Assembly: GCA_964562045.1 (NCBI GenBank)
Contig: CAZLRR010000002.1
Coordinates: 1 to 58,414 of the forward strand
Reading direction: 5' to 3'
Source of the DNA: an uncultured Methanosarcinales archaeon
GTDB taxonomy: Archaea > Nanobdellota > Nanobdellia > Woesearchaeales > UBA583
Length of the DNA stretch: 58,414 nucleotides
How positions within the stretch are numbered: the first letter of the stretch is position 1; every line of letters begins with the position of its first letter. Shown piece after piece: positions 1-58,414 of this stretch. The position numbers and the translations under genes were made by a program. The notes below the pieces were generated by a model, which worked only from the letters and a program-made list of their open reading frames with translations, did no database searches and was not told the origin of the DNA.

Positions 1-245
1 TTGGTGCCAAGAATCTCTGATTTTTGAGCACAAATCCCAGTCCTGACGTTTATTTTAAATATATTCTATAACTAAGGATTTGAACTTTAGTTCCTTTGGT
101 GCCAAGAATCTCTGATTTTTGAGCACAAATCCCAGTCCTGACGTTTATTTTAAATATATTCTATAACTAAGGATTTGAACTTTAGTTCCTTTGGTGCCAA
201 GAATCTCTGATTTTTGAGCACAAATCCCAGTCCTGACGTTTATTT
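1..245. repeat. Tandem direct repeat with a 95-bp unit: two full copies (1-95, 96-190) and a 55-bp partial copy (191-245). It may continue upstream of the window.
   Basis: The copies are base-for-base identical on inspection (the unit begins ttggtgccaagaatctctga). Identity ends at 246. Confidence 0.95.
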
Positions 246-373
246 AAGGTGTTTTTTGTACTTCCAAAAAAATTGCTTTGATTTTTGGTTATGTTTTTTA
301 TATGTAATTTTTTAATATTTACTTCTATATTATAATTATAAATATTTAATAAGGCAAGATTTGAATTTATTTT

Positions 374-1843
374 ATGAAGTATAAAAATAACTCTAAAAAA
401 GGATTGAGTTTTTCTCTAGAAACACTTTTAGGAGTTGTTTTATCAGTTATAGTTTTGTTTTTTATGTTACAAGCTTTTGGTAGTGTATTTTTAGCTAATA
501 ACACAAATCTTGATATCGCTAAAGCAAATGCAAATTCTATTAAAGAATTTGTAGAATATAGTTCAAGTGGAGAATATTCTACTTTAACTAATTGTTTTAA
601 TATGCTTAAATTACATCATTTAGAAAATTATCAACATGAGGATGATGATGGAGAGAATTATTTTTATGTTATTGATTCTAAAGGAGTTAATATTATAAAT
701 ACAGATAGATATGATAAGTTTTCAAAAAATCTTAATTTAAAAGGAATTGTTAAAAAAAGATATGAATTTGATGATGATTTATTTCCAAATGGTCTTAAGT
801 TAAAATTTGATGAGACTGAAAGTGCTTCTTTTTTGCCGTGGAGTAGTTCTGATACAAAGCTTCAATTGGAAAAAGATGCAAAATATATTATTTTAATTCC
901 AACTTTTTCTAATCAGAATAATTATGACATATATATTTATTATTATGATGGTAGAAGTTTAGATGATGATGAAGTTGATGGAGAAAATTTAATTTTTAAT
1001 CAAGATGAAAAAATTTTGTTTGTTTCTTATGAGGATAGGGGAGATTTAATGGTTTCGAGGGAGTTATGTTCTTACAAATATTTAATTAAAAAAGATTATG
1101 ACAGTTATTTTCAAAAAAAACCAGAAGAAATTGATTATATTAATAATGAAGTTATATTTAAATTAAAATTGAAAGATAGTGGAGAATTTTATGATATTTA
1201 TTTTGGTTGGAAAAATGGACCAATGTGTTTTGAAAATCAATTTGGTATTGATTGTAAGGTATTGTTTGGAGAACATTACCAAAATTTAAATTATGATCAA
1301 TTTTTAGAAAAAGTGAAAGAATATATTGCAAATAATCCTAATTTAAATCAGGATTTGGAATTAGTTGAATTAAAAGATTTAAATTCTAATGAAGTTGATT
1401 TGTCAAATTTAGTTATAGATGATTTTTTAAGTGAAGATTTTACATATACGCAAAACCAAATGCAAAATTTAGCAAAAAAAGAAAATAATATTTATGATGT
1501 TGATGCAGATGATGTAAATGACGAATTTAATGGGTGTAGAAATGTTGATGAATGTTTTGATTTTTCTTTTAGAAATGGTAAAGTTTATTTTTTTTATGGT
1601 GAAAAATATAAAAGTTTTAAAGAATATTTTTTAAGAAAAGATGAAAACTTTCAAGGAGGAGTTACAAAAGTTTATTTTTTAGAACAAGAAATTGAAGTAA
1701 AAGAACTTGAAACTGACAAATATGGTTGGTTTAATGATGATGGTAAAGTAGTTTATTATTTAAAAATACCAGTTAATGGTTATTATTTGGATGTTTTGCT
1801 TTCAAAAAATCAATATGACAATATTCCGGGGGTTGAAAAATGA
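374..1843 (+). CDS. Secreted or surface protein with an archaeal class III (type IV pilin-like) signal peptide
   Basis: ATG start. The N-terminus is MKYKNNSKKG/LSFSLETLLGVVLSVIVLFF, i.e. a KG cleavage-type motif followed by a hydrophobic helix. Its stop overlaps the next ATG (ATGA). Confidence 0.5.
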   Translation: MKYKNNSKKGLSFSLETLLGVVLSVIVLFFMLQAFGSVFLANNTNLDIAKANANSIKEFVEYSSSGEYSTLTNCFNMLKLHHLENYQHEDDDGENYFYVIDSKGVNIINTDRYDKFSKNLNLKGIVKKRYEFDDDLFPNGLKLKFDETESASFLPWSSSDTKLQLEKDAKYIILIPTFSNQNNYDIYIYYYDGRSLDDDEVDGENLIFNQDEKILFVSYEDRGDLMVSRELCSYKYLIKKDYDSYFQKKPEEIDYINNEVIFKLKLKDSGEFYDIYFGWKNGPMCFENQFGIDCKVLFGEHYQNLNYDQFLEKVKEYIANNPNLNQDLELVELKDLNSNEVDLSNLVIDDFLSEDFTYTQNQMQNLAKKENNIYDVDADDVNDEFNGCRNVDECFDFSFRNGKVYFFYGEKYKSFKEYFLRKDENFQGGVTKVYFLEQEIEVKELETDKYGWFNDDGKVVYYLKIPVNGYYLDVLLSKNQYDNIPGVEK

Positions 1844-2943
1844 AATTTAATAATAAATCAAATATGCAGTATATGATTGGTGTTGTTATAGTTTCATTAA
1901 TAGGATTTTTTATTTTAATGGGTTTTTTCATAAATACAGGAAATGTTCTTGTAAGTAGTACTGATGATACTAATTGTAGAAGTTATATTGCAGCTAAAGA
2001 TAATTTAGCTGTTAAAATTGGTGAGATGTTTTCAAAGATAAATAGTAAGTGTAAAGTTGATAAGTTTGAAATTGATGAAAGTGAAAAAGATAAAGTTTTC
2101 AAAGAAATTGCTGAGTCAATGAGAAGATGTTGGTATAGATATGGTGAGGGAGAGTATGACTTTTTAGGTAATATGGATACTGAGGGAAATTGGTGTTTTG
2201 CATGTGCAACAATTAGTTTTAATAGCAAAAATAAAGAAATTTATTCTTATAATGATTTTGTAAATTGGACTTCAGAAAATAAATTTACGATGTCTAATGG
2301 TACTGAGATGTCTTATTTTGATTATCTTTCTTTAAAATATAGCGATGCTACTCATGAAAATGTGAGTCAGGTTAAAGATATAATAAATGAATTAATTAGT
2401 GAAGATGATAAGGAACTTGAACCGATTTTGTTACACATTTCTCAGCAGTATGAATATTTACAAGATTTAAGATTAAAGCAAATTAATACTAATGAAAAAA
2501 ATTTTGTGGTTTATAGATATGATAGATTGCCAAAAAGTACTACAGAATTGATTACTGATGTTGCTATTGGGGCTGGAACGGGACTTGCTGCATCTATTGC
2601 AACTGATATTGCGGTAACTCTTGCTTTATCTGCAATAACTGGACCTATTGGTGTTTTTAAAGGAATTGCTTCAGTTATATCTTGGTCATCAAAAGCAATA
2701 AAACTTAAGAGAATCGGGAAATTAATAGAGTTAGGAGCAAAAGGTATTGGGTTGTTAAATAAGATGATAAAGTATTCCGGTAAAGCATATAAAGCTATTA
2801 AAAAGCCTTTAAAGGCTGCCGCCATTGGAACTGGTGCATATATAGGTTCTGAATGGAACACAAATAATCTGCAATATGTAGATATTTTAACTCAGGAACA
2901 ATATTATAGACTTTGTGGTACAGAAAGACCAGATTTCAAGTGA
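1840..2943 (+). CDS. Membrane protein with an N-terminal TM helix, a Cys-containing middle region and a Gly/Ala-rich C-terminal hydrophobic segment. Function unknown.
   Basis: The 367-aa ORF is translationally coupled to the upstream ORF (ATGA overlap). TM-like segments are IGVVIVSLIGFFILMGFF and AIGAGTGLAASIATDIAVTLALSAITGPIGV. Confidence 0.6.
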   Translation: MKFNNKSNMQYMIGVVIVSLIGFFILMGFFINTGNVLVSSTDDTNCRSYIAAKDNLAVKIGEMFSKINSKCKVDKFEIDESEKDKVFKEIAESMRRCWYRYGEGEYDFLGNMDTEGNWCFACATISFNSKNKEIYSYNDFVNWTSENKFTMSNGTEMSYFDYLSLKYSDATHENVSQVKDIINELISEDDKELEPILLHISQQYEYLQDLRLKQINTNEKNFVVYRYDRLPKSTTELITDVAIGAGTGLAASIATDIAVTLALSAITGPIGVFKGIASVISWSSKAIKLKRIGKLIELGAKGIGLLNKMIKYSGKAYKAIKKPLKAAAIGTGAYIGSEWNTNNLQYVDILTQEQYYRLCGTERPDFK

Positions 2944-2995
2944 TTCTTTTTTTAGAGTCAAAAAGATTTATATAATCTTTATTTAAATTATTTTT

Positions 2996-3097
2996 ATGAG
3001 CAAGAAAAATTTATATTATTTAATTGCTGGAATTACGTTTGTAGTCTGGTTTGGAATTTTTGTTTTTCTTTACTTAGGTGCTAAAAATGGTTGGTAA
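2996..3097 (+). CDS. Possible 33-aa single-TM micropeptide (MSKKNLYYLIAGITFVVWFGIFVFLYLGAKNGW)
   Basis: The ATG lies about 25 nt downstream of a TATA-like agatttatataatc. The core is hydrophobic, and the ORF overlaps the adk start in another frame. Confidence 0.25.
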   Translation: MSKKNLYYLIAGITFVVWFGIFVFLYLGAKNGW

Positions 3098-3665
3098 TAA
3101 AATTGCAATAATTATGGTTGGGGCCCCTGGAAGTGGAAAAGGTACACAAGGAGAGCTTTTGGCAAAAAATACTGGTTTTAAAAAGTATGTTATGAGTGAT
3201 TTGATTAGAAAGGATATAAAACCTGGAAGTGAGTTATTTGATAAGATGAAGAAGGGGCTTCTTTTGACAAATGATGACGTTTTTAAGGTTTTTAGAGACC
3301 AGTTTAAAGGCGAAAAAAAGGTTATTATTGATGGAATTCCTAGGACTTTGGATCAAGCTTATTGGTTATATGGTTATTTGGTGGAGAATGGTTATACAAT
3401 AGAAGTTATTTATTTGAAGTGTGATGAAAAAAAACTTTTGAAAAGGATTTTGAAAAGAGCAGAGGAGCAAGGAAGAAGTGATGACAATAAAGAGATTTTT
3501 AAACATAGATTAGAAGAGTTTGATAGAGCAAGAGATGTTATTTTGGAGGTTTATTCTAAAGAAATAGTTCAAATAAATGGAGATAAAACAATTGAAGAAA
3601 TTTCAAGGAATATTTTAGATAAATTAAACAATAAATTGGATTTAAAATTTAAAGTTAAAAAATGA
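3087..3665 (+). CDS. adk: Adenylate kinase (short type)
   Basis: It has the P-loop GAPGSGKGTQ and the GIPRTLDQA motif. I placed the start at the first ATG (3087), not at the GTG at 3078 used by the ORF track. Confidence 0.85.
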   Translation: MVGNKIAIIMVGAPGSGKGTQGELLAKNTGFKKYVMSDLIRKDIKPGSELFDKMKKGLLLTNDDVFKVFRDQFKGEKKVIIDGIPRTLDQAYWLYGYLVENGYTIEVIYLKCDEKKLLKRILKRAEEQGRSDDNKEIFKHRLEEFDRARDVILEVYSKEIVQINGDKTIEEISRNILDKLNNKLDLKFKVKK

Positions 3666-3741
3666 AACTAAATTTATACATAGTAAAAATTTTGTTCAAA
3701 AATTATGGAATAATTTTTCCATTTTTTTGGGTGGTAAAAAA

Positions 3742-4503
3742 ATGAAATCTTTTGCTATAGCTTCAGGTTCGAGCGGGAATTGTTATTATGTTGAATCAAA
3801 AAATACTAAGGTTTTGGTTGATTGTGGAATTTCTTTTTCCAAAGCTAAAGATATTTTAGCAGATAAGAAAATTAATGTAGAAGAAATTAATGCTGTTTTT
3901 ATTACTCATGAGCACGGAGACCATATTTCAGGTCTTGGGGCTTTTTTGAAGAATTTAGATTGTCCATTTTATTTGTCTAAAGGTACTTTAGAGGGTTCTA
4001 AGTATTGTGATGAAAAGTTTAAAATTGTTAAAAATCATGATTTTGTAAAGATTGAGGATGTTAATGTTTTTGTGGTTGATAAGCCTCATGATGTAGATGA
4101 GGCAATTTCTTTTGTTTTTGAAGCTGAGGGTAAGAAAGTTGGAATTTTTTCAGATTTAGGATATGTTACAGATGAGATTAAACATATCTTAAAAGGTCTA
4201 GATGTTATTTATATCGAAGCTAATTATTGTCATGAGCATATAAAACTTAATGGAAAAGATTTGCATTATAATTATGTTTCACGTTTGACTTCAGATTCTG
4301 GACATTTGGGTGTTGATCAGACTATTGAGGTTTTAAAAGAGGTTGCAAATGAGAGACAGAAAATAATTTTATCTCATATTTCTGAAAATACTACAACGTA
4401 TGAAAATATTTATTCGAAAGTAAAAGAAGCTTTGAGTTTGGAGAATATTTTTCCTGAATTAGATATTTGTTTTCAGAGTGAGCCTAGCGAATGGGTAGAA
4501 TAA
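3742..4503 (+). CDS. Metallo-beta-lactamase fold hydrolase
   Basis: It has the HxHxDH motif (THEHGDHISG). I moved the start to the ATG at 3742 because the ORF-track start at 3727 is TTG. Confidence 0.75.
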   Translation: MKSFAIASGSSGNCYYVESKNTKVLVDCGISFSKAKDILADKKINVEEINAVFITHEHGDHISGLGAFLKNLDCPFYLSKGTLEGSKYCDEKFKIVKNHDFVKIEDVNVFVVDKPHDVDEAISFVFEAEGKKVGIFSDLGYVTDEIKHILKGLDVIYIEANYCHEHIKLNGKDLHYNYVSRLTSDSGHLGVDQTIEVLKEVANERQKIILSHISENTTTYENIYSKVKEALSLENIFPELDICFQSEPSEWVE

Positions 4504-4522
4504 AGATTGAATAATAATTTGA

Positions 4523-4828
4523 TTATTTCTTTTTATCGGAAGATTTTTTTGTTGATTTTTTTGCAGTTTTCTTGGAAATTTCAATTATTGCAGAATCATG
4601 TTCCATTAGTCTTTCATACATTTTTTGGATTTCTGCTGCCATTTCAAGCCTTAAGTTACTGATTTCCAGTGATAATTTTTCATTTAACATTTCTTGAAAT
4701 TCTTCAAGTGCTCTTTGGAAATCCACGCTTGCATCTTTTTGATTTTTTACGATATTTATTTTCGTAGTTAAAACATTCATATCTTTTTTAATTTTGGAAA
4801 ATGCGTTTTTTAGTCTTTTTTCATCCAT
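4523..4828 (-). CDS. Small coiled-coil protein with a Lys-rich tail, function unknown
   Basis: A 101-aa ORF with an ATG start and heptad-like charged sequence. Confidence 0.5.
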   Translation of the reverse strand: MDEKRLKNAFSKIKKDMNVLTTKINIVKNQKDASVDFQRALEEFQEMLNEKLSLEISNLRLEMAAEIQKMYERLMEHDSAIIEISKKTAKKSTKKSSDKKK

Positions 4829-4882
4829 ATTTAGAAATATATTTCAAAGTTTATAAATTTTTAGATTTTCATCACTTGAAAG

Positions 4883-5479
4883 TTAGGATTTGTTGAAAAG
4901 AAATAGCATTTCGTCTTGTGTTTCTTTAAGAAATCTTTCTATTTCTTCTATTTCTTCTTTAATTTTTTTAATGTGTGATTGAAGTATTTTTTCTTCGTGA
5001 TGATGGTTTTCAATTAATTGTTGGATATTTGAGAGTTTTATTCTTTTTATTGTTTCAAGTTTTGATGTATCTGCTTTAAGGTTTTTTAGTGTTTTTTGTA
5101 TTAAATTAATTTCGGAAATAATTTGATTTTCTTCACTAGTTAGGATTTGGTGAATTTGTATAAGATTTTGAATATCTGTTTTCCATAAATTTATGGCTCC
5201 AATAATTGTAAGAATATATTGTTTATGTCTAAATGGTTGTTTTTGTTCTAAAAAGTTTGCAAATATTTCTTGTTCTGAATCCGCAACTAATCCAAATTGT
5301 GTTGATTCCATAATCATTGCATGTCCTGTTATATGTCCATTTTCATCCATTCTTGGACCTATACAACCATTTGTTTGGTGTTGAGTAAAAATTCCTGAAT
5401 TTGAATAAATTAGTTTATTCCAATTTTTTAGATAGGATTCAAATTCAATAATTTTTTCTTCTGTTATGGTTTGTGTCAT
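4883..5479 (-). CDS. Hypothetical protein: a globular N-terminal domain plus a C-terminal coiled coil
   Basis: A 198-aa ORF with an ATG start. I recognised no family motif. Confidence 0.55.
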   Translation of the reverse strand: MTQTITEEKIIEFESYLKNWNKLIYSNSGIFTQHQTNGCIGPRMDENGHITGHAMIMESTQFGLVADSEQEIFANFLEQKQPFRHKQYILTIIGAINLWKTDIQNLIQIHQILTSEENQIISEINLIQKTLKNLKADTSKLETIKRIKLSNIQQLIENHHHEEKILQSHIKKIKEEIEEIERFLKETQDEMLFLFNKS

Positions 5480-5531
5480 AACATCTAAATCATTAGTAAG
5501 CTTTATATAATTTGTGATGTAATATTATATT

Positions 5532-6029
5532 ATGATAATTGCAGTTTCTGGTAGTGTTGGAAGTGGAAAAACAACTTTTGCAAAGGAATTGGGTAGAAAA
5601 CTTGACTTTGAGGTAATTCATTTAAATGAATGGGCTGAAAAATTTAAAATAGAAGACATAGATGAACTGCAAACTTTTGATTTTGATTTGAATAGGCTGT
5701 TAGATAAACTGGAAAGTTTTTTAAGAGATAATGAAGATAAGAATTTTATTATTGAGTCTCATTTCGCGCATTTTATTTATTCGGATTTAGCCGATGTTTT
5801 AATAATACTTACTAGAGATTTGAAAGATTTAAAGAAAGTATATGAAGAGAGAGGCTATAATGAAAAGAAAATTTCTGACAATTTAGAAGTTGAGAGTTTT
5901 AATTTGTGTTTTTATGAAGCTCAGGAAGAAGGATATGAACCAGAACAAATTATTCTTTTGGAAAATAAAGGAAGCTTGAACGATTTAGTGGAAAAAGCAG
6001 TTAAAAAAATAAAGAGTTTGGAGATTTAA
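5532..6029 (+). CDS. Fap7/AK6-like P-loop nucleoside monophosphate kinase
   Basis: The P-loop is GSVGSGKTT. The 165-aa size and the ERGY..KI.DN.E.E pattern are typical of archaeal AK6-like kinases. Confidence 0.55.
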   Translation: MIIAVSGSVGSGKTTFAKELGRKLDFEVIHLNEWAEKFKIEDIDELQTFDFDLNRLLDKLESFLRDNEDKNFIIESHFAHFIYSDLADVLIILTRDLKDLKKVYEERGYNEKKISDNLEVESFNLCFYEAQEEGYEPEQIILLENKGSLNDLVEKAVKKIKSLEI

Positions 6030-6910
6030 ATTCTTAATTCTTTTTTTATTGCAGAAACTAATTCTGGACTAATGTCTATTATGTTTGTTTCATGCTCTAT
6101 TGTGTTTACAGTTAGGATTTTATCGAAATGTTTGTGCATTTTTTTAAGTCCGTTTTCTACAAAAAGTCCATGAACTCCAATTGCTGTAACAGTTTTTGCA
6201 CCAAGTTTTCTTGCTTTTTGTGCTGCTTTTATCATTGTGTTTCCGGTTGAGATTATATCATCAACAATTATGACGTTTTTTCCTTTCATATCTATTTTAT
6301 CTTTGATTTTTACATCTACACTTCTAAATGAGTGTCTGTCTTTTTCTAAAACTGTTTTTTTAACTCCAACTTCTTGCGCAATATCATCAGCCCATTGATA
6401 ACTTTCCCAATCGGGACCAACTATTATTTCGTTTTTGAATTTTTTTTTTATGTAATCTGCAATTACATGATTTGCGGTGTAGTTTTTTGCTTTTATTGTA
6501 AATATGTCTGAGAGTTTTGGAATTCTGTGAAGGTGAGGATCTATTGTTATAAGTTGATCTATGGAGTTATTTAAGAGTTCTGCCATAATTGGGGCGGAAA
6601 CACATTCTCCGGGGTTAAATCTTTTATCTTGTCGCATAAAAGCAAGATATGGAGCTATAAGAATTACTTTTTTTGCGCCTAAATCTTTAGCAGTTTTTGC
6701 CGCAAATATTATTCTCATAAGAGTTTCATTTGAGTTTGGTTGCATTGATTCTACAATGATTAGTTTTTTTTCTGTTAAGTCTTTTTTATATTTTAAGTAA
6801 ATGTCTCCATCTGGAAAAGTTATGCTTTCAGTTTCCATGTATGGAATTTTCATTTCTTTGGATATTTTTTTTGCGAGCTTTTCACTATTTTTTAGCGTTG
6901 TAATTATCAT
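6026..6910 (-). CDS. prs: Ribose-phosphate pyrophosphokinase (PRPP synthetase)
   Basis: It has the PRPP-binding loop VIIVDDIISTGNT, and the 294-aa layout is typical of Prs. Confidence 0.9.
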   Translation of the reverse strand: MIITTLKNSEKLAKKISKEMKIPYMETESITFPDGDIYLKYKKDLTEKKLIIVESMQPNSNETLMRIIFAAKTAKDLGAKKVILIAPYLAFMRQDKRFNPGECVSAPIMAELLNNSIDQLITIDPHLHRIPKLSDIFTIKAKNYTANHVIADYIKKKFKNEIIVGPDWESYQWADDIAQEVGVKKTVLEKDRHSFRSVDVKIKDKIDMKGKNVIIVDDIISTGNTMIKAAQKARKLGAKTVTAIGVHGLFVENGLKKMHKHFDKILTVNTIEHETNIIDISPELVSAIKKELRI

Positions 6911-7012
6911 AAAAATATTTTCTATTTAGAGTTTATAAAGATTTATTAGAACTTAAGTGATAAAATTCAGTTCTATTGATTATTTAATTGATAGGGAATT
7001 AAATTATAGAAT

Positions 7013-7237
7013 TTACATCCCCAGAAATTTCATAGCTTCAAATACTAGAAATGCTGGCCAAACTAGAGCTTTTAAAACTCCCCAAACTCCAGACCAAAAT
7101 CCAGTAGATGTTGAAATATAGTAAATTGCAGCACCAATAAATCCTAGGCAATATATTCCTCCCATGGTACATCTTGTTCCAATATTTGAACAAGCTTTTT
7201 CACACGAATCCTTTTTTTCCTTTTTCTTTTCAGGCAT
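7013..7237 (-). CDS. Small membrane protein (two TM helices)
   Basis: A 74-aa ORF with a Lys-rich N-terminus followed by the hydrophobic segments GGIYCLGFIGAAIYYI and VLKALVWPAFLVF. Confidence 0.5.
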   Translation of the reverse strand: MPEKKKEKKDSCEKACSNIGTRCTMGGIYCLGFIGAAIYYISTSTGFWSGVWGVLKALVWPAFLVFEAMKFLGM

Positions 7238-7324
7238 TGTGATAATATCTAATTTTTCGAATTTAAATAGTTTAGTAACTATTCTGTGAGTTAAATTTAT
7301 AAACAGTAATTTTTAGATTTCTAT

Positions 7325-7780
7325 ATGGAAAAACAATTAGAAAAACTCCACAATTTTTTAGAAAATAGGCATCAAAATTATATTTCTATGGTAGCTATTG
7401 GTTCAATTGCTGTAGGTGACAAATGGATTGAAAACAGAAGTGATAACGACATATTATTAATATTTGAAGAAATTCCAAATTCTCTAACTAATGAATTAGA
7501 ATCATATCTTAAAACTTCAAGTTTTGATGAAACATTCTTCTTCACGCCAATAACAAAAGAAATTTTTCAAAATTCTAATAACTCAAGTCATGATTTTTCA
7601 AATAAATTCAGAAGTAAAACTTTATTTGGAATTGATTTAATTGAAAATGTGAAATTACCAACAAAAGAACAATCTCAAGTTATGTCTGAAAAAGGAATAA
7701 GTGCAATAGTTAGAAGAATTAAGTCTCGAATAGCAAACTCTCCAATTTGGGAAGAAGAAAGAGTTAAAAAAGAATTTTGA
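7325..7780 (+). CDS. Nucleotidyltransferase (minimal NTase/MNT-like) domain protein, terminated by a TGA that is followed by in-frame coding sequence
   Basis: It has the GS-x10-D-x-D-like motif (AIGSIAVGDKWIENRSDNDILLIF). See the finding on the in-frame stop. Confidence 0.6.
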   Translation: MEKQLEKLHNFLENRHQNYISMVAIGSIAVGDKWIENRSDNDILLIFEEIPNSLTNELESYLKTSSFDETFFFTPITKEIFQNSNNSSHDFSNKFRSKTLFGIDLIENVKLPTKEQSQVMSEKGISAIVRRIKSRIANSPIWEEERVKKEF

Positions 7781-7801
7781 AAATTATTTAAACACACATT
7801 T

Positions 7802-7993
7802 ATGTATTTAGCAATAAAACATTATGTGAAAACTCAAAACTATCCTAAAACAAGATTAGAAGTAGTAGAAACTAACAATTCAGATATTTTGAGTGAAGTT
7901 TTAAATACTTTAAATGAGATTAATGAAAAATCAAAAGAAGAAATAATAATTGTTGGAAAAAGATTGTTGGAATATTTACAAATTATTGAGTAA
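7802..7993 (+). CDS. 63-aa ORF in the same frame as the upstream NTase ORF. It is either the C-terminal part of a disrupted gene or a separate small gene.
   Basis: The frame is identical to 7325..7780. The two ORFs are separated only by TGA plus 7 sense codons. Confidence 0.4.
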   Translation: MYLAIKHYVKTQNYPKTRLEVVETNNSDILSEVLNTLNEINEKSKEEIIIVGKRLLEYLQIIE

Positions 7994-9056
7994 ACTCCTT
8001 CAAACTTTTATTTGGAAACGTTTTAACTCCGTGTGCAATACTCTCATTTAAACCTTGAGATGAAATTTCAATAAAGTCTACTTTTCCTCTTATTGCTTCA
8101 ATATTTGCAGCTCCAACATAAGTCATGCCCGAAGCTAAACCTCCTAAGAATTTTTTTAAAATATTTTCAACACTTCCTTTGTATTCAACTAAAGTTTTAT
8201 CTCCTTCAACACTGATTACTTCTTTAGTTTTTTTACCATCTATTGTTTGTTTTTTAATTGCTGCATCATATGAAGCCATTCCACGATATAATTTATACTT
8301 TGTTCCGTTTTGTTCAATAATCTCTCCGGGGCATTCATCAGTTCCTGAAACTATTGAACCTACCATAATTGAATCTGCTCCTGCTCCAATTGCTTTTGTG
8401 AAATCTCCCGGAACTTTAATTCCGCCATCTGCGCAAAGAGGAATTCTCCCTTGGATATATTCGTAAACGTCCATTATTGCAGTAATTTGCGGAACTCCTG
8501 CCCCAGTCATAATTCTTGTTGTACACATTGAACCTGGACCAATACCAACCTTGATTCCATCTGCACCTTTATGATAGAAGTATTCTGCGGCTCCTTTTGT
8601 TGCAACATTTCCAACTAAAACATCAATATGCGGATAATTTCTTTTTATGAATTTTAGACAGTTCCCCATAGTTTTACAATGTCCATGAGCTACATCTAAA
8701 ACTATGATATTTACTCCTGCTTTATCTAGGATTTCAAGTCTTTGTTCATAATCTTTAATTCCTAAAGCAGCTGCAGCAATTAATTTATGTGATTTTACAT
8801 TTTTAATCATAGCAGCTTGTTGTTCTGGAGTGTTAAATCTATGAATTACTCCGAGACCACCGAGTTTTCCAACAGCAATTGCCATTTTATCTTCACAAAC
8901 TGTGTCCATGTTTGCGATAAGAATTGGGATATCAATTTCGTAATTTCTTGTAACTTTAGTTTTGAAATTAACGTCTTTTCGAGAACTTATTGTATTATAT
9001 TTGGGTATTATTAATACATCATCAAAAGAGTAGCCTTTACCAATAATCCTTGCCAT
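7983..9056 (-). CDS. IMP dehydrogenase / GMP reductase family protein (no CBS insert)
   Basis: The catalytic loop is [11 protein letters not shown]. The TIM-barrel motifs GGIKVPGD and [13 protein letters not shown] are present. Length is 357 aa. Confidence 0.8.
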
Positions 9057-9354
9057 CCTTTATATTTTTTGGTTTTGAGCTTTATATATTTTTGGTAGAG
9101 GTGAGATTATTTTTTTTATTTTTAAATTTGACAAATAGTTTTATAAATTCTAAACACCTCATATTTCTTATGGAGAAGAAAAACTTAGTAAAAACTAGTG
9201 ATTGTCGGCCTAGACAATAGTTTATACTATAAAATTTCTTCAATAAAGGGACTTCCCGTATAATTCTAAATTAAAACAAAGACAACAAAGACTAGTATTT
9301 ACTAGAAACAAATTATTATTCGTATTTGAAATCACTTCAATTTAAAAGAAATAA

Positions 9355-9440
9355 AACCTCCCTCCTCCTCCTAAAAGTTCAAGTAAACTTAAACTTTTAG
9401 CCACACACCGAGGGTTCTTTGATTAAATGAAGAGATTTCC
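9355..9440 (+). repeat. R1 repeat family, short fragment: pyrimidine box, short hairpin, and a CCACACACCGAGG tail
   Basis: The tail ccgagggttctttgattaaatgaagagatttc is nearly identical to 51999-52029. The box cctccctcctcc matches the R1 inter-module linker. Confidence 0.7.
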
Positions 9441-9698
9441 AATCTTTAAGACAAATGACACAAACAAACTATCGGCCTTGAAAGCCAATTAAGACAAGCT
9501 TTAGAAGATATAAAAGAAGAAAAAGGACTTGATTACAAACATAGAATTCAAGACATTCTATCAGTAGAATCGAGATTTTCAAAAGTGTTTTATAACTTAT
9601 TTGGACATTATTTTATATGTTATCAAGAGTTAGATGAACACTTTTTGGAGAAACAAAAGACTTATTAAATAAGATTAAAATATAATAACTAAGAACAA

Positions 9699-11147
9699 AT
9701 GGCAAAACAGCAACTTTTAGCAATTACAGCAAAAAAAGAAGAGAATATGAGTGAGTGGTACACGCAAGTTATTCAAAAAGCAGATTTAATAGAATATACA
9801 GATGTTTCTGGTTGTATGATTTTTAAACCAAATTCTTTTCAAATCTGGGAAAAAATTCAAGAAGAGTTAGATAAAAAAATCAAATCATTAGGCGTTAAAA
9901 ATGCCTACTTTCCACTTTTTATTCCAGAAAAACTACTTTTAAGAGAAGCAGATCATGTTGAAGGATTCGCTCCAGAAGTTGCATGGGTAACACACTCTGG
10001 AGAAACACAACTAAAAGAAAAATTAGCAGTCCGACCAACAAGTGAGACAATTATGTATGATGCATATAAAAAGTGGATTCAGAGTTACAGAGATTTACCT
10101 CTAAAACTAAATCAATGGTGTAACGTTGTACGTTGGGAATTTAAACACTCAACACCATTTATCAGAAATAGAGAGTTTCTATGGCAAGAAGGTCACACAG
10201 TGCATGAAACAAAACAAGAAGCAGACAAAGAAGTATTACAAGTATTAGATTTTTATGCTCAAATTTATGAAGATTTGCTCGCAATTCCAGTAAATAAGGG
10301 AAGAAAATCAGTTGGGGAAAAGTTTGCAGGAGCAGATTACACAACAACAATTGAAACCTTCTTAGTAGATGGAAAAGCAATTCAGGGAGCAACATCTCAC
10401 CATCTAGGACAAAACTTTGCCAAAGCATTTGATATTACATACCTAGACAAAAATCAGAAGAAACAATTCCCTTTTCAAAATTCGTGGGGACTTACTACAA
10501 GAACAATCGGTGCAATGATTATGATACATTCAGACAATAAGGGATTAATCTTGCCTCCAAAAGTTGCAACTAATAAAGTAGTTTTGATTCCTTTATTATT
10601 CAAAGGAAAAGAAGAGATTGTACTAAAAAAGTCGCAAGAAATTGCGAAAAAACTAGAAAGTTTTAATCCAATATTAGATGACGATACAAAAGACAGTCCA
10701 GGATTTAAATTTAATAAATGGGAAATGCAGGGAATTCCTGTAAGAATTGAATTAGGACCAAGAGATTTAGAAGCAGGAGTTGCAACGATTTCAATTAGAG
10801 ATCATGATGAAAAGAAACAAGTTAAAATTGAGAAATTAAAGGAAACTATTGACAAAGAATTAATTGCAATGCACAAGAGATTATATGAAAAAGCAGAAAA
10901 ACAAATGCAATATCAAACAATAGAAGTAGACAATTTCAAAGACTTTGAAAAAGCAATCAAAGCAAAAAAAAGATGTTTAGTTCCATGGCACGAAGATATA
11001 GCAATAGAAGATGAAATTAAAGAAAAAACAGGCGCTAAAAGTAGTTGTTTACCCTTTAAATTCGAAAAAAAATCCCTAAAAGGAAAGAAATGTTTTTATT
11101 CTGGAAAACCTGCAACTTGTTGGGCTTATTTTTGTAAAAGTTATTAA
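9699..11147 (+). CDS. proS: Prolyl-tRNA synthetase, archaeal/eukaryal type
   Basis: It has the class II core, runs 482 aa, and has a C-terminal Cys-containing domain ending in a terminal Tyr (CWAYFCKSY). Confidence 0.95.
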   Translation: MAKQQLLAITAKKEENMSEWYTQVIQKADLIEYTDVSGCMIFKPNSFQIWEKIQEELDKKIKSLGVKNAYFPLFIPEKLLLREADHVEGFAPEVAWVTHSGETQLKEKLAVRPTSETIMYDAYKKWIQSYRDLPLKLNQWCNVVRWEFKHSTPFIRNREFLWQEGHTVHETKQEADKEVLQVLDFYAQIYEDLLAIPVNKGRKSVGEKFAGADYTTTIETFLVDGKAIQGATSHHLGQNFAKAFDITYLDKNQKKQFPFQNSWGLTTRTIGAMIMIHSDNKGLILPPKVATNKVVLIPLLFKGKEEIVLKKSQEIAKKLESFNPILDDDTKDSPGFKFNKWEMQGIPVRIELGPRDLEAGVATISIRDHDEKKQVKIEKLKETIDKELIAMHKRLYEKAEKQMQYQTIEVDNFKDFEKAIKAKKRCLVPWHEDIAIEDEIKEKTGAKSSCLPFKFEKKSLKGKKCFYSGKPATCWAYFCKSY

Positions 11148-11158
11148 TTTCATTTTGT

Positions 11159-11264
11159 TCCTTTGAATACCCCAACTTTTAAGTTGGGGATGAAACGTAT
11201 ATTTTAAGGGAGTGGTTAATACTCTATCATTTAGGCGCCAATAACTCAAATTTGTCGATTTTTG
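11159..11264 (-). mobile_element. R3 small insertion element, 106-bp copy, in inverted orientation relative to the copy at 47974-48104
   Basis: It aligns with the reverse complement of 47974-48104, including the hairpin ccccaacttttaagttgggg and the end motifs. Flanks are tttgt / tttat. Confidence 0.7.
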
Positions 11265-11340
11265 TTTTATTTGAATTTAGTTTTATAACTACTTTTCACA
11301 GATAATGCTTTCTTTTCAAACAAGATATTTTTAATTTTTT

Positions 11341-11523
11341 ATGGCTCACAAACCATTATTAGGTCATAGGCATTTAGAACAAAGATTAAATACTGCATGT
11401 GAAACAGAAACACCAGTTCAAGCAGTTTTGTTTCCGGAATTTGTACGTAGAGAAAACCCATCCGAGTATATTATTACTTCTAATAGTAGATATAAGCAAT
11501 TAGAAAGAAAATATAAAACATAA
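11341..11523 (+). CDS. Questionable 60-aa ORF
   Basis: It has an ATG start and a TATA-like agttttataac about 45 nt upstream. Its His/Arg-rich composition is atypical for this genome, and I recognised no motif. Confidence 0.25.
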   Translation: MAHKPLLGHRHLEQRLNTACETETPVQAVLFPEFVRRENPSEYIITSNSRYKQLERKYKT

Positions 11524-11531
11524 AGTAAATT

Positions 11532-11843
11532 TTATAATTTTTTTAATTTTTCTTCAGTTTCACGAAGAATAGACATAGCATCATTTCCTTTATCTGTTAG
11601 AATATATCCTACTGCTTTACGTGCTCTGCCAGTAATTACCTCATTTCTAATCATTTTTTTATCTTCAAGCATTTTTAAACTCTCAGCAATTGTTCTTGTA
11701 GAGTATTTTCTTGAAGTTTTCGGGTTTGTAATTAATTTTAAATCTTTAAATTGTAATGGCTTTCCTGCTTTTGCAAGAGATTTCAGGACTTCTAGATTTC
11801 CTTGATACACAAAAAACGAAATTGGTTCTCTTTTTTCTATCAT
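11532..11843 (-). CDS. Winged-helix DNA-binding protein (putative transcriptional regulator)
   Basis: It is 103 aa. The pattern LEVLKSLAKAGKPLQFKDL...TRTIAESLKMLEDKKMI...GRARKAVGYILTDKG is typical of a wHTH recognition helix plus wing. Confidence 0.45.
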   Translation of the reverse strand: MIEKREPISFFVYQGNLEVLKSLAKAGKPLQFKDLKLITNPKTSRKYSTRTIAESLKMLEDKKMIRNEVITGRARKAVGYILTDKGNDAMSILRETEEKLKKL

Positions 11844-11943
11844 AAATACTATTGCTATTTATAAGGTTATAAATGTTAATCTTGATAACTAAACTATTGT
11901 TTATTTCAGTAAAATTTATAAAGTTTGAAATTTTAATTGGTTT

Positions 11944-12072
11944 ATGGAATACAAAGAAGTAAAAGAGAAGCTATTGGCCGACAGGGATTTTATCTATAAA
12001 CTATCAAGAGAACTCAATTTAGATGATTTGGAATTTCAAATTGATTTGCTTAAAGAAAATACGGGAATTTAA
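11944..12072 (+). CDS. Possible 42-aa small protein (MEYKEVKEKLLADRDFIYKLSRELNLDDLEFQIDLLKENTGI)
   Basis: The ATG lies about 25 nt downstream of the TATA-like aaaatttataaag. It is below the ORF-track size cut-off. Confidence 0.25.
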   Translation: MEYKEVKEKLLADRDFIYKLSRELNLDDLEFQIDLLKENTGI

Positions 12073-13361
12073 AATTCATATTCCGTTCCAGTTGTAGGGA
12101 CATAGACTTTAGTATCTTCTAAATTGCTTTCTGCGTAACGCCTAGATTCTTCAAGTGCGTCAACATCTCCGTGTTGTAAAATTAGGTGTTTGGGCTTTAA
12201 TTTTGTCATAAGTCTTCTAATTTCATCTTGTCCATAATGTGCTGAGAAATCAAATTTACGTACATGTGCTTTCACAGGAAATCTTTGATGATGAGAATAG
12301 AACAAATGATCTTCAAACATAAATCTACCATTTGTTCCTTTTGCCTGGTATCCTGTAAGAATTACAAAGTTATCTTTGTCGTGAATCATTTTTTCTGCAT
12401 AAGAAATAACTGGCCCTCCTTGAACCATTCCAGAAGTAGTTAAAATAACTATACCTTTCTTTTTTGCAAGTTCTCCTCTCTCTTTTGGATGTTTAATAAA
12501 CATAACTCTTCGGCTCATTTCTTCAAGCAAATCTCGATTATCAACATAAGGGTCTCCACTATTTAAAACCAGTTCTGTTATTTTTCTTGCCATCCCATCA
12601 AGATAGATTGGAATATTTGGATATAAATCTTTTAGAAGCATCATTATTTCTTGACTCCTTCCTACGCTAAATACTGGGACAAGAGCGCTACCGCCCACTT
12701 CTATTGCTTTTCCAACTGATTTAATAAGTCCTTGTTTACTCTCACCTTTTTCTGGGTGTGGTCTGTCACCATAAGTATTCTCAGTGATTAAAATATCAAC
12801 TTCTTCCATTAAATTATGAAGTTCTGAAGGCACCATCAAGGCAGTATCTTCCGTATTAATATCACCAGTATAAAGTACTTTTTTTCCTTCAACTTCTAAA
12901 AGAATACTGGCACTTCCTGGAATGTGGCCTGCATTTAAGAATCTGAATTTCACTTTCCCGTCGGGAGTTATGTATTCTTGGTCATATTTTACAAATCTGA
13001 GATCGTGTTCAACTTTTCTAATGTCTCTTTCAACATAAGCGGGATGCAAATGCTTTAATTTTTCAAGATGGTATGAATCTTTTAATAATAAATTTGTGAT
13101 TTTCCAAGTTAATTTTGTCATATAGATTGGACAATTTAATTTTTTATGCTCGAGCATAGGCAATGCTCCACTATGATCTAAATGCGCATGCGAAATAAAA
13201 ACACCATCAAGATCATGTATTTTATCTAAAAATTTGGGATACTCTATACCCCCCTGAACGAACTTAACTCCTGCATCAAGAAGATATCTTTTTCCGCCAG
13301 TTTGTAGTTCAATACAACTTTTTCCTACTTCTCCAGCTCCTCCGTGAAATACAATTTTCAT
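12069..13361 (-). CDS. Beta-CASP ribonuclease of the metallo-beta-lactamase superfamily (aCPSF2-like size class)
   Basis: It has the HxHxDH motif (SHAHLDHSGALP) and is 430 aa with the MBL plus beta-CASP layout. Confidence 0.8.
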   Translation of the reverse strand: MKIVFHGGAGEVGKSCIELQTGGKRYLLDAGVKFVQGGIEYPKFLDKIHDLDGVFISHAHLDHSGALPMLEHKKLNCPIYMTKLTWKITNLLLKDSYHLEKLKHLHPAYVERDIRKVEHDLRFVKYDQEYITPDGKVKFRFLNAGHIPGSASILLEVEGKKVLYTGDINTEDTALMVPSELHNLMEEVDILITENTYGDRPHPEKGESKQGLIKSVGKAIEVGGSALVPVFSVGRSQEIMMLLKDLYPNIPIYLDGMARKITELVLNSGDPYVDNRDLLEEMSRRVMFIKHPKERGELAKKKGIVILTTSGMVQGGPVISYAEKMIHDKDNFVILTGYQAKGTNGRFMFEDHLFYSHHQRFPVKAHVRKFDFSAHYGQDEIRRLMTKLKPKHLILQHGDVDALEESRRYAESNLEDTKVYVPTTGTEYEF

Positions 13362-13451
13362 AATAATTATGATTTAGGAATTTTATTTATATTAATTTGT
13401 AACTTTAATATAAGTACTAAACATTAAAAAGTGTGATTTTGCAAAAAATAT

Positions 13452-14780
13452 ATGGATAATTTTATTGTAGGATTTTTTTTATCTTTGCTTCTTGGAGCAC
13501 TTCTTGGCGTTCAAAGAGAAGTTAAATTACAAAGAGAAAATAGAAAAGATTTTGCAGGATTTAGAACATTTTCTCTAATTTCATTGCTCGGTTTTGTGAC
13601 AAGTTATATTTCATTAAATTATTTCCAGAATCAGTGGTTTTTTATTGTATTTTTTATTTGTTTTTTTATTTTAATTATTGTTTCTTATGTAATTATTTCT
13701 TTTGTACATAAAAATCTTAAACCACAAATCTCGGGACAAATTAATGCAGTATTTGCACTTTTAATTGGTTTTCTTGTAAGTTTTCATGAATATTATTTTG
13801 CAATTTTTATTGCAATAACAATAGTTACTTTAATGGCTTTAGGAAGAAGGCTGCATTATTTTGCAAGAAAATTAAAAAATGAAGAAATATTTGCAACAAT
13901 AAAATTTGCAATTATATCTTTGATTATACTGCCTCTTTTGCCCAATAAAAACTATTCTCTGTTAGATATTCCCATTATCTCTGAATTTTTTCTAAGACAA
14001 TCATTAATCTCTCAAGAAGTTTTAAGTCAAATCGATGTATTTAATTTTTATAAAATTTGGCTAGTTATTGTTTTAGTTTCAGCAATTAGTTATGTGGGAT
14101 ATATTTTGATTAAATTTTTTGGGAGCGAGAAAGGAACGATTTTAACTGGATTTTTGGGCGGACTTATGAGTTCGACGATTTTAACTATTTCTTTTTCAAG
14201 TGAGAGTAAGAAAAATTATCGTCTTGCAAAAACTTTGGCTTTGGGAGTAATTATTGCATGTTCAACAATGTTTTTTAGAATTATTTTGGAACTGGTAATT
14301 TTAAATGCAATAGTTTATGGGGCAATTTTTGCACTTTTTGTGATGGGAGTTACGGGACTGATTTTTTCTTACTTTTTTCATAAAAAGATTTCAATTCATA
14401 AAATAAAACACGAAAAAGAAGAAGAAATTAGGTCTCCTTTCAACTTTCTTCCAGCATTAAAATTTGCAATTTTTTTTCTTTTTATTCTTTTCATTTCAAA
14501 GCTTCTTCTTATACTGGTTGGAGTTAAAGGATTATTTATTATTGCATTTTTATCAGGAATTACAGATGTTGACGCAATAACTATTTCTCTTGCTCAAATG
14601 GCTGCAACGGGAACAATTTCTTTTGAAGCCGCAGGAATTGGGATTTTTATTGCCGCAGTAGCTAACACACTATTTAAATCGGGGATTGCATTTTATTTTG
14701 GGGGAAAGAGTTTTTTCAAATATATATTTATTAGTTTTTTAATTATTCTTGCAACAGGATTTATAGCTATGTTTATTTAG
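13452..14780 (+). CDS. MgtC/SapB-like N-terminal domain plus DUF4010-type polytopic membrane protein
   Basis: GALLGVQRE near the N-terminus resembles the MgtC signature. There are more than 10 predicted TM helices. Confidence 0.55.
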   Translation: MDNFIVGFFLSLLLGALLGVQREVKLQRENRKDFAGFRTFSLISLLGFVTSYISLNYFQNQWFFIVFFICFFILIIVSYVIISFVHKNLKPQISGQINAVFALLIGFLVSFHEYYFAIFIAITIVTLMALGRRLHYFARKLKNEEIFATIKFAIISLIILPLLPNKNYSLLDIPIISEFFLRQSLISQEVLSQIDVFNFYKIWLVIVLVSAISYVGYILIKFFGSEKGTILTGFLGGLMSSTILTISFSSESKKNYRLAKTLALGVIIACSTMFFRIILELVILNAIVYGAIFALFVMGVTGLIFSYFFHKKISIHKIKHEKEEEIRSPFNFLPALKFAIFFLFILFISKLLLILVGVKGLFIIAFLSGITDVDAITISLAQMAATGTISFEAAGIGIFIAAVANTLFKSGIAFYFGGKSFFKYIFISFLIILATGFIAMFI

Positions 14781-15430
14781 GACAAATATTTATTAAAATG
14801 TTTTATGATGGTCTCCCCCATAAGTTTTTCTTTACATACATCTATGTCCGTTGTAATTTGTTTTTTGTAAATGTGATTTATGTACATTCTTTTTAGAAAC
14901 TCGGAATTTTTAACAATAGGAATTTTATTTAAATAATCTCTAAATATTGAATTTTTATAAGTGAAAGTACATCTTAATTCCCACTTTCCGGACTGAAGAA
15001 CTTTTTTTGAGTTTCCTTCTAAAATTTCAATATCTTTTCCCCCTCTGATACTGAAATCCATTTTAAATTCAAACCACCCATAATCTGAGACCTTTTTTCT
15101 TGCAAACCATAAAATTTCATATTCGAAGGCTTTGCCTCCGGGTTGATTAATTTTTACGAATTTTTGTTCGTACATATTTGGAGTTCTATTATTTTTGCCA
15201 TCAATAAATTCCATGCTTTTTGCTCCCTTGCCGAAATATTTTCCATCTTTTTTATGGGGTCCTATCATATCTTCAAAATTTTTTTCTAAAAGAAGGTTTG
15301 CAAATTCTTTAATAAAGCTCCTTAAATCTATCGCTTTAGTGTATTGGGCAGTTACAGGATAAACATCTTCAATTTTGTGCTCAATGATTTGTGTTTTTTC
15401 TTCTGGTTTAAATAAAAGTTCATCTGCCAT
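14777..15430 (-). CDS. Hypothetical protein
   Basis: A 217-aa ORF with an ATG start. I recognised no motif. Confidence 0.55.
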   Translation of the reverse strand: MADELLFKPEEKTQIIEHKIEDVYPVTAQYTKAIDLRSFIKEFANLLLEKNFEDMIGPHKKDGKYFGKGAKSMEFIDGKNNRTPNMYEQKFVKINQPGGKAFEYEILWFARKKVSDYGWFEFKMDFSIRGGKDIEILEGNSKKVLQSGKWELRCTFTYKNSIFRDYLNKIPIVKNSEFLKRMYINHIYKKQITTDIDVCKEKLMGETIIKHFNKYLS

Positions 15431-15501
15431 ATCTGATAATTTTTATTTTTAAATGTTTTTAAATCTTTTTAATCATTTTTGATGAGTTTTCTCTGCCAAG
15501 A

Positions 15502-15509
15502 TTTATATA
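15502..15509 (+). promoter_or_regulatory. TATA box (tttatata) for the helicase C-terminal fragment gene
   Basis: It lies 21 nt upstream of the ATG at 15531, which is the spacing seen for most genes in this window. Confidence 0.5.
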
Positions 15510-15530
15510 AAACTATTTATTATTATATTT

Positions 15531-18500
15531 ATGGAGAGTTTTCCAATCATTGAGACCAGAAAAATTGAGGATTATGGTGATGATTCCAGTGTAGATTTGG
15601 CAGTGGAGACTATGAAGCAAGGAAAACAAGTTTTGATTTTTAATAATTCTAAGAGAAGTAGCGAGGCAACAGCAGATAAAGTTGCAAAGAAATATGTTGA
15701 AAGAGCAAATAATGAAGAACTTGAGAAGCTTTCTGAACAGATTTTGAAAGTATTACCAACTCCAACAACCCAGTGTAAAAGGTTAGCAAATGCGGTAAAA
15801 AAAGGTGTAGCATTTCATCATAGCGGTTTAGTAGGAAAACAAAGATCTTTAATCGAAAATGCATTCAAGCAAGGAATTTTGAAGGCGATTTCGAGCACCC
15901 CAACACTATGTTTGGCAAAAGGAACTAAGGTTTGGTCAAATAATAAAAAAATTTCTATAGAAAAATTAAAAACAAATCAGGTTTTCGCATTAAAAGATTC
16001 AAGTTTGAATTTAATCAAACCAGAAAAAGTTGAAAATAATGGGTATAGTGATGAATTAATTGAGATTGAAAGTGTTTCGAGTCATAAAATTAAAGCAACA
16101 AAGAACCACAAATTTCTGATTAGAAGGAAAGGGAAGAAATTAATTTTGCAAGCAAACGAAATTAAGAAAACTGATTTGATTGCAACAGTAGGAAAAATTG
16201 AGATTAAAGAAAAAAATTTGATGTTTTCACAGTTTATTTTGGACAATTCTTTTCCTCTTGAAGATAAAGAAATTCCTGCAGAAATATTTTATTTAATTGG
16301 TGCAATGTTGGGTGATGGTTATTCTGGGGCTGAGAAGAAAGGCAACAAAATAAAATATAAGGGAAGTCCTTCGATTGTTGGAGTTGATAATGAAACTTTT
16401 GACAGGGTTCGGTTTTCGTGCAAACTTTTAAGAATTTCTTATAGGAAAACAAAAAATATCTATGGGACTCCCCAGCTAGTATTGGGAAAAAATAATTGGT
16501 TTAGGGAATTTTTAGTTAGGTGTGGTGTTGATGTTAGTGTTAATAAAAACATTTCAGAAGAGTTGAAGTTGGCAAGTAAAGAGAAAATTTCTAACTTATT
16601 AAAAGGGCTTTTTGACACGGATGGTTATGCAGAAAAAAGAGGACAACTCGGATATTCTAGCATTTCTTTAGATTTAATTAAAGATGTTCAAGAACTGTTA
16701 TACAGGTTTGGTATTACATCTAGAATTAGAAAAAGAAAGAAGAAATCAATTAGAATTTCAAATAAAGAATATGATTGTAAAGATTCTTATGAATTAATAA
16801 TTGCTGAAAACAATTCTATGTTAAGCTTTTTTAATAATGTTGGTTTTAATATCAATAGGAAAAAAGAAGTTTTAGATGAAATAATTCATAAAATTCAACA
16901 AAATATTTTGTATAAAGAATGTAATTTTTGTAATTATAAGTTATATTCTGATTTGTTTGGGGGAAGAACAAAAAGTCAAAAAGATTGGGGAAATGCAAAA
17001 CTCTTAATAATAAAAAATTTAGAAAAGTTTGGTCCTTTAACTTCAAAAGATTTAACTAATAAAGTTGGGTTTGAAATTAGAAAGAATAGTTCTAGATTAA
17101 ATCATCACTACGAATTAATTGGAAAAACAAAATTTAGCAAATATGATTGGACTTGGAATTTAAATTCTATTGGGAAAACAATTTCTAAGGAATTAAAAAA
17201 TTCGTCTTATGAAGAAATTTTTGAGAGAACAAATTGTTTAGTTTGTGGAAACAAATTAAACGAAAACATAAGGAATAATTGGAAAAATTCAAATAAGGAT
17301 GGAGATATTTTTTGGGATCAAATTAAATCAATTAAGAAAATTAAAGAAGAAGTTGAAGTTTTTGATGTTGTTTTACCCTCAGATGATTCAAATGATCATT
17401 TGTTTGTTGCAGAAGGATTTATAACGCATAATTCTGCGGGGCTCAACCTTCCAGCATATAAAGTTATTATTCGAGATTATAAAAGGTATTCAAGATTTGG
17501 TTTTGCAGATATTCCCGTCTTGGAGTTTCATCAGATGGCTGGGCGTGCAGGAAGGCCAGGTTTAGAATTTGTTGGGAAAGCTGTTGTTTGCGTAAAAACT
17601 GAAGATGAACTTGCAAGAGTTACGAAAAAATATGTTTTCGGACAGGCCGAAGAAGTTATTTCAAAACTTGCTGTTGAGCCAACTTTGAAAATGTACATGC
17701 TCTCTCTTATTGCAATGGACATAATCAATACAAAACAGGAAATTAAAGACTTTTTCAAAAATACTTTATATGCTCATCAGTACCAAGATCATGAAGCTTT
17801 TAATTTTAATTTATTTAGGATTTTGAACATTTTAAAAGATTATAGATTTATTTCTCAAGAAGACGATTATTTTATGGCAACACCAATTGGAAAGAAAGTC
17901 TCAGAGCTTTATTTAAATCCAGATACGGCAAATTATTTTTATTCTAATCTTGACAAATTTATTAAAAAATTTTCAAATAGTAAAATTGGTAAAAATGACA
18001 TATATTCACTTCTTTATTTTGTTTCAGACACTTTGGAAATGAAACCTTTATTTAGCATTAGGAAAAATGATGAAGAAAGGTTACAGCTAAGGGCAGAAGA
18101 AGTGGCAGATGGTTTGATAGTTGGATTTGATCCTTATGAGATGGATTATAAGCAGTTTTTATCTCTTTTAAAGGTGAGTGATTTGTTTTTGGATTGGATT
18201 AGTGAAAAAAGTGAGGATTATTTGTGTGATTTATATGGCGTAACTCCAGGAGAAATGCAGTTTAAATTTGAAATTGTTGATTGGCTACTTTATGCTCTGG
18301 AGGAAATGGCTTTGATGAAAAAGAGTATTTTTGTTAAGAATTATTTGACGAAATTACGTCAGAGATTCAAATTTGGAGTAAAGGAAGAACTTTTGATGCT
18401 AATTAAATTAAAGGGGGTTGGAAGAGTTAGGGCTAGAAAGCTATATAACGCAGGATTTAAGACTTTAAATGATATCAGGAAGGCAAGTTCAGATGATTTA

Positions 18501-18698
18501 GTTAAAGTTATTTCGTCTGGTCTTGCTTTAAGTTTGAAAAAACAAATTGAAGGGAGTGAGATTGGAGAAAACAAACTTGCTTTGCCAAGAGAACTTCGTG
18601 CAAAAGAAGTAAGCGATGAGGAGATTGAAGTTTTGCTAAATAACGAGAAAGAATTCGAGAAACAAAAGAAAGGTGGAGGATTATTAGATTATTTCTAG
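15531..18698 (+). CDS. Hel308/Ski2-type DNA helicase, C-terminal part only (RecA2, WH, ratchet and HhH domains), interrupted by an intein
   Basis: Motif IV region QVLIFNNSKRS is present. GVAFHHSGL and STPTL|intein|SAGLNLPA represent motif V. Motif VI is QMAGRAGRPG. The C-terminal HhH is LIKLKGVGRVRARKLYNAGF. There is no Walker A or DExH domain. Confidence 0.85.
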   Translation: MESFPIIETRKIEDYGDDSSVDLAVETMKQGKQVLIFNNSKRSSEATADKVAKKYVERANNEELEKLSEQILKVLPTPTTQCKRLANAVKKGVAFHHSGLVGKQRSLIENAFKQGILKAISSTPTLCLAKGTKVWSNNKKISIEKLKTNQVFALKDSSLNLIKPEKVENNGYSDELIEIESVSSHKIKATKNHKFLIRRKGKKLILQANEIKKTDLIATVGKIEIKEKNLMFSQFILDNSFPLEDKEIPAEIFYLIGAMLGDGYSGAEKKGNKIKYKGSPSIVGVDNETFDRVRFSCKLLRISYRKTKNIYGTPQLVLGKNNWFREFLVRCGVDVSVNKNISEELKLASKEKISNLLKGLFDTDGYAEKRGQLGYSSISLDLIKDVQELLYRFGITSRIRKRKKKSIRISNKEYDCKDSYELIIAENNSMLSFFNNVGFNINRKKEVLDEIIHKIQQNILYKECNFCNYKLYSDLFGGRTKSQKDWGNAKLLIIKNLEKFGPLTSKDLTNKVGFEIRKNSSRLNHHYELIGKTKFSKYDWTWNLNSIGKTISKELKNSSYEEIFERTNCLVCGNKLNENIRNNWKNSNKDGDIFWDQIKSIKKIKEEVEVFDVVLPSDDSNDHLFVAEGFITHNSAGLNLPAYKVIIRDYKRYSRFGFADIPVLEFHQMAGRAGRPGLEFVGKAVVCVKTEDELARVTKKYVFGQAEEVISKLAVEPTLKMYMLSLIAMDIINTKQEIKDFFKNTLYAHQYQDHEAFNFNLFRILNILKDYRFISQEDDYFMATPIGKKVSELYLNPDTANYFYSNLDKFIKKFSNSKIGKNDIYSLLYFVSDTLEMKPLFSIRKNDEERLQLRAEEVADGLIVGFDPYEMDYKQFLSLLKVSDLFLDWISEKSEDYLCDLYGVTPGEMQFKFEIVDWLLYALEEMALMKKSIFVKNYLTKLRQRFKFGVKEELLMLIKLKGVGRVRARKLYNAGFKTLNDIRKASSDDLVKVISSGLALSLKKQIEGSEIGENKLALPRELRAKEVSDEEIEVLLNNEKEFEKQKKGGGLLDYF
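15909..17432 (+). mobile_element. Intein (508 aa) with a LAGLIDADG homing-endonuclease domain, inserted in helicase motif V
   Basis: The N-terminus is Cys (CLAKGTKV) and block B is TKNH. The two dodecapeptide motifs are LIGAMLGDGY and LLKGLFDTDGYA. It ends in the C-terminal HN followed by Ser+1. Confidence 0.9.
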
Positions 18699-18774
18699 TG
18701 AATTTTTTTTATCGCTATTCCACATGAAACCATTACATTTATATACTAAGATGTCTTCATAATGTTATAGAAAA

Positions 18775-19941
18775 ATGGCCGAATTTGAAGATGCAGCAAG
18801 AGAAAGTAGGCTTGGAGATGATCCTTTGTATAGTATTTCTTTTGAGAATGCTAGACTAGAAGAGGAAAATCGTAACCTGAAAAGAACAGTGCAATTCTAT
18901 CAAACAGAATTAGAAAAATTTAGAACTCCACCTTTTATAGTTTCTGAAATCATTTCAGTTCTTCCAGAAAAACGGGCAATTGTAAAGCTTCCTAACCAGA
19001 GTAATTTTTTAGTTCAAATTTCTGAAAATGTGAAAAAGAAAGTTAGGGCAGGAGACATGGTTTTAAATGAGCAAAAATCGCTTGTAATTATGGATAAAGT
19101 TGAATTGACTAAGAATTTCGCAGTAGAAAATTATTTGATTGTAGATAACAAAATTAAAATGTCTTGGAGCGATATTGGTGGTCTTGGAGAACAAGTTGAA
19201 AAAGTTAAAGAAGTTTTGGAACTTCCACTTAAAAATCCAGGTCTTTTCAAAGAAGTTGGAATCCAGCCTCCAAAAGGTGTACTTTTACACGGACCCCCAG
19301 GTACGGGTAAAACTATGATTGCAAAAGCTTTAGCTAAAGAGACTAAATCAACATTTATCGAATTAGTTGGTTCTGAACTTGTACAAAAATTCATTGGTGA
19401 AGGTGCAAAACTTGTTAAAGATTTATTTGAACTTGCAAGAAAGAAAGCCCCAACTATTATTTTCATTGATGAAATTGATGCAATTGCAGCTAAAAGAATT
19501 GAAACTGGAACTTCTGGCGAGAGAGAAGTACAGAGAACTTTCATGCAGCTTTTAGGAGAAATTGATGGTTTTGATCCGTTATCAGATGTAAAGATTATTG
19601 CAGCTACAAACAGACTTGATATTTTAGATGATGCAATTTTAAGGCCTGGAAGATTAGAGAGACATATTGAAATTTGTGCTCCTAATGCTGAAGGAAGGCT
19701 TGAAATTTTAAAAATTCACACTAAAAGTATGAAACTAGAAAAAGATGTAGATTTGAAGCAAATTTCAGAAATGACTGACAAATTTACTGGTGCTGAATTA
19801 AAAGCTCTAGCGACTGAGGCGGGATATTTCGCTATTCGAAAAAATAAGAAAATTGTAACACACCAAAATTTTGTTGATGCAATTTCTAAAGTAAAAGCAG
19901 AAGAAAAAAACTATGAAATGTTATCTCATAGTTTTAGCTAA
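18775..19941 (+). CDS. pan: Proteasome-activating nucleotidase (AAA+ ATPase)
   Basis: It has an N-terminal coiled coil, Walker A GPPGTGKT, Walker B IIFIDEIDA, and the second region of homology. Confidence 0.92.
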   Translation: MAEFEDAARESRLGDDPLYSISFENARLEEENRNLKRTVQFYQTELEKFRTPPFIVSEIISVLPEKRAIVKLPNQSNFLVQISENVKKKVRAGDMVLNEQKSLVIMDKVELTKNFAVENYLIVDNKIKMSWSDIGGLGEQVEKVKEVLELPLKNPGLFKEVGIQPPKGVLLHGPPGTGKTMIAKALAKETKSTFIELVGSELVQKFIGEGAKLVKDLFELARKKAPTIIFIDEIDAIAAKRIETGTSGEREVQRTFMQLLGEIDGFDPLSDVKIIAATNRLDILDDAILRPGRLERHIEICAPNAEGRLEILKIHTKSMKLEKDVDLKQISEMTDKFTGAELKALATEAGYFAIRKNKKIVTHQNFVDAISKVKAEEKNYEMLSHSFS

Positions 19942-19993
19942 TAATTCTTTTTAATAACAAAAATTTAAAAACTTAGTTTTCTTTTAGATTTAT

Positions 19994-20677
19994 ATGTTAA
20001 GCAAAAAAAGAAGGCTTTTACTTTTCATTGAAACGTTTTTAATATTCTTTGGTATACTTTTTACTGCTTTTTTTTTAAATGATGTTTTTGATTCACTTAG
20101 GTCCGACTATTTAGATAATGAACTTAAACAATTAGAATTAAGATTTGATTCTTTTACATCATATTCTCAGTTTTCAAGCGAGCTTAGTTGCCAGCAAAAA
20201 AAGAATTATTTGTTATCTTATTCTGAGGAACTTAAAGAAGTTGCAAATGACATTGGAAATTTCGGCCCACTTTTCTTAGTGCGAAATGACAAGCTATCAA
20301 AATTAAAACAAAGAGAGTTGTATTTACAAGAAATTAGATATTATAATCAGATTTTAAAATATAATAATGATTGTTCTGGGGACAAAATTGTTCCAGTTAT
20401 TTATTTTTTTAATGGAAAAGCTACAAGTTTTGATAAACAGGCAGTTATACTTGAAAATTTTGCAGAACAATATGAAAATGAAACAGTTGTATTGAATTTT
20501 GATTTTCATTATACAAAAGAACCCATTTTAGAGAGTATAAAAAAAGTTTATGGTGCCACTTTCTCCCCCTTTATAATTATTAATGGAAAAACTACAAGAG
20601 ATTTTGATACAGAAGAAGGTTTTGTTTCAAAAAACACGCTAGCGGTTGAACTTATGAGAGCAAGGGGTGGAATCTAG
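19994..20677 (+). CDS. Membrane-anchored protein with a thioredoxin-like C-terminal region that lacks CxxC. It is a paralog of 21947..22570.
   Basis: It has an N-terminal TM helix. Similarity to the downstream paralog is visible, e.g. VPVIYFFNG...VVLNFDFHY...SPFIIINGKT versus SVILFFFDE...VFAMDYNY...LPFMVLNFNQT. Confidence 0.55.
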   Translation: MLSKKRRLLLFIETFLIFFGILFTAFFLNDVFDSLRSDYLDNELKQLELRFDSFTSYSQFSSELSCQQKKNYLLSYSEELKEVANDIGNFGPLFLVRNDKLSKLKQRELYLQEIRYYNQILKYNNDCSGDKIVPVIYFFNGKATSFDKQAVILENFAEQYENETVVLNFDFHYTKEPILESIKKVYGATFSPFIIINGKTTRDFDTEEGFVSKNTLAVELMRARGGI

Positions 20678-20678
20678 G

Positions 20679-21944
20679 ATGGATACGATTATTTCTTATA
20701 CAACGATGTTTGTAATTTATTTTGGTTTGTTTTTTACGATTTTCTGGGTTCTTGTTTTATTTAATACCCCCGAATTCAAAAAGCCCAAAATTAAAAATTG
20801 GCCTTCAGTGTCTATTCTTGTTCCAGCCTATAATGAAGAAGATACAATAGAGAGAACTGTAAAATCTATTTTAAAGTCAAAATACAAAGGTAAGTTAGAA
20901 GTTTTAGTTATTAATGATGCTTCAAAAGATAAAACTGTTGAGGTTGCGTCTAAGTTTTTGCCAAAGATTAAAATTTTGGATTTTAAGAAAAATAGAGGTA
21001 AGGCGGGAGCGATGAATAAAGCCCTTAAAGAAGTTAAAACGGAATATGTTGCAGTAATTGATGCAGATTCTACAATAAGGCCGGATTCTGTTGAAAGAGC
21101 AATTGAGAGGTTTTATTATTCTCCAGAGGATGAGGAGATTGGGGCGGTGATGTGTAAAATGAGTCCAGAAAATCGTAATCTTAATCTTTTGGAAAGGGTT
21201 CAATTCCTTGAGTATATGATGGTAGGGCTTATGAGAAATTTACTCTCGTCAATTAGACTTCTTCAGATGACAAACGGAGGGAGTTTTTACAAGACAAAAG
21301 TTATAAGGGAAGTTGGAGGTTTTGATGATAAATGTCTTACTGAGGATTTTGAAATGGGAGTTAGGATTAGAAAAGCAGGATATTTAATTGGTTTTGCAAA
21401 AGATAGCATTTTACAAACTAAAACCCCAAATAATTTTGTGATTTATTTAAAGCAAAGAATTAGATGGTCAAGAGGTTTTATTCAAGTTCATCGAAAACAT
21501 AAAGATATTTTTTTTAATGTAAAACAAGGTTGGTTTGGTTGGTATCAGTTTCCAATGGACATACTGGGACCGCTTATTTATTTTCTTGGGATTTTTTCAA
21601 TTTCTTATAATGTCTATAAAAAAATTTATGAGTGGAGTTTTAAATTAATAAATAGTGGATTTGATTTTGCATCGATTTTTGATTATGGTTCTCTTACTCA
21701 ATTTATTTTAGGAATAAATGTTAGTTTGGATTTTGTTTTATTGTTTAATCTTTTGACATTTTTAGTTTTGTTTGTTGGATTTATGAGATTTTATAGGGAA
21801 AATTATTTTAAAGGGAGTTTTTTTAAAAAAGTTTTCGCATTTATTTTCTATATTATGGTGTATAATTACATTTATATATACATATGGATTAAATCTTTAT
21901 ATAAAGAGCTGAGCGGAGGAGGCTTTGATTGGGGAACAAAATAA
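20679..21944 (+). CDS. Processive family-2 glycosyltransferase (cellulose/chitin/PNAG-synthase-like) with a C-terminal TM domain
   Basis: The motifs VPAYNEE, INDASKD, VIDADS, TEDFEMG and QRIRWSRG (QxxRW) are all present. I placed the start at ATG 20679. Confidence 0.85.
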   Translation: MDTIISYTTMFVIYFGLFFTIFWVLVLFNTPEFKKPKIKNWPSVSILVPAYNEEDTIERTVKSILKSKYKGKLEVLVINDASKDKTVEVASKFLPKIKILDFKKNRGKAGAMNKALKEVKTEYVAVIDADSTIRPDSVERAIERFYYSPEDEEIGAVMCKMSPENRNLNLLERVQFLEYMMVGLMRNLLSSIRLLQMTNGGSFYKTKVIREVGGFDDKCLTEDFEMGVRIRKAGYLIGFAKDSILQTKTPNNFVIYLKQRIRWSRGFIQVHRKHKDIFFNVKQGWFGWYQFPMDILGPLIYFLGIFSISYNVYKKIYEWSFKLINSGFDFASIFDYGSLTQFILGINVSLDFVLLFNLLTFLVLFVGFMRFYRENYFKGSFFKKVFAFIFYIMVYNYIYIYIWIKSLYKELSGGGFDWGTK

Positions 21945-21946
21945 AA

Positions 21947-22570
21947 ATGGCGAAAAATAATAAAAAACTGACATTGATTTTTTCAATCTGTTTTATCTTT
22001 TTTGTTTTGGGATTTGCACTAGGTTGGCTTTATACTACAAGCGATAGCTTTAATTATGGAATTGAAATTCAGCAGGCAGAACTTGATTTGATTTCTTTTT
22101 CTCAAAGTTTAGAATTTTATAGTTTAATTAATTCGAGTGTTTGTGAAAATGGAATGCTTAGTGAATTGTCTAGAGATTTAGCTGCTTTAGGAAGAGAACT
22201 TGTAAAACTTGAAGAGAGTAATGACTTAGATTCGCAAACTTATGATTTTTTAAAACAGAAATATAACATTAATCAAGTAACTTTATATTCGCTTTTTTAT
22301 AGATATAGTCAAGAGTGTGAAAGTAACCAATCAGTTATTTTATTTTTTTTTGATGAGAGTGAAGAGTCAAGAAAACAAGGACTTGAACTTGATAAAATTG
22401 TGTCTGAGTATGATATGAAAGTTTTTGCGATGGATTATAATTATACTTCTTCGTTGAATTATTTTTATGATTTTTATGATGTTGAGAAACTTCCTTTTAT
22501 GGTTTTAAATTTTAATCAGACATTTGAGGAGTTTACTGAGAAAAAAGATTTGGAAGTTTTTTTAAAATGA
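21947..22570 (+). CDS. Membrane-anchored thioredoxin-like protein, paralog of 19994..20677
   Basis: It has an N-terminal TM helix and shares architecture with 19994..20677. The ATG at 21947 comes immediately after the GT2 stop. Confidence 0.55.
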   Translation: MAKNNKKLTLIFSICFIFFVLGFALGWLYTTSDSFNYGIEIQQAELDLISFSQSLEFYSLINSSVCENGMLSELSRDLAALGRELVKLEESNDLDSQTYDFLKQKYNINQVTLYSLFYRYSQECESNQSVILFFFDESEESRKQGLELDKIVSEYDMKVFAMDYNYTSSLNYFYDFYDVEKLPFMVLNFNQTFEEFTEKKDLEVFLK

Positions 22571-24222
22571 AAAGAATAGAGTTAAATGGGTTTCATCTAA
22601 TTTCTACCATTTTATTTTTTTTAGCAATTATTATATTTAAATTGTTTAATTCTAGTTATTTGTCTGTTAATTTGATTACTTCTTTTTATGAGCTAATTTC
22701 TATTTTATTTTTAATTTTAGTTATTGGCTTTATTTTGCCTAAGTTTTCTAAAACTAGATTTTTTATTGTTCTTACTCTTCAAGCTATATCATTTTTTTTA
22801 TATTTTATCCAGGGTTATTTTTTATCTGAAGCAGTTTATAGAAAAGACACATTAAAATTTCAAGATATAGAAGTTATGAAGTATTTTTTTCAGAATATTC
22901 TTCCTTTGAAAGTTTTAATCCTAATTATTTTTTTGATTGGTTTAATTTATTTTATTTCGTATTTTTTTCAAAATAGGAGTTTGTTTTTAAGTTATAAAGT
23001 TTCAATGATTTCCTTTCTTTTAATTGTCTTTTTCCTTTTTGTGGCACCATTATTTTCTTCAAATTTTACTAATCCGTATTATAATACTTTTATCAATAAT
23101 AATCAAGTTACGTTATTTTCTAAATTGAATTGGGAAGCTTCTTCAAATGTGAGTATTGAGTATGAGAATTTTTATTTTACTGGAAATAATTCCCAAGAGA
23201 ATTTTAGTTTAGATAAAGAAAAATATATTATTTTTATTCTTGAATCTGTGGATAATGAAGAATTTTATTCTGTTGAGAGTAAGTTAAATTTTGAGGAGAG
23301 TTTCTATAAACAGATAAAAAGTAATTCGAGGTTTTATGAAAATTATTATACTACAAATCAGGATAGCAAGACTTCGGTTATGTCGATTTTATCTTCTACT
23401 TTTATTCCTTACGAGGCTTATCGTCATGATTGGTTTGAAGTTTACGGAAAAGAAATTTATCAACAAGATAATCTGGTGAATTTTTTTAAGAGAAATAATT
23501 ATTCGACATATTATTTACATTCATCTACTCAGGTTCCAGAGTTTATTCCAGATTATGATTTTGAAACGGAGATATTAATTGATGAAGAGAGATATCAAAA
23601 TTATAAATCTAGTAAAGAAAATTTGTGTCTTGAAGTTGTATGGAATCAAAAAGGTTGTGAGGATAATGTTTTATTTGAGGAGTTAATTGAAGTTATTTCA
23701 AAAAATGAATCTCAGTTTATTGTTCAGGAGTTTGTTTTTGGACACGGAACTGAATATTACAAACAAAAAGATATGGATGGTTATGAGTATTATAATCAAT
23801 ATTTATTGAGATTTTATGATGAGCTCGAGAGGAGAGGAATTGAAGATAAAGTGAGAATTGCAGTAGTTTCAGATCATGGCTCAAGGCATTGGAATAATAT
23901 TAGGACAAAGAAAGGTTATAATGTCCCTTTAATTATATACGATGAAGATTTTCATGAAGAAAAGAATAATGATTTATACAATCATCAGGATTTCTCTGAG
24001 CTATTTCTAGGACTGAAAAAGAAACCAAGGGAAGAGATTTTTGTTGTTGGTCCTACCTCTAAAAATATATTGTTTTATTTAAATAAATCTGAGGAATATG
24101 CATTTTTTAATTTTAATCTTGAGCCACATATTTTTTTGAAAAGTAGTGATTTTGACAGAAACAATTCTCAGTCTATTTTTGATAAATTTATGAATTATAG
24201 GAGATTTTATTTTGGGCATTAA
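22567..24222 (+). CDS. Polytopic membrane protein with an extracytoplasmic alkaline-phosphatase-superfamily (LTA-synthase/sulfatase-like) domain
   Basis: About 5 N-terminal TM helices are followed by DSKTSVMS and a VSDHGS metal-site-like motif. It overlaps the upstream gene by ATGA. Confidence 0.5.
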   Translation: MKRIELNGFHLISTILFFLAIIIFKLFNSSYLSVNLITSFYELISILFLILVIGFILPKFSKTRFFIVLTLQAISFFLYFIQGYFLSEAVYRKDTLKFQDIEVMKYFFQNILPLKVLILIIFLIGLIYFISYFFQNRSLFLSYKVSMISFLLIVFFLFVAPLFSSNFTNPYYNTFINNNQVTLFSKLNWEASSNVSIEYENFYFTGNNSQENFSLDKEKYIIFILESVDNEEFYSVESKLNFEESFYKQIKSNSRFYENYYTTNQDSKTSVMSILSSTFIPYEAYRHDWFEVYGKEIYQQDNLVNFFKRNNYSTYYLHSSTQVPEFIPDYDFETEILIDEERYQNYKSSKENLCLEVVWNQKGCEDNVLFEELIEVISKNESQFIVQEFVFGHGTEYYKQKDMDGYEYYNQYLLRFYDELERRGIEDKVRIAVVSDHGSRHWNNIRTKKGYNVPLIIYDEDFHEEKNNDLYNHQDFSELFLGLKKKPREEIFVVGPTSKNILFYLNKSEEYAFFNFNLEPHIFLKSSDFDRNNSQSIFDKFMNYRRFYFGH

Positions 24223-24280
24223 TTTACTTAAATGCAGTCTTATACATTAGATTTTTAAATAAGTAACTTTTAGTTATTTT

Positions 24281-24399
24281 TGTCAGGTCGGCCATTGCCA
24301 AAATCTGGGGCTATATGATCAATATTACTTTGCGTGCCTTTGTGCACTCTCTGTGACTAAACAAGATTTTTATGTTTGATTTGTCCTAGATACCTGACA
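24281..24399 (+). ncRNA. Candidate small structured RNA (~119 nt) of unknown class
   Basis: An 8-bp terminal helix forms between tgtcaggt and acctgaca. A TATA-like tttaaataag lies about 20-25 nt upstream, and a T-run (tcttttttt) follows immediately. Local GC is clearly above the flanks, and there is no ORF. Confidence 0.4.
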
Positions 24400-24452
24400 T
24401 CTTTTTTTGAGTTGTAAGAAAACTTTTTAAAGCTTTGATTTTATGATTATGT

Positions 24453-25502
24453 ATGACACTTTCTACTGACACTCGGGTTTGGAAAATTCTTTTTTTAATA
24501 ACGATTATGTTGACTCTTGTTTTTGGTGTATTTTTTTATTTTAGAAATTTATTTATTATCTTTGTTGTTGGGTTTATTTTAATTCTTATTACTGAGAGAG
24601 TTATTAATTGGTATGAACTCAAGATTAAAAAAAAGTTTAAATTAAGGCACTGGCAAAGTAGTGGCATTGCATATCTTGCACTTTTCATCTTCTTTTTTAT
24701 TTTGTTCTATTTTTTGTTTTTATCTTTGGCAGAGATTAGTACGGTTTTTTCACAATTGAATCCAAGTAATCCTGTGGGCCAAGCATATATTGACAATTTT
24801 AAAGAAATTTTGCCCGAGAGAGTATCAAATATTTTAATTGAGGATTCTTTTTTAGTTGATTTACAGTTGTTTGTGTTTAATTTTTTTGCAAATTTTCTTC
24901 TTAATTTTTCGAAGATATTTTTTACGGCCCTTTTGGTTATACCTTTGATGTTTTTTGCATATTTTAACAGAAAGCAAAAAATTATGAATTTTATTTTTGA
25001 AGCAGTGCCAAAAAAATTCCATAGGGGTTTTTTGAGGTCTTCAGCAGAAATGGGTTCAAAACTTAAAGATTTTTTTACTGCAAAAATTATTGAGAGTTTG
25101 ATTGTGGCTTTAATTTGTAGTTTGGGGTTTATGTTTATTGGAATTAAAGGAGGATTGTTTTTAGGTATTCTTGCTGGATTTTTGAATATTATTCCTTATG
25201 TTGGCCCGATTATGGGTGCTATCCCCCCTTTAATTATTGGATTGATTTCTGGGCCAGAGGTTGGTTTGTATGTTTTAATTACAGTTTTGTTTGCTCAGCT
25301 TGTTGATAATTTTTACTTGATTCCTTTTATGATTTCGGATAAAGTTAAAATTGATCCTTTGCTTAGTATCGTTTTGATTTTAGTTGGGGCTCAATTGTTT
25401 GGGGTTTTTGGAATGGTTTTTGCATTACCTGTTTTTATAGTGTATAAGATTGTGCTAAAGGAAGCATATGAAGAACTTGTTGCAATTTATAATAAGAAAT
25501 AA
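24453..25502 (+). CDS. AI-2E family (PerM/UPF0118) transporter
   Basis: It has about 8 TM helices and the characteristic NIIPYVGPIMGAIPPLIIGL segment. Confidence 0.75.
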   Translation: MTLSTDTRVWKILFLITIMLTLVFGVFFYFRNLFIIFVVGFILILITERVINWYELKIKKKFKLRHWQSSGIAYLALFIFFFILFYFLFLSLAEISTVFSQLNPSNPVGQAYIDNFKEILPERVSNILIEDSFLVDLQLFVFNFFANFLLNFSKIFFTALLVIPLMFFAYFNRKQKIMNFIFEAVPKKFHRGFLRSSAEMGSKLKDFFTAKIIESLIVALICSLGFMFIGIKGGLFLGILAGFLNIIPYVGPIMGAIPPLIIGLISGPEVGLYVLITVLFAQLVDNFYLIPFMISDKVKIDPLLSIVLILVGAQLFGVFGMVFALPVFIVYKIVLKEAYEELVAIYNKK

Positions 25503-25519
25503 TTTATTTGTTTTATGTA

Positions 25520-27799
25520 TTATTTATTATCTTTGAATTTTCTGGCGAATCCTTTGAACCAGTCGCAAAATTCAGTATAAATTCTTTTTGAGTCAAGATA
25601 TCCATATTCGTTATTTATTTTTTCTGAGATTTTATGAAACATATCATTGGCTTCAATTACTGGCATGGCTTCGAGAATTTCTGGTACTTCATATTCTTCT
25701 GCAGCTTCAACTTGAAACTTTTTTATTTTTCCTCGCAGTTCAATATTATCCCAAATAGCATCCCAGTTTCCAACCCATTGTTTAACGTTTGCACCAATAG
25801 ATTTTAAGATTTCACTTTCTCCGTTTAGGAGTTCATCGGTTATTTCAAGTCTATCTTCTGAGGCATTATATTTGAAAAGGTCTGTGAAACCGCCTTCAAG
25901 CATGGGGTCATTTTCCCAGTTTTTCCCAACTTCTGTGATTCTAGTAATTCTTCTAACTCTATGAAGACCATCCGAGGATTTTACCGGATTTGCAATTATG
26001 ATTATGTCTGTTGCTTTAAAGGAGGTGTTTGGAACTTCTAAATCATTTACTAAACGATCATAAACTCCATATGGGGAGTCTCCATGGATGGTTCCTCCTA
26101 CAACATTTGCAAGGGCTCCAACTCTCATTGCTTCATAGAGTGCAAGTGCTTCTGTACTTCTAACTTCACCAACAATTAAACATGAATCTCCTAAACGAAG
26201 TGTTGAACGAATTCCCATGTCGGCAGACAATCCTTCTTTTGAAATTGAGAGGGCCGAACGAACACTCATAGGTTGAATGTTATATCCAAGGTCTGCAAGT
26301 TGAAGTGTTGGAAGTTCTAGGGTATCTTCAACAGTGATAAGTCTATATTTTCTCATTATTTCTACAATCATTGCAGTTAAAAATGATGATTTTCCACTCC
26401 CTCTAGTTCCAGCAATTAGAAAAGTTCTTGCACCATCAATTATGAAACTCAGAAGCCCAGCAGCTTCAGGAGTTAGCATATTATTTTTTATGAATAGGGG
26501 CAATGTCCAAGGTTTATCTCTATGTCTTCTAAATGAAAATCCGAGCCCATAGGGATTTAATGGTTTTCCAATGGTTGAGACTCTGGCTCTTGCAGCAGGA
26601 GTTTCAATTTCAGCATCAAGAATTGGGTTTGAAGCATCAAGAGGTTTTCCTGAATACATTCTAAGTCTGGATGCCCAACCTTCAACTTCGTCTTGTTCTG
26701 GAATGATATTTGTTTTACAATCTTCAAATTTTGAATGAGTTAAAAAAATTGGTGTTTTATTCGCTGGAGCATTTACAGAAATATCTTGTATGTTTTCATC
26801 TTGTAAAAGTGTTTCTATAAGCCCAAATCCTACCGTGTATCTGATTAGAACATTTGCTAGTTGCTCTACTTCTTTTTGATTTAGTTTTACGTTTTTAAAT
26901 TCTGCAATCTCTTCGATTAAATCTTTTGAGATGTTAAAAAAAACTTCACGCAGTCTTTGTGGTTCGATAAAATCGTTTGATTCAGGACTATGTTCAGAGA
27001 TTACTTCTTTTGCAAGACTTAAAATATTGTATTTTTCTTCAGAGAGTGTGAATTCAATAGGTGTTAAATGGTAAAGATTATTTGCTTCTTTGTCGAGCTC
27101 GAAAATTGTTACTTTTGCATCATCTAAATTATAACTGTCAAGTTCTCTTGCTTCGATTGGATATTGTCTTAGAAGTGAAGTGTAAATAAAATTTGGTTTG
27201 ATGTTTGGCGTGAAAAATTCTTGATATAATTTTCTGTCCCCAATTTTATGTCCTGAGAGTTTATCTTTCACAGATTTTATTATTGAAGTTGTTTCGAGTT
27301 TTGCAATCATGTAACTTAATGCTTTTTCATATTTATCATCAACTTCAATGCATTTGTTTGTGTGATAGGTTTTTTCAAATTTATAGTCACGTAATTTTCT
27401 GTGTAGTTTTACGTAAGTGCCTATTGGGTCTGAGGGTAAATCTTTAACAATTAGGTTTTGAAGGAAAGCATATCGATTGAAGAAAAGTTTCATACATTCA
27501 TCATTTTTGTCTGCAAGATTTCCAGTTGTGAATAAATCTTTTTGTTTGCTGAGCAGGTTATAAACTTCGGCAATTTCACGCAAAAGATGAATTTGATTAA
27601 AATCATATTCGTAATTTTTGTTATGAATAAAAATAATTTTTGTAACAGAGGGCACCTGAATTAGTTTTCTGATTGCATCTTGCATAACAAAGCCGCTGTC
27701 TTCAATTGAAGGGAAATTTTCTTTTCCAAGATAGTTGATTTTTAGAATAGATTCAACTCCGTGTTTTACAACTTCAAAATCTTTTTCTTTGGAAAACAT
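25520..27799 (-). CDS. Type II/IV secretion system ATPase (FlaI/VirB11/PilB family) with a long N-terminal extension
   Basis: It has Walker A GTRGSGKSS, a Walker B/Asp box CLIVGEVRS, and a His box region. It is 759 aa. Confidence 0.85.
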   Translation of the reverse strand: MFSKEKDFEVVKHGVESILKINYLGKENFPSIEDSGFVMQDAIRKLIQVPSVTKIIFIHNKNYEYDFNQIHLLREIAEVYNLLSKQKDLFTTGNLADKNDECMKLFFNRYAFLQNLIVKDLPSDPIGTYVKLHRKLRDYKFEKTYHTNKCIEVDDKYEKALSYMIAKLETTSIIKSVKDKLSGHKIGDRKLYQEFFTPNIKPNFIYTSLLRQYPIEARELDSYNLDDAKVTIFELDKEANNLYHLTPIEFTLSEEKYNILSLAKEVISEHSPESNDFIEPQRLREVFFNISKDLIEEIAEFKNVKLNQKEVEQLANVLIRYTVGFGLIETLLQDENIQDISVNAPANKTPIFLTHSKFEDCKTNIIPEQDEVEGWASRLRMYSGKPLDASNPILDAEIETPAARARVSTIGKPLNPYGLGFSFRRHRDKPWTLPLFIKNNMLTPEAAGLLSFIIDGARTFLIAGTRGSGKSSFLTAMIVEIMRKYRLITVEDTLELPTLQLADLGYNIQPMSVRSALSISKEGLSADMGIRSTLRLGDSCLIVGEVRSTEALALYEAMRVGALANVVGGTIHGDSPYGVYDRLVNDLEVPNTSFKATDIIIIANPVKSSDGLHRVRRITRITEVGKNWENDPMLEGGFTDLFKYNASEDRLEITDELLNGESEILKSIGANVKQWVGNWDAIWDNIELRGKIKKFQVEAAEEYEVPEILEAMPVIEANDMFHKISEKINNEYGYLDSKRIYTEFCDWFKGFARKFKDNK

Positions 27800-28084
27800 A
27801 TATATTTAATTTTTCTTTTCTTTATATTATCATTTCCCTACTGACAAGTGGAGTTTTTCAGTTTCCTCGTATTTCTATTAGTTAAAGGCTGTTTCTTGCA
27901 TTTTAGCAAAAGATTTATAAATGGTTTCTTACAGAATGGAGTAACGATGAAATAAAACCAAACACCTGGGTTTTATTGAGTTGAATTAGCTTAAAATTAC
28001 ACACTTACACTTTTGAGTTGGGCGTGATAACCCAATTCAATTTTTATGGATTGTTTTCATTTATGAAAGAAGACCAAAACATTT

Positions 28085-28148
28085 TTCTACTCAGTTCAGC
28101 ATTTCACAATAAAAATTCTACTCACTTCATTCGTTACATTTATAAATG
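28085..28148 (+). promoter_or_regulatory. radA upstream region: two direct 14-mers (ttctactcagttca, ttctactcacttca) followed by the TATA box tttataaat
   Basis: The 38-nt block 28111-28148 is shared (31 of 38 identical, same length) with 47493-47530 upstream of the DinD-like gene. Confidence 0.55.
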
Positions 28149-28264
28149 ACTTTTTTTTAAATTAATTATCTAAGATTTGGGTAGCCATTCTTAGAAGGTT
28201 TTTTTAGTTTTGATCCGAAAGGGCCTTGACAAAGTCATGCCGAAAAACTGAGCGAAAATGAAAA

Positions 28265-29227
28265 ATGGCTAATGAAAAAAAAGAGTTAACTATATCTGAT
28301 TTACCGGGAGTAGGTCCAACTACTGCAGAGAAATTGTCTGCTGCAGGTATTGATAGTCTTCTATCTATTGCTGTGTGTTCTGTAGGTACCTTGGTTGAAC
28401 TTGCAGGAGTTTCTGAAAATGTTGCACGTAAAATGATTCAAGCAGCAAGAGGAATGCTTGATATGGGATTTGAAACTGCAGATAAAATTTTGGAGAAAAG
28501 ACAATCTGTAAATAAAATTAAAACGGGCAGCTCTGCTTTTGATGAAATGATGGGCGGAGGTTTTGAAACTGGAGCAATTACTGAATGTTTTGGTGAGTTC
28601 GGTTCTGGAAAAACTCAGGTTGGACATCAACTTGCTGTTGCAGTTCAAATGCCTCCAGAACAAGGAGGTTTGGGAAAGAAAGTAATTTATATTGATACTG
28701 AAAATACCTTCAGGCCAGAGAGAATTATACAGATGTCAGAAGGTTTAGGACTTGACCCTGATGTAGCTTTAAAAAATATTAAAATTGCAAGAGCATATAA
28801 TTCTGACCATCAAATGCTTTTGGCCGAGAAGGCTGAAGATTTGCTTAAAGGTGAAGAGTATGGTGTTGTTGTTGTAGATTCTTTGACGGCGCACTTTAGG
28901 GCAGAATTTATAGGTAGGGGAACATTGTCCGAAAGACAGCAGAAACTAAATAAACATATGCATCAGCTTTTGAAAATTGCTGACATGTATAATGTTGCAG
29001 TTATTGTGACAAACCAAGTTATGTCAAAACCAAATGTTATGTTTGGTGATCCAACACAGGCAATTGGGGGACATATTGTTGGACACAGTTCAACATTTAG
29101 AATTTATTTAAGAAAAGGTAAGAAAGGTTCAAGAGTTGGTAAACTTGTTGATAGTCCAAACTTGCCTGAGAATGAGTGTGTATTTTATGTGAATTCAAGT
29201 GGTCTTTCTGATGAAGAGAAAGACTAA
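28265..29227 (+). CDS. radA: DNA repair and recombination protein RadA
   Basis: It has an N-terminal HhH ([17 protein letters not shown]), Walker [10 protein letters not shown] and Walker B VVVVDS. Confidence 0.95.
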
Positions 29228-29284
29228 GTGTCTATATATAAAATAACAATTATTTTTAAAAAGAAAATTTTTTTAAAATTTAAA

Positions 29285-29521
29285 ATGAATGTAATAGAAA
29301 AAAAAGCAAAACTTGCAGATTTGATTGAAGAATATATTGCAAATTCAAATAAAGAGTCAGAACTTCTTTCATATATTGCTGAACTCAGAGAAGATCCCGA
29401 TTTTAATGATAAGAAATTATTCAAAGATATTTTTGATGAGCTTATGAATGATTTACCTAATTTACCAAGAAAATATCTTAAACAAATTGCAGCAATAATA
29501 AGAGATTTTAATGATTTCTAG
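29285..29521 (+). CDS. Small acidic hypothetical protein (78 aa)
   Basis: The start is the ATG at 29285, because the ORF-track start at 29228 is GTG. I recognised no motif. Confidence 0.4.
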   Translation: MNVIEKKAKLADLIEEYIANSNKESELLSYIAELREDPDFNDKKLFKDIFDELMNDLPNLPRKYLKQIAAIIRDFNDF

Positions 29522-29542
29522 TTTAATTAGAAAGAGTTTTAA

Positions 29543-32047
29543 TCATTCCATATTAAAATTTTCATCAAGAACAATTTCTTCTTCGTTTTGGTTCAAGCTA
29601 TGTTCTCTCTCATATTCCTTTTCAAGTTGAATATGCCTATATCTTCTAATTATGAAAAGGATTGCAAATAATGTAAATATTCCAATTCCAAACCACATCC
29701 AGAAGCCATTTGTTCTATCTCCTGCAGACATCGGCATAATTGAATTTGTTATTTCTATTTTCTTTGAGTATCCTGAATCAGATTTTAATATTGCATAAGC
29801 AGTTTTATTTGTCATCATTTCAATTGCCTCAGGACTTGTTATTCTAAAGTAAATTTCTCTTGTATCGCCTTTTGCAATTATTTTCTGATTTTCAACAGGC
29901 TGGAGAAAGTTTGATAATTCTCCTTGGAGTTCAATAGTGATAATTTGTTTTTCTTCTCCGATGTTTGTAATTGTCACATAAAAATCATTAGTGTCAATTA
30001 TTTCAAGTTTTTCTGATTCTGATTCAAATGTTGGTTCAATTTTTTCAATATTCAAAATTCCTTCTATCTCAAAACTATTTTCTTCTGCTCCACAAACAAA
30101 GTTAATATTTTGAGATCCGGAGGCACTTTCTGGATTGTTAATAGTTATTTTTTGAGTTGTATGAGTTATATTTGTTTTCTCTTTTTCTTTAGTAAAAGGA
30201 TTTACGTATTCACATTCAAAATTAAACTCTGATGAACTTGTATTCCATATAGGGATATCAAGATTTCCAAAATCTTCAGAGATTGAATAGTTTTTATCAA
30301 AGTTAATTTCAAAAGGTTGTTTTGATGAAATGATTACTGGCATTTTTACAAGTTCAAGCTCTTTATTTTTTTCATCATATCCTTTCAAATACATAAATCC
30401 TGCTTTTCTTCCAAAAAAATCTTCATTAACATTTACTTCTAGGTTAACTTCATCTTCTCCAACAATATTGTCTAGATATTGGTCGTAAGAAAGATGTTTA
30501 TTAAGTTCTTCATCGAATTCAACTCTAAGGTTTTTGATGTTGTAAATCGTAGGATTTTTTATTTTGAATGATGTTGTATCAACAATTTTATTTGGCGTTG
30601 AAATTTGTAAGTATGGGTTTAGGTTTTCTTTGATTGCAAGATATGCTAGTGCATTTTTTTCGGTGCTTCCCCAACCGAAACTTGGTTCGTTGTAGTAAAT
30701 CCATTTTTTTCCATCTTCAAGATTTTCCGAATCTGAGTTTAATTCTTCTAGGCCCTGAATTGCCCAAGAAGTGTCTAAGATTTTGTCATATTTGGAGTTT
30801 TTAGTTCCCCATGAACCATCATTATTTTGTTTATATTTTAAATATTGTGTAATTTCTTTGTCTGAGTTTTCTAGAAGGTAAATCCCCATATGTGAGTAAG
30901 AAGTAGGGGAGTAAAGATATGTTTGGCTATTTGAGGTTATTTTTCTTGCATCAATATATTGTTTTAGCTTTGCATAATCTTCAAAACTTGATCCATATGT
31001 GAAAATCGCATTTAATGTTGCTTCATAATTACAAATTTCATTTTGTCCAATACATTTGAAATTTTCTTGTTCGTGTGTGAATCCGTCTGTATTTTCATAA
31101 ACTTTTGTGTTTTGGTAGTTGTAATCATCGTGATATATATTTAATGTTATTTTATCTATGTTTCTGTTACATTTCATTATTATTTCATTATTAAAGTCGT
31201 CATCGAAGAAATAATCATTATCGTCAAAATTTTCTGTGTTAACGTCTCCATCAATTGTAATATCACAATCAGCATCTACTTCATCTATGTCTCCATCTTC
31301 ATCTTTTTCTTCCCATGTGTCTGAAAGCGTTATTTCGAATTCGTAGTCGTTTGCTTCAATATTTTGTATATATTTTTCAAGATAAGTTTGTCCATCAGAG
31401 ATTAGCCTACTTTCGTCATCGTATTCTATTAGTTTTAGGTTTCTTAAAATTTGGCTTGTTTCAAGAAGTGAACACGCATTTGCTGGCCAACACTTATTTT
31501 GGTTGTTTCTTTTGTTTTTTAGAGCATCGTATAGTTCTTCGCTTTCTTTATTATTTTTTCCCGAAATATCTGTTTGAACAATTAAAACGGAACTAATATC
31601 AATTGGGTCGAGAAGTTTTGGGTCTTTACCTAGTAGTTGATTTATTAACCTTGATTGTTTAGATTGAGTAAATGTTCTTTTTTGTGTTTTTAAGATTCCT
31701 TCTTTATTATAATCTATATTTAATGAAAAGTCCGAACATTCAAGATTTTCGAGTTCAAAATTGGAGATATAACAGATTTCGTTTGAGTTTTTTTCAAATA
31801 GTTCAATTTCTAAATCTTGTGTTAGATTCGTATCACATTTTAATTTTGCAGTAATATTTTTTGCTTTTATGTCTGTACAAAATTTAAATGAAAGGTATTC
31901 TTCAGGTAGATAATGTATGTCATCAAGTTCTTTTTTCTGTTCATTGAAGTATTTTGGTGAAAAAATCTCCAGTGAGTCTCCTGCAGCAATAATGCTTGTT
32001 GAATATAACAATGCCAGTATTAACAAAAAATATTTTTTAAGATTCAT
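29543..32047 (-). CDS. Large secreted, C-terminally membrane-anchored surface protein with a terpenoid-cyclase/prenyltransferase-like repeat
   Basis: It has an N-terminal signal peptide (LLILALLYSTSIIAAG), a QNNDGSWG repeat motif, and a C-terminal TM followed by a basic stop-transfer sequence (FGIGIFTLFAILFIIRRYRH). Confidence 0.6.
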   Translation of the reverse strand: MNLKKYFLLILALLYSTSIIAAGDSLEIFSPKYFNEQKKELDDIHYLPEEYLSFKFCTDIKAKNITAKLKCDTNLTQDLEIELFEKNSNEICYISNFELENLECSDFSLNIDYNKEGILKTQKRTFTQSKQSRLINQLLGKDPKLLDPIDISSVLIVQTDISGKNNKESEELYDALKNKRNNQNKCWPANACSLLETSQILRNLKLIEYDDESRLISDGQTYLEKYIQNIEANDYEFEITLSDTWEEKDEDGDIDEVDADCDITIDGDVNTENFDDNDYFFDDDFNNEIIMKCNRNIDKITLNIYHDDYNYQNTKVYENTDGFTHEQENFKCIGQNEICNYEATLNAIFTYGSSFEDYAKLKQYIDARKITSNSQTYLYSPTSYSHMGIYLLENSDKEITQYLKYKQNNDGSWGTKNSKYDKILDTSWAIQGLEELNSDSENLEDGKKWIYYNEPSFGWGSTEKNALAYLAIKENLNPYLQISTPNKIVDTTSFKIKNPTIYNIKNLRVEFDEELNKHLSYDQYLDNIVGEDEVNLEVNVNEDFFGRKAGFMYLKGYDEKNKELELVKMPVIISSKQPFEINFDKNYSISEDFGNLDIPIWNTSSSEFNFECEYVNPFTKEKEKTNITHTTQKITINNPESASGSQNINFVCGAEENSFEIEGILNIEKIEPTFESESEKLEIIDTNDFYVTITNIGEEKQIITIELQGELSNFLQPVENQKIIAKGDTREIYFRITSPEAIEMMTNKTAYAILKSDSGYSKKIEITNSIMPMSAGDRTNGFWMWFGIGIFTLFAILFIIRRYRHIQLEKEYEREHSLNQNEEEIVLDENFNME

Positions 32048-32153
32048 TAATATTATTTTTAACTAATAGTTTTATCATATTTTGTAATTCCTCAATTATA
32101 ATGAAATTAAATTTTCGCGATAAGTTTTTAAAGATGAGTTAAGTTTAAATGTT

Positions 32154-33056
32154 ATGAAATTGAGGAAAAAAGAAAAAGCTAATAGTAATTTTTATGTTTT
32201 ACATTACAAGAAATTTTTGTTGTTGCCTTTGTTTTTAGTTATTTTGGCAGGGGTTTTTATTTCAAACGCAGTTTCAGAGGATGGAACTCCAATTTATCGA
32301 GACATTTCACTAAAAGGTGGACTTTCTGCGGTTATTACTACAGATTCCGAAGTTTCGGTTCAAGAATTTAAGACAGATTTACAGAAGAATTTCCCTCAAA
32401 ATTCTTTTGCGGTTTCTGAAATTTTTGAAGATGGACAAAGAACAGGATTTATTGTTGATACGGATTTGGGCGACAGGGAAATGTTTGAGTTTGTAGGTGA
32501 ATATTTCGAAAAAGAATTTGTTTCTGGAGATGATTATGTGTCAAATTTTATTAGTCCTTCTTTATCTTCGGCCTTTTTTCAGGACGCCGTTAAAGTTTTA
32601 ATTGTTTCTTTTGTTTTGATGTCTTTAGTAGTTTTTTTATATTTCAGAGAAAAAGTTCCTGCGGGTCTTGTTATTCTTTCTGCACTTTTTGATTTAATTG
32701 TTACCATAGGAGTATTGAATTTTTTGAGGTTTGAGGTTTCAGTTGCGGGAGTTGGTGCTCTTTTGATGCTTATTGGTTATTCGGTTGATACAGATGTTTT
32801 GTTAACTAATAGGATGGTTAAAGAAAAAGATTATCATACTCCTTTGGTTGAGAAGTTAAGTTCGGCGTGGAAAACTGGAACTTTGATGACTTTTACAACT
32901 TTAGCTGCTGCACTTACTGCGATTTTCTTAACAAATTCAGAAATTATTTTTGAAATTTCTTTTATCATTGTTATTGGTCTTATTGTTGATTATGTTTCAA
33001 CTTGGGGCTCTAATGCAGGTTTTCTATATTTGTGGCTTGAAAAGAAGAATCAATAA
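32154..33056 (+). CDS. secF: Protein-export membrane protein SecF
   Basis: It is 300 aa, with one N-terminal TM, a periplasmic domain and 5 C-terminal TM helices with an RND-like pattern (GYSVDTDVLL). Confidence 0.75.
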   Translation: MKLRKKEKANSNFYVLHYKKFLLLPLFLVILAGVFISNAVSEDGTPIYRDISLKGGLSAVITTDSEVSVQEFKTDLQKNFPQNSFAVSEIFEDGQRTGFIVDTDLGDREMFEFVGEYFEKEFVSGDDYVSNFISPSLSSAFFQDAVKVLIVSFVLMSLVVFLYFREKVPAGLVILSALFDLIVTIGVLNFLRFEVSVAGVGALLMLIGYSVDTDVLLTNRMVKEKDYHTPLVEKLSSAWKTGTLMTFTTLAAALTAIFLTNSEIIFEISFIIVIGLIVDYVSTWGSNAGFLYLWLEKKNQ

Positions 33057-33146
33057 TTTTTGTTCTTTTTCATTATTTCTTCGTTATATGATTGCCTTAT
33101 GCATGTAAACTACACTTAGTAATCAAATGCCTTGAAATGCCTCGAA
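33057..33146 (+). repeat. R2 post-stop-codon element, copy 1 (after secF)
   Basis: The conserved blocks tatttcttcgtt (33074-33085), ttatg and aatcaaatgcct (33121-33132) are shared with 41632-41710 and 51403-51480(-). Confidence 0.75.
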
Positions 33147-33194
33147 TTAATTAAAATAATTAAAATTTATAAATTTGGGGATTTATATCTATTT

Positions 33195-33500
33195 ATGTTG
33201 AAAAGAACATTTCTTGAATTTATTTTTTGGACTTGGTGTTTGCCACAATCTTTATTGGGTTTATTATTAATTTTTTTAGTATTAACAAATATTTTTGTAG
33301 GGACAAATATTCATAAAAAAGTTACATTAATTATAGTTAAAAAAAGATTTTTTCTTGCTGGCTTGTCTTTAGGAAAATACATTTTTATTAACGAATCCAG
33401 ATTTAATCAAAAGTTAATAAAACATGAATATGGCCATACAATTCAGAACTATATTTTGGGGCCCTTTTATTTGCCAGTATTGATTTTGCCTTCAATTTAA
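33195..33500 (+). CDS. Small membrane protein with an HExxH motif (putative membrane metalloprotease-like)
   Basis: KHEYGHTIQ contains HEYGH, and there are two TM helices. The ATG at 33195 lies about 25 nt after the TATA aaatttataaat. The TAA stop is followed by 35 in-frame sense codons. Confidence 0.45.
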   Translation: MLKRTFLEFIFWTWCLPQSLLGLLLIFLVLTNIFVGTNIHKKVTLIIVKKRFFLAGLSLGKYIFINESRFNQKLIKHEYGHTIQNYILGPFYLPVLILPSI

Positions 33501-33604
33501 GGAGTTTTAAGGTATAAATTCGATAAAAATTTCAGTAGAAAAGATTATCAGAATATTTTTACAGAAAGGTGGGCAGACAAGTTATCAGGAATAAAAAGAA
33601 ATAT

Positions 33605-35548
<1,944 letters not shown>

Positions 35549-35630
35549 TTAATAATATATAATAAAATTGTCTTTCGTCACTTTAAAAAGGTTAGAAATT
35601 TCTTTATAAATAATTTAAATTAATTTACTT

Positions 35631-35969
35631 ATGTTAGAAAAACAAGAACACCATAAGAAGTCAGAATTTACGCTGATAGATTCATCAGTTATTAATCTGA
35701 TTGTTGAAAAAACCAAGTTAAATAAAGAAAAATATAGTATGATACTTTCAAAGACTGTGATTATTTACATTATAATAATTGCTGTGGCTCTTTATTCGAG
35801 CGTTACTGATATAATTTCAAGACAGGTTTTAATTGCTGCACTTGTTGTTGGAACTCTGTTATTATTTGTTGTTTATTTATATGTATTGGAGCACTTCAAT
35901 AAAATGGATAGAGACATTGATGAAGTTGTTTCGCTTCTACAAACAAAAGCTTTTATGAAAAAAAAGTAA
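35631..35969 (+). CDS. Small membrane protein (two TM helices)
   Basis: A 112-aa ORF with an ATG start and hydrophobic segments. Confidence 0.5.
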   Translation: MLEKQEHHKKSEFTLIDSSVINLIVEKTKLNKEKYSMILSKTVIIYIIIIAVALYSSVTDIISRQVLIAALVVGTLLLFVVYLYVLEHFNKMDRDIDEVVSLLQTKAFMKKK

Positions 35970-35973
35970 ATTT

Positions 35974-36477
35974 CTAATTCTTTTCACAGACAAAAATCAA
36001 ATCTTTTTCTTCTTCAATTTGTTTCAAGATATTAAAATTCTCTTCAAGTAATTTTACTATTTTTTCAGCCTTAGAACTCATTTTCAGAAAACTTAGAATT
36101 ATCGTTCCACCAGAACTTAAAACTCTTTTTATCTCAGAAATCCCCAAATAAACATTAGGCAAATCTTGAAATACAGTAAATGAGCAAATGAAATAAAAAG
36201 AATTATCTCGAAAAGGCAAATTCAAAATAGAACCACAAACTTTTTTATGATTAGAATTTAATTTTAAAAGTTCAAAACTCAAATCGAAAGAAATCAAATT
36301 TGAGCAAAAATCATTTAAAACACCACCCCCACAACCAAGATCTAAAATTAATGAATTATTTGGTAAAAATTCTCTAACAAGGTTAATTTTTTTAATTTGT
36401 TCATTGTAATATAATTCAAAATATCCTGGTGCAATCCCATTATAATAATTTTTTGTTTTCAGAATCTCTTTTTTCAT
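35974..36477 (-). CDS. Class I SAM-dependent methyltransferase
   Basis: It has the SAM-binding motif I, ILDLGCGGG. I placed the start at the internal ATG 36477, which removes the overlap with secD. Confidence 0.7.
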   Translation of the reverse strand: MKKEILKTKNYYNGIAPGYFELYYNEQIKKINLVREFLPNNSLILDLGCGGGVLNDFCSNLISFDLSFELLKLNSNHKKVCGSILNLPFRDNSFYFICSFTVFQDLPNVYLGISEIKRVLSSGGTIILSFLKMSSKAEKIVKLLEENFNILKQIEEEKDLIFVCEKN

Positions 36478-36529
36478 TATTAATAATATTCTACAAAACT
36501 TTATAAAACTTTTATAGTTTAATTTTTCT

Positions 36530-38155
36530 ATGAAGGATAGTATAGGTACTAAGATTATTGACATTATGAAAAGTTTTAGGGTTTGGCTTTTATTGTTTTT
36601 TATAGTGATAAGTTTGTTTGCAGTTAATTTTTCTTTCGGAGAGAGAGGAGTAGTAATAAATGGTATCGTTCCGGGATCTCAAGCAGAAAAAGCTGGGATT
36701 TCATTTGATTCAAAAACGAGTTTAAAAGCACTTGAAGAAGTAGTTTCTATTAATGGAGAGAGAGTTGATTCTGTGGAAGAGTTTTATAATTTGGTTTCAA
36801 GTCTGGAATACAATAAAAGTTTTACATTGACTACAGAGAAAGAATCTTACGATATTTTTTTGCCAGCTTTAGGAGAAAATGCTACAAAGTCTGAAATAAT
36901 TGGAATCTCAGTTAGAGAAGAGCCGGCATCAAACATTCAATTAGGAATTGAACTTGAAGGGGGGTCTAGATTGATTTTAGAACCTGTCGATAATTTAACA
37001 GATGGTGAGTTTGAATTGTTAAAGAATACGCTCCAGAATAGATTAGATATTTTTGGTGCTTCGGGTACGAAAGTAAGTAAACTTGAGGATGGGTTTTCGG
37101 GTGATAAATTTATTTCTGTTGAGAGTACTTCTTCAAATAAGAATGAGATTTTTGAGCTTATTAAAAGACAGGGAGAATTTGAAGCTAAGATTGGAAATGA
37201 TACTGTTTTTACGGGAGACAACATAAATCGAGTTTTAACAGAGACAAATCTTTTTCAAGGGTGTAGTGGCGGAAATGGACAGGATTATGTTTGTTCTTAT
37301 GCTTTTTCTGTTTCAATTGATGAGGGGGGAGCGGATGCTTTTTTTGAGAAAACTAAAACGCTTGATATTGTAAATAATCAATATTTATCTGAGAAAGTAT
37401 ATTTTTACCTTGATGGGCGAGAAATTACTGGTTTAAATATTGCATCTTCATTTAAATTCCAAAAAGTATCTTCTCCGCAAATTACAGTGAGTGGTGATCC
37501 TTTGCCAGATAAACAAAATGCAATTGAGAGTGCCCAGAAAGAGATGAAGTATTTGCAGGCGATTCTATCGACTCAAAGTTTGCCTTCCGAGTTAGAAGTA
37601 GTTCAAAGTTATTCTATTTCAAGTTCTCAGGGTGAAAAGCTTTTAGAGAATGCATTTATTGTGGGTTTGATTTCACTTTTAGTTGTTGCAGGTATTGTTG
37701 CTTTAAGATATAGACATATTGGAATTTTCATAGGAATTTGTGTTGCTTTAGTTGGGGAAGTTATAATTGTTTTGGGTGCGGCATCATTTTTGAGGGGAAT
37801 GATTACAATTGATTTGGCTGCAATTGGAGGGCTTATTGCGGCTATTGGTTCTGGAGTTGATGATAATGTTATTATCACAGACGAATATTTTAGGAAACGT
37901 AATGAAAAAGTTTCTTCAAGGAAAAAGATTAAGAATGCAATTACTGTTGTTTTGATTGCTTATTCTACAACGGTTGTTGCAATGCTTCCTTTTGCATTTT
38001 CTGTTGCTTTGAGTCTTGTTAAAGGTTTTGCTTTAATGGTTGTTTTGGGTGTTACTGTTGGTGTTTTTATTACAAGGCCTGCATATGCGCAGATTTTGAG
38101 AGTTGTTTTAACTACAAGAAAAGAAAGAAAAGCTGAGGATGAGGATGAAGATTAA
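36530..38155 (+). CDS. secD: Protein-export membrane protein SecD
   Basis: It has an N-terminal TM, a large extracytoplasmic domain, and 5 C-terminal TM helices containing GSGVDDNVIITDE. An alternative start exists at 36566. Confidence 0.75.
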   Translation: MKDSIGTKIIDIMKSFRVWLLLFFIVISLFAVNFSFGERGVVINGIVPGSQAEKAGISFDSKTSLKALEEVVSINGERVDSVEEFYNLVSSLEYNKSFTLTTEKESYDIFLPALGENATKSEIIGISVREEPASNIQLGIELEGGSRLILEPVDNLTDGEFELLKNTLQNRLDIFGASGTKVSKLEDGFSGDKFISVESTSSNKNEIFELIKRQGEFEAKIGNDTVFTGDNINRVLTETNLFQGCSGGNGQDYVCSYAFSVSIDEGGADAFFEKTKTLDIVNNQYLSEKVYFYLDGREITGLNIASSFKFQKVSSPQITVSGDPLPDKQNAIESAQKEMKYLQAILSTQSLPSELEVVQSYSISSSQGEKLLENAFIVGLISLLVVAGIVALRYRHIGIFIGICVALVGEVIIVLGAASFLRGMITIDLAAIGGLIAAIGSGVDDNVIITDEYFRKRNEKVSSRKKIKNAITVVLIAYSTTVVAMLPFAFSVALSLVKGFALMVVLGVTVGVFITRPAYAQILRVVLTTRKERKAEDEDED

Positions 38156-38502
38156 TTTTGTGTTTCAAGGTTTTTTTCCAAATCTCCAATTCTAATTATT
38201 TTTGTTGGTACTTTATTTGATTTTTTAGTTCCATAATAGATTTTTATGGGGTCCATCCCGTGGTTTTCAAGTGCAAAAATAGAAACAAGTAAAGGATGTT
38301 TCATGCTGAGACTATTAACATATTCTCTTGCTTTACCAATAGAAATATCCATTTTACTTAGGTAACATCTTACAATTCTGGCATGGTATTCTAAGCTTTC
38401 TCTTTCTCTTCTTACTTCATATGGAGATCTTACTGGGGTTATAGGACAAGTTTGAATTCCATCCACATCAATTTCATCATCAACAATTGTAAAGGGTGAC
38501 AT
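38152..38502 (-). CDS. Hypothetical protein
   Basis: A 116-aa ORF with an ATG start. I recognised no motif. Confidence 0.45.
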   Translation of the reverse strand: MSPFTIVDDEIDVDGIQTCPITPVRSPYEVRRERESLEYHARIVRCYLSKMDISIGKAREYVNSLSMKHPLLVSIFALENHGMDPIKIYYGTKKSNKVPTKIIRIGDLEKNLETQN

Positions 38503-38623
38503 TTTAATCTTATTAATAAATAAAGTGTATGTTTTTATAAATCTTTTGTTTTGGGATAAATTTTTCGAAAAGAGGATAAATTTTTACTACTATCTTTATA
38601 AAGAAATTTTGATACAAGATATT

Positions 38624-39385
38624 ATGTATATTGATATTCATGCTCATTTGGATTTTGATTCTTTTGATTCTGATAGAGAAAAACTGGTAAAGGAGCTTGA
38701 AATGAAGAAAATTTTAACTTTTACAAATACTTTGAGTTTTGAAAATTATTTGAAAACTAAAGAAATGTTTAGTGGCGTGGATTGTGTCAAGGTCTGTCCG
38801 GGTTTATATCCGCAGGAAGCAGAGAGCATTAGCGAAAAAGAGTTTGAAGATTATTTGAAATATTTAAAAAAGCACAAATCGGAGTTTCTGGCAATTGGTG
38901 AAGTTGGTGTTGATTTTAAACATACAAAGGATAAGGGTTTGCAAAATGTTCAAGTTGAAAGATTTAAGAAGATTGCCAATCTTGCATATGAATTAGATAA
39001 ACCTTTAATTATTCATTCTAGAAAGGCTGAAAGAGAAGTTTTGGAGATTTTGGAAGAGTTTATTTCAAAAACTAAGTTTTCAAAATTTGTTTTACATTGT
39101 TTTAGTGGAAAGAAAAAATTAATAAAGAAAATCAAAGAACTAAAGTTATACGTATCAATTCCTTTGTTAATTCAGAACACCGAAAGTTTTCGTATATTGG
39201 TTGAGGAGTTGCCAGTAAATCAGATCTTAGTTGAGACTGACAGTCCATTTTTAAAACCAGGCAGAGAGAGGAACACGCCTTTGAGTGTGCCTTTAATATA
39301 TGAGGAAATTGCCAAAATTAAGGGCTTGGATAATACTGAAATTAAAAACATTATTTTCAGGAACTATCAGAGGTTGACGCTTTAA
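38624..39385 (+). CDS. TatD-family metal-dependent hydrolase/DNase
   Basis: It has IDIHAHLDF, HCFSG and ETDSPFL. I placed the start at ATG 38624. Confidence 0.85.
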   Translation: MYIDIHAHLDFDSFDSDREKLVKELEMKKILTFTNTLSFENYLKTKEMFSGVDCVKVCPGLYPQEAESISEKEFEDYLKYLKKHKSEFLAIGEVGVDFKHTKDKGLQNVQVERFKKIANLAYELDKPLIIHSRKAEREVLEILEEFISKTKFSKFVLHCFSGKKKLIKKIKELKLYVSIPLLIQNTESFRILVEELPVNQILVETDSPFLKPGRERNTPLSVPLIYEEIAKIKGLDNTEIKNIIFRNYQRLTL

Positions 39386-39430
39386 TTAAGAACAAACCAC
39401 GATATTGAATTAGTTACAAAGTATTAGAAA

Positions 39431-40129
39431 ATGACAATAGAATTAAAATTTATGCCGGAGAAATCCGAGTCAGAAGAATTAAGGTCCAAGTTATTTGGAA
39501 TATTTGAAGACAGAAATAAAGCTGTTGCAAAATGGTTTGGCGTTGAGCCTAAAAATCCAAAAATTAATGTTTGTGTTTCAAAAGGTATGGTTGCATCTAA
39601 AATTGATCCGGGGGCTCAAGGTCTTGGGACTTTTGCGGGTTATTCGTCAATGTTTGATGAAATTTTTATTGTAAATCCTATTGGGGTTGCTCCAATTTTT
39701 GGGGATAATTTAGATAAGCAAATTTTGATTTTTATTGATTATTGTTTTGTGAAATATTATCTGAAACAAATTTATTTTCCTGAGCAGAAAGATTTCAAGC
39801 TTTATCACAAATATGTTTCTGATGCTCTTGCAAAAGTAGTTTCTGGCAATTATCAAAGCGAGATTGTGAAAAATAACGTTAAATATGGATTTGGAATTAG
39901 ACCCTTTAAGAAAGATCAAGAACTTGAAATTGTATTTCATATAATGCTTGAGAAATCAGGTTTGAATTATATTTTTGAGCATTTGCCAAAGATAATGGAA
40001 GATTTAGATATAAAGAAAACAATATTTACGATATATAAGAAGAGTTTTAATGATTTAGTTGGCCAGTTTAAGAAAGAAATGGATGATTATGAGAAAGAAA
40101 TGAAGCTTAAAGTTGGCAGAAGAAGATAA
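39431..40129 (+). CDS. Hypothetical protein
   Basis: A 232-aa ORF with an ATG start. I recognised no motif. Confidence 0.5.
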   Translation: MTIELKFMPEKSESEELRSKLFGIFEDRNKAVAKWFGVEPKNPKINVCVSKGMVASKIDPGAQGLGTFAGYSSMFDEIFIVNPIGVAPIFGDNLDKQILIFIDYCFVKYYLKQIYFPEQKDFKLYHKYVSDALAKVVSGNYQSEIVKNNVKYGFGIRPFKKDQELEIVFHIMLEKSGLNYIFEHLPKIMEDLDIKKTIFTIYKKSFNDLVGQFKKEMDDYEKEMKLKVGRRR

Positions 40130-40366
40130 ATATTTTAATTAAAACAGCTTTGATCGTATTATGTTATTTCAAGAAATCCTCGATTTCTAAGCCTTGATGT
40201 GATTTTCACATAAAGTTTTAAAAAATTGATTTTTCCCAAACCCCAAAATTTTCAACTTTCAATTTAAAATTTTCGTCCGAATTTAGACTAAGAAATAAAT
40301 TTCATAAGTTTCCAAACAAAGCCTTTAAAACGCAATGTTTATAAATTTTATAATTCTGTTATAATT

Positions 40367-40846
40367 ATGGTTTTTAAAAAGTTTAAGGAAATGTTTTCTG
40401 CAAATGATGAAAGATATGAGGCATTGCACCATAGGCATTCTCAGTTAAAATCTGAAAATAAGGCTATTGTTGAGAGGTATGAGCGTAAACTTGAAGATTT
40501 TAGAAAGCACTCTAAAGAGGATTTTGCTAAAAATTTGATTGAGATTTTTGAAGCTTTTGAAGTTGCAAAGGCTGACAGTTTTAAAGTTCGTGCTACAGAT
40601 AAGGAAATTCAGACTTTGCTTATGGATTTAAATAAAGCAGAAAAGGTTTTGAGAGATTATATGCAAAAATTTGCTCTTGAAGAAATTACTGCAGGAGATA
40701 GGATGTATGACCCAGAAATTCACGAGGTTGCTTCATATCAAGATTCTAAAGGAATGCAGAAAGGAATAATTCTAAAAACCGTGAAGAAGGGTTTTAAGTT
40801 TCAGGGGGAAATTATTAAGAAACCAAAAGTTTTAGTAACTAAATAA
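40367..40846 (+). CDS. grpE: Nucleotide exchange factor GrpE (short form)
   Basis: It has a coiled-coil N-terminus and a C-terminal beta domain with MYDPEIHEVAS...GIILKTVKKGFKFQGEIIKKPKVLV. Confidence 0.8.
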   Translation: MVFKKFKEMFSANDERYEALHHRHSQLKSENKAIVERYERKLEDFRKHSKEDFAKNLIEIFEAFEVAKADSFKVRATDKEIQTLLMDLNKAEKVLRDYMQKFALEEITAGDRMYDPEIHEVASYQDSKGMQKGIILKTVKKGFKFQGEIIKKPKVLVTK

Positions 40847-40980
40847 TTTTGTTATTTTTGTCTTTTTGGTTGGTTTTTTATTCTATCTTTGTTTTTTTGA
40901 GTGCTTTTCTGGGATTTTTGTGTTTTTATTACTATGTTATAGCAAGAAAATATTAATTAAACTTAGGTTTTAGTTTTTTT

Positions 40981-41631
40981 ATGGGAATCGTTGCTGTTAT
41001 GTCAAATAAGTTTTCAGTAAAGCCTAGAATTCATAATCCTCAACTTGAGTTGTTAGATTTTTTAAAAGATTTACAAGCTTTAGAATCTAAACTTTGGGGA
41101 GTTATGGTTGTAGAGGTTCAGACAGGAGAGGAGAAAATTGTTGAGGATGTTAATCATTTAGTTTATGCATTAAATACTAAGTCTGAACATGAAATGGGAG
41201 AATTTTTACACAGTAGGGATTTTGCTGTATTTAAAAAAGATTTGGAGAATATGAGAAAAGATTTTCTTGCTTTGAGAAATAAGATTAAAAAACGTGAAAC
41301 ACTGAAAAATTTAATTACTGCATATACTATTAAATTGGTTGACGAACAGAATTATATGAGACTTGAGAAAATATTTTTACTTGAGAAACAGCTTAATGAT
41401 GTGATTGATAAACAGGACGAAGAGTTTTTGAAAATTATTTCTGATGTTAAAACATTGAAGTTTGGTGAGCATGATAGGGTTCAAAAGTTTTTGGATACTT
41501 TAAAACAATTGAGAAGTGTTTTGGGAGGACATTTAGATCATCATGATTTGTGGGAAGAAGAGCGGCAAGGTTATTCTAATGTTTCAAATATTGTTCATTC
41601 TTTGAAAAAAGCAGTTGCCGGAATTAATTAA
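40981..41631 (+). CDS. Hypothetical protein
   Basis: A 216-aa ORF with an ATG start. It looks mostly helical and charged. Confidence 0.5.
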   Translation: MGIVAVMSNKFSVKPRIHNPQLELLDFLKDLQALESKLWGVMVVEVQTGEEKIVEDVNHLVYALNTKSEHEMGEFLHSRDFAVFKKDLENMRKDFLALRNKIKKRETLKNLITAYTIKLVDEQNYMRLEKIFLLEKQLNDVIDKQDEEFLKIISDVKTLKFGEHDRVQKFLDTLKQLRSVLGGHLDHHDLWEEERQGYSNVSNIVHSLKKAVAGIN

Positions 41632-41710
41632 TTCTGCTTATTTTTCCTATTTCTTCGTTGTTTGGTTCCTTATGTATAAATATACACTGCGGAATCAAAC
41701 GCCTTGAACT
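41632..41710 (+). repeat. R2 post-stop-codon element, copy 2
   Basis: It has tatttcttcgtt at 41648-41659 and aatcaaacgcct at 41693-41704. It begins right after the stop at 41629-41631. Confidence 0.75.
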
Positions 41711-41769
41711 AGAAAAAATTAGCTAGAATTAATACTAAATTATTTAAAGGATATAAATATTTTATTTTT

Positions 41770-43131
41770 ATGAGTTTTTTAATAGATTCAACCGAATTTT
41801 ATTTGTTTATTACTTTGTCTACTTTTTTAGGACTAATATTTTTAAATAAATCTACTTTTCGAAAAAAGAAAAAAGGGGGCGGTTGGTTTGAAGATGTTGA
41901 TTGGTTAATTGAGCTATTTAATATTTCTGCATTATTTTTTTCATACATGGTTTTTCTAGGATTAATTTTAGCAACGATTTATTGTATTTTGTTTGTTGTA
42001 AATTCTTCTTCTGAGGAATTCTTTAATTTAGTCATGTCATTAACAAAATTAACTTTTCTTTTAGCAATACCTCTTTTGATTGCAGGAAGTAAAAAAATAT
42101 TTGTAAATAAGTTATCAATTAGAGAAATTGTTGAAAAAATAACTCCTTTATTTTTTATTTTAATAATAGTAAATTTTTTTGTGATTTTTTATGGGAATTA
42201 TTCTAATTCTTTTACAAATATATTATACAATTCATTTATTATTTATTATTTTATTGCGGCATATGTTTTTTATTTAATTTTTGGATATTATGGTATTGGT
42301 TTTAAAAAAAATTTTAGAGAGAATTGGAAATGTTATCTTTTCATTATAATTCTAATAATCGTTGGTTGTGTTTTCATATTTAATAAGAATACTATTGAAA
42401 AAACAAATTCAAATTTAGAGAGTTATTTTTGTGATGGGCGCGGTTGTTCGGCGTTATGGGTTGATTCTTATAACTATGATAAAACTGTCATTAATGACAA
42501 AATATTTGATTTTCATTATTATGATAAATTAATTTTTAATTATTCACAAAATAATGTTGAGTATTATGGAAAACCATTAAGAATTTTGTTTTATGACAAA
42601 GAAGGCAACTGGTTAGATGTAATTGAAAATCCCGAAGATAAAGTTGAAACCAAAAATTTTACCTTATATCTAGATTCTGAAAAAAAGAATATAATTGTGG
42701 ATATGGAAAATGAGGATTTTATGTCAAAGCTAAGTTCTATATCTATTTTAAGTTGGGAAAAGAGTTCTGAGAAAGTTAAAGGTTTACCACAGACATTTAA
42801 CCAACCCTCGTATATGGTTGATGCATATTTTGTTTGGTTAGATAGGAGAAATCCCGAATATGTTTTACATAAATTTAAAGATAAAGAAGTTATTTTTGAT
42901 GATTTTTGGGTTAGAATTTACCATAAAGAAAATTGTAGTTTTACAAATTTAACTAATTTACAAGGATTTTATCAACGTGTCTCATATTGTGAACCAACTA
43001 ACTGTCGATTAGAAAAAAAAGGAATAAATTTAAATTTCAGATTTACAAATAATAATAATATTTTGCTATCTGGAAACATAAAAGAAGGAATTTCAAATGT
43101 TTCTTTTGAATTGCCAGTTATTTGTGATTAA
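41770..43131 (+). CDS. Polytopic membrane protein with a C-terminal extracytoplasmic domain
   Basis: A 453-aa ORF with about 6 N-terminal TM helices. Confidence 0.55.
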   Translation: MSFLIDSTEFYLFITLSTFLGLIFLNKSTFRKKKKGGGWFEDVDWLIELFNISALFFSYMVFLGLILATIYCILFVVNSSSEEFFNLVMSLTKLTFLLAIPLLIAGSKKIFVNKLSIREIVEKITPLFFILIIVNFFVIFYGNYSNSFTNILYNSFIIYYFIAAYVFYLIFGYYGIGFKKNFRENWKCYLFIIILIIVGCVFIFNKNTIEKTNSNLESYFCDGRGCSALWVDSYNYDKTVINDKIFDFHYYDKLIFNYSQNNVEYYGKPLRILFYDKEGNWLDVIENPEDKVETKNFTLYLDSEKKNIIVDMENEDFMSKLSSISILSWEKSSEKVKGLPQTFNQPSYMVDAYFVWLDRRNPEYVLHKFKDKEVIFDDFWVRIYHKENCSFTNLTNLQGFYQRVSYCEPTNCRLEKKGINLNFRFTNNNNILLSGNIKEGISNVSFELPVICD

Positions 43132-44275
43132 AGAATTCTCTTAACTTTTTTTGGTTTTTGTTTTCTCGAAGTGTTCGACTTTCTAAATATAATTTTTCGA
43201 ACACTTTATTTTTCGTGTGGAGAAATTCAATCATTTCTTTTTCGTTTGAGCAAGAAAAGATTTTATTTTTCATTGCATCACGAATGCTTTCTCTAACTAA
43301 AACTACTCCGAGGGGCAAGTCATAGTCTTCAATTAATCTTATGCAAAGAATTGATGCTTGCTTTTTAATTTCCATTAGGTGTTCAGAGACTGCAACTTTT
43401 GATGCATAGAATCCTCCTGCAGTTTCGGGTTCTTCTTTGTCGAGTTTATTTTCAAAACTTGAGTAGTCGCAAAGTTTTTGCCCAAACCATTCTATGTTTT
43501 CGAAACTTTGATTGTTTGGAATTAGAATTATTAGAAATGTATTTCCTTTATTGTAGGATTGGAAAATTTGAAATTCGTTTATTATTTTGAATTGAGTGAG
43601 TTTTTGATGTAAGTAATTTTCTATGCATTTATCATAAGCTGTTATTGCCCAACGAGTTGGAACTAGTTTTTTGTTCATATTTATCCCAAAACTTCCCAGA
43701 GCTAAAAGATTGATTATTTGATGTTCGTTGGTTCCTTTTTCGTAGAGTGAGATTATTGCTTCTTTTGATTTTATGTCTTCTTGTGTGTATTTTTCAACTT
43801 GTTTTGAGGTTTGGGCGTTCTCATTAGTTTGGAGTTTTTGGAGTGGATTTTTCGAGCCCATGATTCCTGAGACTTTGTTTACTAAAACTTTGTCGAATTT
43901 GAGTTCTTTTTCAAATTCTGTTGTGAAGTTTGGGTCATTTTTTGCTTTGTAGATATCTTCAATTTCTTTTTTTATTTTATCATCAACTTTTCGAATATGT
44001 TCTTTGTTTGTTGTTCCGAGTATGTTTTTTGCTTTGAATTTGAATATGTCTGAGTAATCTTTTTTGACTATTTCTGCTGTGTTTTTATAGCCGGCTTTTT
44101 TATCTTCTGTTTGGATGTTATGAATTGAGAGGCATGGATAGTTTTTCTCCCCGACAATTGAGGATGCTGCATATCCTTCGAGCTCTTTTGTTGGTTTTAG
44201 CGTTTGTTGATACTTTTTAATTTCGTTATAGAATTCAAGTTTTGTTTTACTTAAGAGCTCTCTTTTTATCGACAT
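43118..44275 (-). CDS. NreA-like archaeal DNA repair protein with a C-terminal PIP box
   Basis: The size (385 aa) and the VPTRWAITAYD segment fit my recollection of the Nre family. The C-terminal QKKLREFF matches the PCNA-interacting QxxLxxFF consensus. No homology search was possible. Confidence 0.45.
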   Translation of the reverse strand: MSIKRELLSKTKLEFYNEIKKYQQTLKPTKELEGYAASSIVGEKNYPCLSIHNIQTEDKKAGYKNTAEIVKKDYSDIFKFKAKNILGTTNKEHIRKVDDKIKKEIEDIYKAKNDPNFTTEFEKELKFDKVLVNKVSGIMGSKNPLQKLQTNENAQTSKQVEKYTQEDIKSKEAIISLYEKGTNEHQIINLLALGSFGINMNKKLVPTRWAITAYDKCIENYLHQKLTQFKIINEFQIFQSYNKGNTFLIILIPNNQSFENIEWFGQKLCDYSSFENKLDKEEPETAGGFYASKVAVSEHLMEIKKQASILCIRLIEDYDLPLGVVLVRESIRDAMKNKIFSCSNEKEMIEFLHTKNKVFEKLYLESRTLRENKNQKKLREFFNHK

Positions 44276-44355
44276 AATTATGTATTGAGAATTAAGTATT
44301 TAATCTTTTGGTTAGACAAAAATATTTAAACTTTGAAATTTATTATATTTTAAAG

Positions 44356-44700
44356 ATGGGTGGAGTAAGCTGTCAAAATAAAATTATTGAGATATTAAGA
44401 AAAATTGGGGTGAAGAATTTTACGGTTGATGAGTCAAAAGGCGGAATTAATTTTATGTTTCATACTAAACATTTTATTAAACATGATAAAAATAGTAAAT
44501 CTTTGATTGTTTCTGTTGAACATGTTGGTCGGCGAGAACCTGAATTGGGAGGGAATTTAGAAGTGAATTTTCTTCTTGTAACTAATTTGAAAAGAGTTCT
44601 CTCAGAGATGTATCCAAGTAGAAAAATTGAATTTGAATATTCTCGAGATCAAGAAGAGTGTAGATTTTATGACGTTAAAGATAGCGAAGTTTTAGTCTAG
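44356..44700 (+). CDS. Hypothetical protein (114 aa)
   Basis: The ATG at 44356 lies about 25 nt after the TATA-like aaatatttaaac. The ORF-track start at 44308 is TTG. Confidence 0.45.
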   Translation: MGGVSCQNKIIEILRKIGVKNFTVDESKGGINFMFHTKHFIKHDKNSKSLIVSVEHVGRREPELGGNLEVNFLLVTNLKRVLSEMYPSRKIEFEYSRDQEECRFYDVKDSEVLV

Positions 44701-44770
44701 CTTATCCCGTTTTAGCGTTTTTTATCCTGAGCGATAGATTTATAAATTGTGTTCTCTTATTAGGAGTTAT

Positions 44771-45313
44771 ATGGATAGGGTGGATGTTTTAACTAGAGAT
44801 AGTGAGGTAACTGATTTTTATTTTACTAAAGTTTTAGATAAAGAAAAAGAAGTTTCAAAACTAAAAGATGGTGTTCGAGAGGTATTTGGAGCCTTCGTTG
44901 GAAATTTGGGAGTTTTAGGTTTATATGTTGATGGAGATTCTTCAATGAATTTTACAAGAGAAGTTCCAAAATATGGGGGCGGAACTATTATCGAAGAATA
45001 TCAAATCTTTGAATCTTCTCAAGAAAATGGACTTTCAAGAATAGGAGTAAAAATTTTACAAGGAGATTTTGATAACGAGGACTGGGGAAGAAGAGATACT
45101 GATGGAAATGACTCTGAAGTGAGTGAAATTGTTGTGGGAGAGTTGGAAAAAATTCTGGGGTCAACACCTAGGGATTGTGGTAGAAAATCAGTTTTCTTTG
45201 ACCGTATATGTTTGGATAGATATGTTCCAGAGAACTCAATAGTTGGAGAAGAGCCGATATATGATTCTAATGGTCAGGTTTGCGGATACCAAATGAGCCT
45301 GAGGTTTGATTAA
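44771..45313 (+). CDS. Hypothetical protein (180 aa)
   Basis: The first ATG is at 44771. I recognised no motif. Confidence 0.45.
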   Translation: MDRVDVLTRDSEVTDFYFTKVLDKEKEVSKLKDGVREVFGAFVGNLGVLGLYVDGDSSMNFTREVPKYGGGTIIEEYQIFESSQENGLSRIGVKILQGDFDNEDWGRRDTDGNDSEVSEIVVGELEKILGSTPRDCGRKSVFFDRICLDRYVPENSIVGEEPIYDSNGQVCGYQMSLRFD

Positions 45314-45372
45314 ACTTTAACAATTATTAAAGTTATACATTTCTTTTTAAATTCTGAAAACATTTCAATTCT

Positions 45373-47466
45373 ATGAAAAAAATATTTTTCGCAATTTTGG
45401 CAATTTTTATGCTCGGTTTTGCGGGTTGCATGGCTGTTGTTGACGGAAATAATGGAACAGATAATAGTTCTGTGATTTCTGATTTGAAATCTGATGATTT
45501 TGTTAAGATAGAGTCAAAAGCTCAGCTTCAAGAGTATTTGATTAAAAATACTGCCGAAAATTTTGTTTTCTCAGGTTTTAGAGGAGGTTTTGAAGCTAAA
45601 TCTTTGTCTGCAGATAGTGTGGCTCAAGAAAGTGGAACTTCTGGTTCTGGAGATTATACAACTACAAATGTCCAAGAAAAAGGTGTTGATGAAGCAGATT
45701 TAGTGAAAACTGATGGAGATTATATTTATGTTTTAGGAAATAATAATTTAATCATTTATGATGCTAAAAGTCCTGAGAATACTAAAGAGATTTTGATTAA
45801 AGAATTTGATGGTAATTACGAGGAACTGTTTATCACGAAAAATAAAGTTATTCTTCTTGGAAATGCAAGAGAAGAAGTTTGGAGAGTTGACGGATATAAT
45901 TTTGTGCCGAGAAAGTCTTTTGAGTATTCTACAAGTGTTCTGGTGTATGAGTTTGATGGAGAGAATATTGAAATTGAAAAGAATTATTCTTTGACTGGGA
46001 ATTATTATGATTCCAGACTTATTGGAGATGATTTGTATTTTGTTTCTCAAGAGTATGTATATGGTTTGTGGGAAGGTCCAATGCCCCTTTTAAAAGCAGG
46101 AGATGTTGAGATAGAGTCTGAATTTTATATTCTGCCAAATCCGCAGGGAAGTTATGTGACTTATAGTATTGCGGGAGTTTCTCTTGATGATTTGGAAGAT
46201 GCAGATGTTCAAAGTTTTATGGCAGGTTATGATACTACTTTTTATGTGAGCGAGAATAATATTTATTTCGCATCTAAAAAACCTTGGAGTTACCATAATA
46301 ATTTTGAGCAAAGAGTTGAAAGATTTGAAGAGGCTGTTCTTCCTTTACTTGATTTGAAAACTCAGATGAAAATTGAGGATTTAAGAAAAGATGAAGATAC
46401 TTATTTTGAAGATGTTGCAAAGATAATGCAAGAGATGTATGGGGAGTTGTCTGAGAAGGAAGCTGAGAATTTGGCAGAAGAGATTGAGGAATCATTAGAT
46501 GAGTATGATGTTAAAATGGCCAAGGAGAAGGATAAAACTGACATTTTTAAGTTGAGTCTTGATGGCGGAAAAGTTGAATTGGAAGAGAAAGGGGAAGTTA
46601 GAGGTTCTTTATTGAATCAGTTTTCTTTGAGTGAGTATGATGGAAATTTGAGGGTTGCTACAACTTCATCTTTTTGGTCAAATGAAAATGGCAGAGAACA
46701 GTCTAATAATGTTTATGTGTTAGATGAAAGTTTGGAAGTTATTGGAAGTCTTGAAGATTTGGCGGAGGACGAGAGAATTTATTCTGCAAGGTTTGAAGCA
46801 GATAAATTATATTTGGTTACTTTTAAACAAGTTGATCCTTTCTTTGTAATTGATTTGGAAGATCCAACAAATCCCGAGGTTTTAGGTTATTTGAAATTGC
46901 CAGGATTTTCTAAGTATTTGCATAAGATTTCAGAAGACGTTGTAATCGGAATTGGTCAGGATACAAAAGAGTCTGAGTGGGGAGGAGTAGTTACAAATGG
47001 TTTGAAGTTTACACTTTTTGATGTGTCAGACTTTGAAAATCCAAAAGAACTTGATTCATATTATGTTGAAGGAAGATATTCAAATAGTGAAGTTTTAAAT
47101 GAGCATAAAGCTTTTTTTTATGATGAATCTAGAAGTCTTCTTGCAATTCCTGTTTCAAAGTCTCGGGATTTAGATGAGAAGTATTATCGTGCAGAGTATT
47201 GGCAAGGCGTTTTAGTATTTGATTTAGAAAATAACGAATTTGATTTGCTTAAAGAGATTGAGCATTCGGAGTGGGGAGATAGAAATCGTTGGAATTCTGG
47301 AGTTAGGAGAGTTTTGAGAATTGATGAGGTAATGTTTACAGTATCTAATACTGAGATGATTTTAACTGATTTGGGAGATTTTAATCAAATCGAAGAATTT
47401 GAGTTTCCAGAGTCTGAACAATACGTAGAACCTTATTCTGGAAGTAAAGAGATTATGATTGAATAA
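45373..47466 (+). CDS. Secreted lipoprotein with a C-terminal beta-propeller domain (COG4880-type)
   Basis: It has the lipobox-like LGFAGC. The segments TNVQEKGVDEADLVKTDGDYIYVL, FSLSEYDGNLRVATT and YLVTFKQVDPFFVIDLEDPTNPEVLGYLKLPGFSKYLH are characteristic. Confidence 0.7.
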   Translation: MKKIFFAILAIFMLGFAGCMAVVDGNNGTDNSSVISDLKSDDFVKIESKAQLQEYLIKNTAENFVFSGFRGGFEAKSLSADSVAQESGTSGSGDYTTTNVQEKGVDEADLVKTDGDYIYVLGNNNLIIYDAKSPENTKEILIKEFDGNYEELFITKNKVILLGNAREEVWRVDGYNFVPRKSFEYSTSVLVYEFDGENIEIEKNYSLTGNYYDSRLIGDDLYFVSQEYVYGLWEGPMPLLKAGDVEIESEFYILPNPQGSYVTYSIAGVSLDDLEDADVQSFMAGYDTTFYVSENNIYFASKKPWSYHNNFEQRVERFEEAVLPLLDLKTQMKIEDLRKDEDTYFEDVAKIMQEMYGELSEKEAENLAEEIEESLDEYDVKMAKEKDKTDIFKLSLDGGKVELEEKGEVRGSLLNQFSLSEYDGNLRVATTSSFWSNENGREQSNNVYVLDESLEVIGSLEDLAEDERIYSARFEADKLYLVTFKQVDPFFVIDLEDPTNPEVLGYLKLPGFSKYLHKISEDVVIGIGQDTKESEWGGVVTNGLKFTLFDVSDFENPKELDSYYVEGRYSNSEVLNEHKAFFYDESRSLLAIPVSKSRDLDEKYYRAEYWQGVLVFDLENNEFDLLKEIEHSEWGDRNRWNSGVRRVLRIDEVMFTVSNTEMILTDLGDFNQIEEFEFPESEQYVEPYSGSKEIMIE

Positions 47467-47492
47467 AATTAGTAGAAAAATCTCTTTTTTCT

Positions 47493-47530
47493 AAAAATTC
47501 TACTGACTTCATCACTCAGTTTTATAAATG
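47493..47530 (+). promoter_or_regulatory. Promoter block of the DinD-like gene, shared with radA
   Basis: aaaaattctactgacttcatcactcagttttataaatg matches 28111-28148 at 31 of 38 positions. The TATA ends 21 nt before the ATG at 47551. An inverted agtagaa lies at about 47471-47478. Confidence 0.55.
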
Positions 47531-47550
47531 TAATATTTCTAATTTAAGTT

Positions 47551-48496
47551 ATGGAAGACAAATTAATAATTTTTGAGGACAAAAAGATTAGGAGAATTTG
47601 GTTTAATGAAGAATGGTATTATTCTGTTGTTGATATTATTGAAGTATTAGTTGAAGCAAGTATTCCTAGGAGATATTGGTCTGATTTGAAGGCTAAAATG
47701 CAAAAAGATGAAGGTTTTGAGTTGTACGATTTTATCGTACAACTGAAATTAGAGGCTTCTGACGGGAAGAAATATGTAACTGATTGTGCTAATACAAAAT
47801 CTATATTTCGTATAATTCAGTCAATCCCATCAAAAAGAGTTGAACCTTTCAAACAATGGTTTGCTCAATTAGGAGAAGAAAGACTTGATGAAATTCAAAA
47901 TCCTTCATTAGCAGTTGAAAGATCTAGAGAATATTATAGAACAAAGGGCTATCCAAAAGCATGGATTGATAAAGAAAAAATCGCTGACTCACTCTATCTC
48001 CACCTAAAGGATGGAGTATTACGAGCGAGTCTTATTCGCGATTTTTAGTCATTCCTTAGAATATACATTTCATCCCCAACTTAAAAGTTGGGGTATTCCA
48101 AGGAATAAAAGATTAGAATCAACTCAAATAAGACAAGATTTGACTGACGAATGGAACGAAAGAGGAATAAAAGAGAGAAAAGATTATGCTATTTTAACTA
48201 ATGAAATTCATAAGGCTACTTTTGATAAGAACATTAAAGAACATAAAGAATTCAAAGATTTATCTAAGAGAAATAACTTAAGAGATAATATGACAACTTT
48301 AGAATTGATTTTTTCAATGCTAGGAGAACATGCAACTAAGGAAATAACTAAATCTAAAGATTCAACTGGCTTTGGCGAATGTTTTGATAGTGCTCAAACG
48401 GGCGGAAAAATTGCAGGAAATGCAAGAAAAGAACTTGAAAAACAAACAAAGCAAAAAGTAATTTCTAAGGGTGGCGAGGTAAAGAGGTTGGAGTAA
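47551..48496 (+). pseudogene. Bro-N / DinD-like (DNA-damage-inducible protein D family) gene, split into two ORFs by a 131-bp insertion
   Basis: The N-terminal part is IRRIWFNEEWYYSVVDIIEVL...SIPSKRVEPFKQWFAQLGEERL. The C-terminal part is RLESTQIRQDLTDEWNERG...NLRDNMT. Deleting 47974-48109 (136 nt) restores one 269-aa frame. Confidence 0.75.
47974..48104 (+). mobile_element. R3 small insertion element (131 bp) flanked by a 5-bp direct repeat (ataaa)
   Basis: The direct repeats are at 47969-47973 and 48105-48109. There is an internal near-perfect 20-nt palindrome ccccaacttaaaagttgggg nested inside attccttagaata/tattccaaggaat. A second copy lies at 11159-11264. Confidence 0.7.
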
Positions 48497-48512
48497 TTTT
48501 TTAAAGTTAATT

Positions 48513-48793
48513 ATTTGAAATAATCTCAAATTATAAGAAAAAAAAGTTGGCATTTTTGTTATATGGGTTATTGAAGATTAAAATTTTAATAGATTTAATT
48601 CCCCAAACCTCCCCAAAAACTTCGTTTTTGCTAGCCAATTTTAGAATTAAAATCCTAATCTTTGAGATGTTATACAATACATTCTTGCCAACTTTTAAGA
48701 TGCCTTCAGCCTCCCCCTAAAAAATCCAATTTGTTTGTTTTTTAGTATGGATTTTTCAGCCACACCGAGGTCTTTAAATTAAGAGATTCAATC
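48513..48793 (+). repeat. R1 nested-hairpin repeat, copy a (module 1 complete, module 2 reduced to a short hairpin)
   Basis: Positions 48601-48699 are essentially identical to 58032-58130. The basal stem is aaaagttggca/tgccaactttt, the second hairpin is aaaaatcca/tggattttt, and the tail is cagccacaccgagg. Confidence 0.85.
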
Positions 48794-48969
48794 AAATTAT
48801 TTGAAAATAGATTATTTTGGAGATTATTATTGAATAATTCTTCCCAAATCCTAAAAACACACAAAGTTTTCCCAAATCTGATAAAAAATCAAAAAGTTTA
48901 TAAATAAAAATTTCTTAATAGTTTTATCAAAAACGTAAAATTATAATGAAATTGCGTAAAACATAAAAA

Positions 48970-50820
48970 ATGGCAAAAGAAAAAGTATTAGGAATTGATT
49001 TAGGGACAACTAATAGTTGTATGTCTATTATTGAGAATGGAAAAGCGGTTGTTATTCCAAATTCTGAGGGTGGAAGAACAACCCCTTCTGTTGTGCACAT
49101 CACATCGAGTGGTGAGAGAATTGTTGGAGAGCCAGCAAAAAAACAAGCTATTGTTAAACCAAAAGAGACTGTTTCTTCAATTAAAACTCATATGGGTGAA
49201 GATTACAAGACAAATATTCACGGCAAAGATTACACTCCGCAGGAAATTTCTGCTATGACTTTAGCAAAACTAAAAAAAGATGCAGAAGCCTATGCAGGAA
49301 CAAAAATTAATAAGGCAGTAATTACAGTTCCTGCTTATTTTAGTGATGCACAAAGGCAGGCTACAAAAGATGCAGGAAAAATTGCAGGTTTTGACGTTGA
49401 GAGAATCATTAACGAGCCAACAGCAGCTGCACTTGCTTACGGAATGGATAAAGCAGATGCTCATAACGTTTTAGTTTTCGACTTTGGTGGTGGAACTTTT
49501 GATGTTTCAGTTTTAGAACTTGATGATGGAGTTTTCGAGGTAAAAGCAACAGCAGGAGACAATCATTTAGGTGGAGATAATATTGATAAAATCCTTGTTG
49601 ATTATATTGCTGATGAATTCAAAAAAGAACATGGAATTGATTTAAGAGAAGACCCTCAGTCAGCTCAAAGAATCAAAACTGCGGCAGAAAAAGCAAAAAT
49701 TGAATTATCCTCAAAATTAGAAACTGAAATTTCTGAGCCTTTTATTACTGCGGATGCAAGTGGTCCTAAACACCTTGAGATGAAAATTACAAGATCTAAG
49801 TTTAATGATTTAATTTCTGGAATTTTGGATAAACTAAAAAAACCAACAGAACAGGCGATTAAAGACTCCAAACTGAAAATTTCTGAAATCAATAAAGTTC
49901 TTTTAGTTGGAGGTTCAACAAGAATTCCTGCAGTTCAGGAACTTGTAAAATCTATCTCTGGAAAAGATGCAGACAAATCTGTAAATCCTGATGAGGCGGT
50001 TGCTTTAGGTGCTGCAATTCAGGCTGGAGTTTTAGCAGGAGAAGTTAAAGATGTATTGCTTTTAGATGTAACTCCTCTGTCTTTAGGAATTGAGACATTA
50101 GGTGGTGTGTTTACAAAAATGATTGATAAAAACACAACAATCCCAACTAAAAAGTCTCAAGTTTATTCAACTGCTGAAGATAATCAGAGTGCTGTAACTA
50201 TTAGAGTTGCTCAGGGAGAGAGGGCAATGTTTGCTGACAATAAATTGTTGGGTCAGTTTAATTTAGAAGGAATTCCGCCTGCGCCAAGAGGTGTTCCTCA
50301 GATTGAAGTTACATTTGACATTGATGCAAACGGTATTGTTAATGTAAAAGCAAAAGATTTAGGGACTGGAAAAGAGCAGGAGATAAAGATTGTTGCATCC
50401 TCAAATCTAACTGATGAAGATATTAAAAAGATGCAAGAAGAAGCAGAAAAACATGCTGAAGAAGATAACAAGAGAAAAGAAGAAATCGAAACAGTAAATA
50501 GGGCGGAAAATCTTGTATACCAAACTAAGAAAACACTTGATGAGAATAAAGATAAAGTTGACCAGAAACAAGTGTCTCCTTTAATGGAGCAAGTAAAAGA
50601 ACTTGAAGAACTTCTAAAAGCCGAAAAAAGAGATATTGAAAAAATCAAAGCAAAAGAAGAAGAAATCACTAAAAAAGCTCAGGAAATGTATAGTGCAATG
50701 TATCAACAAGCTGGGGCTCAAACAGGCGCTGAGGGTCCAAAAGAAGATAAAAAGGAAGATGATGTAGTCGATACGGAAGCTACAGAAAAAGATAAGAAAG
50801 AAGATAAAAAGAAGAAATAA
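48970..50820 (+). CDS. dnaK: Molecular chaperone DnaK (Hsp70)
   Basis: It has [15 protein letters not shown] and [11 protein letters not shown], and a Lys/Glu-rich C-terminal tail. Confidence 0.97.
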
Positions 50821-50874
50821 TTAAAAAATAGGCATTAAGGATCTTTTTTCTTTTTTCTAACTCTATTTGCTTCC

Positions 50875-51276
50875 TTATTTTTTAAAATAAGCAGCAGCTT
50901 CTTCATATTGTCTTTTTTTGTCGATTTTAGATGGAAAAATTATTTTACCTTTGGGAGTTATAGATTTTTGAAATGAAAAAAATAATTTTACATCATAACT
51001 TTGGGGATGAAGATTTAAACCATTATATAATAAACCTCTACTAGAATAAAACCATCTGTTTGGATTTTGAGTTAAACAAATACCTTTTTGAGTTTCGAAA
51101 TCTCGATTCTCGGGTTTTTGGTTTACAATTAAATGTCCATATGTTTCTAGATATGAAACTAATTGGAAAATATTTTGTGGCTGATATGTAGTAAAATCGA
51201 AGGAAGTTAGTATTCCAAAATCTTTTTGTACTTTACGAAGTGTGGGTTCAAGACCACAAAGAGGAAATTTTGTCAT
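50875..51276 (-). CDS. Hypothetical protein
   Basis: A 133-aa ORF with an ATG start. I recognised no motif. Confidence 0.45.
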   Translation of the reverse strand: MTKFPLCGLEPTLRKVQKDFGILTSFDFTTYQPQNIFQLVSYLETYGHLIVNQKPENRDFETQKGICLTQNPNRWFYSSRGLLYNGLNLHPQSYDVKLFFSFQKSITPKGKIIFPSKIDKKRQYEEAAAYFKK

Positions 51277-51402
51277 TAATATTATTGTATTTGCGGATTT
51301 ATAAAAGAAATTGCGAAATTTTCGTCAGTTTGCTTAATTTAGGAAGAGGAATATAACAAAACTGATTTTCAAAAACAGAAATTTTAAGATAGTTTTAATT
51401 AG

Positions 51403-51480
51403 TTTGAGGCATTTGATTTTTAAGTGCAACTTGTGTGCATAAAACAAATAACGAAGAAATAGTTAAAAATAGCTAAAATT
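51403..51480 (-). repeat. R2 post-stop-codon element, copy 3 (after tfs, minus strand)
   Basis: On the minus strand, tatttcttcgtt is at 51450-51461 and aatcaaatgcct is at 51407-51418. It begins right after the tfs stop at 51481-51483. Confidence 0.75.
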
Positions 51481-51801
51481 TTATTTATAGTCTCTCCATT
51501 GGTGTTTACATTTAACACATTTGAAAAATTGAGTTTCTGGTTCATCTGCTGCTCTTGTTTGTTGTGACCAGAAATATGCTTTTGGATTACCACATTTTGG
51601 ACATTCAACATCAGTAATTGGATGAATCTCTGCTGAGGAATCATCCTTGTCAACAACTTCAATTTCTTCTTTTTTTTTGATTTTCTCGCTTAAATTAATT
51701 GTTGATTTTGCTTTGTTTTCGTGTCCACAACTTGGACAGTTTACAGCTTCTCCTTTTTTTCCAATAATTATTGCTCCACATTTATTACAAAAATCTACCA
51801 T
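51481..51801 (-). CDS. tfs: Transcription factor S (TFS / RpoM-like)
   Basis: The N-terminal Zn ribbon is FCNKCG...CPSCG. The C-terminal Zn ribbon is CPKCG...CVKCKHQW, with the acidic loop TRAADEPET. I placed the start at ATG 51801. Confidence 0.85.
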   Translation of the reverse strand: MVDFCNKCGAIIIGKKGEAVNCPSCGHENKAKSTINLSEKIKKKEEIEVVDKDDSSAEIHPITDVECPKCGNPKAYFWSQQTRAADEPETQFFKCVKCKHQWRDYK

Positions 51802-51879
51802 ATTAGTATTTAGAACGTTCAACTTAAAAAGGTTTGTTTTTTAGGGCTCTGTCCGGAATATAAAACAAACCTATTTTTA

Positions 51880-52030
51880 GAAAATTGATTTCCCCAAACC
51901 TCTCCAAAAACTTTGTTTTTGCAGCCAATGTTACATTTAAAAACCTAAATTTCTTATTGTTAAAATAATTAATTCTGTCAAAACTTTCATCCACGCGCCG
52001 AGGTTTCTTTGATTAAATGAAGAAATTTCT
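51880..52030 (+). repeat. R1 repeat, single-module fragment (apical region, right arm and tail)
   Basis: tccccaaacctctccaaaaactttgtttttgcagccaatgttacat plus the right arm and tail match module 2 of the copies at 56100-56230 and 58200-58320. The tail variant is shared with 9404-9440. Confidence 0.75.
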
Positions 52031-52051
52031 ATTTATGAAACTAACTTTTTT

Positions 52052-52459
52052 TTAATCAAGTTTCAATTTTTTTTCATATTCGCGAAGTTCGTTTTCTTCA
52101 TACTTTTTGCAGTTTTCTAGATGATAGAGTTTTTTATCTTCTAATCTCGGAATTATATGAAAGTGTAAATGATTTACTTCTTGCCCAGAGATTTTCAAAT
52201 TATTTTGTGCAATATTTATTCCACAATTTAAAGTTTTATTATAGTGTTTTGCGATTTTTTGAACAAGAGAAATTAGTTCTTGGAGTTCGTTTTCTGGCAT
52301 TTCAAAAATATTTTCGTAAGGTTTTTTTGGGATTACTAGCGTATGTCCTTTTTCAAATGGTCTTATATCTAAAAATGCAAGATGTTTTTCATCTTCATAA
52401 ATTATTGATGCCGGAATTTCTTTATTAATTATTTTTGTAAAAATTGTTGTGTCGTCCAT
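52052..52459 (-). CDS. HIT-family nucleotide hydrolase/transferase
   Basis: It has the histidine triad HLHFHIIP. Confidence 0.85.
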   Translation of the reverse strand: MDDTTIFTKIINKEIPASIIYEDEKHLAFLDIRPFEKGHTLVIPKKPYENIFEMPENELQELISLVQKIAKHYNKTLNCGINIAQNNLKISGQEVNHLHFHIIPRLEDKKLYHLENCKKYEENELREYEKKLKLD

Positions 52460-52477
52460 AAATAAAGTTGAAATTTT

Positions 52478-52729
52478 TTATTTATAAATTATTCGCTGTA
52501 TGAAAAGTATTGTCCAGAGCAGACCACTTAAGTATGCGACAATGGGTGAGAGGATTAGGTTTAAACTTAAAAATGCGGTGCCCATTGCAAAAAGTCCGAT
52601 TGCTGTAAGGGCCGAAGTAAAGAGAGTTATCGATATTTTTTTATGTTTAAAACCATATAAAACTTGGTTTGCAAGTGAAACCATAAATAATACATTTGCG
52701 AGCGTAATTATAACATCTTGCCAGAGCAT
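52478..52729 (-). CDS. Small membrane protein (three TM helices)
   Basis: An 83-aa hydrophobic ORF with an ATG start. The overlapping plus-strand ORF 52500..52799 is less protein-like. Confidence 0.45.
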   Translation of the reverse strand: MLWQDVIITLANVLFMVSLANQVLYGFKHKKISITLFTSALTAIGLFAMGTAFLSLNLILSPIVAYLSGLLWTILFIQRIIYK

Positions 52730-52808
52730 AAACTATTTGTCCTTTATTTATTTAAAAAACTATGTGGTTTCTAAAACCACCTTGTTTAGAAATTTTTAAT
52801 TTCTCTTA

Positions 52809-53330
52809 CTATGTGGTCAAGAAGTTCTCAATGATTTTTTCGCATTTAACTTCGGGGTGAAAAAGGCAAGCATAAATATTTTCTTTTTTAATTAGAACAG
52901 GAATCTGAGTTTCAGTTATTTTTTCGAATTTTTCAGGCAGTTCAAAAGCAAAATTATGCATTAAATAAACGTCTTTTTGTGAGAAGTTTTTAAGTATTTT
53001 ATCTTCTTTTAGTATTTCAATATTTTTCATTCCGATTTCTTGAAAATTTGTAATTTTTGCTCCGAAATATTTTGCAATAATTTGAGCCCCACCACAGATT
53101 CCTAGAATTTTTGTTTTTGATTCAAAAATTGGTTTGAAAAGTTCAATGCTTTCTAAATATTTATTATCTTTTAGAGCAGTCCCACAAATGATAACATGAG
53201 AAAATTTGTCTAAATCTTTTAGTTTTGTATAATGTTTAACTTCATAATTTTCTTTAACTATTTGCTCTATTGGTTTTACAAATTCCTTGGTTAGTAATTC
53301 ATTACATGTAATATTAATTATTAAAATCAT
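52809..53330 (-). CDS. Class I glutamine amidotransferase
   Basis: The nucleophile elbow is ILGICGGAQII and the catalytic pair is FHPE. It is 173 aa and overlaps the upstream PP-loop gene by ATGA. Confidence 0.6.
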   Translation of the reverse strand: MILIINITCNELLTKEFVKPIEQIVKENYEVKHYTKLKDLDKFSHVIICGTALKDNKYLESIELFKPIFESKTKILGICGGAQIIAKYFGAKITNFQEIGMKNIEILKEDKILKNFSQKDVYLMHNFAFELPEKFEKITETQIPVLIKKENIYACLFHPEVKCEKIIENFLTT

Positions 53331-54007
53331 TTCTCAACTAATTTGACTCTTTCAAATATCAAATCTCCACAATTTTCGCTTTCCATTTTTATGCTAGTTT
53401 CGATTTCAATTTTTTTCTTAAAACAAGGAGAATCTAAGACAATACTTTCTGTCTCTCCTCCTTCTCCAACATAAGAGAGGGGCATTTTTTCATCTATTTT
53501 TTCTATGTCTTTTTTGTAATTTTCGTCAAGTTTTCTTCCGAGCCATTTTTTATCGAATGGGTATGATGCAATTTTCACAATTCGAATATCAAATTTATTT
53601 TTAATTAATTCGTCTAAATATTTTTTTTCATCTATTTGCCAAATAGGATTAAAGCACCAAATGTCTAATTCGTTACAAATTTTTTGAACTCTTGAGGCTT
53701 GATATGTTGATTTAATTGCTCCACTTACAACTCCGCTAATTTTATATTTTTCAATTGCAAGTTTTATTGCTTTTTTTAAATCTTTTAGTTCGTGTTCTTT
53801 TTCTCCTTTGGTTTCAAATTGGATTAATGGAATTTCGAGAGCTTCAGATTGATATTTTACTATGTCTGTTCCGGTTTTTTGAAACATGTAAGAATATTCG
53901 TTTTCGGATTTGAGATTAATAAGGCAAGAGATTTCATTTTCTTTGCTTGCAATCCATAAAGAATAATTCGAATCTTTTCCTCCAGAATAGAGAACTGCGA
54001 GTTTCAT
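53327..54007 (-). CDS. PP-loop ATP pyrophosphatase of the MJ0570 / diphthine-ammonia ligase (Dph6-like) type
   Basis: The N-terminus is MKLAVLYSGGKDS (SGGKDS PP-loop). It is 226 aa. Confidence 0.6.
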   Translation of the reverse strand: MKLAVLYSGGKDSNYSLWIASKENEISCLINLKSENEYSYMFQKTGTDIVKYQSEALEIPLIQFETKGEKEHELKDLKKAIKLAIEKYKISGVVSGAIKSTYQASRVQKICNELDIWCFNPIWQIDEKKYLDELIKNKFDIRIVKIASYPFDKKWLGRKLDENYKKDIEKIDEKMPLSYVGEGGETESIVLDSPCFKKKIEIETSIKMESENCGDLIFERVKLVEK

Positions 54008-54058
54008 AATTTATAATAAGTTGCGAAGTTTTATAAATTTAAAGAAAAAAAAATATGT

Positions 54059-54418
54059 ATGAATCCTTTGAAGAGCGTAGTTTTTTGGATTTTTGTGATT
54101 GTAATTGCATTTTTGGTATTTTTAAAAGTATTATTTTCTATAACTATTGGGGGAATAACTGATATTGATGCTGAGCAAGATCCAAAAATACCAATGGGGG
54201 AGGGCGAATTTTGCGAGAGTCCCCAATTTAGTTTAGAATGCCAACCAGGGCTTGTTTGCATATTGATTAAAGTTGATAAATCAGGAGAAATTGGAGTTTG
54301 TTTGCCACCAAATGCCACAGAAGGTACAGGATACATAGAAAGGTCAGAATATGAAAGACTAGGAAGTAATCCTCATTTAATTAATGATACAGAATTTAAA
54401 AGAGTAAGAAGTGAGTAA
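54059..54418 (+). CDS. Small secreted or membrane-anchored Cys-containing protein
   Basis: The ATG lies about 20 nt after the TATA agttttataaattt. It has an N-terminal TM helix and 4 Cys in the ectodomain. I preferred it over the antisense ORF 54031..54336. Confidence 0.45.
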   Translation: MNPLKSVVFWIFVIVIAFLVFLKVLFSITIGGITDIDAEQDPKIPMGEGEFCESPQFSLECQPGLVCILIKVDKSGEIGVCLPPNATEGTGYIERSEYERLGSNPHLINDTEFKRVRSE

Positions 54419-54421
54419 AAT

Positions 54422-54847
54422 TTACTCTTCTGCTTTTGGTGTTCCTTCAGCTGGTTCTTCTGCAGGAGCAAAAGCTTTTTCTACAACTGAATCACCTTTT
54501 AGGACTTTAAGATTTATTTGGTTTGTTTTATTGTGGATAGTATTTCCGGCAACTGTTTTTTTGATTTTTAAACCATCAAATCTTTTTCCTCTAAGTTTTC
54601 CTCTAAAACCTGTACTTTTCACAGTCAAGATTTTCTTTTTCTGTGTTCCTGGTAGGTCTCTTCTCATTGGAAAACCACTTGCATCAGATCCACCGGTAAT
54701 TAGAAGATTTGCGCCAGGAAACCCAATTGCATCTCCTGTGATTTCTTCCCCGAGTTTCCTTCCTTGCAAGGCCTCAGCTTCATTTGATTCTAGTTCTTTC
54801 TGGTAGCATTTACCAGATTTACAACCGATGACAATTTTAATAGCCAT
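54422..54847 (-). CDS. rps6e: 30S ribosomal protein S6e
   Basis: GFPMRRDLPG and the surrounding S6e pattern are present. It is 141 aa. Confidence 0.9.
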   Translation of the reverse strand: MAIKIVIGCKSGKCYQKELESNEAEALQGRKLGEEITGDAIGFPGANLLITGGSDASGFPMRRDLPGTQKKKILTVKSTGFRGKLRGKRFDGLKIKKTVAGNTIHNKTNQINLKVLKGDSVVEKAFAPAEEPAEGTPKAEE

Positions 54848-54975
54848 ATTTTAGTGAATAAATGTTGGTTTATAAATGCTTTGTATGTGATTACAAAGTC
54901 AAGAAAACAGATTCTTCTAAGCCATTTGCAGCGTAGTTACAAAGTTTTATAAGTTTATTATGTTCCGAAATATTA

Positions 54976-55839
54976 ATGTTTAATACTGCAACAATTTCAA
55001 TATTATCGGGAGTGCTTGCGATTTTTGCGATATCAATAGGTTTTAATATTTTTAATAAGGTGTATCAGGAAAACTATAAGAAACCTTGGTTTTTTATTGC
55101 TTTTGCGGCAGTTTTTTTAGGTTTGGGGCATTTACTTAGGTTTCTAACAGGTTTTGAGCTTTTATACGTTGGAACTGATTTTGTTACTGAATTGGTGATT
55201 AATATTTTAGATTTTTTGGCGTTGGTGATTTTTACTTATGCGCTTGTTTTGGAGTATTTAATTTTGCAATATTATAAAGGTAAATTTGTTAAGATGAAGT
55301 TTGTTCCAGTTCAAGAAGGAACTTTGGGGGGTGAGCTTGATATTAATGTTTCAGAAGGAAATTCGTATCTTGCATTGAAAAAGGACAGAAATTTTATGCT
55401 TGAGCAATTTGCAGAAGCTACGAAATCGGGTTTTGAAGGATTTTTGATTACAGAGACTTCTCCAAGAGAAATTAGAACAAGATATAAGCTTGAGAAAACT
55501 CCTGTTGCTTGGGTTAATGCTGTAAGTGATGAGACTAAAGGGGCTTCTTATATTAAAAATTCTTTGGATGAGAGTTCTGATATTGTGGATCCAATGAAGA
55601 TTAATAACATGATTACTTTCATTGATAATTTCTTAGAACAGGCGCAGGCACCTTTTATTATGCTTGAATTGGGGCAAATTTTGAAAAATAATAATCATAC
55701 AATTGTTTTTGAATTTTTGCGTTATTTAAATGAGAGAATTGTCAAATATAATGGAATTTTAATTTGTACTTTAAATGTTGACGTTTTAGATGAACCTGAA
55801 GTAGTTGAGTTAGAAGATATTTTGCGTAAGTTGGATTGA
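54976..55839 (+). CDS. Membrane protein with a C-terminal DUF835-like domain
   Basis: About 3 N-terminal TM helices are followed by ITETSPREIRTRYKLEKTPVAWV...PFIMLELGQIL...FEFLRYLNE, which resembles archaeal DUF835. Confidence 0.5.
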   Translation: MFNTATISILSGVLAIFAISIGFNIFNKVYQENYKKPWFFIAFAAVFLGLGHLLRFLTGFELLYVGTDFVTELVINILDFLALVIFTYALVLEYLILQYYKGKFVKMKFVPVQEGTLGGELDINVSEGNSYLALKKDRNFMLEQFAEATKSGFEGFLITETSPREIRTRYKLEKTPVAWVNAVSDETKGASYIKNSLDESSDIVDPMKINNMITFIDNFLEQAQAPFIMLELGQILKNNNHTIVFEFLRYLNERIVKYNGILICTLNVDVLDEPEVVELEDILRKLD

Positions 55840-55850
55840 TTATTCTTTTT

Positions 55851-56256
55851 GAATTTGAAAACATATCAATTTATAAGAAATAAAAATTTGGCATTTTTGT
55901 TATCTGAGTTTTTAAAAGATTAAGATTTTAATAGATTTTTGTCCCCAAACCTCCTCAAAAATTTCATTTTTGCTAGCCAAGAATAGAATTAAACTCCTAA
56001 TCTTTGAGAGGTTATAAAAGAAATTCTTGCCAACTTTTAAGTTTCCTTTCACCTCTCCCTAAAGTTTTGATATTTTTGTTATATTATATAGTAAAAATTT
56101 GGGTTTAATTGACTTTCCCCAAGCCTCCCTCTCGCTTTGCTAGGCAGCCAATGTTACATCTAAAAACCCAAATTTCTTATTGTTAAAAAGTTAATTCTGT
56201 CAAAACTTTCAGCTCACGCACTCAAGGTCTTAAATCTAAGAGATAAATTCAAATTC
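55851..56256 (+). repeat. R1 nested-hairpin repeat, copy b (two complete modules)
   Basis: It is collinear with 57942-58345. The short termini gaatttgaa / ttcaaattc are inverted. Confidence 0.85.
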
Positions 56257-56263
56257 TAAAACA

Positions 56264-56551
56264 TCAATACCCTTTAATAACTTTAACATTATCTAAATCA
56301 ACATCTGTTGAATCCCAAACTAATTCATTCCCTTTCAAAATTTTTCGGATTCTAATATAGGGAACTAGATGTTTTTTTCCTTCAAAGTCCCAGATTTTAC
56401 ACGAAAGGGGGCTTGATTTTACTTCTAGTTTTTCGATTTTTATTTTAATTTCTTTGTTTTCTCTATTTAGAAAAATTACAAAATGTTTTTTTAATTCTGC
56501 ATCAGATTTTAGGGCATACATAAACATGTGTGTATTATAAACTTCTACCAT
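56264..56551 (-). CDS. Small protein resembling the DUF504 / MJ1316 RNA-end-recognition domain
   Basis: LVPYIRIRKILKGNELVWD resembles the conserved P-x-HRI-x-x-I...W core as I recall it. It starts 2 nt after the dnaJ stop. Confidence 0.35.
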   Translation of the reverse strand: MVEVYNTHMFMYALKSDAELKKHFVIFLNRENKEIKIKIEKLEVKSSPLSCKIWDFEGKKHLVPYIRIRKILKGNELVWDSTDVDLDNVKVIKGY

Positions 56552-56553
56552 TT

Positions 56554-57693
56554 TTAACTAAAAAAACCTTTAATTCTTGAAAAGAAATTTTTATCTTTCA
56601 AAGTTTTAGCATAATCTCCTAAAATTTTCTTTTGTTCTTTTGTAATTTTTGTTGGAATTTCAACATTAACTTTAACATACAAATCTCCATAGCTATTATA
56701 GTTTAAGTATGGCATTCCTTTATTTTTCAAACGTAGAACTGTTCCGGGCTGAGTTCCTGCAGGAATTTTCAAGAGCAAATCTTTTTCAAAATGTTCAATT
56801 TCTACTTCATCTCCAACAATTGCTTGGATAAAATTAACATCTAAAGTCATATACAAATCTTCTCCTTCAACATTGAAAATTTTATTTTCATTAACGAAGA
56901 TTTTCACATATAAATCTCCGTAAGTTTCGCTTTGTGGGTCATAACTTCCTTTGCCCTGAATTCTGAGCATTGTTCCTGAAGAGACACCTTTTGGAATTTT
57001 TATAGTTACTTTTTCTTTCTTTTTTATTGTCCCGCTTCCATTACATTTTTCACAGGGATTTTTAATAGTTGAACCTTCTCCATGACATTTTGGACAAACT
57101 TTTTGGGTTCTCATCATACCAAGAATAGTTCTTTGAGTCTGGACTACAAATCCTTGCCCGCCACATTCATCACATGTTTGAACATCTTTTTTATTTTTTG
57201 TTCCAAGGCTGCGACATTCATCACATATGTCGTCTCTGGAAATTGAGATTTCTTTTTCAGTTCCGAAATATACTTCTTTTAAATCAATTTCTGTTTCTGC
57301 ATAAACTCTGGTGTCAGCTCTTCTTTGAGTTCTGGAATGACCTCTTCCGCCTCCTCCAAAGCCACTAAAACCTCCAAAACCGAACTGTTCAAATATGTCG
57401 TCAATATTAATTCCGAAATCTTCTGGGTTGAATCCTCCTCCCCCGAATCCTCCAAATCCTTGAGGTCCATCTGCTGTTCCGTATGTGTCATATTGTTGTC
57501 GTTTTTGGTCGTCGAGTAAAACTCCTGCAGCTTCATTTATTTCTTTAAATTTTATCTCGGCGTCTGTTTCTTGTGAGATGTCAGGATGATATTTTTTTGC
57601 GAGTTTTTTATATGCTTTTTTAATATCTTCTTTCGAAGAATCTTTACTTACTTCTAATATTTTGTAATAATCTTTGCTTGCCATTTTTAACAT
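56554..57693 (-). CDS. dnaJ: Molecular chaperone DnaJ (type I Hsp40)
   Basis: It has a J domain with HPD, a G/F-rich linker, and four CxxCxGxG repeats (CDECRSLG, CDECGGQG, CPKCHGEG, CEKCNGSG). An alternative start is at 57684 (MASKDYY). Confidence 0.95.
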   Translation of the reverse strand: MLKMASKDYYKILEVSKDSSKEDIKKAYKKLAKKYHPDISQETDAEIKFKEINEAAGVLLDDQKRQQYDTYGTADGPQGFGGFGGGGFNPEDFGINIDDIFEQFGFGGFSGFGGGGRGHSRTQRRADTRVYAETEIDLKEVYFGTEKEISISRDDICDECRSLGTKNKKDVQTCDECGGQGFVVQTQRTILGMMRTQKVCPKCHGEGSTIKNPCEKCNGSGTIKKKEKVTIKIPKGVSSGTMLRIQGKGSYDPQSETYGDLYVKIFVNENKIFNVEGEDLYMTLDVNFIQAIVGDEVEIEHFEKDLLLKIPAGTQPGTVLRLKNKGMPYLNYNSYGDLYVKVNVEIPTKITKEQKKILGDYAKTLKDKNFFSRIKGFFS

Positions 57694-57807
57694 TTAATAT
57701 TTATTCTTTGAAATAAGACCACAGAAAAAATAGATTTTTTTTCTTCTGTCTTCTTTAGAAGCGCCTTTTTCAACTCCTAGAATTTCATAATAATCTTTTT
57801 TTGCCAT
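57694..57807 (-). pseudogene. Duplicated dnaJ 5' fragment: a 37-codon ORF encoding the first 20 aa of a J domain followed by unrelated sequence
   Basis: It translates to MAKKDYYEILGVEKGASKED-RRKKIYFFCGLISKNKY. Its TAA stop abuts the dnaJ ATG at 57691-57693. A TATA-like tttataaat lies about 40 nt upstream. Confidence 0.6.
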
Positions 57808-57912
57808 TTTTTAGGTTTAATCTATAAATGGTTAAGTATATTTTATTTATAAAGTTTTTCTCAAAAGAGGATTTTTGATTTATTTTTTAGGTTTTGTTAT
57901 ATTTTTTTAAGG

Positions 57913-58366
57913 CTGAAGTTATGCGTTTTTTATCTTAGGTGTTTGAAATAATTTCTAATTATAAGAAATAAAAAAGTTGGCATTTTTGTTATATGAGTTC
58001 TTAAAAGATTAAGATTTTAATAGATTTTTGTCCCCAAACCTCCCCAAAAACTTCGTTTTTGCTAGCCAATTTTAGAATTAAAATCCTAATCTTTGAGATG
58101 TTATACAATACATTCTTGCCAACTTTTAAGTTTCCTCCCTCCTCCATAAAGTTTTGACATTTTTGTTATATTAGATAGTATAAATTTGGGTTTAATTGAG
58201 TTTTCCCCAAGCCTCCCCCTCGCTTTGCTCGGCAGCCAATGTTACATCTAAAAACCCAAATTTCTTGTTGTTAAAATAGTTAATTCTGTCAAAACTTTCA
58301 GCTCACGCGCTCGAGGCCTTAAAAGTAAGAGATAAATTCAAATTCCTAAAAAACGCATAACTTCAG
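57913..58366. repeat. Perfect 19-bp inverted repeat (57913-57931 ctgaagttatgcgtttttt; 58348-58366 aaaaaacgcataacttcag) that brackets R1 copy c
   Basis: I checked the exact reverse complementarity by hand. Confidence 0.9.
57942..58345 (+). repeat. R1 nested-hairpin repeat, copy c (two complete modules)
   Basis: Module 1 stems are aaaagttggca/tgccaactttt and aaagattaagatttt/aaaatcctaatcttt. Module 2 stems are aaagttttgaca/tgtcaaaacttt and aaatttgggttt/aaacccaaattt. Confidence 0.9.
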
Positions 58367-58414
58367 TTTTTAAGAGAAAAACTTATAAAAGAAGAGCTTG
58401 AGGAATTAGTATAA

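Follow-up and report, generated by a model that had tools for sequence, protein, structure and literature searches.

A Hel308 helicase motor most likely built from two separately encoded proteins in a Woesearchaeota-type order of Nanoarchaeia

In the 58,414-nt stretch of DNA analysed here (the window), the open reading frame (ORF) at 15531..18698 on the forward strand (1055 aa plus stop) very probably encodes the precursor of the C-terminal subunit of a naturally split DNA-repair helicase, Hel308 (Hjm/Ski2-like SF2), whose N-terminal subunit is the product of a separate 218-aa gene, the two chains together forming one motor. SF2 helicase motors are normally single-chain, with the ATP site lying between two RecA lobes. 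The arrangement is most likely a helicase motor built from two proteins, not a broken gene.

The 1055-aa ORF carries, in this order, the rest of RecA2, an intein, the winged-helix (WH), ratchet and HhH domains and a PIP-like C-terminal tail. Pfam matched HTH_61 (WH; 25.5 bits, cut-off 24.3), Helicase_dom4_arc (ratchet; 81, cut-off 27), HHH_5 (32.6, cut-off 27), Intein_splicing and LAGLIDADG_3; of Helicase_C only a sub-threshold trace was seen, and the DEAD/ResIII N-terminal domain was not found in this ORF. Residue 21 aligns to residue 227 of P. furiosus Hjm. The N-extein (15531..15908, forward strand, aa 1-126) aligns to Hjm residues 227-331 and carries the new N-terminus, the strand of motif IV (KQVLIF), motif IVa (AFHHSG) and, with STPTL, the first half of motif V. 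The C-extein (17433..18695, forward strand, aa 635-1055) aligns to Hjm residues 331-689 and holds the rest of motif V, motif VI (QMAGRAGRP), the WH, ratchet (domain 4) and HhH (domain 5) domains and a tail ending in GGGLLDYF. All RecA2 motifs (IV, IVa, V and VI) therefore lie on the C-half, motif V being complete after splicing, when it reads STPTL/SAGLNLP. The motif reading, the Pfam matches and the Hjm alignment thus agree with the original prediction that motifs IV, V and VI and the WH, ratchet and HhH domains are present. Its further claim that motifs Q, I, Ia, II and III are absent from the window is borne out by a tblastn search with the genome's own RecA1 half, which returned only noise across the whole window (best E = 3.2). 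The description of the ORF as lacking RecA1 is right as far as it goes; RecA1 is missing, but so is the first beta-hairpin after RPVxL.

A TATA-box-like promoter element, tttatata, can be read directly at 15502..15509 on the forward strand, 21 nt before the ATG, and the upstream neighbour gene (14777..15430) lies on the opposite strand, both as originally described. The 21-nt spacing suggests a leaderless or near-leaderless mRNA for the C-half. In 10/10 genus members examined, a box of the (a/g)tttata(t/a)a type precedes the C-half ATG by about 21-25 nt; this element, judged at the sequence level, would be the signal for independent expression of the C-half.

The search for a ~200-aa ORF with the domain 1 motifs elsewhere in the genome, proposed together with the split-gene reading, was successful. 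A 218-aa ORF on the reverse strand of another contig of the same genome (G000:C1:38147-38800) contains motifs Q (LRPSQ), I (PTASGKT), Ia, II (DEIH) and III (LSAT), the RecA1 set that the window ORF does not carry, as well as WRPVEL. It ends 14 residues after RPVEL and includes the beta-hairpin (RPVELQHYVLHGEELRRY) that follows RPVEL. The frame gives a DEAD-domain match of 114 bits and matches Hjm (2zj2) residues 7-208 with E = 7e-48. It lies in the middle of the 78-kb contig C1, and the C-half is well inside its 58-kb contig. A second intact Hel308 paralog in this genome was ruled out: the ratchet domain PF21280 occurs in one copy only, and the other DEAD-domain ORFs were assigned otherwise. 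NCBIfam models identified three of them (Hef, XPD and a type I restriction R subunit), and the remaining ones resemble, by eye, DEAD-box and SNF2 proteins.

The two halves fit together closely. On the 739 positions of NCBIfam PRK02362 the N-half covers 7-216 and the spliced C-half 221-711, and the concatenated halves are colinear with four unsplit orthologs, the break falling in a loop with no gap, overlap, loss or duplication. Two ORFs of one genome thus add up to one unsplit ortholog, and the split-gene interpretation of the original prediction holds, since the partner exists and, in the alignment with unsplit orthologs, abuts the C-half. In this genome no single ~700-aa chain reaches the equivalog score. 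Against PRK02362 the N-half scored 236 bits and the C-half 429 bits (cut-off 887), and against NF040935 (helicase_Hel308) 192 and 319 bits (cut-off 1200); with two ORFs, each below the equivalog cut-off, the split Hel308 is, by its sequence, an orthologous but architecturally divergent (two-chain) form. Among 28 N-halves from at least 12 families, 27 end at G137 residues 212-216, while the C-halves start at about G137 residues 215-222, and only ~1-20 residues at the N/C junction are non-homologous. When the nearest unsplit ortholog was modelled with AF2 from an alignment (pLDDT 92.9; TM 0.86-0.92 to Hjm/Hel308 structures), the break fell in loop 212-217, after the hairpin strands 198-205 and 208-211 and before helix 227-237 and the motif IV strand 242-245; the 218-aa N-half, folded by itself from its single sequence, reached a pLDDT of 40 and was uninformative. 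The N-half hairpin would dock into RecA2, an assumption for which we take the published Hel308 domain boundaries as the basis.

The same arrangement was found in relatives. All 20 genus members have a free-standing N-half, as do about 19 other families. At a presence threshold of E <= 1e-35 for either half, each was detected as a free-standing gene in 191/201 genomes of the order, the N-half in ~157/161 genera, with frames of 208-335 aa among the matches listed, and the C-half with frames of ~480-600 aa, intein-bearing ones excepted. Both occur together in 184/201 genomes, and the break point was the same wherever it was examined. At this threshold the N-half alone is missing in seven genomes and the C-half alone in seven; gaps in the MAGs could explain these 14 one-half genomes, which include G113 and G152, both rated 100% complete. 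Three genomes lack both halves, more than the 0.5 that chance would predict (Fisher p = 0.009). The halves lie 1.7 kb to 424 kb apart, usually 20-420 kb, and often on opposite strands, and are therefore not parts of one transcript. The split architecture is also present in the single-contig genomes G007, G012, G035, G095 and G243. The closest relatives of both halves belong to members of the same genus, for example G011, with 76% (N) and 63% (C) identity. In other orders of the class Hel308 is a single gene of 687-757 aa; independent splits at the same site were suspected in G145 and G068, from other orders, and rejected, as the short frames were due to contig ends. In at least three other families of Nanoarchaeia we observed a putative fission of Hel308 at a second site, after motif VI; G139, G169 and G047 are the genomes concerned.

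Both halves are under purifying selection. Among genus members the N-half has a dN/dS of 0.08-0.17 and the C-half one of 0.12-0.23; with dS close to saturation (0.8-2), these values are rough. All 28 N-halves examined contain motifs I, II and III; among 18 C-halves, motifs V and VI were present in 16-17 (motif VI, QMxGRAGR, in 17) and AFHHxG in all. The two pieces therefore show what is expected of a conserved fissioned gene, namely presence in relatives, a common break point and purifying selection.

Most likely a single fission event, dating from the root of this Woesearchaeota-type order of Nanoarchaeia or close to it, produced the split, which was then kept; its site was most likely the surface loop just after the post-RPVEL hairpin. 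The claim of a single origin is based on the taxonomic distribution and not on the gene tree. In a tree of concatenated N- and C-halves with full-length orthologs the backbone was not resolved and the split sequences did not form a clean clade; the tree is compatible with a single origin without proving one. Insertion of a gene was considered as the cause of the fission, as the halves in G009 and G014 flank an AMP-phosphorylase-like gene that is encoded on the opposite strand. In other families, however, 21 kb or more separate the two halves, so there is no showing that the arrangement in G009 and G014 is the ancestral one of the order.

The intein of the C-half (15909..17432, forward strand) is 508 aa long, spans residues 127-634 and is inserted in motif V (TPTL/C...HN/SAGLNLP). 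With boundaries at C127, HN634 and S635, its removal would leave a product of 547 aa, the length originally calculated. By sequence it has the features of a canonical cis-intein, with C1 (C127), block B TKNH, LIGAMLGDG, GLFDTDG, a terminal HN and a +1 Ser, and Pfam (Intein_splicing, LAGLIDADG_3) and inspection reveal two CxxC pairs as well as a homing-endonuclease domain of the LAGLIDADG type. Only 1/20 genus members carries it, the other 19 being without; a homologous intein occupies the same Hel308 site in G345, from a different family of the same order. No N- or C-intein pieces were found at the gene break, where both termini consist of Hel308 sequence with at most ~20 extra residues.

We infer expression, physical association and activity of the two subunits from their sequences, and propose the following scheme. 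Each half would be transcribed from its own promoter, and in this genome only, the C-precursor would first excise the motif-V intein by cis protein splicing. As split-intein pieces are lacking at the junction, the N and C polypeptides would associate non-covalently, and the Hel308 ring would be restored through the C-terminal hairpin of the N-subunit and the native contacts among RecA1, RecA2, WH and ratchet. Motifs I and II on one chain would bind ATP, and the arginines of motif VI on the other chain would sense it. The reassembled enzyme would have the ordinary role of Hel308, a 3'-5' DNA helicase at stalled forks, with the PIP-like C-terminal tail of the C-subunit retained for PCNA. It is also conceivable, though rather unlikely, that fission went beyond a tolerated erosion of the genome and turned Hel308 into a regulated two-component motor with a detachable RecA1 subunit, the C-subunit alone serving as a clamp or annealing factor. 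The ~220-aa RecA1 subunit would then be tethered by its terminal hairpin only and its level would set helicase activity, while RecA2-WH-ratchet-HhH and the PIP tail would stay on DNA/PCNA, independent of ATP, until the motor half joins. If this were true, the recurrent second-site fission would point to a general advantage of a modular Hel308 in these symbionts.

The two-chain motor has to be weighed against readings in which the halves do something else or are not genuine halves at all. Having diverged to independent functions, they might no longer reconstitute the Hel308 motor, the C-half acting for instance as an ATP-independent DNA-binding, annealing or PCNA-associated factor while the RecA1 half serves another partner. 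Their unlinked, separately promoted genes and the 14 genomes with one half only at threshold, two of these rated complete, would fit such a divergence, which we nevertheless consider improbable. In the SF2 mechanism the ATPase motifs of the RecA1 and RecA2 sides are useful only in combination, and both sides have kept theirs (I-III in every N-half examined, VI in all but one of the C-halves examined). The N-subunit moreover keeps the post-RPVxL hairpin and the same end residue across the order, and the joint presence of the halves in most genomes and their co-loss above chance also argue against separate roles. That the locus is a decaying pseudogene, a Hel308 truncated by its 5' part, was an alternative of the original prediction; the ORF does lack the ATP-binding domain, and neither half alone attains the NCBIfam curated Hel308 cut-off. 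However, another locus of this genome encodes the absent portion in intact form, the arrangement recurs in ~95% of the 201 genomes of the order, mostly without internal stops, and dN/dS of ~0.1-0.2, a conserved promoter and intact motifs make decay barely credible.

Covalent rejoining of the halves, by protein trans-splicing through a split intein or at the RNA level, has Nanoarchaeota precedents in the split-intein PolB and in trans-spliced tRNA halves, and the C-half gene does carry an intein. But this intein is contiguous and sits in motif V, ~120 residues from the gene break; the termini are Hel308 sequence with ~1-20 spare residues, too few to accommodate two intein halves of ~100 aa and 35 aa, and the 19 other genus members are split yet intein-free, which makes rejoining very improbable. 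An assembly or binning artefact, with contigs wrongly joined at 15431-15530 or with the N-half contig belonging to another organism, might be suspected in a MAG of 73 contigs and is the most far-fetched of these explanations. Both genes lie deep inside long contigs (78 kb and 58 kb), the nearest relatives of both belong to one genus, and the same architecture, including a free-standing C-half with its TATA box at the same distance, appears in independent assemblies, single-contig genomes among them; the assembly error that had been named as a possible refutation is thus rejected.

A motor cut at the start of its second lobe and conserved across a whole order offers a natural case of a motor built in trans, and a ready system in which to study how the two lobes communicate in the Hel308/HELQ/PolQ family. 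As neither half reaches the curated threshold, automatic pipelines may not name either one as Hel308, which could then appear absent or broken in comparative-genomic surveys; one published survey of the Ski2 family discarded partial sequences (PMC10946056). The passages returned by full-text literature searches held no description of a split Hel308. The split looks like a clean derived character and a lineage marker for this order of Nanoarchaeia, and together with the putative second-site fissions it implies that gene splitting in DPANN extends well past the thermophilic Nanoarchaeales.

Compared with archaeal Hel308/Hjm (PDB 2ZJ2/2ZJ5/2ZJ8, P. furiosus Hjm; 2P6R/2P6U, A. fulgidus; 2VA8, S. 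solfataricus; PRK02362, NF040935), the split form shares motifs Q, I, Ia, II, III, IV, IVa, V and VI and the five domains in the same order. It differs in being encoded by two unlinked genes, cut ~14 residues after RPVEL, so that the ATPase cleft would form between two polypeptides, and, in this genome, in the motif-V intein of the C-piece. Helicase motif V is a known insertion site of Hel308-family inteins, among them that of the Methanocaldococcus jannaschii helicase. Ours appears to resemble them in its LAGLIDADG type, its position in a conserved motif of a Ski2-like helicase and its sporadic distribution, but has an extra region with two CxxC pairs. The DNA polymerase B of N. equitans is split and is joined by a naturally split intein; like it, our system combines a split replication/repair gene with an intein in a DPANN archaeon. 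The Hel308 intein, however, is contiguous and away from the gene break and thus cannot ligate the halves; the two chains must stay separate.

The likeness to split genes of Nanoarchaeum suggested at the outset is apt. Table 1 of Podar et al. (2013, PMC3655853) lists for Nanoarchaeum equitans/Nst1 split reverse gyrase (NEQ318-434), a 'large helicase-related protein' (NEQ003-409), GatE, RpoB and others, and for N. equitans a split 'DNA polymerase I' (NEQ068-528); the table does not include Hel308. Common to both are an informational or repair enzyme, a reduced DPANN genome, two genes at distant loci and a split site common to related lineages, implying functional two-piece proteins. The present case concerns a different protein, in a mesophilic Woesearchaeota-type order and not in Nanoarchaeales, and is much more widely conserved (~160 sampled genera). 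Unlike the split of reverse gyrase listed there, which separates the helicase module from another module, the cut in Hel308 runs inside the helicase motor itself.

The open reading frame (ORF) at 15531-18698 (+) is a real frame of 1055 aa. Pfam recognises its helicase part by the ratchet (archaeal helicase domain 4), a winged helix (HTH_61) and HHH_5, and its intein by a splicing and a LAGLIDADG domain, but finds no N-terminal DEAD/ResIII domain. Its residues 21-127 and 635-998 align to residues 227-331 and 331-689 of P. furiosus Hjm. A tttatata box (15502-15509) precedes the ATG by 21 nt. The gene upstream (14777-15430), originally described as an unrelated neighbor, does lie on the opposite strand. 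When the RecA1 half was used as tblastn query against the whole window, only noise was obtained (best E = 3.2), consistent with the earlier statement that the RecA1 motifs are not encoded there. The intein spans C127 to N634, with S635 as the next residue; its removal leaves the predicted 547 aa. Since the ORF, Pfam, intein, TATA, strand and tblastn checks agree, all factual statements of the original prediction hold. The end of this C-half (18660-18695, ...KQKKGGGLLDYF) is a conserved PIP-box-like tail. In the alignment of the C-halves, genus members share xxSLxDYF, and the order's other families have KGQ(I/M)(S/N)LxD(Y/F); a clear version is wanting in most unsplit orthologs of other orders. 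The tail suggests that the C-half may have retained PCNA binding.

When the window's own assembly (73 contigs, 92% complete) was searched for the Pfam DEAD domain, a 114-bit match appeared within an open frame of just 218 aa (C1:38147-38800, -), midway along a 78-kb contig; the predicted domain-1 ORF of about 200 aa thus exists. This N-half carries LRPSQ (Q motif), PTASGKT (I), DEIH (II), LSAT (III) and WRPVEL, and stops 14 residues past WRPVEL (...QHYVLHGEELRRYK*). Residues 5-209 align to residues 7-208 of P. furiosus Hjm, for which structures are solved (E = 7e-48). Of the 739 positions in the NCBIfam Hel308-type model PRK02362, the N-half accounts for 7-216 and the C-half, once spliced, for 221-711. 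The concatenated halves align colinearly with unsplit orthologs, with nothing duplicated or missing. The genome holds only one copy of the ratchet domain. Its other DEAD-domain ORFs are Hef, a type I restriction R subunit and XPD according to NCBIfam and, judged by eye, two DEAD-box proteins and one SNF2 protein; the ratchet-domain and DEAD-domain survey therefore leaves no intact Hel308 paralog in the genome.

Comparison with relatives revealed that the split is kept throughout the order, and that Hel308 is unsplit in other orders of the class. The N-half was free-standing (~200-330 aa) in 20/20 genus genomes and in some 19 further families of the order. Wider sampling of the order placed it in 191 of 201 genomes (157 of 161 genera), and the C-half likewise in 191 of 201 genomes. 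Among the matches listed, all N-half frames measured 208-335 aa and C-half frames ~480-600 aa; two C-half frames that carry inteins are longer (1070 aa in the window's genome, 1046 aa in G345, from a different, distant family of the order). In other orders one frame of 687-757 aa encodes the whole of Hel308; short frames in G145 and G068, considered as exceptions, are contig-end truncations. Numbered on G137, the nearest unsplit ortholog, the last N-half residue lies within 212-216 in 27 of the 28 sequences (at least 12 families), and C-half starts fall at about residues 215-222. Because ends and starts coincide in this alignment, the break point is the same across the sampled families. When concatenated halves and full-length orthologs were placed in a maximum-likelihood tree, all split sequences grouped, with poor resolution, in a single clade that also holds the unsplit relatives nearest to them, and no well-supported branch demanded more than one origin. 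Taken with the taxonomic distribution, this makes one fission event, at the base of the order or close to it, the most parsimonious history. A record titled 'uncultured Methanosarcinales archaeon' (CAYOHL010000008.1) also holds a free-standing Woesearchaeota-type N-half, 52% identical; its title is probably a taxonomic mislabel.

Within the genus, traces of the locus history remain. Where the halves share a contig they lie 1.7 kb (G009), 2.1 kb (G014), 10 kb (G007) or otherwise 21-424 kb apart, and in many genomes on opposite strands; the two halves are not one transcription unit. In G009 (C51:6500-12000) the order is GatE, Hel308-N, an opposite-strand AMP-phosphorylase/thymidine-phosphorylase-like gene, Hel308-C and PAN; G014 (C1:315800-321500) has the same N, phosphorylase and C genes with different flanks, and in both genomes the halves are on the same strand. 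In the window's genome both outer genes have kept their places, GatE before the N-half on C1 and PAN (18775-19941) after the C-half. As the outer neighbors seen in G009 still flank the separated halves, a compact locus has been pulled apart within this genus.

The original prediction left open a decayed gene or a trans-assembled helicase. Decay is rejected; against it stand the partner ORF in the same genome, the order-wide conservation, intact motifs and purifying selection: dN/dS was 0.08-0.17 (median 0.17) for the closest N-half pairs and 0.12-0.23 (median 0.20) for C-halves in the genus, both rough values with dS near saturation. All 28 N-halves have kept motifs I, II and III; among 18 C-halves motif V is intact in 16, motif VI in 17 and AFHHxG in all. 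In 10/10 genus members examined, a TATA-like box precedes the C-half ATG at a fixed spacing of ~21-25 nt; most N-halves have such a box too, and the N-half stop (...RYK*) is conserved in most of the genus. Both halves were absent in 3 genomes vs 0.5 expected by chance (Fisher p = 0.009); 14 genomes held one half only, for which gaps in the metagenome-assembled genomes may or may not be the cause. An assembly or binning artefact is likewise rejected: the N-half sits mid-contig and the same split recurs order-wide. The split-gene interpretation is thus supported; a functional two-gene Hel308 is very likely, and we infer a physical assembly of two chains.

Trans-splicing into one polypeptide was rejected: alignments of both halves revealed no split-intein fragments at the N/C junction, and for this reason the two chains should stay separate. 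In SF2 helicases ATP hydrolysis requires RecA1 motifs I and II together with the RecA2 motif VI arginines; retention of these motifs on two genes argues that both chains would meet in one complex. An AF2 model built for the G137 protein (699 aa) from a 64-row alignment (mean pLDDT 92.9; TM 0.86-0.92 to Hjm/Hel308 crystal structures over the full length) shows where the cut falls. After the last RecA1 strand (188-191), RPVKL-YNGIYT and EIDF form a beta-hairpin (198-205 and 208-211); the loop at 212-217 holds the N-half ends and is followed by a helix (227-237) and the motif IV strand (242-245). The N-subunit therefore consists of RecA1 plus this hairpin. By published domain boundaries RPVxL already belongs to Hel308 domain 2; if so, the hairpin could be a built-in tether completing RecA2 of the other chain.

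The 508-aa motif-V intein (15909-17432) was found in 1/20 genus genomes, that of the window, and shows Cys1, block B TKNH, two LAGLIDADG motifs, a terminal HN before Ser, and two CxxC pairs (CNFC, CLVC) in an extra region past the LAGLIDADG core. G345 (C34) carries a homologous intein at the same site with the same CxxC extras; inteins (47% identical) and exteins (44.5%) have diverged similarly. With this intein in the C-half, maturation of the helicase would need cis protein splicing, then hetero-association. Long unsplit Hel308 frames in G131 (1246 aa) and G081 (1233 aa), from other orders, probably also contain inteins.

A second, probably independent fission at a different site was observed in other orders of the class. 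In G139 (C4) a RecA1+RecA2 ORF of 385 aa (1954-3111, -) ends directly past motif VI (...YHQMTGRAGRP*), and a WH-ratchet-HhH ORF of 354 aa (1492-2556, +; each in the numbering of its own locus, L056 and L058) starts MTEKYGEAISIAK...; the two pieces are ~25 kb apart. G169 (C64/C62) and G047 (C105/C12), from two more families, are candidates for the same pattern on separate short contigs; G127, of the same genus as G169, has an unsplit Hel308. In another order, a full-length frame (G124:C7:9676-10635) has one in-frame TAG, which could reflect a pseudogene, a sequencing error or recoding.

A full-text literature search found no description of a split Hel308, and the two-gene form appears unpublished as far as the searchable literature goes. 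A survey of the Ski2 family discarded 'partial' sequences (PMC10946056), which could have hidden split Hel308. The closest phenomenon is, as originally proposed, the split genes of Nanoarchaeum equitans and Nst1; reverse gyrase and a 'large helicase-related protein' are among those listed, Hel308 is not (PMC3655853). As split genes a DPANN review gives only reverse gyrase, tRNA synthetases and Dph1/2 (PMC6349945). The closest family is archaeal Hel308/Hjm, all of whose motifs and domains are present over the two ORFs; unlike that family, the protein here lacks the single-chain architecture, and its halves do not reach the curated score thresholds. What appears new is that a helicase of a known family is encoded by two genes, with the cut lying within the motor, and that a whole order has conserved this form.

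Follow-up and report, generated by a model that had tools for sequence, protein, structure and literature searches.

A candidate regulatory box shared by the promoters of radA and a DinD-like gene in a DPANN archaeon

In a 58,414-nt stretch of archaeal DNA ("the window"), one short element precedes both radA and a DinD-like gene, and its distance from the TATA box is equal in the two promoters. The 14-nt core of this element, TTCTACTSACTTCA, lies within a 20-nt block, and from its sequence and placement we think that it is probably the site of a sequence-specific regulator that controls both genes. Within these 58 kb of one genome, the box is found at these two promoters only. The box is also found upstream of radA in some of the window's relatives, and across dozens of more distantly related genomes, radA and DinD-like genes are paired in the same way, with a different box at the same position in the promoter.

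The window is about 30% GC, and the closest RadA loci are from metagenome-assembled genomes (MAGs) that are labelled as Woesearchaeota or Nanoarchaeota (DPANN). The best match to the window's RadA has 82-85% amino-acid identity. The source organism is a DPANN archaeon that is Woesearchaeota- or Nanoarchaeota-like. DPANN archaea are uncultivated, and their regulons are approachable only through sequence. For archaea other than the Sulfolobales, hardly any evidence of a transcriptional DNA-damage network is known to us. The box at radA and the DinD-like gene is a concrete cis-element with a set of targets, which can be used to seek the regulator and to predict its regulon.

The two promoters in the window

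The sequence-only reading of this DNA had described two 38-nt blocks of equal length, one upstream of radA (28111-28148, AAAAATTCTACTCACTTCATTCGTTACATTTATAAATG) and the other upstream of a DinD/Bro-N-like gene (47493-47530, AAAAATTCTACTGACTTCATCACTCAGTTTTATAAATG), that are identical at 31 of 38 positions. We reproduced all of these coordinates and counts, and also a further copy of the 14-mer that lies 31 nt upstream of the proximal copy at radA (28085-28098, 13/14 identical). The identities of the two genes hold as well: radA matches Pfam Rad51 (8e-94), and the other gene matches both Bro-N and a DinD model. The features of the two promoters, with scores from a position weight matrix (PWM) for the box, are:

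28085..28098, + strand: distal box copy of radA, TTCTACTCAGTTCA; 13/14; PWM score 20.8
28111..28130, + strand: proximal box of radA, AAAAA-TTCTACTCACTTCA-T; PWM score 21.7, the top match in the window
28116-28129, + strand: 14-mer core of the proximal box; about -53 to -40 from the predicted start site
28131..28138, + strand: spacer of the radA promoter, including the BRE position, TCGTTACA; not conserved
28139..28148, + strand: TATA box of radA, TTTATAAATG; the same 10-mer is at 47521
28169..28255, + strand: structured 5' leader of radA, with hairpin P1 at the predicted start site (TTATAAA + 29)
28265..29227, + strand: radA (RadA/Rad51 recombinase, 320 aa); Pfam Rad51 PF08423, 8e-94
47464..47477, - strand: weak inverted box copy, TTCTACTAATTTTA, which contains AGTAGAA; PWM score 12.9, in the background range
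47493..47512, + strand: box of the DinD-like promoter, AAAAA-TTCTACTGACTTCA-T; PWM score 19.9
47498-47511, + strand: 14-mer core of this box; -53 to -40 from the ATG/start site
47521..47530, + strand: TATA box of the DinD-like gene, TTTATAAATG; 29 nt from TTATAAA to the ATG

The similarity of the two blocks is a mosaic. The segment made up of five A's, the box, and a T (AAAAATTCTACTSACTTCAT) is identical at 19/20 positions and the TATA box (TTTATAAATG) at 10/10, while the spacer between them, at the BRE position, is identical at just 2/8 (TCGTTACA for radA vs. CACTCAGT for the DinD-like gene). The 40-nt flanks of the blocks are at background (12/40 and 17/40). This pattern indicates that selection has acted on two discrete elements, and that the similarity probably did not originate in a recent duplication.

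The geometry is also fixed. The start of the box is 23 nt from TTTATAAA in both of the window's promoters and in the radA promoter of a relative (L002; L numbers designate loci from other genomes and contigs), and it is 24 nt from TTATAAA, which is the equivalent spacing, in L001, L003, and L004. The downstream end of the box is 9 nt from the TATA box, at about -40 and about 2 nt from the BRE position. Its 14-nt core, TTCTACTSACTTCA, lacks dyad symmetry. The distal copy at radA has the same orientation as the proximal copy. At the DinD-like promoter, the inverted AGTAGAA that the sequence-only reading had pointed out is present (47471-47477), but the wider inverted copy around it scores no better than background, and its significance is doubtful. 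The radA TATA box is part of a palindrome, CATTTATAAATG, at 28137-28148.

These positions relative to the start site are predicted from the spacing between the TATA box and the start codon. For radA in L001, L003, L004, and L266, the ATG is 28-29 nt from TTATAAA, a spacing that suits leaderless mRNAs with a start about 29 nt past the TATA box. The DinD-like gene in the window has the same geometry as radA in L001, L003, and L004, which implies that its mRNA would be leaderless too. By the same 29-nt rule, the window's radA transcript should start near 28169, and the proximal box would then span about -53 to -40 and lie close to the BRE position, on its upstream side.

Between this predicted start and the radA gene is the structured leader, which has hairpin P1, then a conserved GGUUUUU, and then an 8-bp long-range stem, P2 (28204-28211 with 28244-28251). 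The leader also contains two U-runs. It is found in L002, L005, L201, L205, L206, L264, and L268 as well, with GGUUUUU invariant, and P2 is kept, with compensatory changes, in all 8 of the 8 distinct sequences from relatives. L001, L003, L004, and L266 have no structured leader. We found no match to any Rfam family in the leader or in the rest of the window. On the other side of the promoter, in the intergenic region between radA and a T2SSE ATPase gene, there is a second perfect copy of TTTATAAATG (27914-27923), followed by a short hairpin and a U-run (27953-27978, AAAACC...GGGTTTTATT). These may belong to a tiny transcript or to a divergent promoter that serves the T2SSE ATPase gene.

The box is specific to these two promoters. 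When at most one mismatch is allowed, the window contains 3 matches to the 14-mer, as compared to 0.03 expected from shuffled sequences, although only the third match is independent because the pattern was derived from two of the sites. A PWM scan of the window gave scores of 21.7, 20.8, and 19.9, and then a gap down to 13.8. All three copies of the 14-mer in the 58 kb are at the radA and DinD-like promoters. The sequence-only reading had named a dispersed repeat as an outcome that would overturn its proposal; with three copies, all at two promoters, the box is not a dispersed repeat or a MITE. The same reading had also raised the possibility that other repair genes carry the box, and this did not work out within the window: hel308, nreA, and also gyrB, all of which are in the window, lack it.

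We also searched for a composite pattern, TTCTAY-N5-TCA with a TATA box at the fixed spacing, in 1.19 Mb of sequence (the window and 80 radA loci). The matches were the two promoters in the window, the radA promoters of L001, L002, L003, and L004, and one further match each in the window and in L047, both probably due to chance. We also scanned collections of viral and metagenome contigs, which evidently contain neither the window's genome nor the relatives that carry the box. In viral contigs, a scan with a 15-mer gave chance matches among the matches listed, and the composite had 11 matches, which are chance matches in coding regions; none of the 11 is a radA or DinD promoter. In metagenome contigs, the composite had 38 matches, which we likewise put down to chance, and none of these is a radA or DinD promoter, with the possible exception of L227. 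Of the matches from the metagenomes, this one (positions 781-812 of contig CEPX01195138.1) alone is both intergenic and followed by a ribosome-binding site (GGTGA) and a 248-aa open reading frame. It may be one more genuine example of such a promoter, in a different archaeon.

The boxes of related genomes

The expectation that the box would be conserved upstream of radA in relatives was borne out in part. In the window's own clade, the box and the TATA box are upstream of radA, at identical spacing, in 3 of the 10 lineages that we sampled. The other 7 lineages (L005, L201-204, L205, L206/207, L264/265, L266/267, and L268/269) have other sequences at that position. The clade includes the complete genome CP060218. 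Across 80 relatives, the 14-mer was not found upstream of radA, either exactly or with up to two mismatches, and the conserved core was found by reading the sequences after that search gave none. L001, L003, and L004 keep the block ATTCTACTCTTCTCACACAAAAACCTTATAAA upstream of radA, with a local variant of the box, TTCTACTCTTCTCA, while the flanks have diverged. Their RadA proteins are 94-98% identical, and we count them as a single observation because they form one tight subclade. The radA promoter of L002 has TTCTACCAATTTCAGTAGAA, with the arrangement TTCTAC-N8-GTAGAA, which is the only variant that forms a dyad. The assemblies with these loci are JBLKOJ01 (L001), JAYYJK01 (L002), CAZULG01 (L003), and JAIUMM01 (L004). 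In a neighbor-joining tree of RadA from the clade, the window branches basally, so the box may plausibly be ancestral in the clade and have been replaced later.

In some of the clade's other loci (L205 at 9854, L206, L266 at 3953, and L268), TTTTTATCC-N4-TGAAAC-N-AAAG lies directly before the radA TATA box. This is loosely similar to the origin recognition box (ORB) of archaea. We rejected an ORB pattern of this kind (TCCA-N3/4-GAAAY-N-AAR, upstream of radA in L205 and L266) because about 11 matches are expected by chance in 1.4 Mb, which makes it not significant. The TATCC...GAAAC block may simply be a BRE-like sequence.

More distant relatives (L006-L080, with 62-69% identity to the window's RadA) have another box, CACTGGACA, and the complete genome CP060219 is of this type. 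In 53 of these 75 loci, CACTGGACA precedes the TATA box of the radA operon by exactly 13 nt (for example, L012 at 3588-3617 and L028 at 9326-9362), often in tandem (CACTGGACACTGGACA) or with CACT before it at a 7-nt periodicity. At the same spacing, CACTGGACA precedes 8 of the 9 distinct DinD-like/Bro-N genes that we sampled (L024 at 6757, L043 at 492, two in L257, and L258, L270, L274, and L276). The exception is in L260, where the DinD-like gene overlaps an upstream gene. Elsewhere in about 1.1 Mb, CACTGGACA occurs only at nrdR (L018), at a DUF4258 gene (L049), and at one small open reading frame. The neighbors of these distant DinD-like genes include genes for RadB-like proteins, NurA, HhH-GPD glycosylases, and PD-(D/E)XK nucleases.

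In these distant loci, radA is immediately preceded by a gene (in L028, for instance, from about 9540) that encodes a conserved protein of about 100 amino acids (80-115 aa), with the motif PEKKFxxGxIxATVWxN...RSYKDxxGxWxxTxSLRxxDLPKAxLVLxKAYEYL. It is in one operon with radA, behind a leader of 100-180 nt. The protein has no sequence match in Pfam, NCBIfam, or PDB, and its gene is absent from the window and from the loci of the window's clade.

To align the window's box with CACTGGACA, a gap is needed, and the register relative to the TATA box is shifted by 2-3 nt, so the two boxes cannot be taken as homologous. In this group of archaea, then, radA and DinD-like genes are repeatedly paired through one promoter box, and the sequence of the box differs by lineage. 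Because the pairing is found independently in many other DPANN archaea under another box, a shared regulator is the best reading. In the literature that could be searched, we found no description of the window's box or of CACTGGACA, nor of any promoter motif from DPANN or Woesearchaeota.

How the box might act

Archaeal activators usually have their sites directly upstream of the BRE, at a fixed distance and with a second copy further upstream, while characterized archaeal repressors usually overlap or follow the TATA box or the start site. The sites of Ptr2, TFB-RF1, and GvpE, for instance, are immediately upstream of the BRE, are often two, and have a fixed geometry to the TATA box. The window's box is in a similar position, but the sequences and the regulons are different, and we identified no homologs of these three regulators here. 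Like an archaeal upstream activating site, the box lies directly upstream of the BRE and the TATA box at a fixed distance; it also has a second copy at radA and is not palindromic. Together these features argue more for an activator site than for an SOS-type operator. The sequence-only reading had proposed that the box might be the operator of a damage-responsive regulator. Co-regulation of the two genes is supported, by the specificity of the box and by the recurrent pairing, but a non-palindromic site upstream of the BRE and TATA box does not look like an operator of the LexA type.

If so, the regulator would bind the region from about -53 to -40, with one spacer, the BRE position, between its site and the TATA box, and at radA it might also use the second copy, three helical turns further upstream. 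Judging from this position, the most likely mechanism would be an upstream-bound activator that recruits or stabilizes TFB/TBP; the sign could instead be negative, with access to the BRE being blocked. The signal might be DNA damage or replication stress, as suggested by the combination of a RecA-family recombinase with a homolog of DinD, a modulator of RecA filaments. We infer the protein binding, the sign of the regulation, and the inducing signal, and the link to damage comes from the identities of the genes: in E. coli, recA and dinD are both regulated by LexA (PMC6590174); DinD is reported to act on RecA filaments (Uranga 2011, cited in PMC4849656); and nrdR is part of the parallel regulon in one genome.

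We consider it unlikely that the box is instead bound by an SOS-like repressor, which would keep TFB from the BRE and leave after DNA damage. The pair of a recA homolog and a dinD homolog does mirror the LexA regulon of E. coli (PMC6590174), and with the end of the box about 2 nt from the BRE position, steric interference is possible. Among archaea, however, the known damage regulators Orc1-2 and Sta1 activate such promoters (PMC6061795, PMC2175319). The SOS box of LexA is a palindromic operator that overlaps the bacterial promoter, whereas the window's box is non-palindromic, overlaps neither the core promoter nor the start site, and lies wholly upstream of the BRE and TATA box, which is not where archaeal repressors are usually found; the resemblance is in the targets only. 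Also, to our knowledge, LexA is not expected in archaea.

It is less likely still that the box is an extended core-promoter element that is read by an alternative general factor, a paralog of TFB or of TBP, with no dedicated regulator. The strictly fixed distance to the TATA box in all copies would suit such an element, and a TFB gene adjoins radA in two relatives (L206/L207). But the spacer between the element and the TATA box, at the BRE position, is not conserved, a second copy 31 nt upstream would be unexpected for a core element, and we saw no TFB paralog in the window.

The two promoters might also share ancestry but not regulation, if one of the two genes obtained its promoter as a copy of the other's, and we view this as very improbable. 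Bro-N/DinD-like genes are widely exchanged (the best homologs of this one are from Aenigmarchaeota, Methanoperedens, and others), and the local copy bears a mobile-looking insertion. Against this, the identity of the promoters is a mosaic rather than uniform, and other lineages have the same pairing under another box; besides, a functional promoter that was copied would still co-regulate the two genes. Finally, chance resemblance between two strong, AT-rich promoters, in a genome of about 30% GC and a window where the TATA 10-mer (TTTATAAATG) alone occurs 4-5 times, is effectively refuted by the excess of 14-mer matches over expectation (3 vs. 0.03) and by the radA promoters of other genomes, where the box has identical spacing.

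We return to the reading that we favor, a site for one regulator of both genes. The only well-established archaeal damage regulon that we know of is that of Orc1-2 and the damage-response element (DDRE) of the Sulfolobales. Like the window's box, the DDRE (5'-ANTTTC-3') is a short promoter-proximal element at a few damage-response genes; an activator binds it, and induction depends on it (PMC6061795). But its hosts belong to the Crenarchaeota rather than to DPANN, and its targets are ups, ced, and tfb3, with radA not being induced, instead of radA and a dinD-like gene. ANTTTC is absent from both strands within the 110 nt upstream of the radA and DinD-like starts. Sta1 of S. solfataricus acts on sso0777, a radA paralogue (PMC2175319), and is a case of positive promoter control of a damage-linked RecA-family gene, as we propose here. 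However, its site (TTATT/CANGNA/TTATT) is unrelated in sequence to the window's box, and it involves a single promoter with no DinD-like partner.

A further lead is the ORB or mini-ORB element, whose consensus is CTTCCAGTGGAAACGAAAGGGGT with the variant TTCCACTGGAAAC (PMC4153887, PMC4164010). The box of the more distant relatives, CACTGGACA, contains CCACTGGA, which is an exact 8-mer of the core variant TTCCACTGGAAAC; by our estimate, the probability of this by chance is roughly 5e-4 per comparison. The window's box has a weak match to the left half only (TTCTACTG vs. ORB TTCCACTG, 7/8, with a chance probability that we estimate at about 0.03). Relative to the core dyad of ORB, TTCCA-N-TGGAA(AC), the window's box has no right half, and CACTGGACA matches at 8/8 plus 1. 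Other features of ORBs are missing at the box as well: the full dyad, the G-string, clustering around an AT-rich unwinding region, and an adjacent orc1/cdc6 gene. Instead, the copies of the box keep a fixed distance to a TATA box, at radA and at the dinD-like gene. Neither the window nor the related loci (about 1.4 Mb) yielded an orc1/cdc6 gene, and a search with a Walker-A filter returned only RadA itself. The 8-mer shared with CACTGGACA hints at a regulator of the Orc1/Cdc6 type, which we treat as a hypothesis because no orc1/cdc6 gene was found and ANTTTC is absent.

In a broader and quite speculative scenario, which we would not bet on, both boxes (CACTGGACA in most lineages and TTCTACTSACTTCA in the window's) derive from the ORB core and are read by an Orc1/Cdc6-family protein, as part of a small SOS-like regulon that is conserved among DPANN archaea. 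Its members may be RadA (often with its partner of about 100 amino acids), DinD-like proteins, and sometimes NrdR. If this were true, then the principle of the Orc1-2 damage response of Sulfolobus would extend across archaeal phyla. The box makes it possible to ask if proteins of the Orc1/Cdc6 type act as damage regulators beyond the Crenarchaeota.

The DinD-like gene and other features of the window

Full-length homologs of the DinD-like protein, which several sources call DNA-damage-inducible protein D, have about 280 amino acids. In the window, the reading frame is broken after WIDK by an insertion:

47551..47973, + strand: N-terminal part of the DinD-like gene, with the Bro-N domain; corresponds to residues 1-144 of the homologs of about 280 aa
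47974..48109, + strand: structured insertion of 136 nt that breaks the frame; dG -47.9 kcal/mol
48107..48496, + strand: C-terminal part of the gene, in the +1 frame; matches positions 144-226 of DinD model NF008573

The 3' 57 nt of the insertion are repeated, at 93% identity, on the minus strand at 11153-11209, just 3' of the prolyl-tRNA synthetase gene. The repeat includes a hairpin, CCCCAACTT-AAAA-GTTGGGG. We considered an intron of the bulge-helix-bulge type, but the minimum free energy fold of the insertion shows no bulge-helix-bulge. The insertion may be a miniature mobile element, or the DinD-like gene may be a pseudogene. Since the gene is disrupted here, its promoter could be a relic.

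The dnaK gene (48970-50820) is about 470 nt downstream of the DinD-like gene. Along with grpE (40367-40846) and dnaJ (56554-57693), it is dispersed over 17 kb, and the three do not form a single operon. At 15531-18698 there is a gene for a Hel308-like archaeal helicase that contains an intein with a LAGLIDADG endonuclease domain. Directly after radA, at 29285-29521, is a conserved gene of unknown function that encodes 78 amino acids. In L264-L269, a gene for 77 amino acids holds the syntenic position and is followed by a gene of about 830 amino acids on the opposite strand and by secDF.

Follow-up and report, generated by a model that had tools for sequence, protein, structure and literature searches.

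We analyzed a 58,414-bp contig of a "Nanoarchaeota archaeon" MAG (DPANN; 30% G+C) over its whole length, which is referred to below as the window. This contig contains three homologous, hairpin-forming copies (c1, c2, and c3), each of about 105 nt, of an element named here R2. The copies lie 8–10 kb apart amid housekeeping genes and are carried by 3 of the approximately 57 genes of the window. Their positions, together with those of the host genes and of the blocks that they share, are the following.

32154–33056, plus strand: secF (PF02355), host gene of c1
33055–33168, plus strand: R2 copy c1, 114 nt, flush after secF, with decayed palindromy; covariance model score of 89.6 bits; local alignments against c2 and c3 cover 33047/33055 to 33168/33174
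33125–33144, plus strand: 10-nt tandem duplication within c1 (AAATGCCTTG / AAATGCCTCG), opposite a gap of c3 in the c1–c3 alignment
40981–41631, plus strand: gene for a 216-aa hypothetical protein, downstream of grpE, host gene of c2
41627–41733, plus strand: R2 copy c2, 107 nt, flush after the 216-aa gene, the most intact palindrome, with ends ATTAATTCTGC...GCTAGAATTAAT
41734–43129, plus strand: strain-variable segment with a promoter and a 453-aa ORFan gene (from blastn of strain L026 against the window)
51379–51481, minus strand: R2 copy c3, 103 nt, flush after tfs, a moderately intact palindrome, with ends AAATTTTAGC...CTTAAAATTT; covariance model score of 89.5 bits
51481–51801, minus strand: tfs (transcription factor S, 106 aa; PF01096), host gene of c3
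33074–33085 (plus), 41648–41659 (plus), and 51450–51461 (minus): invariant 12-mer TATTTCTTCGTT
33121–33132 (plus), 41693–41704 (plus), and 51407–51418 (minus): conserved block AATCAAAYGCCT

A sequence-only reading of this DNA had already proposed three copies with shared blocks at these loci, and the proposal was borne out, with profile and covariance model scores far above those expected by chance. A search by nhmmer with a profile of the three copies, suggested in that reading for the whole genome and run here on the window, returned only the same three sites, with E values from 1e-19 to 1e-22 and a next match at E = 0.93, whereas the covariance model (filters off) assigned 89–95 bits to the three copies and 19.7 bits to the best match elsewhere in the window. 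No further copies were found by either method within these 58 kb. The exact 12-mer TATTTCTTCGTT occurs three times in the window, as does AATCAAAYGCCT; when one mismatch was allowed, 10 matches to the 12-mer were observed versus 1.16 expected, the additional ones corresponding to T-rich sequences or to antisense runs of Lys/Glu codons. The 12-mer starts 17, 16, and 19 nt past the stop codons of secF, the 216-aa gene, and tfs, respectively, and, also as described earlier, TTATG and CACT lie between TATTTCTTCGTT and AATCAAAYGCCT, the spacing between blocks being 47, 45, and 43 nt. The copies are 75–85% alike, and the run of 12 invariant columns within TATTTCTTCGTT has a p of about 0.04 by rough estimate. 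Since unrelated coding sequence flanks each copy, R2 is a dispersed repeat and not the product of a segmental duplication, and an all-against-all search revealed no paralogues within the window.

In contrast to the 60–90 nt assigned at first, which was too short, the unit measures 103–114 nt and extends 22–24 nt further in the 3' direction. Pairwise local alignments showed homology from the last 1–2 nt of the stop codon to positions 33168, about 41733, and 51379, respectively, with termini that read AATT(T/C)T...A(A/G)AATT. The claim that the element starts after the stop codon was thus right as to its flush placement, although its exact start corresponds to the last 1–2 nt of the stop codon itself. 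No ORF longer than 6–11 codons is present in any copy (103–114 nt), and no ORF or tRNA overlaps R2. A conserved small peptide was also discarded, as the conserved ATG would give MHVNYT, MHTSCT, and MYKYTLRNQTP, each ended by a stop whose position is not conserved.

Other repeats and features were also detected along the contig. A second non-coding repeat family, of about 400 nt and 82–91% identity, was found at positions 55842–56261, 57930–58351, and 48502–48713, with related pieces at 51871–52029, 9313–9439, and 40212–40259. Two of its copies are located upstream of dnaK and dnaJ and a short piece upstream of grpE, the contig ends inside one copy, and no Rfam match was obtained for it; this family could represent a shared heat-shock promoter/operator region or a non-coding RNA. 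A 57-nt repeat with a GC hairpin (CCCCAACTTTTAAGTTGGGG) appears at 11153–11209, 6 nt past the stop of the ProRS gene, and as an inverted copy at 48054–48110, 6 nt past the stop of a Bro-N gene. As the ProRS flank holds an inverted fragment of the 3' end of the Bro-N gene, this is a duplicated gene-end fragment rather than an independent repeat. In addition, positions 1–285 comprise three tandem 95-nt units, each with a sequence similar to the 3' half of a tRNA (...CAAATCCCAGTCCTGACG), and a fuller tRNA-like sequence precedes such units at positions 9300–9620 of L034, a contig that adds 9.4 kb of same-species DNA beyond the window. ARAGORN called no tRNA in the window, and the units may correspond to att sites of an integrative element that were duplicated, to pieces of a split tRNA, or to an artefact of assembly. 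About 300 nt to the left of the window start (L034, 8990–9160), many iterated boxes of the TTGTCTAAAT type in both orientations lie within a 950-nt intergenic region, a cluster that, judged by its sequence, looks like a replication origin (ORB/iteron) or an iteron cluster of plasmid or virus type; if it were oriC, the whole window would be on one replichore. Finally, a gene for a 1055-aa archaeal helicase with a Helicase_dom4_arc domain, probably of the Hel308 type, is located at 15531–18698, its sequence being split by an intein that holds a LAGLIDADG homing endonuclease domain.

The distribution of R2 was followed in DNA of the same species (98–100% identity), available from GCA_048615555.1, GCA_048624195.1, and three Logan runs, and in related species. 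In the 3–5 assemblies of the species, every contig that covers one of the sites carries the same R2 copy, the single strain difference being an A/G SNP in c3, on the 3' strand of the inner stem. Neither presence/absence polymorphism nor an empty site was detected among these sampled strains, and no extra copies appeared in about 45 kb of DNA from other strains or in the 9.4 kb of L034. The next-closest SecF is 60% identical, with values of 57–60% for two of the three related species compared. In the relative with this 60% identical SecF (L032/L033), 54 nt lie between secF and a convergent gene, and in another (L040) only 31 nt separate it from the next gene, in both cases with no R2. Moreover, about 50 kb from the three related species (L032/33, L039–41) gave no nhmmer or covariance model match, although the relatives compared are too distant to yield empty sites. 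The absence of R2 from relatives and its presence in all sampled strains indicate that it is lineage-specific and young compared with divergence at the genus or family level. Wider collections were scanned with a two-block pattern (ATTTCTTCGTT-N20-50-AATCAAAYGCC), which returned 7 matches in GTDB genomes, 17 in JGI metagenomes, and 1 in IMG/VR, none of them fitting the profile and all located in unrelated GC-richer taxa or in coding DNA; R2 was therefore not found outside this species. Rfam 15 gave no match at gathering thresholds and none overlapping R2 at E ≤ 10.

Analysis of the symmetry of the copies revealed self-reverse-complement scores of 68 for c2 and 44 for c3, which were reached by none of 500 shuffles in either case, and of 19 for c1, which was reached by 368 of 500 and is thus not above shuffles. 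Among 5831 sliding windows of the contig, with a 99th percentile of 35, c2 had the top score and c3 was among the highest. The hairpin-prone core noted in the first reading does exist, but the whole unit is an imperfect palindrome, which had been overlooked. Likewise, the T-rich lead-in is present, though not as a separate element: it constitutes the left arm of the unit and pairs with an A-rich right arm, the left arm of each copy being the best complement to its own right arm. The consensus from RNAalifold is a single hairpin of 34 pairs, with 91.9% of cells paired. The RNA form of c2 has an MFE of −34.6 kcal/mol (z = −7.5) and its DNA form one of −18.3 (z = −5.6), whereas c1 and c3, although of the same topology, are no more stable when folded than shuffled sequences.

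The covariation check proposed with the original observation was positive, as 8 of the 34 pairs had changed on both sides, against 3.0 ± 1.3 in shuffles (0 of 500 as high) and 0–2 in controls with slid partners. The helix covariation described earlier is therefore real, although it concerns merely the inner third of the hairpin. TATTTCTTCGTT covers the innermost part of the outer helix together with an internal loop that is conserved, and AATCAAAYGCCT forms the 3' strand of the inner helix and a loop. Neither of these blocks is the reverse complement of the other, an asymmetry that gives R2 its orientation. All three copies are in the sense orientation with respect to their host genes, as had been stated; however, with n = 3, a chance probability of about 0.125–0.25, and a nearly symmetric element, this is not significant. 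Together, the covariation of the arms and the invariant 12-mer hint at constraint beyond neutral decay.

Conserved blocks and a covarying hairpin would also be expected if R2 encoded a separate small RNA, or gave rise to a 3'-derived sRNA, of about 60–90 nt, and in c3 a TATA-like sequence coincides in part with the stop codon of tfs, some 25 nt ahead of the 12-mer. However, c1 and c2 have no comparable promoter-like sequence, no consistent T-tract marks a fixed 3' end, and two of the three copies are thermodynamically unremarkable. Promoter and terminator signals are not consistent among the copies, Rfam yielded nothing that overlaps R2 up to E ≤ 10, inspection of both strands by eye showed neither C/D nor H/ACA boxes, and relatives have no counterpart; we regard this sRNA option, one of three put forward in the sequence-only reading, as extremely unlikely. 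In particular, neither C (RUGAUGA) nor D (CUGA) boxes were seen on either strand of R2. Identification as a C/D box, H/ACA, K-turn, BHB, CIRCE, or dif/Xer element was rejected by eye, and a DGR VR/TR pair was also rejected, since the copies do not differ specifically at A residues and neither the scanned proteins nor the gene tables revealed an RT.

As regards the host genes, the C-terminus of SecF aligns end-to-end with its homologues and is thus intact, so that R2 did not truncate secF. The exact TFS protein was found in four contigs of the same species and ends in ...KHQWRDYK, which we take to be the usual C-terminus of archaeal TFS. Every copy contains a T5 tract in its left arm, 11–16 nt past the stop, and the right arm of c2 has a T6 tract in its reverse complement. 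Tracts of five or more T residues at 5–15 nt past stop codons are common on this contig, for example after grpE and gyrB, in agreement with oligo-dT being the intrinsic termination signal of archaea. When R2 is removed from the flanks, what follows the stop codon of tfs (TAA/CTGTTTTTG) and that of the 216-aa gene in strain L026 (TAA/..CTATTGTATTTTTTT) looks like a native terminator, judging from its letters; the flank of secF beyond R2 corresponds to a TATA-like box belonging to the following gene. Prior to insertion, these intergenic spaces would have measured about 26, 15, and 102 nt. Besides these sites, T-rich stretches that resemble the left arm of R2, such as CTATTTTTTAATTATTTCTTCTTT (minus strand), occur at the stop and 3' flank of dnaK (50805–50890); these low-complexity stretches, to which nhmmer gave no support, may be what is left of a degenerate R2 copy, or may resemble it by chance.

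Assuming uniform intergenic insertion, sites flush with a stop codon represent, by rough estimate, about 3–10% of the permissible positions for each copy. On that estimate, the flush placement of all three copies is significant, and it constitutes the main unexplained feature of R2. It could reflect selection in a compact genome, a target preference for terminators or stop-proximal sequences, or both, whereas a simple AT-rich target does not account for it.

Such placement would also be expected if R2 were a selected cis-acting 3' UTR or terminator RNA, in which hairpin and T-tracts terminate transcription (in both directions) or block 3' exonucleases and which was duplicated because it is useful. 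The T5 tract of every left arm, which follows the generic terminator pattern of this contig, and the pairing kept via compensatory changes agree with this proposal, as does the location of c2 in strain L026, between convergent genes and with T-tracts on both strands. However, the T5 tract lies upstream of the hairpin, so that most transcripts would end before the structure forms, and apparent native terminators remain in the flanks once R2 is removed. In addition, R2 is not conserved after secF in two relatives nor matched in the loci of three, it follows only 3 of about 57 genes, and c1 and c3 do not fold better than shuffles. Our results thus weaken this second option of the sequence-only reading, and we consider it unlikely.

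A further trait of the c2 locus is the strain-variable segment of 1.4 kb, which starts at the right end of c2 (...GAATTAAT/), within a few nt. In GCA_048615555.1, about 18 nt occupy the place of this segment, and the Logan contig L038 ends exactly at 41733. The membrane-like 453-aa protein that it encodes has no homologue among 5.8 billion proteins, and its insertion alters the C-terminus of the convergent gene for an Nre-domain protein, which ends in ...EFFNHK versus ...EFF. In strain L026, c2 is located between convergent genes with a spacer of only about 15 nt. The termini of R2 may be recombinogenic, but this short spacer makes the coincidence of the breakpoint only mildly informative.

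The genes downstream of c2 and c3 are ORFans. The gene after c1 (33195–33500) encodes a 101-aa membrane protein with a HEYGH motif, which belongs to a small family and does not have the approximately 30 C-terminal residues found in all its homologues, making it a possible pseudogene as far as can be read from its sequence; a full-length homologue follows grpE in another Nanoarchaeota genome. A rule by which R2 and an ORFan would form a cassette is weakened by the homologues of this gene, one of them beside grpE in another species. A role of R2 as a 5' leader or operator was rejected as well, because the next start is about 26, 36, and 102 nt away and c2 of L026 has no co-oriented downstream gene.

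The presence or absence of the 1.4-kb ORFan at the right terminus of c2, together with two ORFans among the three downstream genes and the different gene content of the secF–gyrB interval in a relative, would be accounted for if R2 were a folded single-stranded DNA recombination site similar to integron attC or REP/RAYT, with a recombinase acting at its end and cassettes being gained and lost. The conserved structure, with covariation and conserved internal loops, and the location directly after ORFs in the sense orientation point in the same direction. In contrast, the R''/R' core (RYYYAAC...GTTRRRY) is missing at the ends of R2, no integrase or recombinase was found in the Pfam tables of the window, the copies are scattered among housekeeping genes and form no array, and no second R2 closes the variable segment at its other end. 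Indeed, beyond the 453-aa gene or the other downstream genes, the search for a second R2 end produced only low-complexity T-rich matches without nhmmer support. With a spacer of about 15 nt in L026, a breakpoint at the end of the palindrome is not very improbable by itself, and the 101-aa downstream gene comes from a family with a member beside grpE in another relative. We consider it very unlikely that R2 is such a recombination site.

The option of a mobile element at gene ends, also contemplated in the sequence-only reading, fits best with the palindromic architecture, the non-coding character, the dispersion, the absence of R2 from relatives, and the decaying palindromy of two of the three copies, although the "site-specific" part of that option is only hinted at by the flush placement after stop codons. 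R2 probably represents a small repeat family of the MITE/ERIC/RUP/REPIN type, palindromic, non-autonomous, and without coding capacity. The copies would have arisen by insertion, mobilized in trans by a transposase encoded elsewhere, which may be a DDE enzyme that reads terminal inverted repeats or a Y1/RAYT-like one that reads a single-stranded hairpin. The point of insertion would lie exactly 3' of WTAA, with R2 separating the stop codon from the T-tract terminator native to the gene. The site after the stop would be almost the sole harmless place in a very compact genome, and survival could have been favoured further by the oligo-T tract that each arm supplies, with which upstream transcripts would still terminate. 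Decay since insertion would then have left c2 intact, c3 partly decayed, and c1 without significant palindromy and with a 10-nt duplication.

The termini of R2 are AT-rich and palindromic, which makes its boundaries ambiguous by ±2 nt. With this margin, a candidate target-site duplication TA/TA fits c2, whereas TA/CT is found at c3, and in c1 the ancestral stop of secF would be lost if TA had been duplicated. All three copies are compatible with insertion 3' of WTAA and no duplication, a target that would also account for their sense orientation. No transposase or recombinase is encoded in the 58-kb window, and no transposase was found in the 9.4 kb of L034. A related Nanoarchaeota species (L040, 10300–11872) carries an insertion sequence that measures about 1.57 kb, encodes a DDE_Tnp_1 transposase, and has inverted repeats of 21 nt (CAAGTTTGACAGT...), which shows that this lineage harbours active DDE insertion sequences. 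This insertion sequence was rejected as the parent of R2, as its inverted repeats CAAGTTTGACAGT are unrelated to the ends of R2.

A more specific proposal, which we hold to be doubtful, regards R2 as a mobile element, or a recombination site, of DPANN archaea that depends on its hairpin and specifically targets the junction between a TAA stop codon and the oligo-T terminator. The coding strand would dictate its orientation, R2 would supply T-tract terminators acting in both directions, and its termini would seed the gain and loss of ORFans, such as the 1.4-kb gene at c2. We know of no description of such a "terminator-homing" strategy for archaeal mobile DNA. The less ordinary side of R2 is its exact location between stop codon and native terminator, in a genome with hardly any intergenic DNA to spare, along with its own T-tracts. 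If analysis of the whole genome confirmed this, R2 would illustrate that landing in terminators and rebuilding them allows selfish DNA to persist in extremely reduced archaeal genomes, and it would provide a natural set of portable archaeal terminator modules. If the MITE-like nature of R2 is true, it adds one more small palindromic repeat of a kind already reported to be dense in DPANN, of use as a strain marker and as an explanation of assembly breaks, and it cautions against naming 3' UTR "riboregulators" from few repeats.

When compared with known systems, R2 resembles integron attC sites, which are imperfect palindromes of 57–141 nt with R'' (RYYYAAC) and R' (GTTRRRY) cores, in being an imperfect palindrome placed directly after an ORF in a fixed orientation, with structure kept more than sequence, and in that a gene-sized indel begins at its end. 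Unlike attC, it has neither R''/R' cores nor an integrase nor an array, and the junction of the indel is at the end of the palindrome and not inside it. With archaeal oligo-dT terminators, R2 shares the T5 tract 11–16 nt past the stop, present in every copy as in many genes of the contig; however, ordinary terminators here are short and non-homologous, whereas R2 adds about 90 nt of conserved palindrome that termination does not need.

Similarity to REPINs, in which two conserved blocks, a hairpin spacer, and compensatory changes have been described (PMC3116915), is more extensive. Like REPIN/RAYT elements and the PATEs derived from IS200/IS605, R2 folds into a hairpin about 100 nt long, in which a spacer whose pairing is kept by compensatory changes separates two invariant blocks. 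It also shows no evident target-site duplication, and insertion 3' of WTAA would explain its flush position and orientation. On the other hand, its invariant blocks are not inverted copies of each other, it has no tag of the GTAG/CGTC type, and no RAYT or IS200-like gene is near R2 in the window. The strands of the copies (plus, plus, minus) also differ from the uniform strand predicted by strand-specific insertion of single-stranded DNA on one replichore.

Finally, R2 was compared with MITEs, whose sizes range from about 50 to 800 bp and which among archaea occur in Sulfolobus and haloarchaea; those with stem-loops include RUP (107 bp), ERIC/IRU (127 bp), and Correia/NEMIS (105–157 bp). R2 differs from them in that it has no established target-site duplication or TA-flanked ends and no known parent IS with matching ends, and in that only three copies were seen in the 58-kb window plus 9.4 kb, all of them flush with a stop codon. 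The likeness is one of architecture. R2 shares with MITEs a length of about 100–130 nt, an AT-rich and non-coding sequence, and multiple dispersed copies in intergenic DNA beside gene ends, in this case three in 58 kb behind unrelated genes. As in MITEs, terminal inverted repeats pair the ends into one long hairpin, which reaches the termini in c2 and c3 and has decayed in c1. The 75–85% likeness between copies is also in line with MITEs, which can carry transcription signals (PMC2229807, PMC10969869). In bacterial MITEs of about 107–127 bp, the 5' and 3' ends form stem-loops (PMC2229807), and a survey found MITE densities in DPANN/Woesearchaeal genomes among the highest in archaea (PMC11602168). 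In conclusion, R2 is most likely an addition to this known class of miniature palindromic mobile repeats rather than a new regulatory RNA.

Follow-up and report, generated by a model that had tools for sequence, protein, structure and literature searches.

Two overlapping open reading frames that each resemble a part of a Bro-N/DinD-type protein raise the question of whether they represent two genes or a single interrupted one, and, in the latter case, what kind of sequence interrupts it. The window, by which we mean the whole stretch of DNA analysed, is a chromosomal contig of 58.4 kb from a DPANN archaeon with AT-rich DNA (30% G+C) and encodes, among others, an archaeal-type ProRS, DnaK, DnaJ, an Nre protein, TFS and ribosomal protein S6e. 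Besides the organism's own, the closest ProRS among 5.8 billion proteins showed 76% identity, and the named relatives came from Nanoarchaeales, Nanoarchaeota and Woesearchaeota. The same organism (98-99.8% DNA identity) was found in the NCBI MAG GCA_048615555.1 and in two Logan assemblies. Samples SRR11308339 and SRR29060565 contain it.

The two reading frames are located at 47551..48048 (165 aa) and 48011..48496 (161 aa). An earlier note on this DNA had taken them for the halves of one gene. Deletion in silico of positions 47974-48109, i.e. 131 nt plus one copy of ATAAA (136 nt, 1 mod 3), indeed yielded a fused product of 269 aa (31 kDa) with the junction ...AWIDK/RLESTQIRQ..., and the sequence of the empty site, with the insert taken out, is GCATGGATTGATAAAAGATTAGAATCAAC. 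The joined protein contained a Bro-N domain (PF02498) at residues 12-106, scoring 30.9 bits against a Pfam gathering cut-off of 25.6. The parts of the gene are as follows:

47551..47973, + strand: 5' part of the Bro-N/DinD-like gene, codons 1-141 with the entire Bro-N domain; the homologue alignment runs to ...WIDK
48110..48496, + strand: 3' part of the Bro-N/DinD-like gene, codons 142-269 and the stop codon

A search with the joined protein against 5.8 billion proteins gave 7882 matches at E <= 1e-3, and the best 120 of these 7882, which are described here, were 249-313 aa long with 58-68% identity and 90-100% query coverage. Many of the listed homologues were annotated as Bro-N, DinD or antirepressor proteins and originated from Woesearchaeota, Nanoarchaeota, Aenigmarchaeota and Methanoperedens. 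The junction was gapless in an alignment with 14 homologues, where K141 and R142 were invariant and WIDK/RL lay inside a conserved block. Since removal of the 136 nt restores the gene as well as a gapless alignment with its homologues, the single-gene reading and the exact borders of the insert are confirmed. The search for uninterrupted orthologues suggested in the earlier note showed that full-length genes are the rule, both among the best 120 of 7882 matches and in the 14-member alignment.

As it stands, the N-terminal frame encodes the complete Bro-N domain followed by 24 residues contributed by the insert, and the C-terminal frame is out of frame with it and takes its start ATG from within the insert. 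The break lies in a conserved motif and not in a linker, and full-length function is therefore probably lost unless the element excises. We infer that the Bro-N gene is presently inactive as a single product. The host gene is an accessory one and the event an ordinary gene disruption. No intact allele with more than 68% identity was present among the listed matches from 5.8 billion proteins, and a search for an empty-site allele by way of exact DnaK and beta-propeller sequences gave no match. The sole further contig with the N-terminal reading frame, from the NCBI MAG of the same organism (GCA_048615555.1; L082), carries the identical insertion with 0 differences over 946 nt, which excludes an assembly artefact.

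The insert, which we call R3 copy 1, and the ATAAA motifs at its borders have the following anatomy:

47969..47973, + strand: ATAAA immediately 5' of the element, target motif or left duplicate; ATAAA is also found before copy 2 and the L083 copy (see below)
47974..48109, + strand: R3 copy 1, 136 nt, non-coding; its removal restores the gene, and similarity to copy 2 and the L083 copy starts and stops at these borders
47976..48046, + strand: domain 1, a compound hairpin with outer stem AAAAATCGC/GCGATTTTT
47998-48016, + strand: apex hairpin of domain 1, CTCCACC-TAAA-GGATGGAG, from the fold; stem preserved in the L083 copy
48051..48106, + strand: domain 2, a compound hairpin with outer stem ATTCCTTAGAATA/TATTCCAAGGAAT and a 10-nt one-sided internal loop
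48074-48093, + strand: apex hairpin of domain 2, CCCCAACT-TAAA-AGTTGGGG, identical to the 20-mer CCCCAACTTAAAAGTTGGGG
48105-48109, + strand: right-hand ATAAA, end of R3 copy 1 and second copy of the 5-bp direct repeat

Folded as single-stranded DNA, R3 reached -25.6 kcal/mol compared to -9.6 +/- 2.6 for shuffled sequences (z = -6.1; 0/200 shuffles were as good). Only 2-7 bases at its ends are unpaired and the remainder consists of the two long compound hairpins, whose apex hairpins are alike (CyCCAnC-TAAA-GnTGGrG), carry both TAAA loops on the + strand and lie 24 and 16 nt from the left and right ends, respectively. The palindrome within a second stem that had been described before corresponds to domain 2. 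The 20-mer is indeed nested in an outer stem, this stem comprises 12 pairs and one A.C mismatch (48051-48063 with 48094-48106) rather than 13 full pairs, and the left compound hairpin (47976-48046) had gone unmentioned. The 20-mer occurs twice in the window (0.01 occurrences expected). The insert contains no complete ORF, and direct comparison of its ends, GAAAAAATCGCTG... versus ...GGGGTATTCCAAGGA, revealed no terminal inverted repeats, both as stated earlier.

R3 is not restricted to this gene. The view of a very small, non-autonomous, hairpin-bearing repeat held, and further copies were found, including relatives in other DPANN genomes that had not been noticed before. Two of the copies are of the same type as the one in the split gene:

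11154..11265, - strand: R3 copy 2, 112 nt, intergenic, 6 nt past the stop codon of proS (opposite strand)
about 3400-3612 of JGI contig Ga0062599_1004201 (L083): third window-type copy, intergenic, with ATAAA in front and the end AAGGAATAAA

Copy 2 has ATAAA in front (11266-11270), starts with ACAAAAATCG and ends with GGAACAAA, i.e. with ACAAA. Some 25 nt of domain 1 are missing from it, 4 positions of the domain-2 outer stem are mismatched and its fold is poor (z = -2.7), so that it looks like a decaying copy. It was found in three further assemblies, and two Logan contigs of the same organism terminate inside its hairpin, as expected for repeats. The copy in L083 was reached through a spurious 66-aa ORF (P0244), one of four matches in an exhaustive search with element-derived peptides; a word-indexed search with such peptides gave no match. 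Two compensatory double changes keep the apex stem of its domain 1 intact (CTCCA/TGGAG to CCACA/TGTGG).

More distant relatives were identified by the exact 20-mer CCCCAACTTAAAAGTTGGGG, which occurred in 75 stretches of GTDB genomes, among them 7 in one Pacearchaeota MAG and 4 in one Woesearchaeota MAG, the accessions of these two DPANN MAGs being JAFCCU01 and CAXNIJ01. The Woesearchaeota-type copies numbered seven, four in one MAG and three on metagenome contigs. Elements of these two sister subfamilies are 120-250 nt long and have the same two-domain design with CCCCAACTTAAAAGTTGGGG as the apex of domain 1, while their outer stems are wholly different and extra hairpin modules are inserted in some copies. 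Their folds are likewise stable (z = -10.5 and -5.7). All three subfamilies thus consist of two compound hairpins 2-4 nt apart with the same or a similar apex hairpin, and the strand of the TAAA loop is identical in most apex hairpins across subfamilies. The Pacearchaeota type, with the apex hairpins CCCCAACTTAAAAGTTGGGG and CTCCAGCTTAAAAGCTGGAG, follows the same near-terminal, same-strand pattern. The 20-mer was absent from viral contigs, the element had no match in plasmids or phages, and no R3-like hairpin was present in two loci with a ProRS identity of 72-76% (L084 and L085).

The genes beside related copies are housekeeping genes. When the 11 other copies with both ends defined were excised in silico, 10 of them left no reading frame that was substantially open on both sides, and several adjoined gene ends. 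Excision of the eleventh (L078) left just a 102-codon open stretch and is ambiguous; none of the 11 lies in a convincing gene.

This distribution bears on the possibility that the 136 nt are removed at the RNA or translation level and that the full-length protein is still made. Removal might be achieved by a broad-specificity DPANN splicing endonuclease or another activity, or by a ribosome hopping from AAA to the matching AAA. [quoted passage not shown] Like R3, these are short inserts in protein-coding genes whose removal restores the frame. R3 differs from them as a dispersed repeat found mostly outside genes and without a BHB motif. A register-by-register test found no central helix, with at most 2/4 pairs (G-U allowed) in all 20 registers compatible with removal of 136 nt, in agreement with the earlier note, and the RNA fold placed only the 3' junction in a 4-nt bulge. 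A BHB intron also does not fit the locations, as copy 2, the L083 copy and those of the Pacearchaeota and Woesearchaeota types occupy intergenic or gene-end positions (L078 being ambiguous). At gathering score, Rfam gave no match, and hence no ribozyme or intron, anywhere in the window or at the elements in 16 loci; a permissive Rfam search of 47800-48300 returned a best E of 0.057, with all hits far below gathering scores. The window contained no tRNA genes. Since BHB geometry and Rfam matches are lacking and the other copies lie outside convincing genes, an intron is not supported.

Programmed translational bypass, the second route, is exemplified by gene 60 of phage T4 and by the mitochondrial 'byps' of Magnusiomyces, where known gaps measure 27-55 nt and, in T4 gene 60, the take-off site is followed by a stop codon. 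Such elements share with R3 a mobile, hairpin-forming insert within a coding sequence and identical take-off and landing codons, here AAA/AAA in ATAAA. R3 does not qualify as a known bypass element, because its gap of 136 nt far exceeds this range and no stop codon adjoins the putative take-off codon, the next in-frame stop following 24 codons later (48046-48048); in addition, its relatives are intergenic. Intact gene halves, exact borders with matching codons, the strongly structured insert and the fact that the insertion is the sole allele seen would all agree with removal after transcription. The locus nevertheless has 0 differences in 946 nt between strains and so gives no evidence for or against selection on the two halves since the insertion. 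Taking these points together, we consider it highly improbable that the 136 nt are removed by either route from RNA or during translation, and an equally remote prospect that double-hairpin elements are tolerated in genes through post-transcriptional removal by non-BHB cleavage and ligation or by ribosomal hopping. If true, archaeal mRNAs would have a new kind of mobile 'intron'.

The ends and flanks of the copies were more informative with regard to the mode of insertion. Window-type and Woesearchaeota copies are preceded by ATAA(A), start with (A)CAAAAATC and end with AATAA(A); for the Woesearchaeota type this is (A)ATAA upstream, CAAAAATCC at the start and AAATAA at the end. Pacearchaeota-type copies have AT upstream, start with CAAAAGC and end with GACAT. 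The left flank was ATAAA in 3/3 window-type copies, ATAA or AATAA in 5/5 Woesearchaeota-type copies with a left border and AT in 7/7 Pacearchaeota-type copies. Direct comparison of the ends revealed no terminal inverted repeats in any of the three subfamilies; the ends of the Woesearchaeota type matched as inverted repeats at 8/12 positions, a resemblance that was judged not significant in AT-rich DNA.

The earlier note had regarded the ATAAA repeat as a target-site duplication, which amounts to a classical MITE moved by a DDE transposase with a 5-bp duplication at a preferred ATAAA. Copy 1 does lie between perfect 5-bp direct repeats (47969-47973 and 48105-48109), and in being small, multi-copy, non-coding, foldable and sometimes intragenic with short direct repeats R3 resembles known MITEs (Correia, Stowaway-like and archaeal ones). 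MITEs carry terminal inverted repeats related to a DDE transposon, whereas R3 has none, nor has any of the three subfamilies, and this absence makes a DDE-type MITE unlikely. Tabulation of the flanks, which the earlier note had also called for, did not establish a duplication, because the motif is constant over the copies of a subfamily instead of varying with the site, and is merely AT in the Pacearchaeota type. Furthermore, the TAAA hairpin loops are strand-asymmetric and the ends stand in direct rather than inverted orientation. We therefore regard a classical MITE as distinctly unlikely. Rather than a true duplication, ATAAA could be a target motif: being constant across copies, it may represent a left target plus the element's own right terminal motif, as in IS200/IS605 elements, whose insertion creates no duplication.

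Two copies, in L043 (about 4706-4953) and in L083 (about 3394-3620), have a longer direct repeat of 12-14 nt, AATAA(A)ACAAAAAT, at both junctions, and their 3' flank begins like the element's own 5' end. These extended repeats could have arisen by insertion beside an older left end or by core-directed recombination, and they suit either of these better than a simple insertion after a 5-mer. The corresponding alternative is site-specific recombination through ATAAA, extended to AATAA(A)ACAAAAAT, as a core that element junction and target have in common. The activity would come in trans from a tyrosine or serine recombinase or from an IS110/IS607-like enzyme, and the core would end up flanking the insert on both sides. 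Core-sharing would account for a direct repeat that is constant and not site-dependent, for the absence of terminal inverted repeats, and for the extended repeats, whose estimated chance of occurrence in AT-rich DNA is about 1e-3 to 1e-4 per copy. Against it, most copies have just 4-6 nt in common with their target, no recombinase was found among the 20 window ORFs scanned or the families listed for related loci, and it is not obvious what same-strand hairpins would do in site-specific recombination between double strands. The extended repeats may also stem from insertion by an older left end, and clustered or partial copies were seen in L050 and L073. On balance we consider such a shared core unlikely, and the same holds for the recombinase in trans that it would need.

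Concerning these two loci, a solo 18-nt left end in L050 (2895-2912) precedes a full Pacearchaeota-type copy by 128 nt, and in L073 (about 4050-4160) a degenerate copy adjoins a full one; elements of this family thus cluster.

The explanation that we favour, with moderate confidence, is that R3 is a transposase-free, palindrome-associated mobile element that was inserted at the DNA level and is mobilised in an IS200/IS605-like manner. An R3 copy would have been inserted as DNA directly 3' of ATAAA in the non-essential Bro-N/DinD-like gene. A TnpA-like HUH/Y1 enzyme encoded elsewhere would mobilise R3 in trans as single-stranded DNA ('peel and paste') and would recognise the folded subterminal hairpins. 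The left ATAAA would be the required target motif and the right ATAAA part of the element, with no duplication involved, and excision by the single-strand route would restore the gene exactly. The small size, the modular build, the lack of terminal inverted repeats, the similar hairpins on the same strand, the fixed 4-5 nt on the 5' side and the fixed end motif favour an HUH/Y1 enzyme; its class and the single-stranded intermediate are suggested by analogy with the elements compared below. The fact that assemblies of the same organism break within the hairpin is a further point in favour.

PATEs are transposase-free IS200/IS605 derivatives described from Haloquadratum walsbyi and Geobacillus (PMC3119063; PMC10055086). 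They and IS605-type ends in general have no inverted terminal repeats, near-terminal palindromes, of which the two may resemble each other, a targeting sequence of 4-6 nt and, in their case, no room for a transposase (PMC3119063; PMC3201880). R3 agrees with PATEs in its non-coding size, the absence of terminal inverted repeats, the similar palindromes near both termini, a 5' targeting sequence of 4-6 nt, heterogeneous modular families, a mostly intergenic location and the occurrence in archaea. It differs in that two long compound hairpins make up the whole element, that its right terminal motif equals the target motif, that no parent IS605-type element or TnpA with matching ends was identified, and that an IS608-type pairing of guide and cleavage site is not evident. 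Comparison with IS608 and ISDra2, which are mobilised by a Y1 HUH TnpA (PMC3201880, PMC5934647), gave a similar picture. Common to them and R3 are insertion immediately 3' of a defined tetra- or pentanucleotide, which is kept on the left, subterminal hairpins on one strand and precise excision by a single-strand route, which for R3 would apply under the favoured mechanism. The distances from the ends to the foot of the hairpins are comparable, at 19 and 10 nt in IS608 and 24 and 16 nt in R3. IS608, however, carries tnpA and tnpB, neither of which is present in R3, and its cleavage sites differ between left and right (TTAC and TCAA), whereas R3 has ATAAA at both.

Several observations speak against an IS200/IS605-like mobilisation. 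Guides in IS608 are GL AAAG for CL TTAC and GR GAAT for CR TCAA (PMC3201880, PMC5934647). Under the rule drawn from these pairs (G1 complementary to C2, G2 to C1 and G4 to C4), which may differ for pentanucleotide targets, the guide predicted for TAAA is TA-N-T, and the observed CTAT on the left and TCAT on the right match at 1/3 and 2/3 positions, respectively. If a TnpB were associated with the element, it could target its own locus, because the right end is identical to the target motif; this argues against a TnpB-linked element. The 12-14-nt repeats of L043 and L083 are not predicted by insertion after a 5-mer, and the two copies in the window are in opposite orientation. No Y1 or other transposase was present among the 20 window ORFs scanned, no transposase family among the best 25 of 78 Pfam families from 63 ORFs of 15 related loci, and an autonomous element with R3-like ends was not found. 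With no enzyme or parent element found, a guide rule that does not hold, an atypical right end and the repeats of L043 and L083, the favoured mechanism is one that we infer.

A 1.39-kb segment of the window (41738-43129) with a 453-aa ORF is missing from the otherwise 98-99% identical L082 and is therefore a strain-specific indel. The 453-aa protein was considered as a candidate transposase and rejected, as it is membrane-like and had no Pfam match.

For annotation, the two ORFs should be entered as a single Bro-N/DinD-like gene that is interrupted by a mobile-element insertion. The locus further supplies exact, protein-anchored borders for an apparently undescribed family of double-hairpin, transposase-free repeats of 110-250 nt in Nanoarchaeota-type DPANN (the window organism, Woesearchaeota and Pacearchaeota) with a strict ATAA(A) preference. 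Full-text searches of the literature on DPANN introns, archaeal MITEs and PATEs turned up no description of the R3 family, and the family, its ATAA(A) specificity and the hairpin that it has in common with Bacteroidota repeats appear to be undescribed.

The repeats of these Bacteroidota (loci L003-L075: Saprospiraceae GFS_12016, Chitinophagaceae, Sediminibacterium and others) are very abundant and likewise have CCCCAACTTAAAAGTTGGGG as their hairpin. It is located about 22 nt downstream of a GGCTAAAGCC hairpin there, and the repeats often form inverted doublets about 110 nt apart (REPIN-like) or 204-nt tandem arrays (L069). If one enzyme family reads CCCCAACTTAAAAGTTGGGG in both domains of life, this would imply a cross-domain spread of single-strand transposition into tiny symbiont genomes.

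Other repeats and insertions were observed in the window. A second intergenic repeat family, with longer members (170-400 nt, 78-92% identity), is present at 48514-48713, 55854-56261 and 57942-58350 and in partial form at 51871-52029 and 9325-9439. The split Bro gene is followed immediately by one copy, and dnaJ is flanked by two. Members have long-range inverted arms, AAAAGTTGGCA...TGCCAACTTTT, and the 14-mer AACTTAAAAGTTGG in common with the R3 hairpin, and the family may be a related mobile or structured element. A 1055-aa helicase ORF (15531-18698) contains an intein with a LAGLIDADG endonuclease, as judged from Pfam matches to Intein_splicing and LAGLIDADG_3 in its identical counterpart in L079; the syntenic helicase homologue in L084 has 558 aa and no intein. 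Three tandem 95-nt units (100%, 100% and 74% identity) at the contig start (1-285) may be a contig-end repeat or an assembly effect. Divergence between the strains was very uneven, with 26 substitutions in the upstream beta-propeller gene (45507-47397) and, within 47551-50721, none in the Bro gene and the element and one in the next approximately 2.2 kb through most of dnaK.

Follow-up and report, generated by a model that had tools for sequence, protein, structure and literature searches.

In classical MITEs, the termini are the best conserved part of the element. ERIC/IRU and Correia elements, which occur in Enterobacteria and Neisseria, are imperfect palindromes of about 100–150 bp that exist in size variants created by insertions at fixed internal sites and are co-transcribed with flanking genes as hairpin RNA. 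Correia elements are further characterised by a TA target duplication and defined 26-bp inverted repeats. In archaea, a Woesearchaeal genome with 105 MITEs per Mb has one of the highest densities (PMC11602168). The BOX elements of Streptococcus pneumoniae are composed of boxA, boxB repeated n times and boxC, and have been judged parasitic, yet they are transcribed and able to affect neighbouring genes; their mobilising enzyme is unknown (PMC3049150). The REPIN/RAYT system is based on REP doublets that form hairpins (bioRxiv 10.1101/2021.07.10.451892).

The repeats described here, R1, are carried by a 58,414-nt stretch of DNA (the window) and are best read as palindromic interspersed repeats of a family not described before, with a modular, MITE/BOX-like organisation. 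We consider it rather probable that they are lineage-restricted, non-coding and non-autonomous interspersed repeats in which palindromic units of two kinds are nested and which behave as selfish mobile DNA. As its gene content shows, the window represents ordinary chromosomal DNA from a DPANN archaeon of Woesearchaeota/Nanoarchaeota type. The best relatives of its DnaJ carry Woesearchaeota or Nanoarchaeota labels, and its gene products include an intein-containing archaeal Hel308-like helicase, an archaeal-type ProRS, RadA, S6e, TFS and Nre, as well as DUF835, GyrB, DnaK and DnaJ. The genes are leaderless, with TTTATAAA found ~30 nt ahead of the ATG, and a Shine-Dalgarno-like motif is present in only three of 48.

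Five R1 copies are found in the window, all on the + strand, in agreement with the number and approximate positions given in an initial annotation of this DNA. They are 118–404 nt long, AT-rich and without exception intergenic, and their shared blocks correspond to repeat families D1, D3–D5, D7, D12 and D13 in a repeat search of the window. With copy c as the query, nhmmer returns c itself (E = 1.4e-123), b (4e-84), a (2.8e-40) and d (5.5e-12); no further match rises above noise. Copy e was recovered via repeat families D4 and D12 and by aligning it end-to-end with the scaffolds. The copies and associated features are as follows.

9325..9442, + strand: copy e, an intact scaffold without a module, with a leader/tail inverted repeat of 29 nt and a fold z of -5.2; its parts are the leader TTTGAAATCACTTCAATTTAAAAGAAATAAAA, a CCTCCCTCCTCCTCC box, a small hairpin AAAAGTT..AACTTTT, AGCCACACACCGAGGG and a tail that pairs with the leader

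40209..40276, + strand: a possible degenerate remnant, consisting of AAAGTT, a short apex-like TTTTTCCCAAACCCCAAAA and then AACTTTCA

48514..48796, + strand: copy a, a scaffold with module 1 (48542-48696), in which a small hairpin replaces module 2

51871..52031, + strand: copy d, a 5'-truncated mosaic (repeat families D3 and D12)

55851..56256, + strand: copy b, a scaffold with module 1 (55883-56038) and module 2 (56061-56209)

57942..58345, + strand: copy c, a scaffold with module 1 (57972-58127) and module 2 (58148-58298)

58134-58145, + strand: the pyrimidine box CCTCCCTCCTCC of copy c, between modules 1 and 2

57913..57931, + strand: left arm, CTGAAGTTATGCGTTTTTT, of a perfect 19-nt outer inverted repeat that is paired in the MFE structure

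58348..58366, + strand: right arm, AAAAAACGCATAACTTCAG, the partner of 57913..57931, with which it encloses copy c

As a sixth copy, the segment at 40209..40276 is not significant (nhmmer E = 0.059, CM E = 0.45, local alignment within or near the shuffle range). A Logan contig of 1810 nt (L025, from SRR11308339), whose DnaJ is 100% identical to that of the window, ends inside copies b and c. Such ends are the usual effect of repeats in a de Bruijn assembly, and as the contig comes from a separate data set, the copies are true repeats and not an artefact of this assembly.

R1 is built from a scaffold and a module. The scaffold (~120 nt) consists of a leader (TTTGAAAT..TC.A.TT(A/T)TAAGAAATAAAA), a CCTCC-rich box, a small hairpin (AAAGTT..AACTTT), the sequence CAGCCAC(N)C(N)CGAGG and a tail (..AAGAGAT..TTCAAA). 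In copies a, b and e, the leader is an imperfect inverted repeat of the tail over roughly 30 nt, interrupted by scattered mismatches and short gaps; in copy c, the alignment of the terminal inverted repeats reaches ~50 nt when the outer 19-nt repeat is counted. The number of modules per scaffold is zero in e, one in a, and two in b and c. Copies a, b and c minus their modules align end-to-end with copy e, which makes e the intact basic unit and not a fragment. The division into three full copies and two fragments made in the initial annotation must therefore be revised: copy a has module 1 only, and e is a module-free scaffold with both of its ends. Likewise, the two homologous modules ascribed there to each full copy exist in b and c, but not in a, where module 1 is accompanied by the small hairpin. 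The motifs on which that annotation was based are all present, i.e. the basal stems, TTTTTGTTATAT, the distal stems, TCCCCAARCCTC, the mini-hairpin, AGCCAAT, the pyrimidine box, CAGCCAC..CGAGG and the AAGAGAT tail.

The module is a hairpin of 150–175 nt with short inverted ends (TTGRCA..TGYCAA), an internal loop, a stem of 12–15 bp and an apex of ~55 nt, which is conserved and non-palindromic. Alignment shows modules 1 and 2 to be homologous to each other. Module 2 is located exactly within the AAAGTT/AACTTT stem of the scaffold hairpin, and module 1 is located within a second copy of this stem (AAAAGTT-GGCA...TGCC-AACTTTT). Both arms of every module carry TGTTATA-type motifs, which are in direct and not inverted orientation. 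Overall, the palindromes are layered, onion-like, around the non-palindromic apex. The series of zero, one and two modules, together with a stand-alone module in another lineage (see below), indicates that there are two units, one nested in the other. The apex and the surrounding inner stem form an apex unit, of which the window contains the following examples.

58007..58096, + strand: the apex unit of module 1 of copy c, the best conserved segment of R1 (covariance-model matches of 63–108 bits), composed of the inner stem GATTTTAAT/ATTAAAATC, TCCCCAAACCTCCCC, the mini-hairpin CAAAAAC-TTC-GTTTTTG and GCTAGCCAA

48576-48665, 55918-56007, 56095-56178, 58182-58266 and 51867-51955, + strand: equivalent apex units, found as covariance-model matches

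In all 199 kb of sequence examined, the covariance model of the apex unit finds nine units only. Copies a and c share an identical tract of 100 nt (48600-48699 and 58031-58130), close to the ~97 nt estimated earlier. Copy d combines an apex of the module 1 type with a 3' arm of the module 2 type and a tail like that of e. This mosaic and the a/c tract show that the copies exchange sequence, by gene conversion or mosaicism.

The closest relative compared is GCA_050292425.1, in which a locus (L026) encoding a DnaJ 68% identical to that of the window retains the gene order of window positions 45–58 kb (DnaJ, small ORF, DUF835 ... HIT, TFIIS ... Hsp70, Bro-N, beta-propeller). This syntenic locus contains none of the four local copies, in a comparison that is between distant relatives (DnaJ 68% identical) and not between strains. 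Its intergenic gaps are 0–150 nt long. The genes that flank copy b in the window overlap there by 4 nt and have no spacer, and the HIT–TFS gap is 136 nt. The gap upstream of dnaK (147 nt) aligns with the window only from ~48835 on, i.e. beyond copy a; the dnaK promoter is conserved just past this copy, and the segment that contains the copy is missing from the orthologous region. Given how compact the corresponding junctions are in L026, the R1 copies are lineage-specific insertions. Four further DnaJ relatives also have no copy (the loci of all five relatives amount to ~80 kb of non-redundant sequence).

The distribution of R1 outside the window is patchy. A scan of GTDB species representatives with the apical motif gave six matches, all in unrelated bacteria and about as many as expected by chance, and a scan of JGI metagenomes in which the loop and apex motifs were required together gave none. 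A second scan of JGI metagenomes returned 15 matches, two of which are real (L033 and L035) and belong to the same sample, Ga0102943. The L033 copy adjoins an rve-family IS with its own 25-bp inverted repeats, which has inserted into the copy. This IS was considered as a parent element and rejected: its inverted repeats are unrelated to R1 and it has no homologue in the window. The L035 copy lies upstream of genes for ferredoxin and ackA, and the contig ends in the copy. In a Nanoarchaeota MAG (GCA_048615555.1, AckA 94% identical), a copy (L052) is found between an ATPase gene and POR, and the AckA relatives L053–L056 have no copy. The neighbours of R1 in this second lineage are ferredoxin/ackA, POR and a RhuM-like gene. 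Here, the module occurs alone, without the scaffold. Its outer stem (GTAATTGATTAGGTT/AACCTAATCAATTAC) and internal loops differ from those of the window, and its apex is the same, with a stretch of 58 nt identical between L033 and copy c. Across organisms, the apex is the best conserved part of R1, and the stems differ yet remain complementary.

This type of conservation is also what would be expected if R1, or its hairpin module, were a family of structured ncRNA genes with a functional apex (UCCCCAAACCUCCCC on the + strand or GGGGAGGUUUGGGGA on the - strand) presented by the stems. We regard this explanation as unlikely, even though several observations speak for it. The folds are strong: extended copy c has a folding energy of -118.7 kcal/mol compared to -72.7 +/- 5.2 kcal/mol for dinucleotide shuffles (z = -8.9), and the + strand z-scores of a and b are -2.1 and -2.7, next to the -5.2 of e. 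Both strands fold about equally well, and this includes the reverse strand of copy c. In an alignment of nine related apex units fitted to the model, 80.7% of the cells are paired and 6 of 22 pairs have changed on both sides. The covariation score of these nine model-fitted units from 2–3 organisms is 0.179 versus 0.086 for shuffles (0 of 500 reach it) and is above that of all slid registers too, but the control is known to be inflated by the relatedness of the units and by the fitting of the alignment to the model. Between modules 1 and 2, there are about four compensatory differences in the distal stem and one, from G-C to A-T, in the basal stem. The C-G to T-A change in the mini-hairpin, pointed out in the initial annotation, is confirmed; L052 has the same change and L035 a C.A intermediate.

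The question of strand bears on the same explanation. Read from the - strand, a conserved A.C mismatch of the inner stem would become G.U, which favours an RNA made from that strand. Other stem mismatches, however, are G.T and would be G.U on the + strand, so that the strand signal is inconsistent and no bias is left. The single compensatory change in the mini-hairpin is weak evidence for RNA. Neither the mismatches nor the fold energies can be used to choose a strand, as mismatches of both kinds occur and the energies are similar on both strands. Furthermore, the segments that flank the C-rich apex motif are found in all four allele combinations, which indicates that they do not pair and suggests that they have been recombined.

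Transcription of such an RNA would start from the TATA-like sequence in the leader (+ strand) or in the tail (- strand), and both the leader and tail do hold boxes of the TTTATAAG/TTTAAAAG type that resemble the host's own promoters. A - strand transcript would be terminated by the T6 tract that follows module 1, with its start at the foot of hairpin 2. This foot is near 58298 in c, 56209 in b and ~9397 in e. The predicted + strand start, however, falls inside module 1 and would destroy its basal stem, and both strands are interrupted by T5 tracts, which are archaeal terminators. With Shine-Dalgarno sites in only three of 48 genes, the obvious target of CCUCC/GGAGG loops is gone as well; a role as an anti-Shine-Dalgarno mimic or ribosome sponge was rejected on the same grounds, 45 of 48 genes being leaderless and without such a site. 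Missing as it is from the closest syntenic relatives, R1 would also be unusual for a housekeeping RNA. The Rfam comparison proposed with the initial annotation gives 0 matches at the gathering threshold for the whole window, and E-value scans of all copies and of L033, L035 and L052 give only noise (best score 20.6 bits compared to a cut-off of 70). No tRNA or tmRNA was found by ARAGORN.

The - strand of module 1 can also be read as a small protein of 46–48 amino acids (..NLKVGKNVLYNISKIRILILKLASKNEVFGEVWGQKSIKILIF), an explanation to which we assign a next to negligible probability. Its frame is open in a, b and c and, in L033, through the apex. In sequence of 30% GC, any given frame has a ~2% chance of staying open over this length, and copies a, b and c are ~90% identical, so that their three open frames are not independent observations. 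Copies b and c differ by seven amino acids for ~12 nucleotide changes, a ratio that implies no purifying selection. The start codon varies (ATG, GTG, TTG), the most conserved stretch contains a 1-nt indel in d and L052, L035 has an in-frame stop and the frame is not kept in module 2. The substitution pattern, indel and stop codon led us to reject the protein, and no conserved coding frame of any other kind is found in the R1 copies. Pfam searches of 40 ORFs and NCBIfam searches of the unannotated ORFs reveal no transposase or recombinase in the window, and no RAYT/IS200-like (HUH/Y1) gene either. Taken together with the Rfam result, the frame check and domain searches bear out the earlier statement that R1 contains no ORF, has no transposase and belongs to no known RNA family. 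A blastn comparison with phage and plasmid DNA gave no meaningful match, and two motif scans of viral contigs gave only chance matches in coding regions.

The copies occupy intergenic settings of four kinds. Copy a is located upstream of the conserved dnaK promoter, copy b fills the entire gap between the convergent genes for DUF835 and a 95-aa protein, copy c is upstream of dnaJ on the opposite strand, copy d lies between two minus-strand genes, and copy e separates the divergent genes for IMPDH and ProRS. Four of the five copies are within 10 kb around dnaK and dnaJ, where they contribute roughly 1.3 kb of non-coding repeat, an amount that stands out because DPANN genomes are very small and compact. 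This clustering would be accounted for if R1 were a regulatory or architectural array at the DNA level, in which a DNA-binding protein, through repeated sites, organises the chaperone locus and other genes or co-regulates them. The candidates for such sites would be TGTTATA, which occurs twice per module and, on the two arms, in direct orientation, as well as TCCCCAAACC and the CCTCC/GGAGG polypyrimidine box; conservation of a non-palindromic apex is in line with such a role. Nevertheless, a binding array is very improbable. Copies b and d are upstream of no gene, b being placed between convergent genes, and the orthologous chaperone locus of the relatives works without the element. The copies of the other lineage adjoin unrelated genes (ferredoxin/ackA, POR, RhuM-like), and no candidate binding protein has been identified.

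Of the three options offered in the initial annotation (a MITE-like element, an ncRNA family or a protein-binding array), the first is the one that the evidence favours, because R1 is absent from a compact syntenic relative, patchy in distribution, mosaic and nested in structure, and bounded by terminal inverted repeats; the other two gain no positive support. R1 also behaves like a repeat in that contigs L025 and L035 break at copies and an IS has inserted into the L033 copy. Under the reading of R1 as nested mobile repeats, the units would spread by transposition or recombination catalysed in trans by a putative enzyme encoded elsewhere in the genome. They would land preferentially in AT-rich palindromes and in the centres of hairpins, giving rise to the onion-like layers, and composites such as b and c would then be copied whole. 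Landing in hairpin centres would place a conserved apex between variable complementary stems without any selection on RNA, and may thus explain a pattern that otherwise reads as RNA covariation. Pairing within the hairpins may be kept because the folded single strand is the substrate of mobilisation, or else by correction of one arm to the other. Effects on neighbouring genes, through transcript hairpins, oligo-T terminators or TATA-like sequences, would be by-products.

Several observations run counter to the mobile reading. The window contains no autonomous partner or transposase, no partner with matching ends was found, and the inverted repeats of the IS in L033 are unrelated. The part that is best conserved is the innermost, non-palindromic apex, as would be the case for a functional RNA or a protein-binding site, and the double-sided changes and above-shuffle covariation of the nine related units point in the same direction. 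In addition, all five or six copies have the same orientation, which random insertion of double-stranded DNA does not predict and a single-strand mechanism would. The flanks of the copies contain no consistent direct repeat that could be a target-site duplication, and those of copy c are inverted; a 12-nt direct repeat beside copy a (AATTATTTGAAA) overlaps the element's own conserved end. The sequence AAAGTT..AACTTT, considered as a favoured empty target, shows no enrichment in the window.

A further explanation combines mobility with function. The ~85-nt apex hairpin may itself be a functional, horizontally mobile Nanoarchaeota unit, which would be a structured RNA of a new class or else the folded single-strand recognition site of a novel DPANN recombinase that inserts the hairpin into palindrome centres. 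We consider this quite unlikely; the observations compatible with it are the 58-nt identity between organisms despite unrelated flanks, the single orientation and the compensatory pairing of the stems. We know of no REPIN-like system in archaea; if this explanation is true, a recombinase that recognises the apex would build nested hairpins, and R1 would be the first REPIN-like single-strand repeat system in this domain. Should the apex be a functional RNA, it would represent a new DPANN-specific RNA class.

Returning to nested mobile repeats as the preferred reading, cataloguing of R1 explains assembly breaks in DPANN MAGs and prevents mis-annotation of its copies as RNA genes or small ORFs. 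It also supplies a concrete, dissected example beside the statistical report of MITE-rich Woesearchaeal genomes. The combination of a conserved non-palindromic apex, nesting in hairpin centres and one orientation is a lead toward the enzyme that mobilises archaeal palindromic repeats.

Compared to other repeats, R1 shares most of its general properties with MITEs. It is small (120–440 nt), non-coding, AT-rich, intergenic and multi-copy, has imperfect terminal inverted repeats and a strong fold-back structure, is present or absent between related genomes and is confined to narrow lineages. Its density in the window (~86 copies per Mb) is similar to the 105 MITEs per Mb of the Woesearchaeal genome (PMC11602168). 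R1 was not filed simply as a MITE because no target-site duplication or cognate IS with the same ends was detected and because the inner apex, rather than the termini, is best conserved. Unlike MITEs, R1 is also modular, with nested units, and has a single orientation throughout. Similar to R1, REPINs are extragenic palindromic repeats of ~100 nt that form long hairpins and persist in a lineage, and they are mobilised as a single strand, a mechanism with which the uniform orientation of R1 would be compatible. In REPINs, however, it is the flanking REP palindromes that are conserved, around a variable central spacer, which is the opposite of what is found in R1 modules, and the R1 window has no RAYT/IS200-like gene. 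ERIC/IRU and Correia elements are, like R1, imperfect palindromes that come in size variants; their hosts and sequences are unrelated to those of R1. The internal modules of BOX elements are short (45 nt) tandem units and not large hairpins that bear an apex, and their host is bacterial. In other respects, BOX elements resemble R1 closely: both are interspersed and modular, their internal modules vary in number and their end modules pair to create extensive secondary structure, and BOX, too, is confined to one species group. By analogy alone, with no sequence relationship implied, BOX may be regarded as the nearest architectural analogue of R1.

The hairpin repeats themselves may attract mobile DNA. 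One copy of the module, the 150–175-nt hairpin unit of the repeat family, lies in locus L033 of the metagenome Ga0102943 beside the following element:

L033:90–1069, an insertion sequence (IS) of the rve (DDE) family, ~975 bp long and bounded by terminal inverted repeats of 25 bp (GTGTTGTCCTAAAATTATTTCCCAC).

Because this element occupies the place where the 5' arm of the module copy is expected, the arrangement suggests that the hairpin repeats serve as insertion targets for IS elements. The repeat copy upstream of dnaJ (copy c, window 57942–58345, plus strand) has a neighbor of another kind:

Window 57739–57826, a partial dnaJ duplicate just upstream of dnaJ, 73% identical to window 57616–57703.

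The duplicated part takes in ~22 codons from the start of dnaJ as well as the sequence upstream of them, and it yields a 37-aa ORF (MAKKDYYEILGVEKGASKED..), a truncated J-domain N-terminus located between dnaJ and the repeat copy. The same 37-aa gene is also called in an independent Logan contig (L025, SRR11308339).

The promoter region of the second chaperone gene, dnaK, shows conservation when the window is compared with the syntenic relative GCA_050292425.1 (L026):

Window 48890–48969 and L026:19715–19861, dnaK promoter region.

The conserved sequence reads TTTATAAATAA...CAAAAACGTAAAA, and the stretch of it that contains ACGTAA is a possible heat-shock operator. Nearly all genes throughout the window are leaderless, with a TTTATAAA box that starts ~30 nt ahead of the start codon, and a Shine–Dalgarno-like motif is found in only 3 of the 48 ORFs of the whole window.

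A repeat search and the gene content add two further features of the window:

Window 1–285, at its very beginning, a 95-nt unit in three tandem copies.
Window 15531–18698, a Hel308-type archaeal helicase gene with an intein that bears a LAGLIDADG homing-endonuclease domain.

Copies 1 and 2 of the tandem unit are identical, and copy 3 is 74% identical. On the minus strand the unit carries the tRNA T-arm-like sequence CTAAAGTTCAAATCCTTAG and ..GGCACCAA, although ARAGORN called no tRNA across the full 58 kb. The array could be a contig-end assembly artefact, an attachment site derived from a tRNA or what remains of a split tRNA.

The second lineage, in which the module stands alone, is represented by the Nanoarchaeota MAG GCA_048615555.1 (L052):

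L052:3165–4400, a pyruvate:ferredoxin oxidoreductase gene.

Its nearest relatives (~70% identity) are found only in bacteria, which suggests that the gene was acquired horizontally.

Finally, two genes of the window have a common upstream motif:

Window 28110–28165 and 47492–47547, a ~56-nt motif, TAAAAATTCTACTSACTTCAT...TTTATAAATG, 77% identical between the two sites.

The motif is located ahead of radA (28265) and of a Bro-N gene (47551–48048), and may serve both as the shared operator of a DNA-damage regulon. Taken together, the Bro-N gene and the ORF that overlaps its end (48011–48496) resemble the DNA-damage-inducible protein DinD, and they may represent a single dinD-like gene split by a frameshift.
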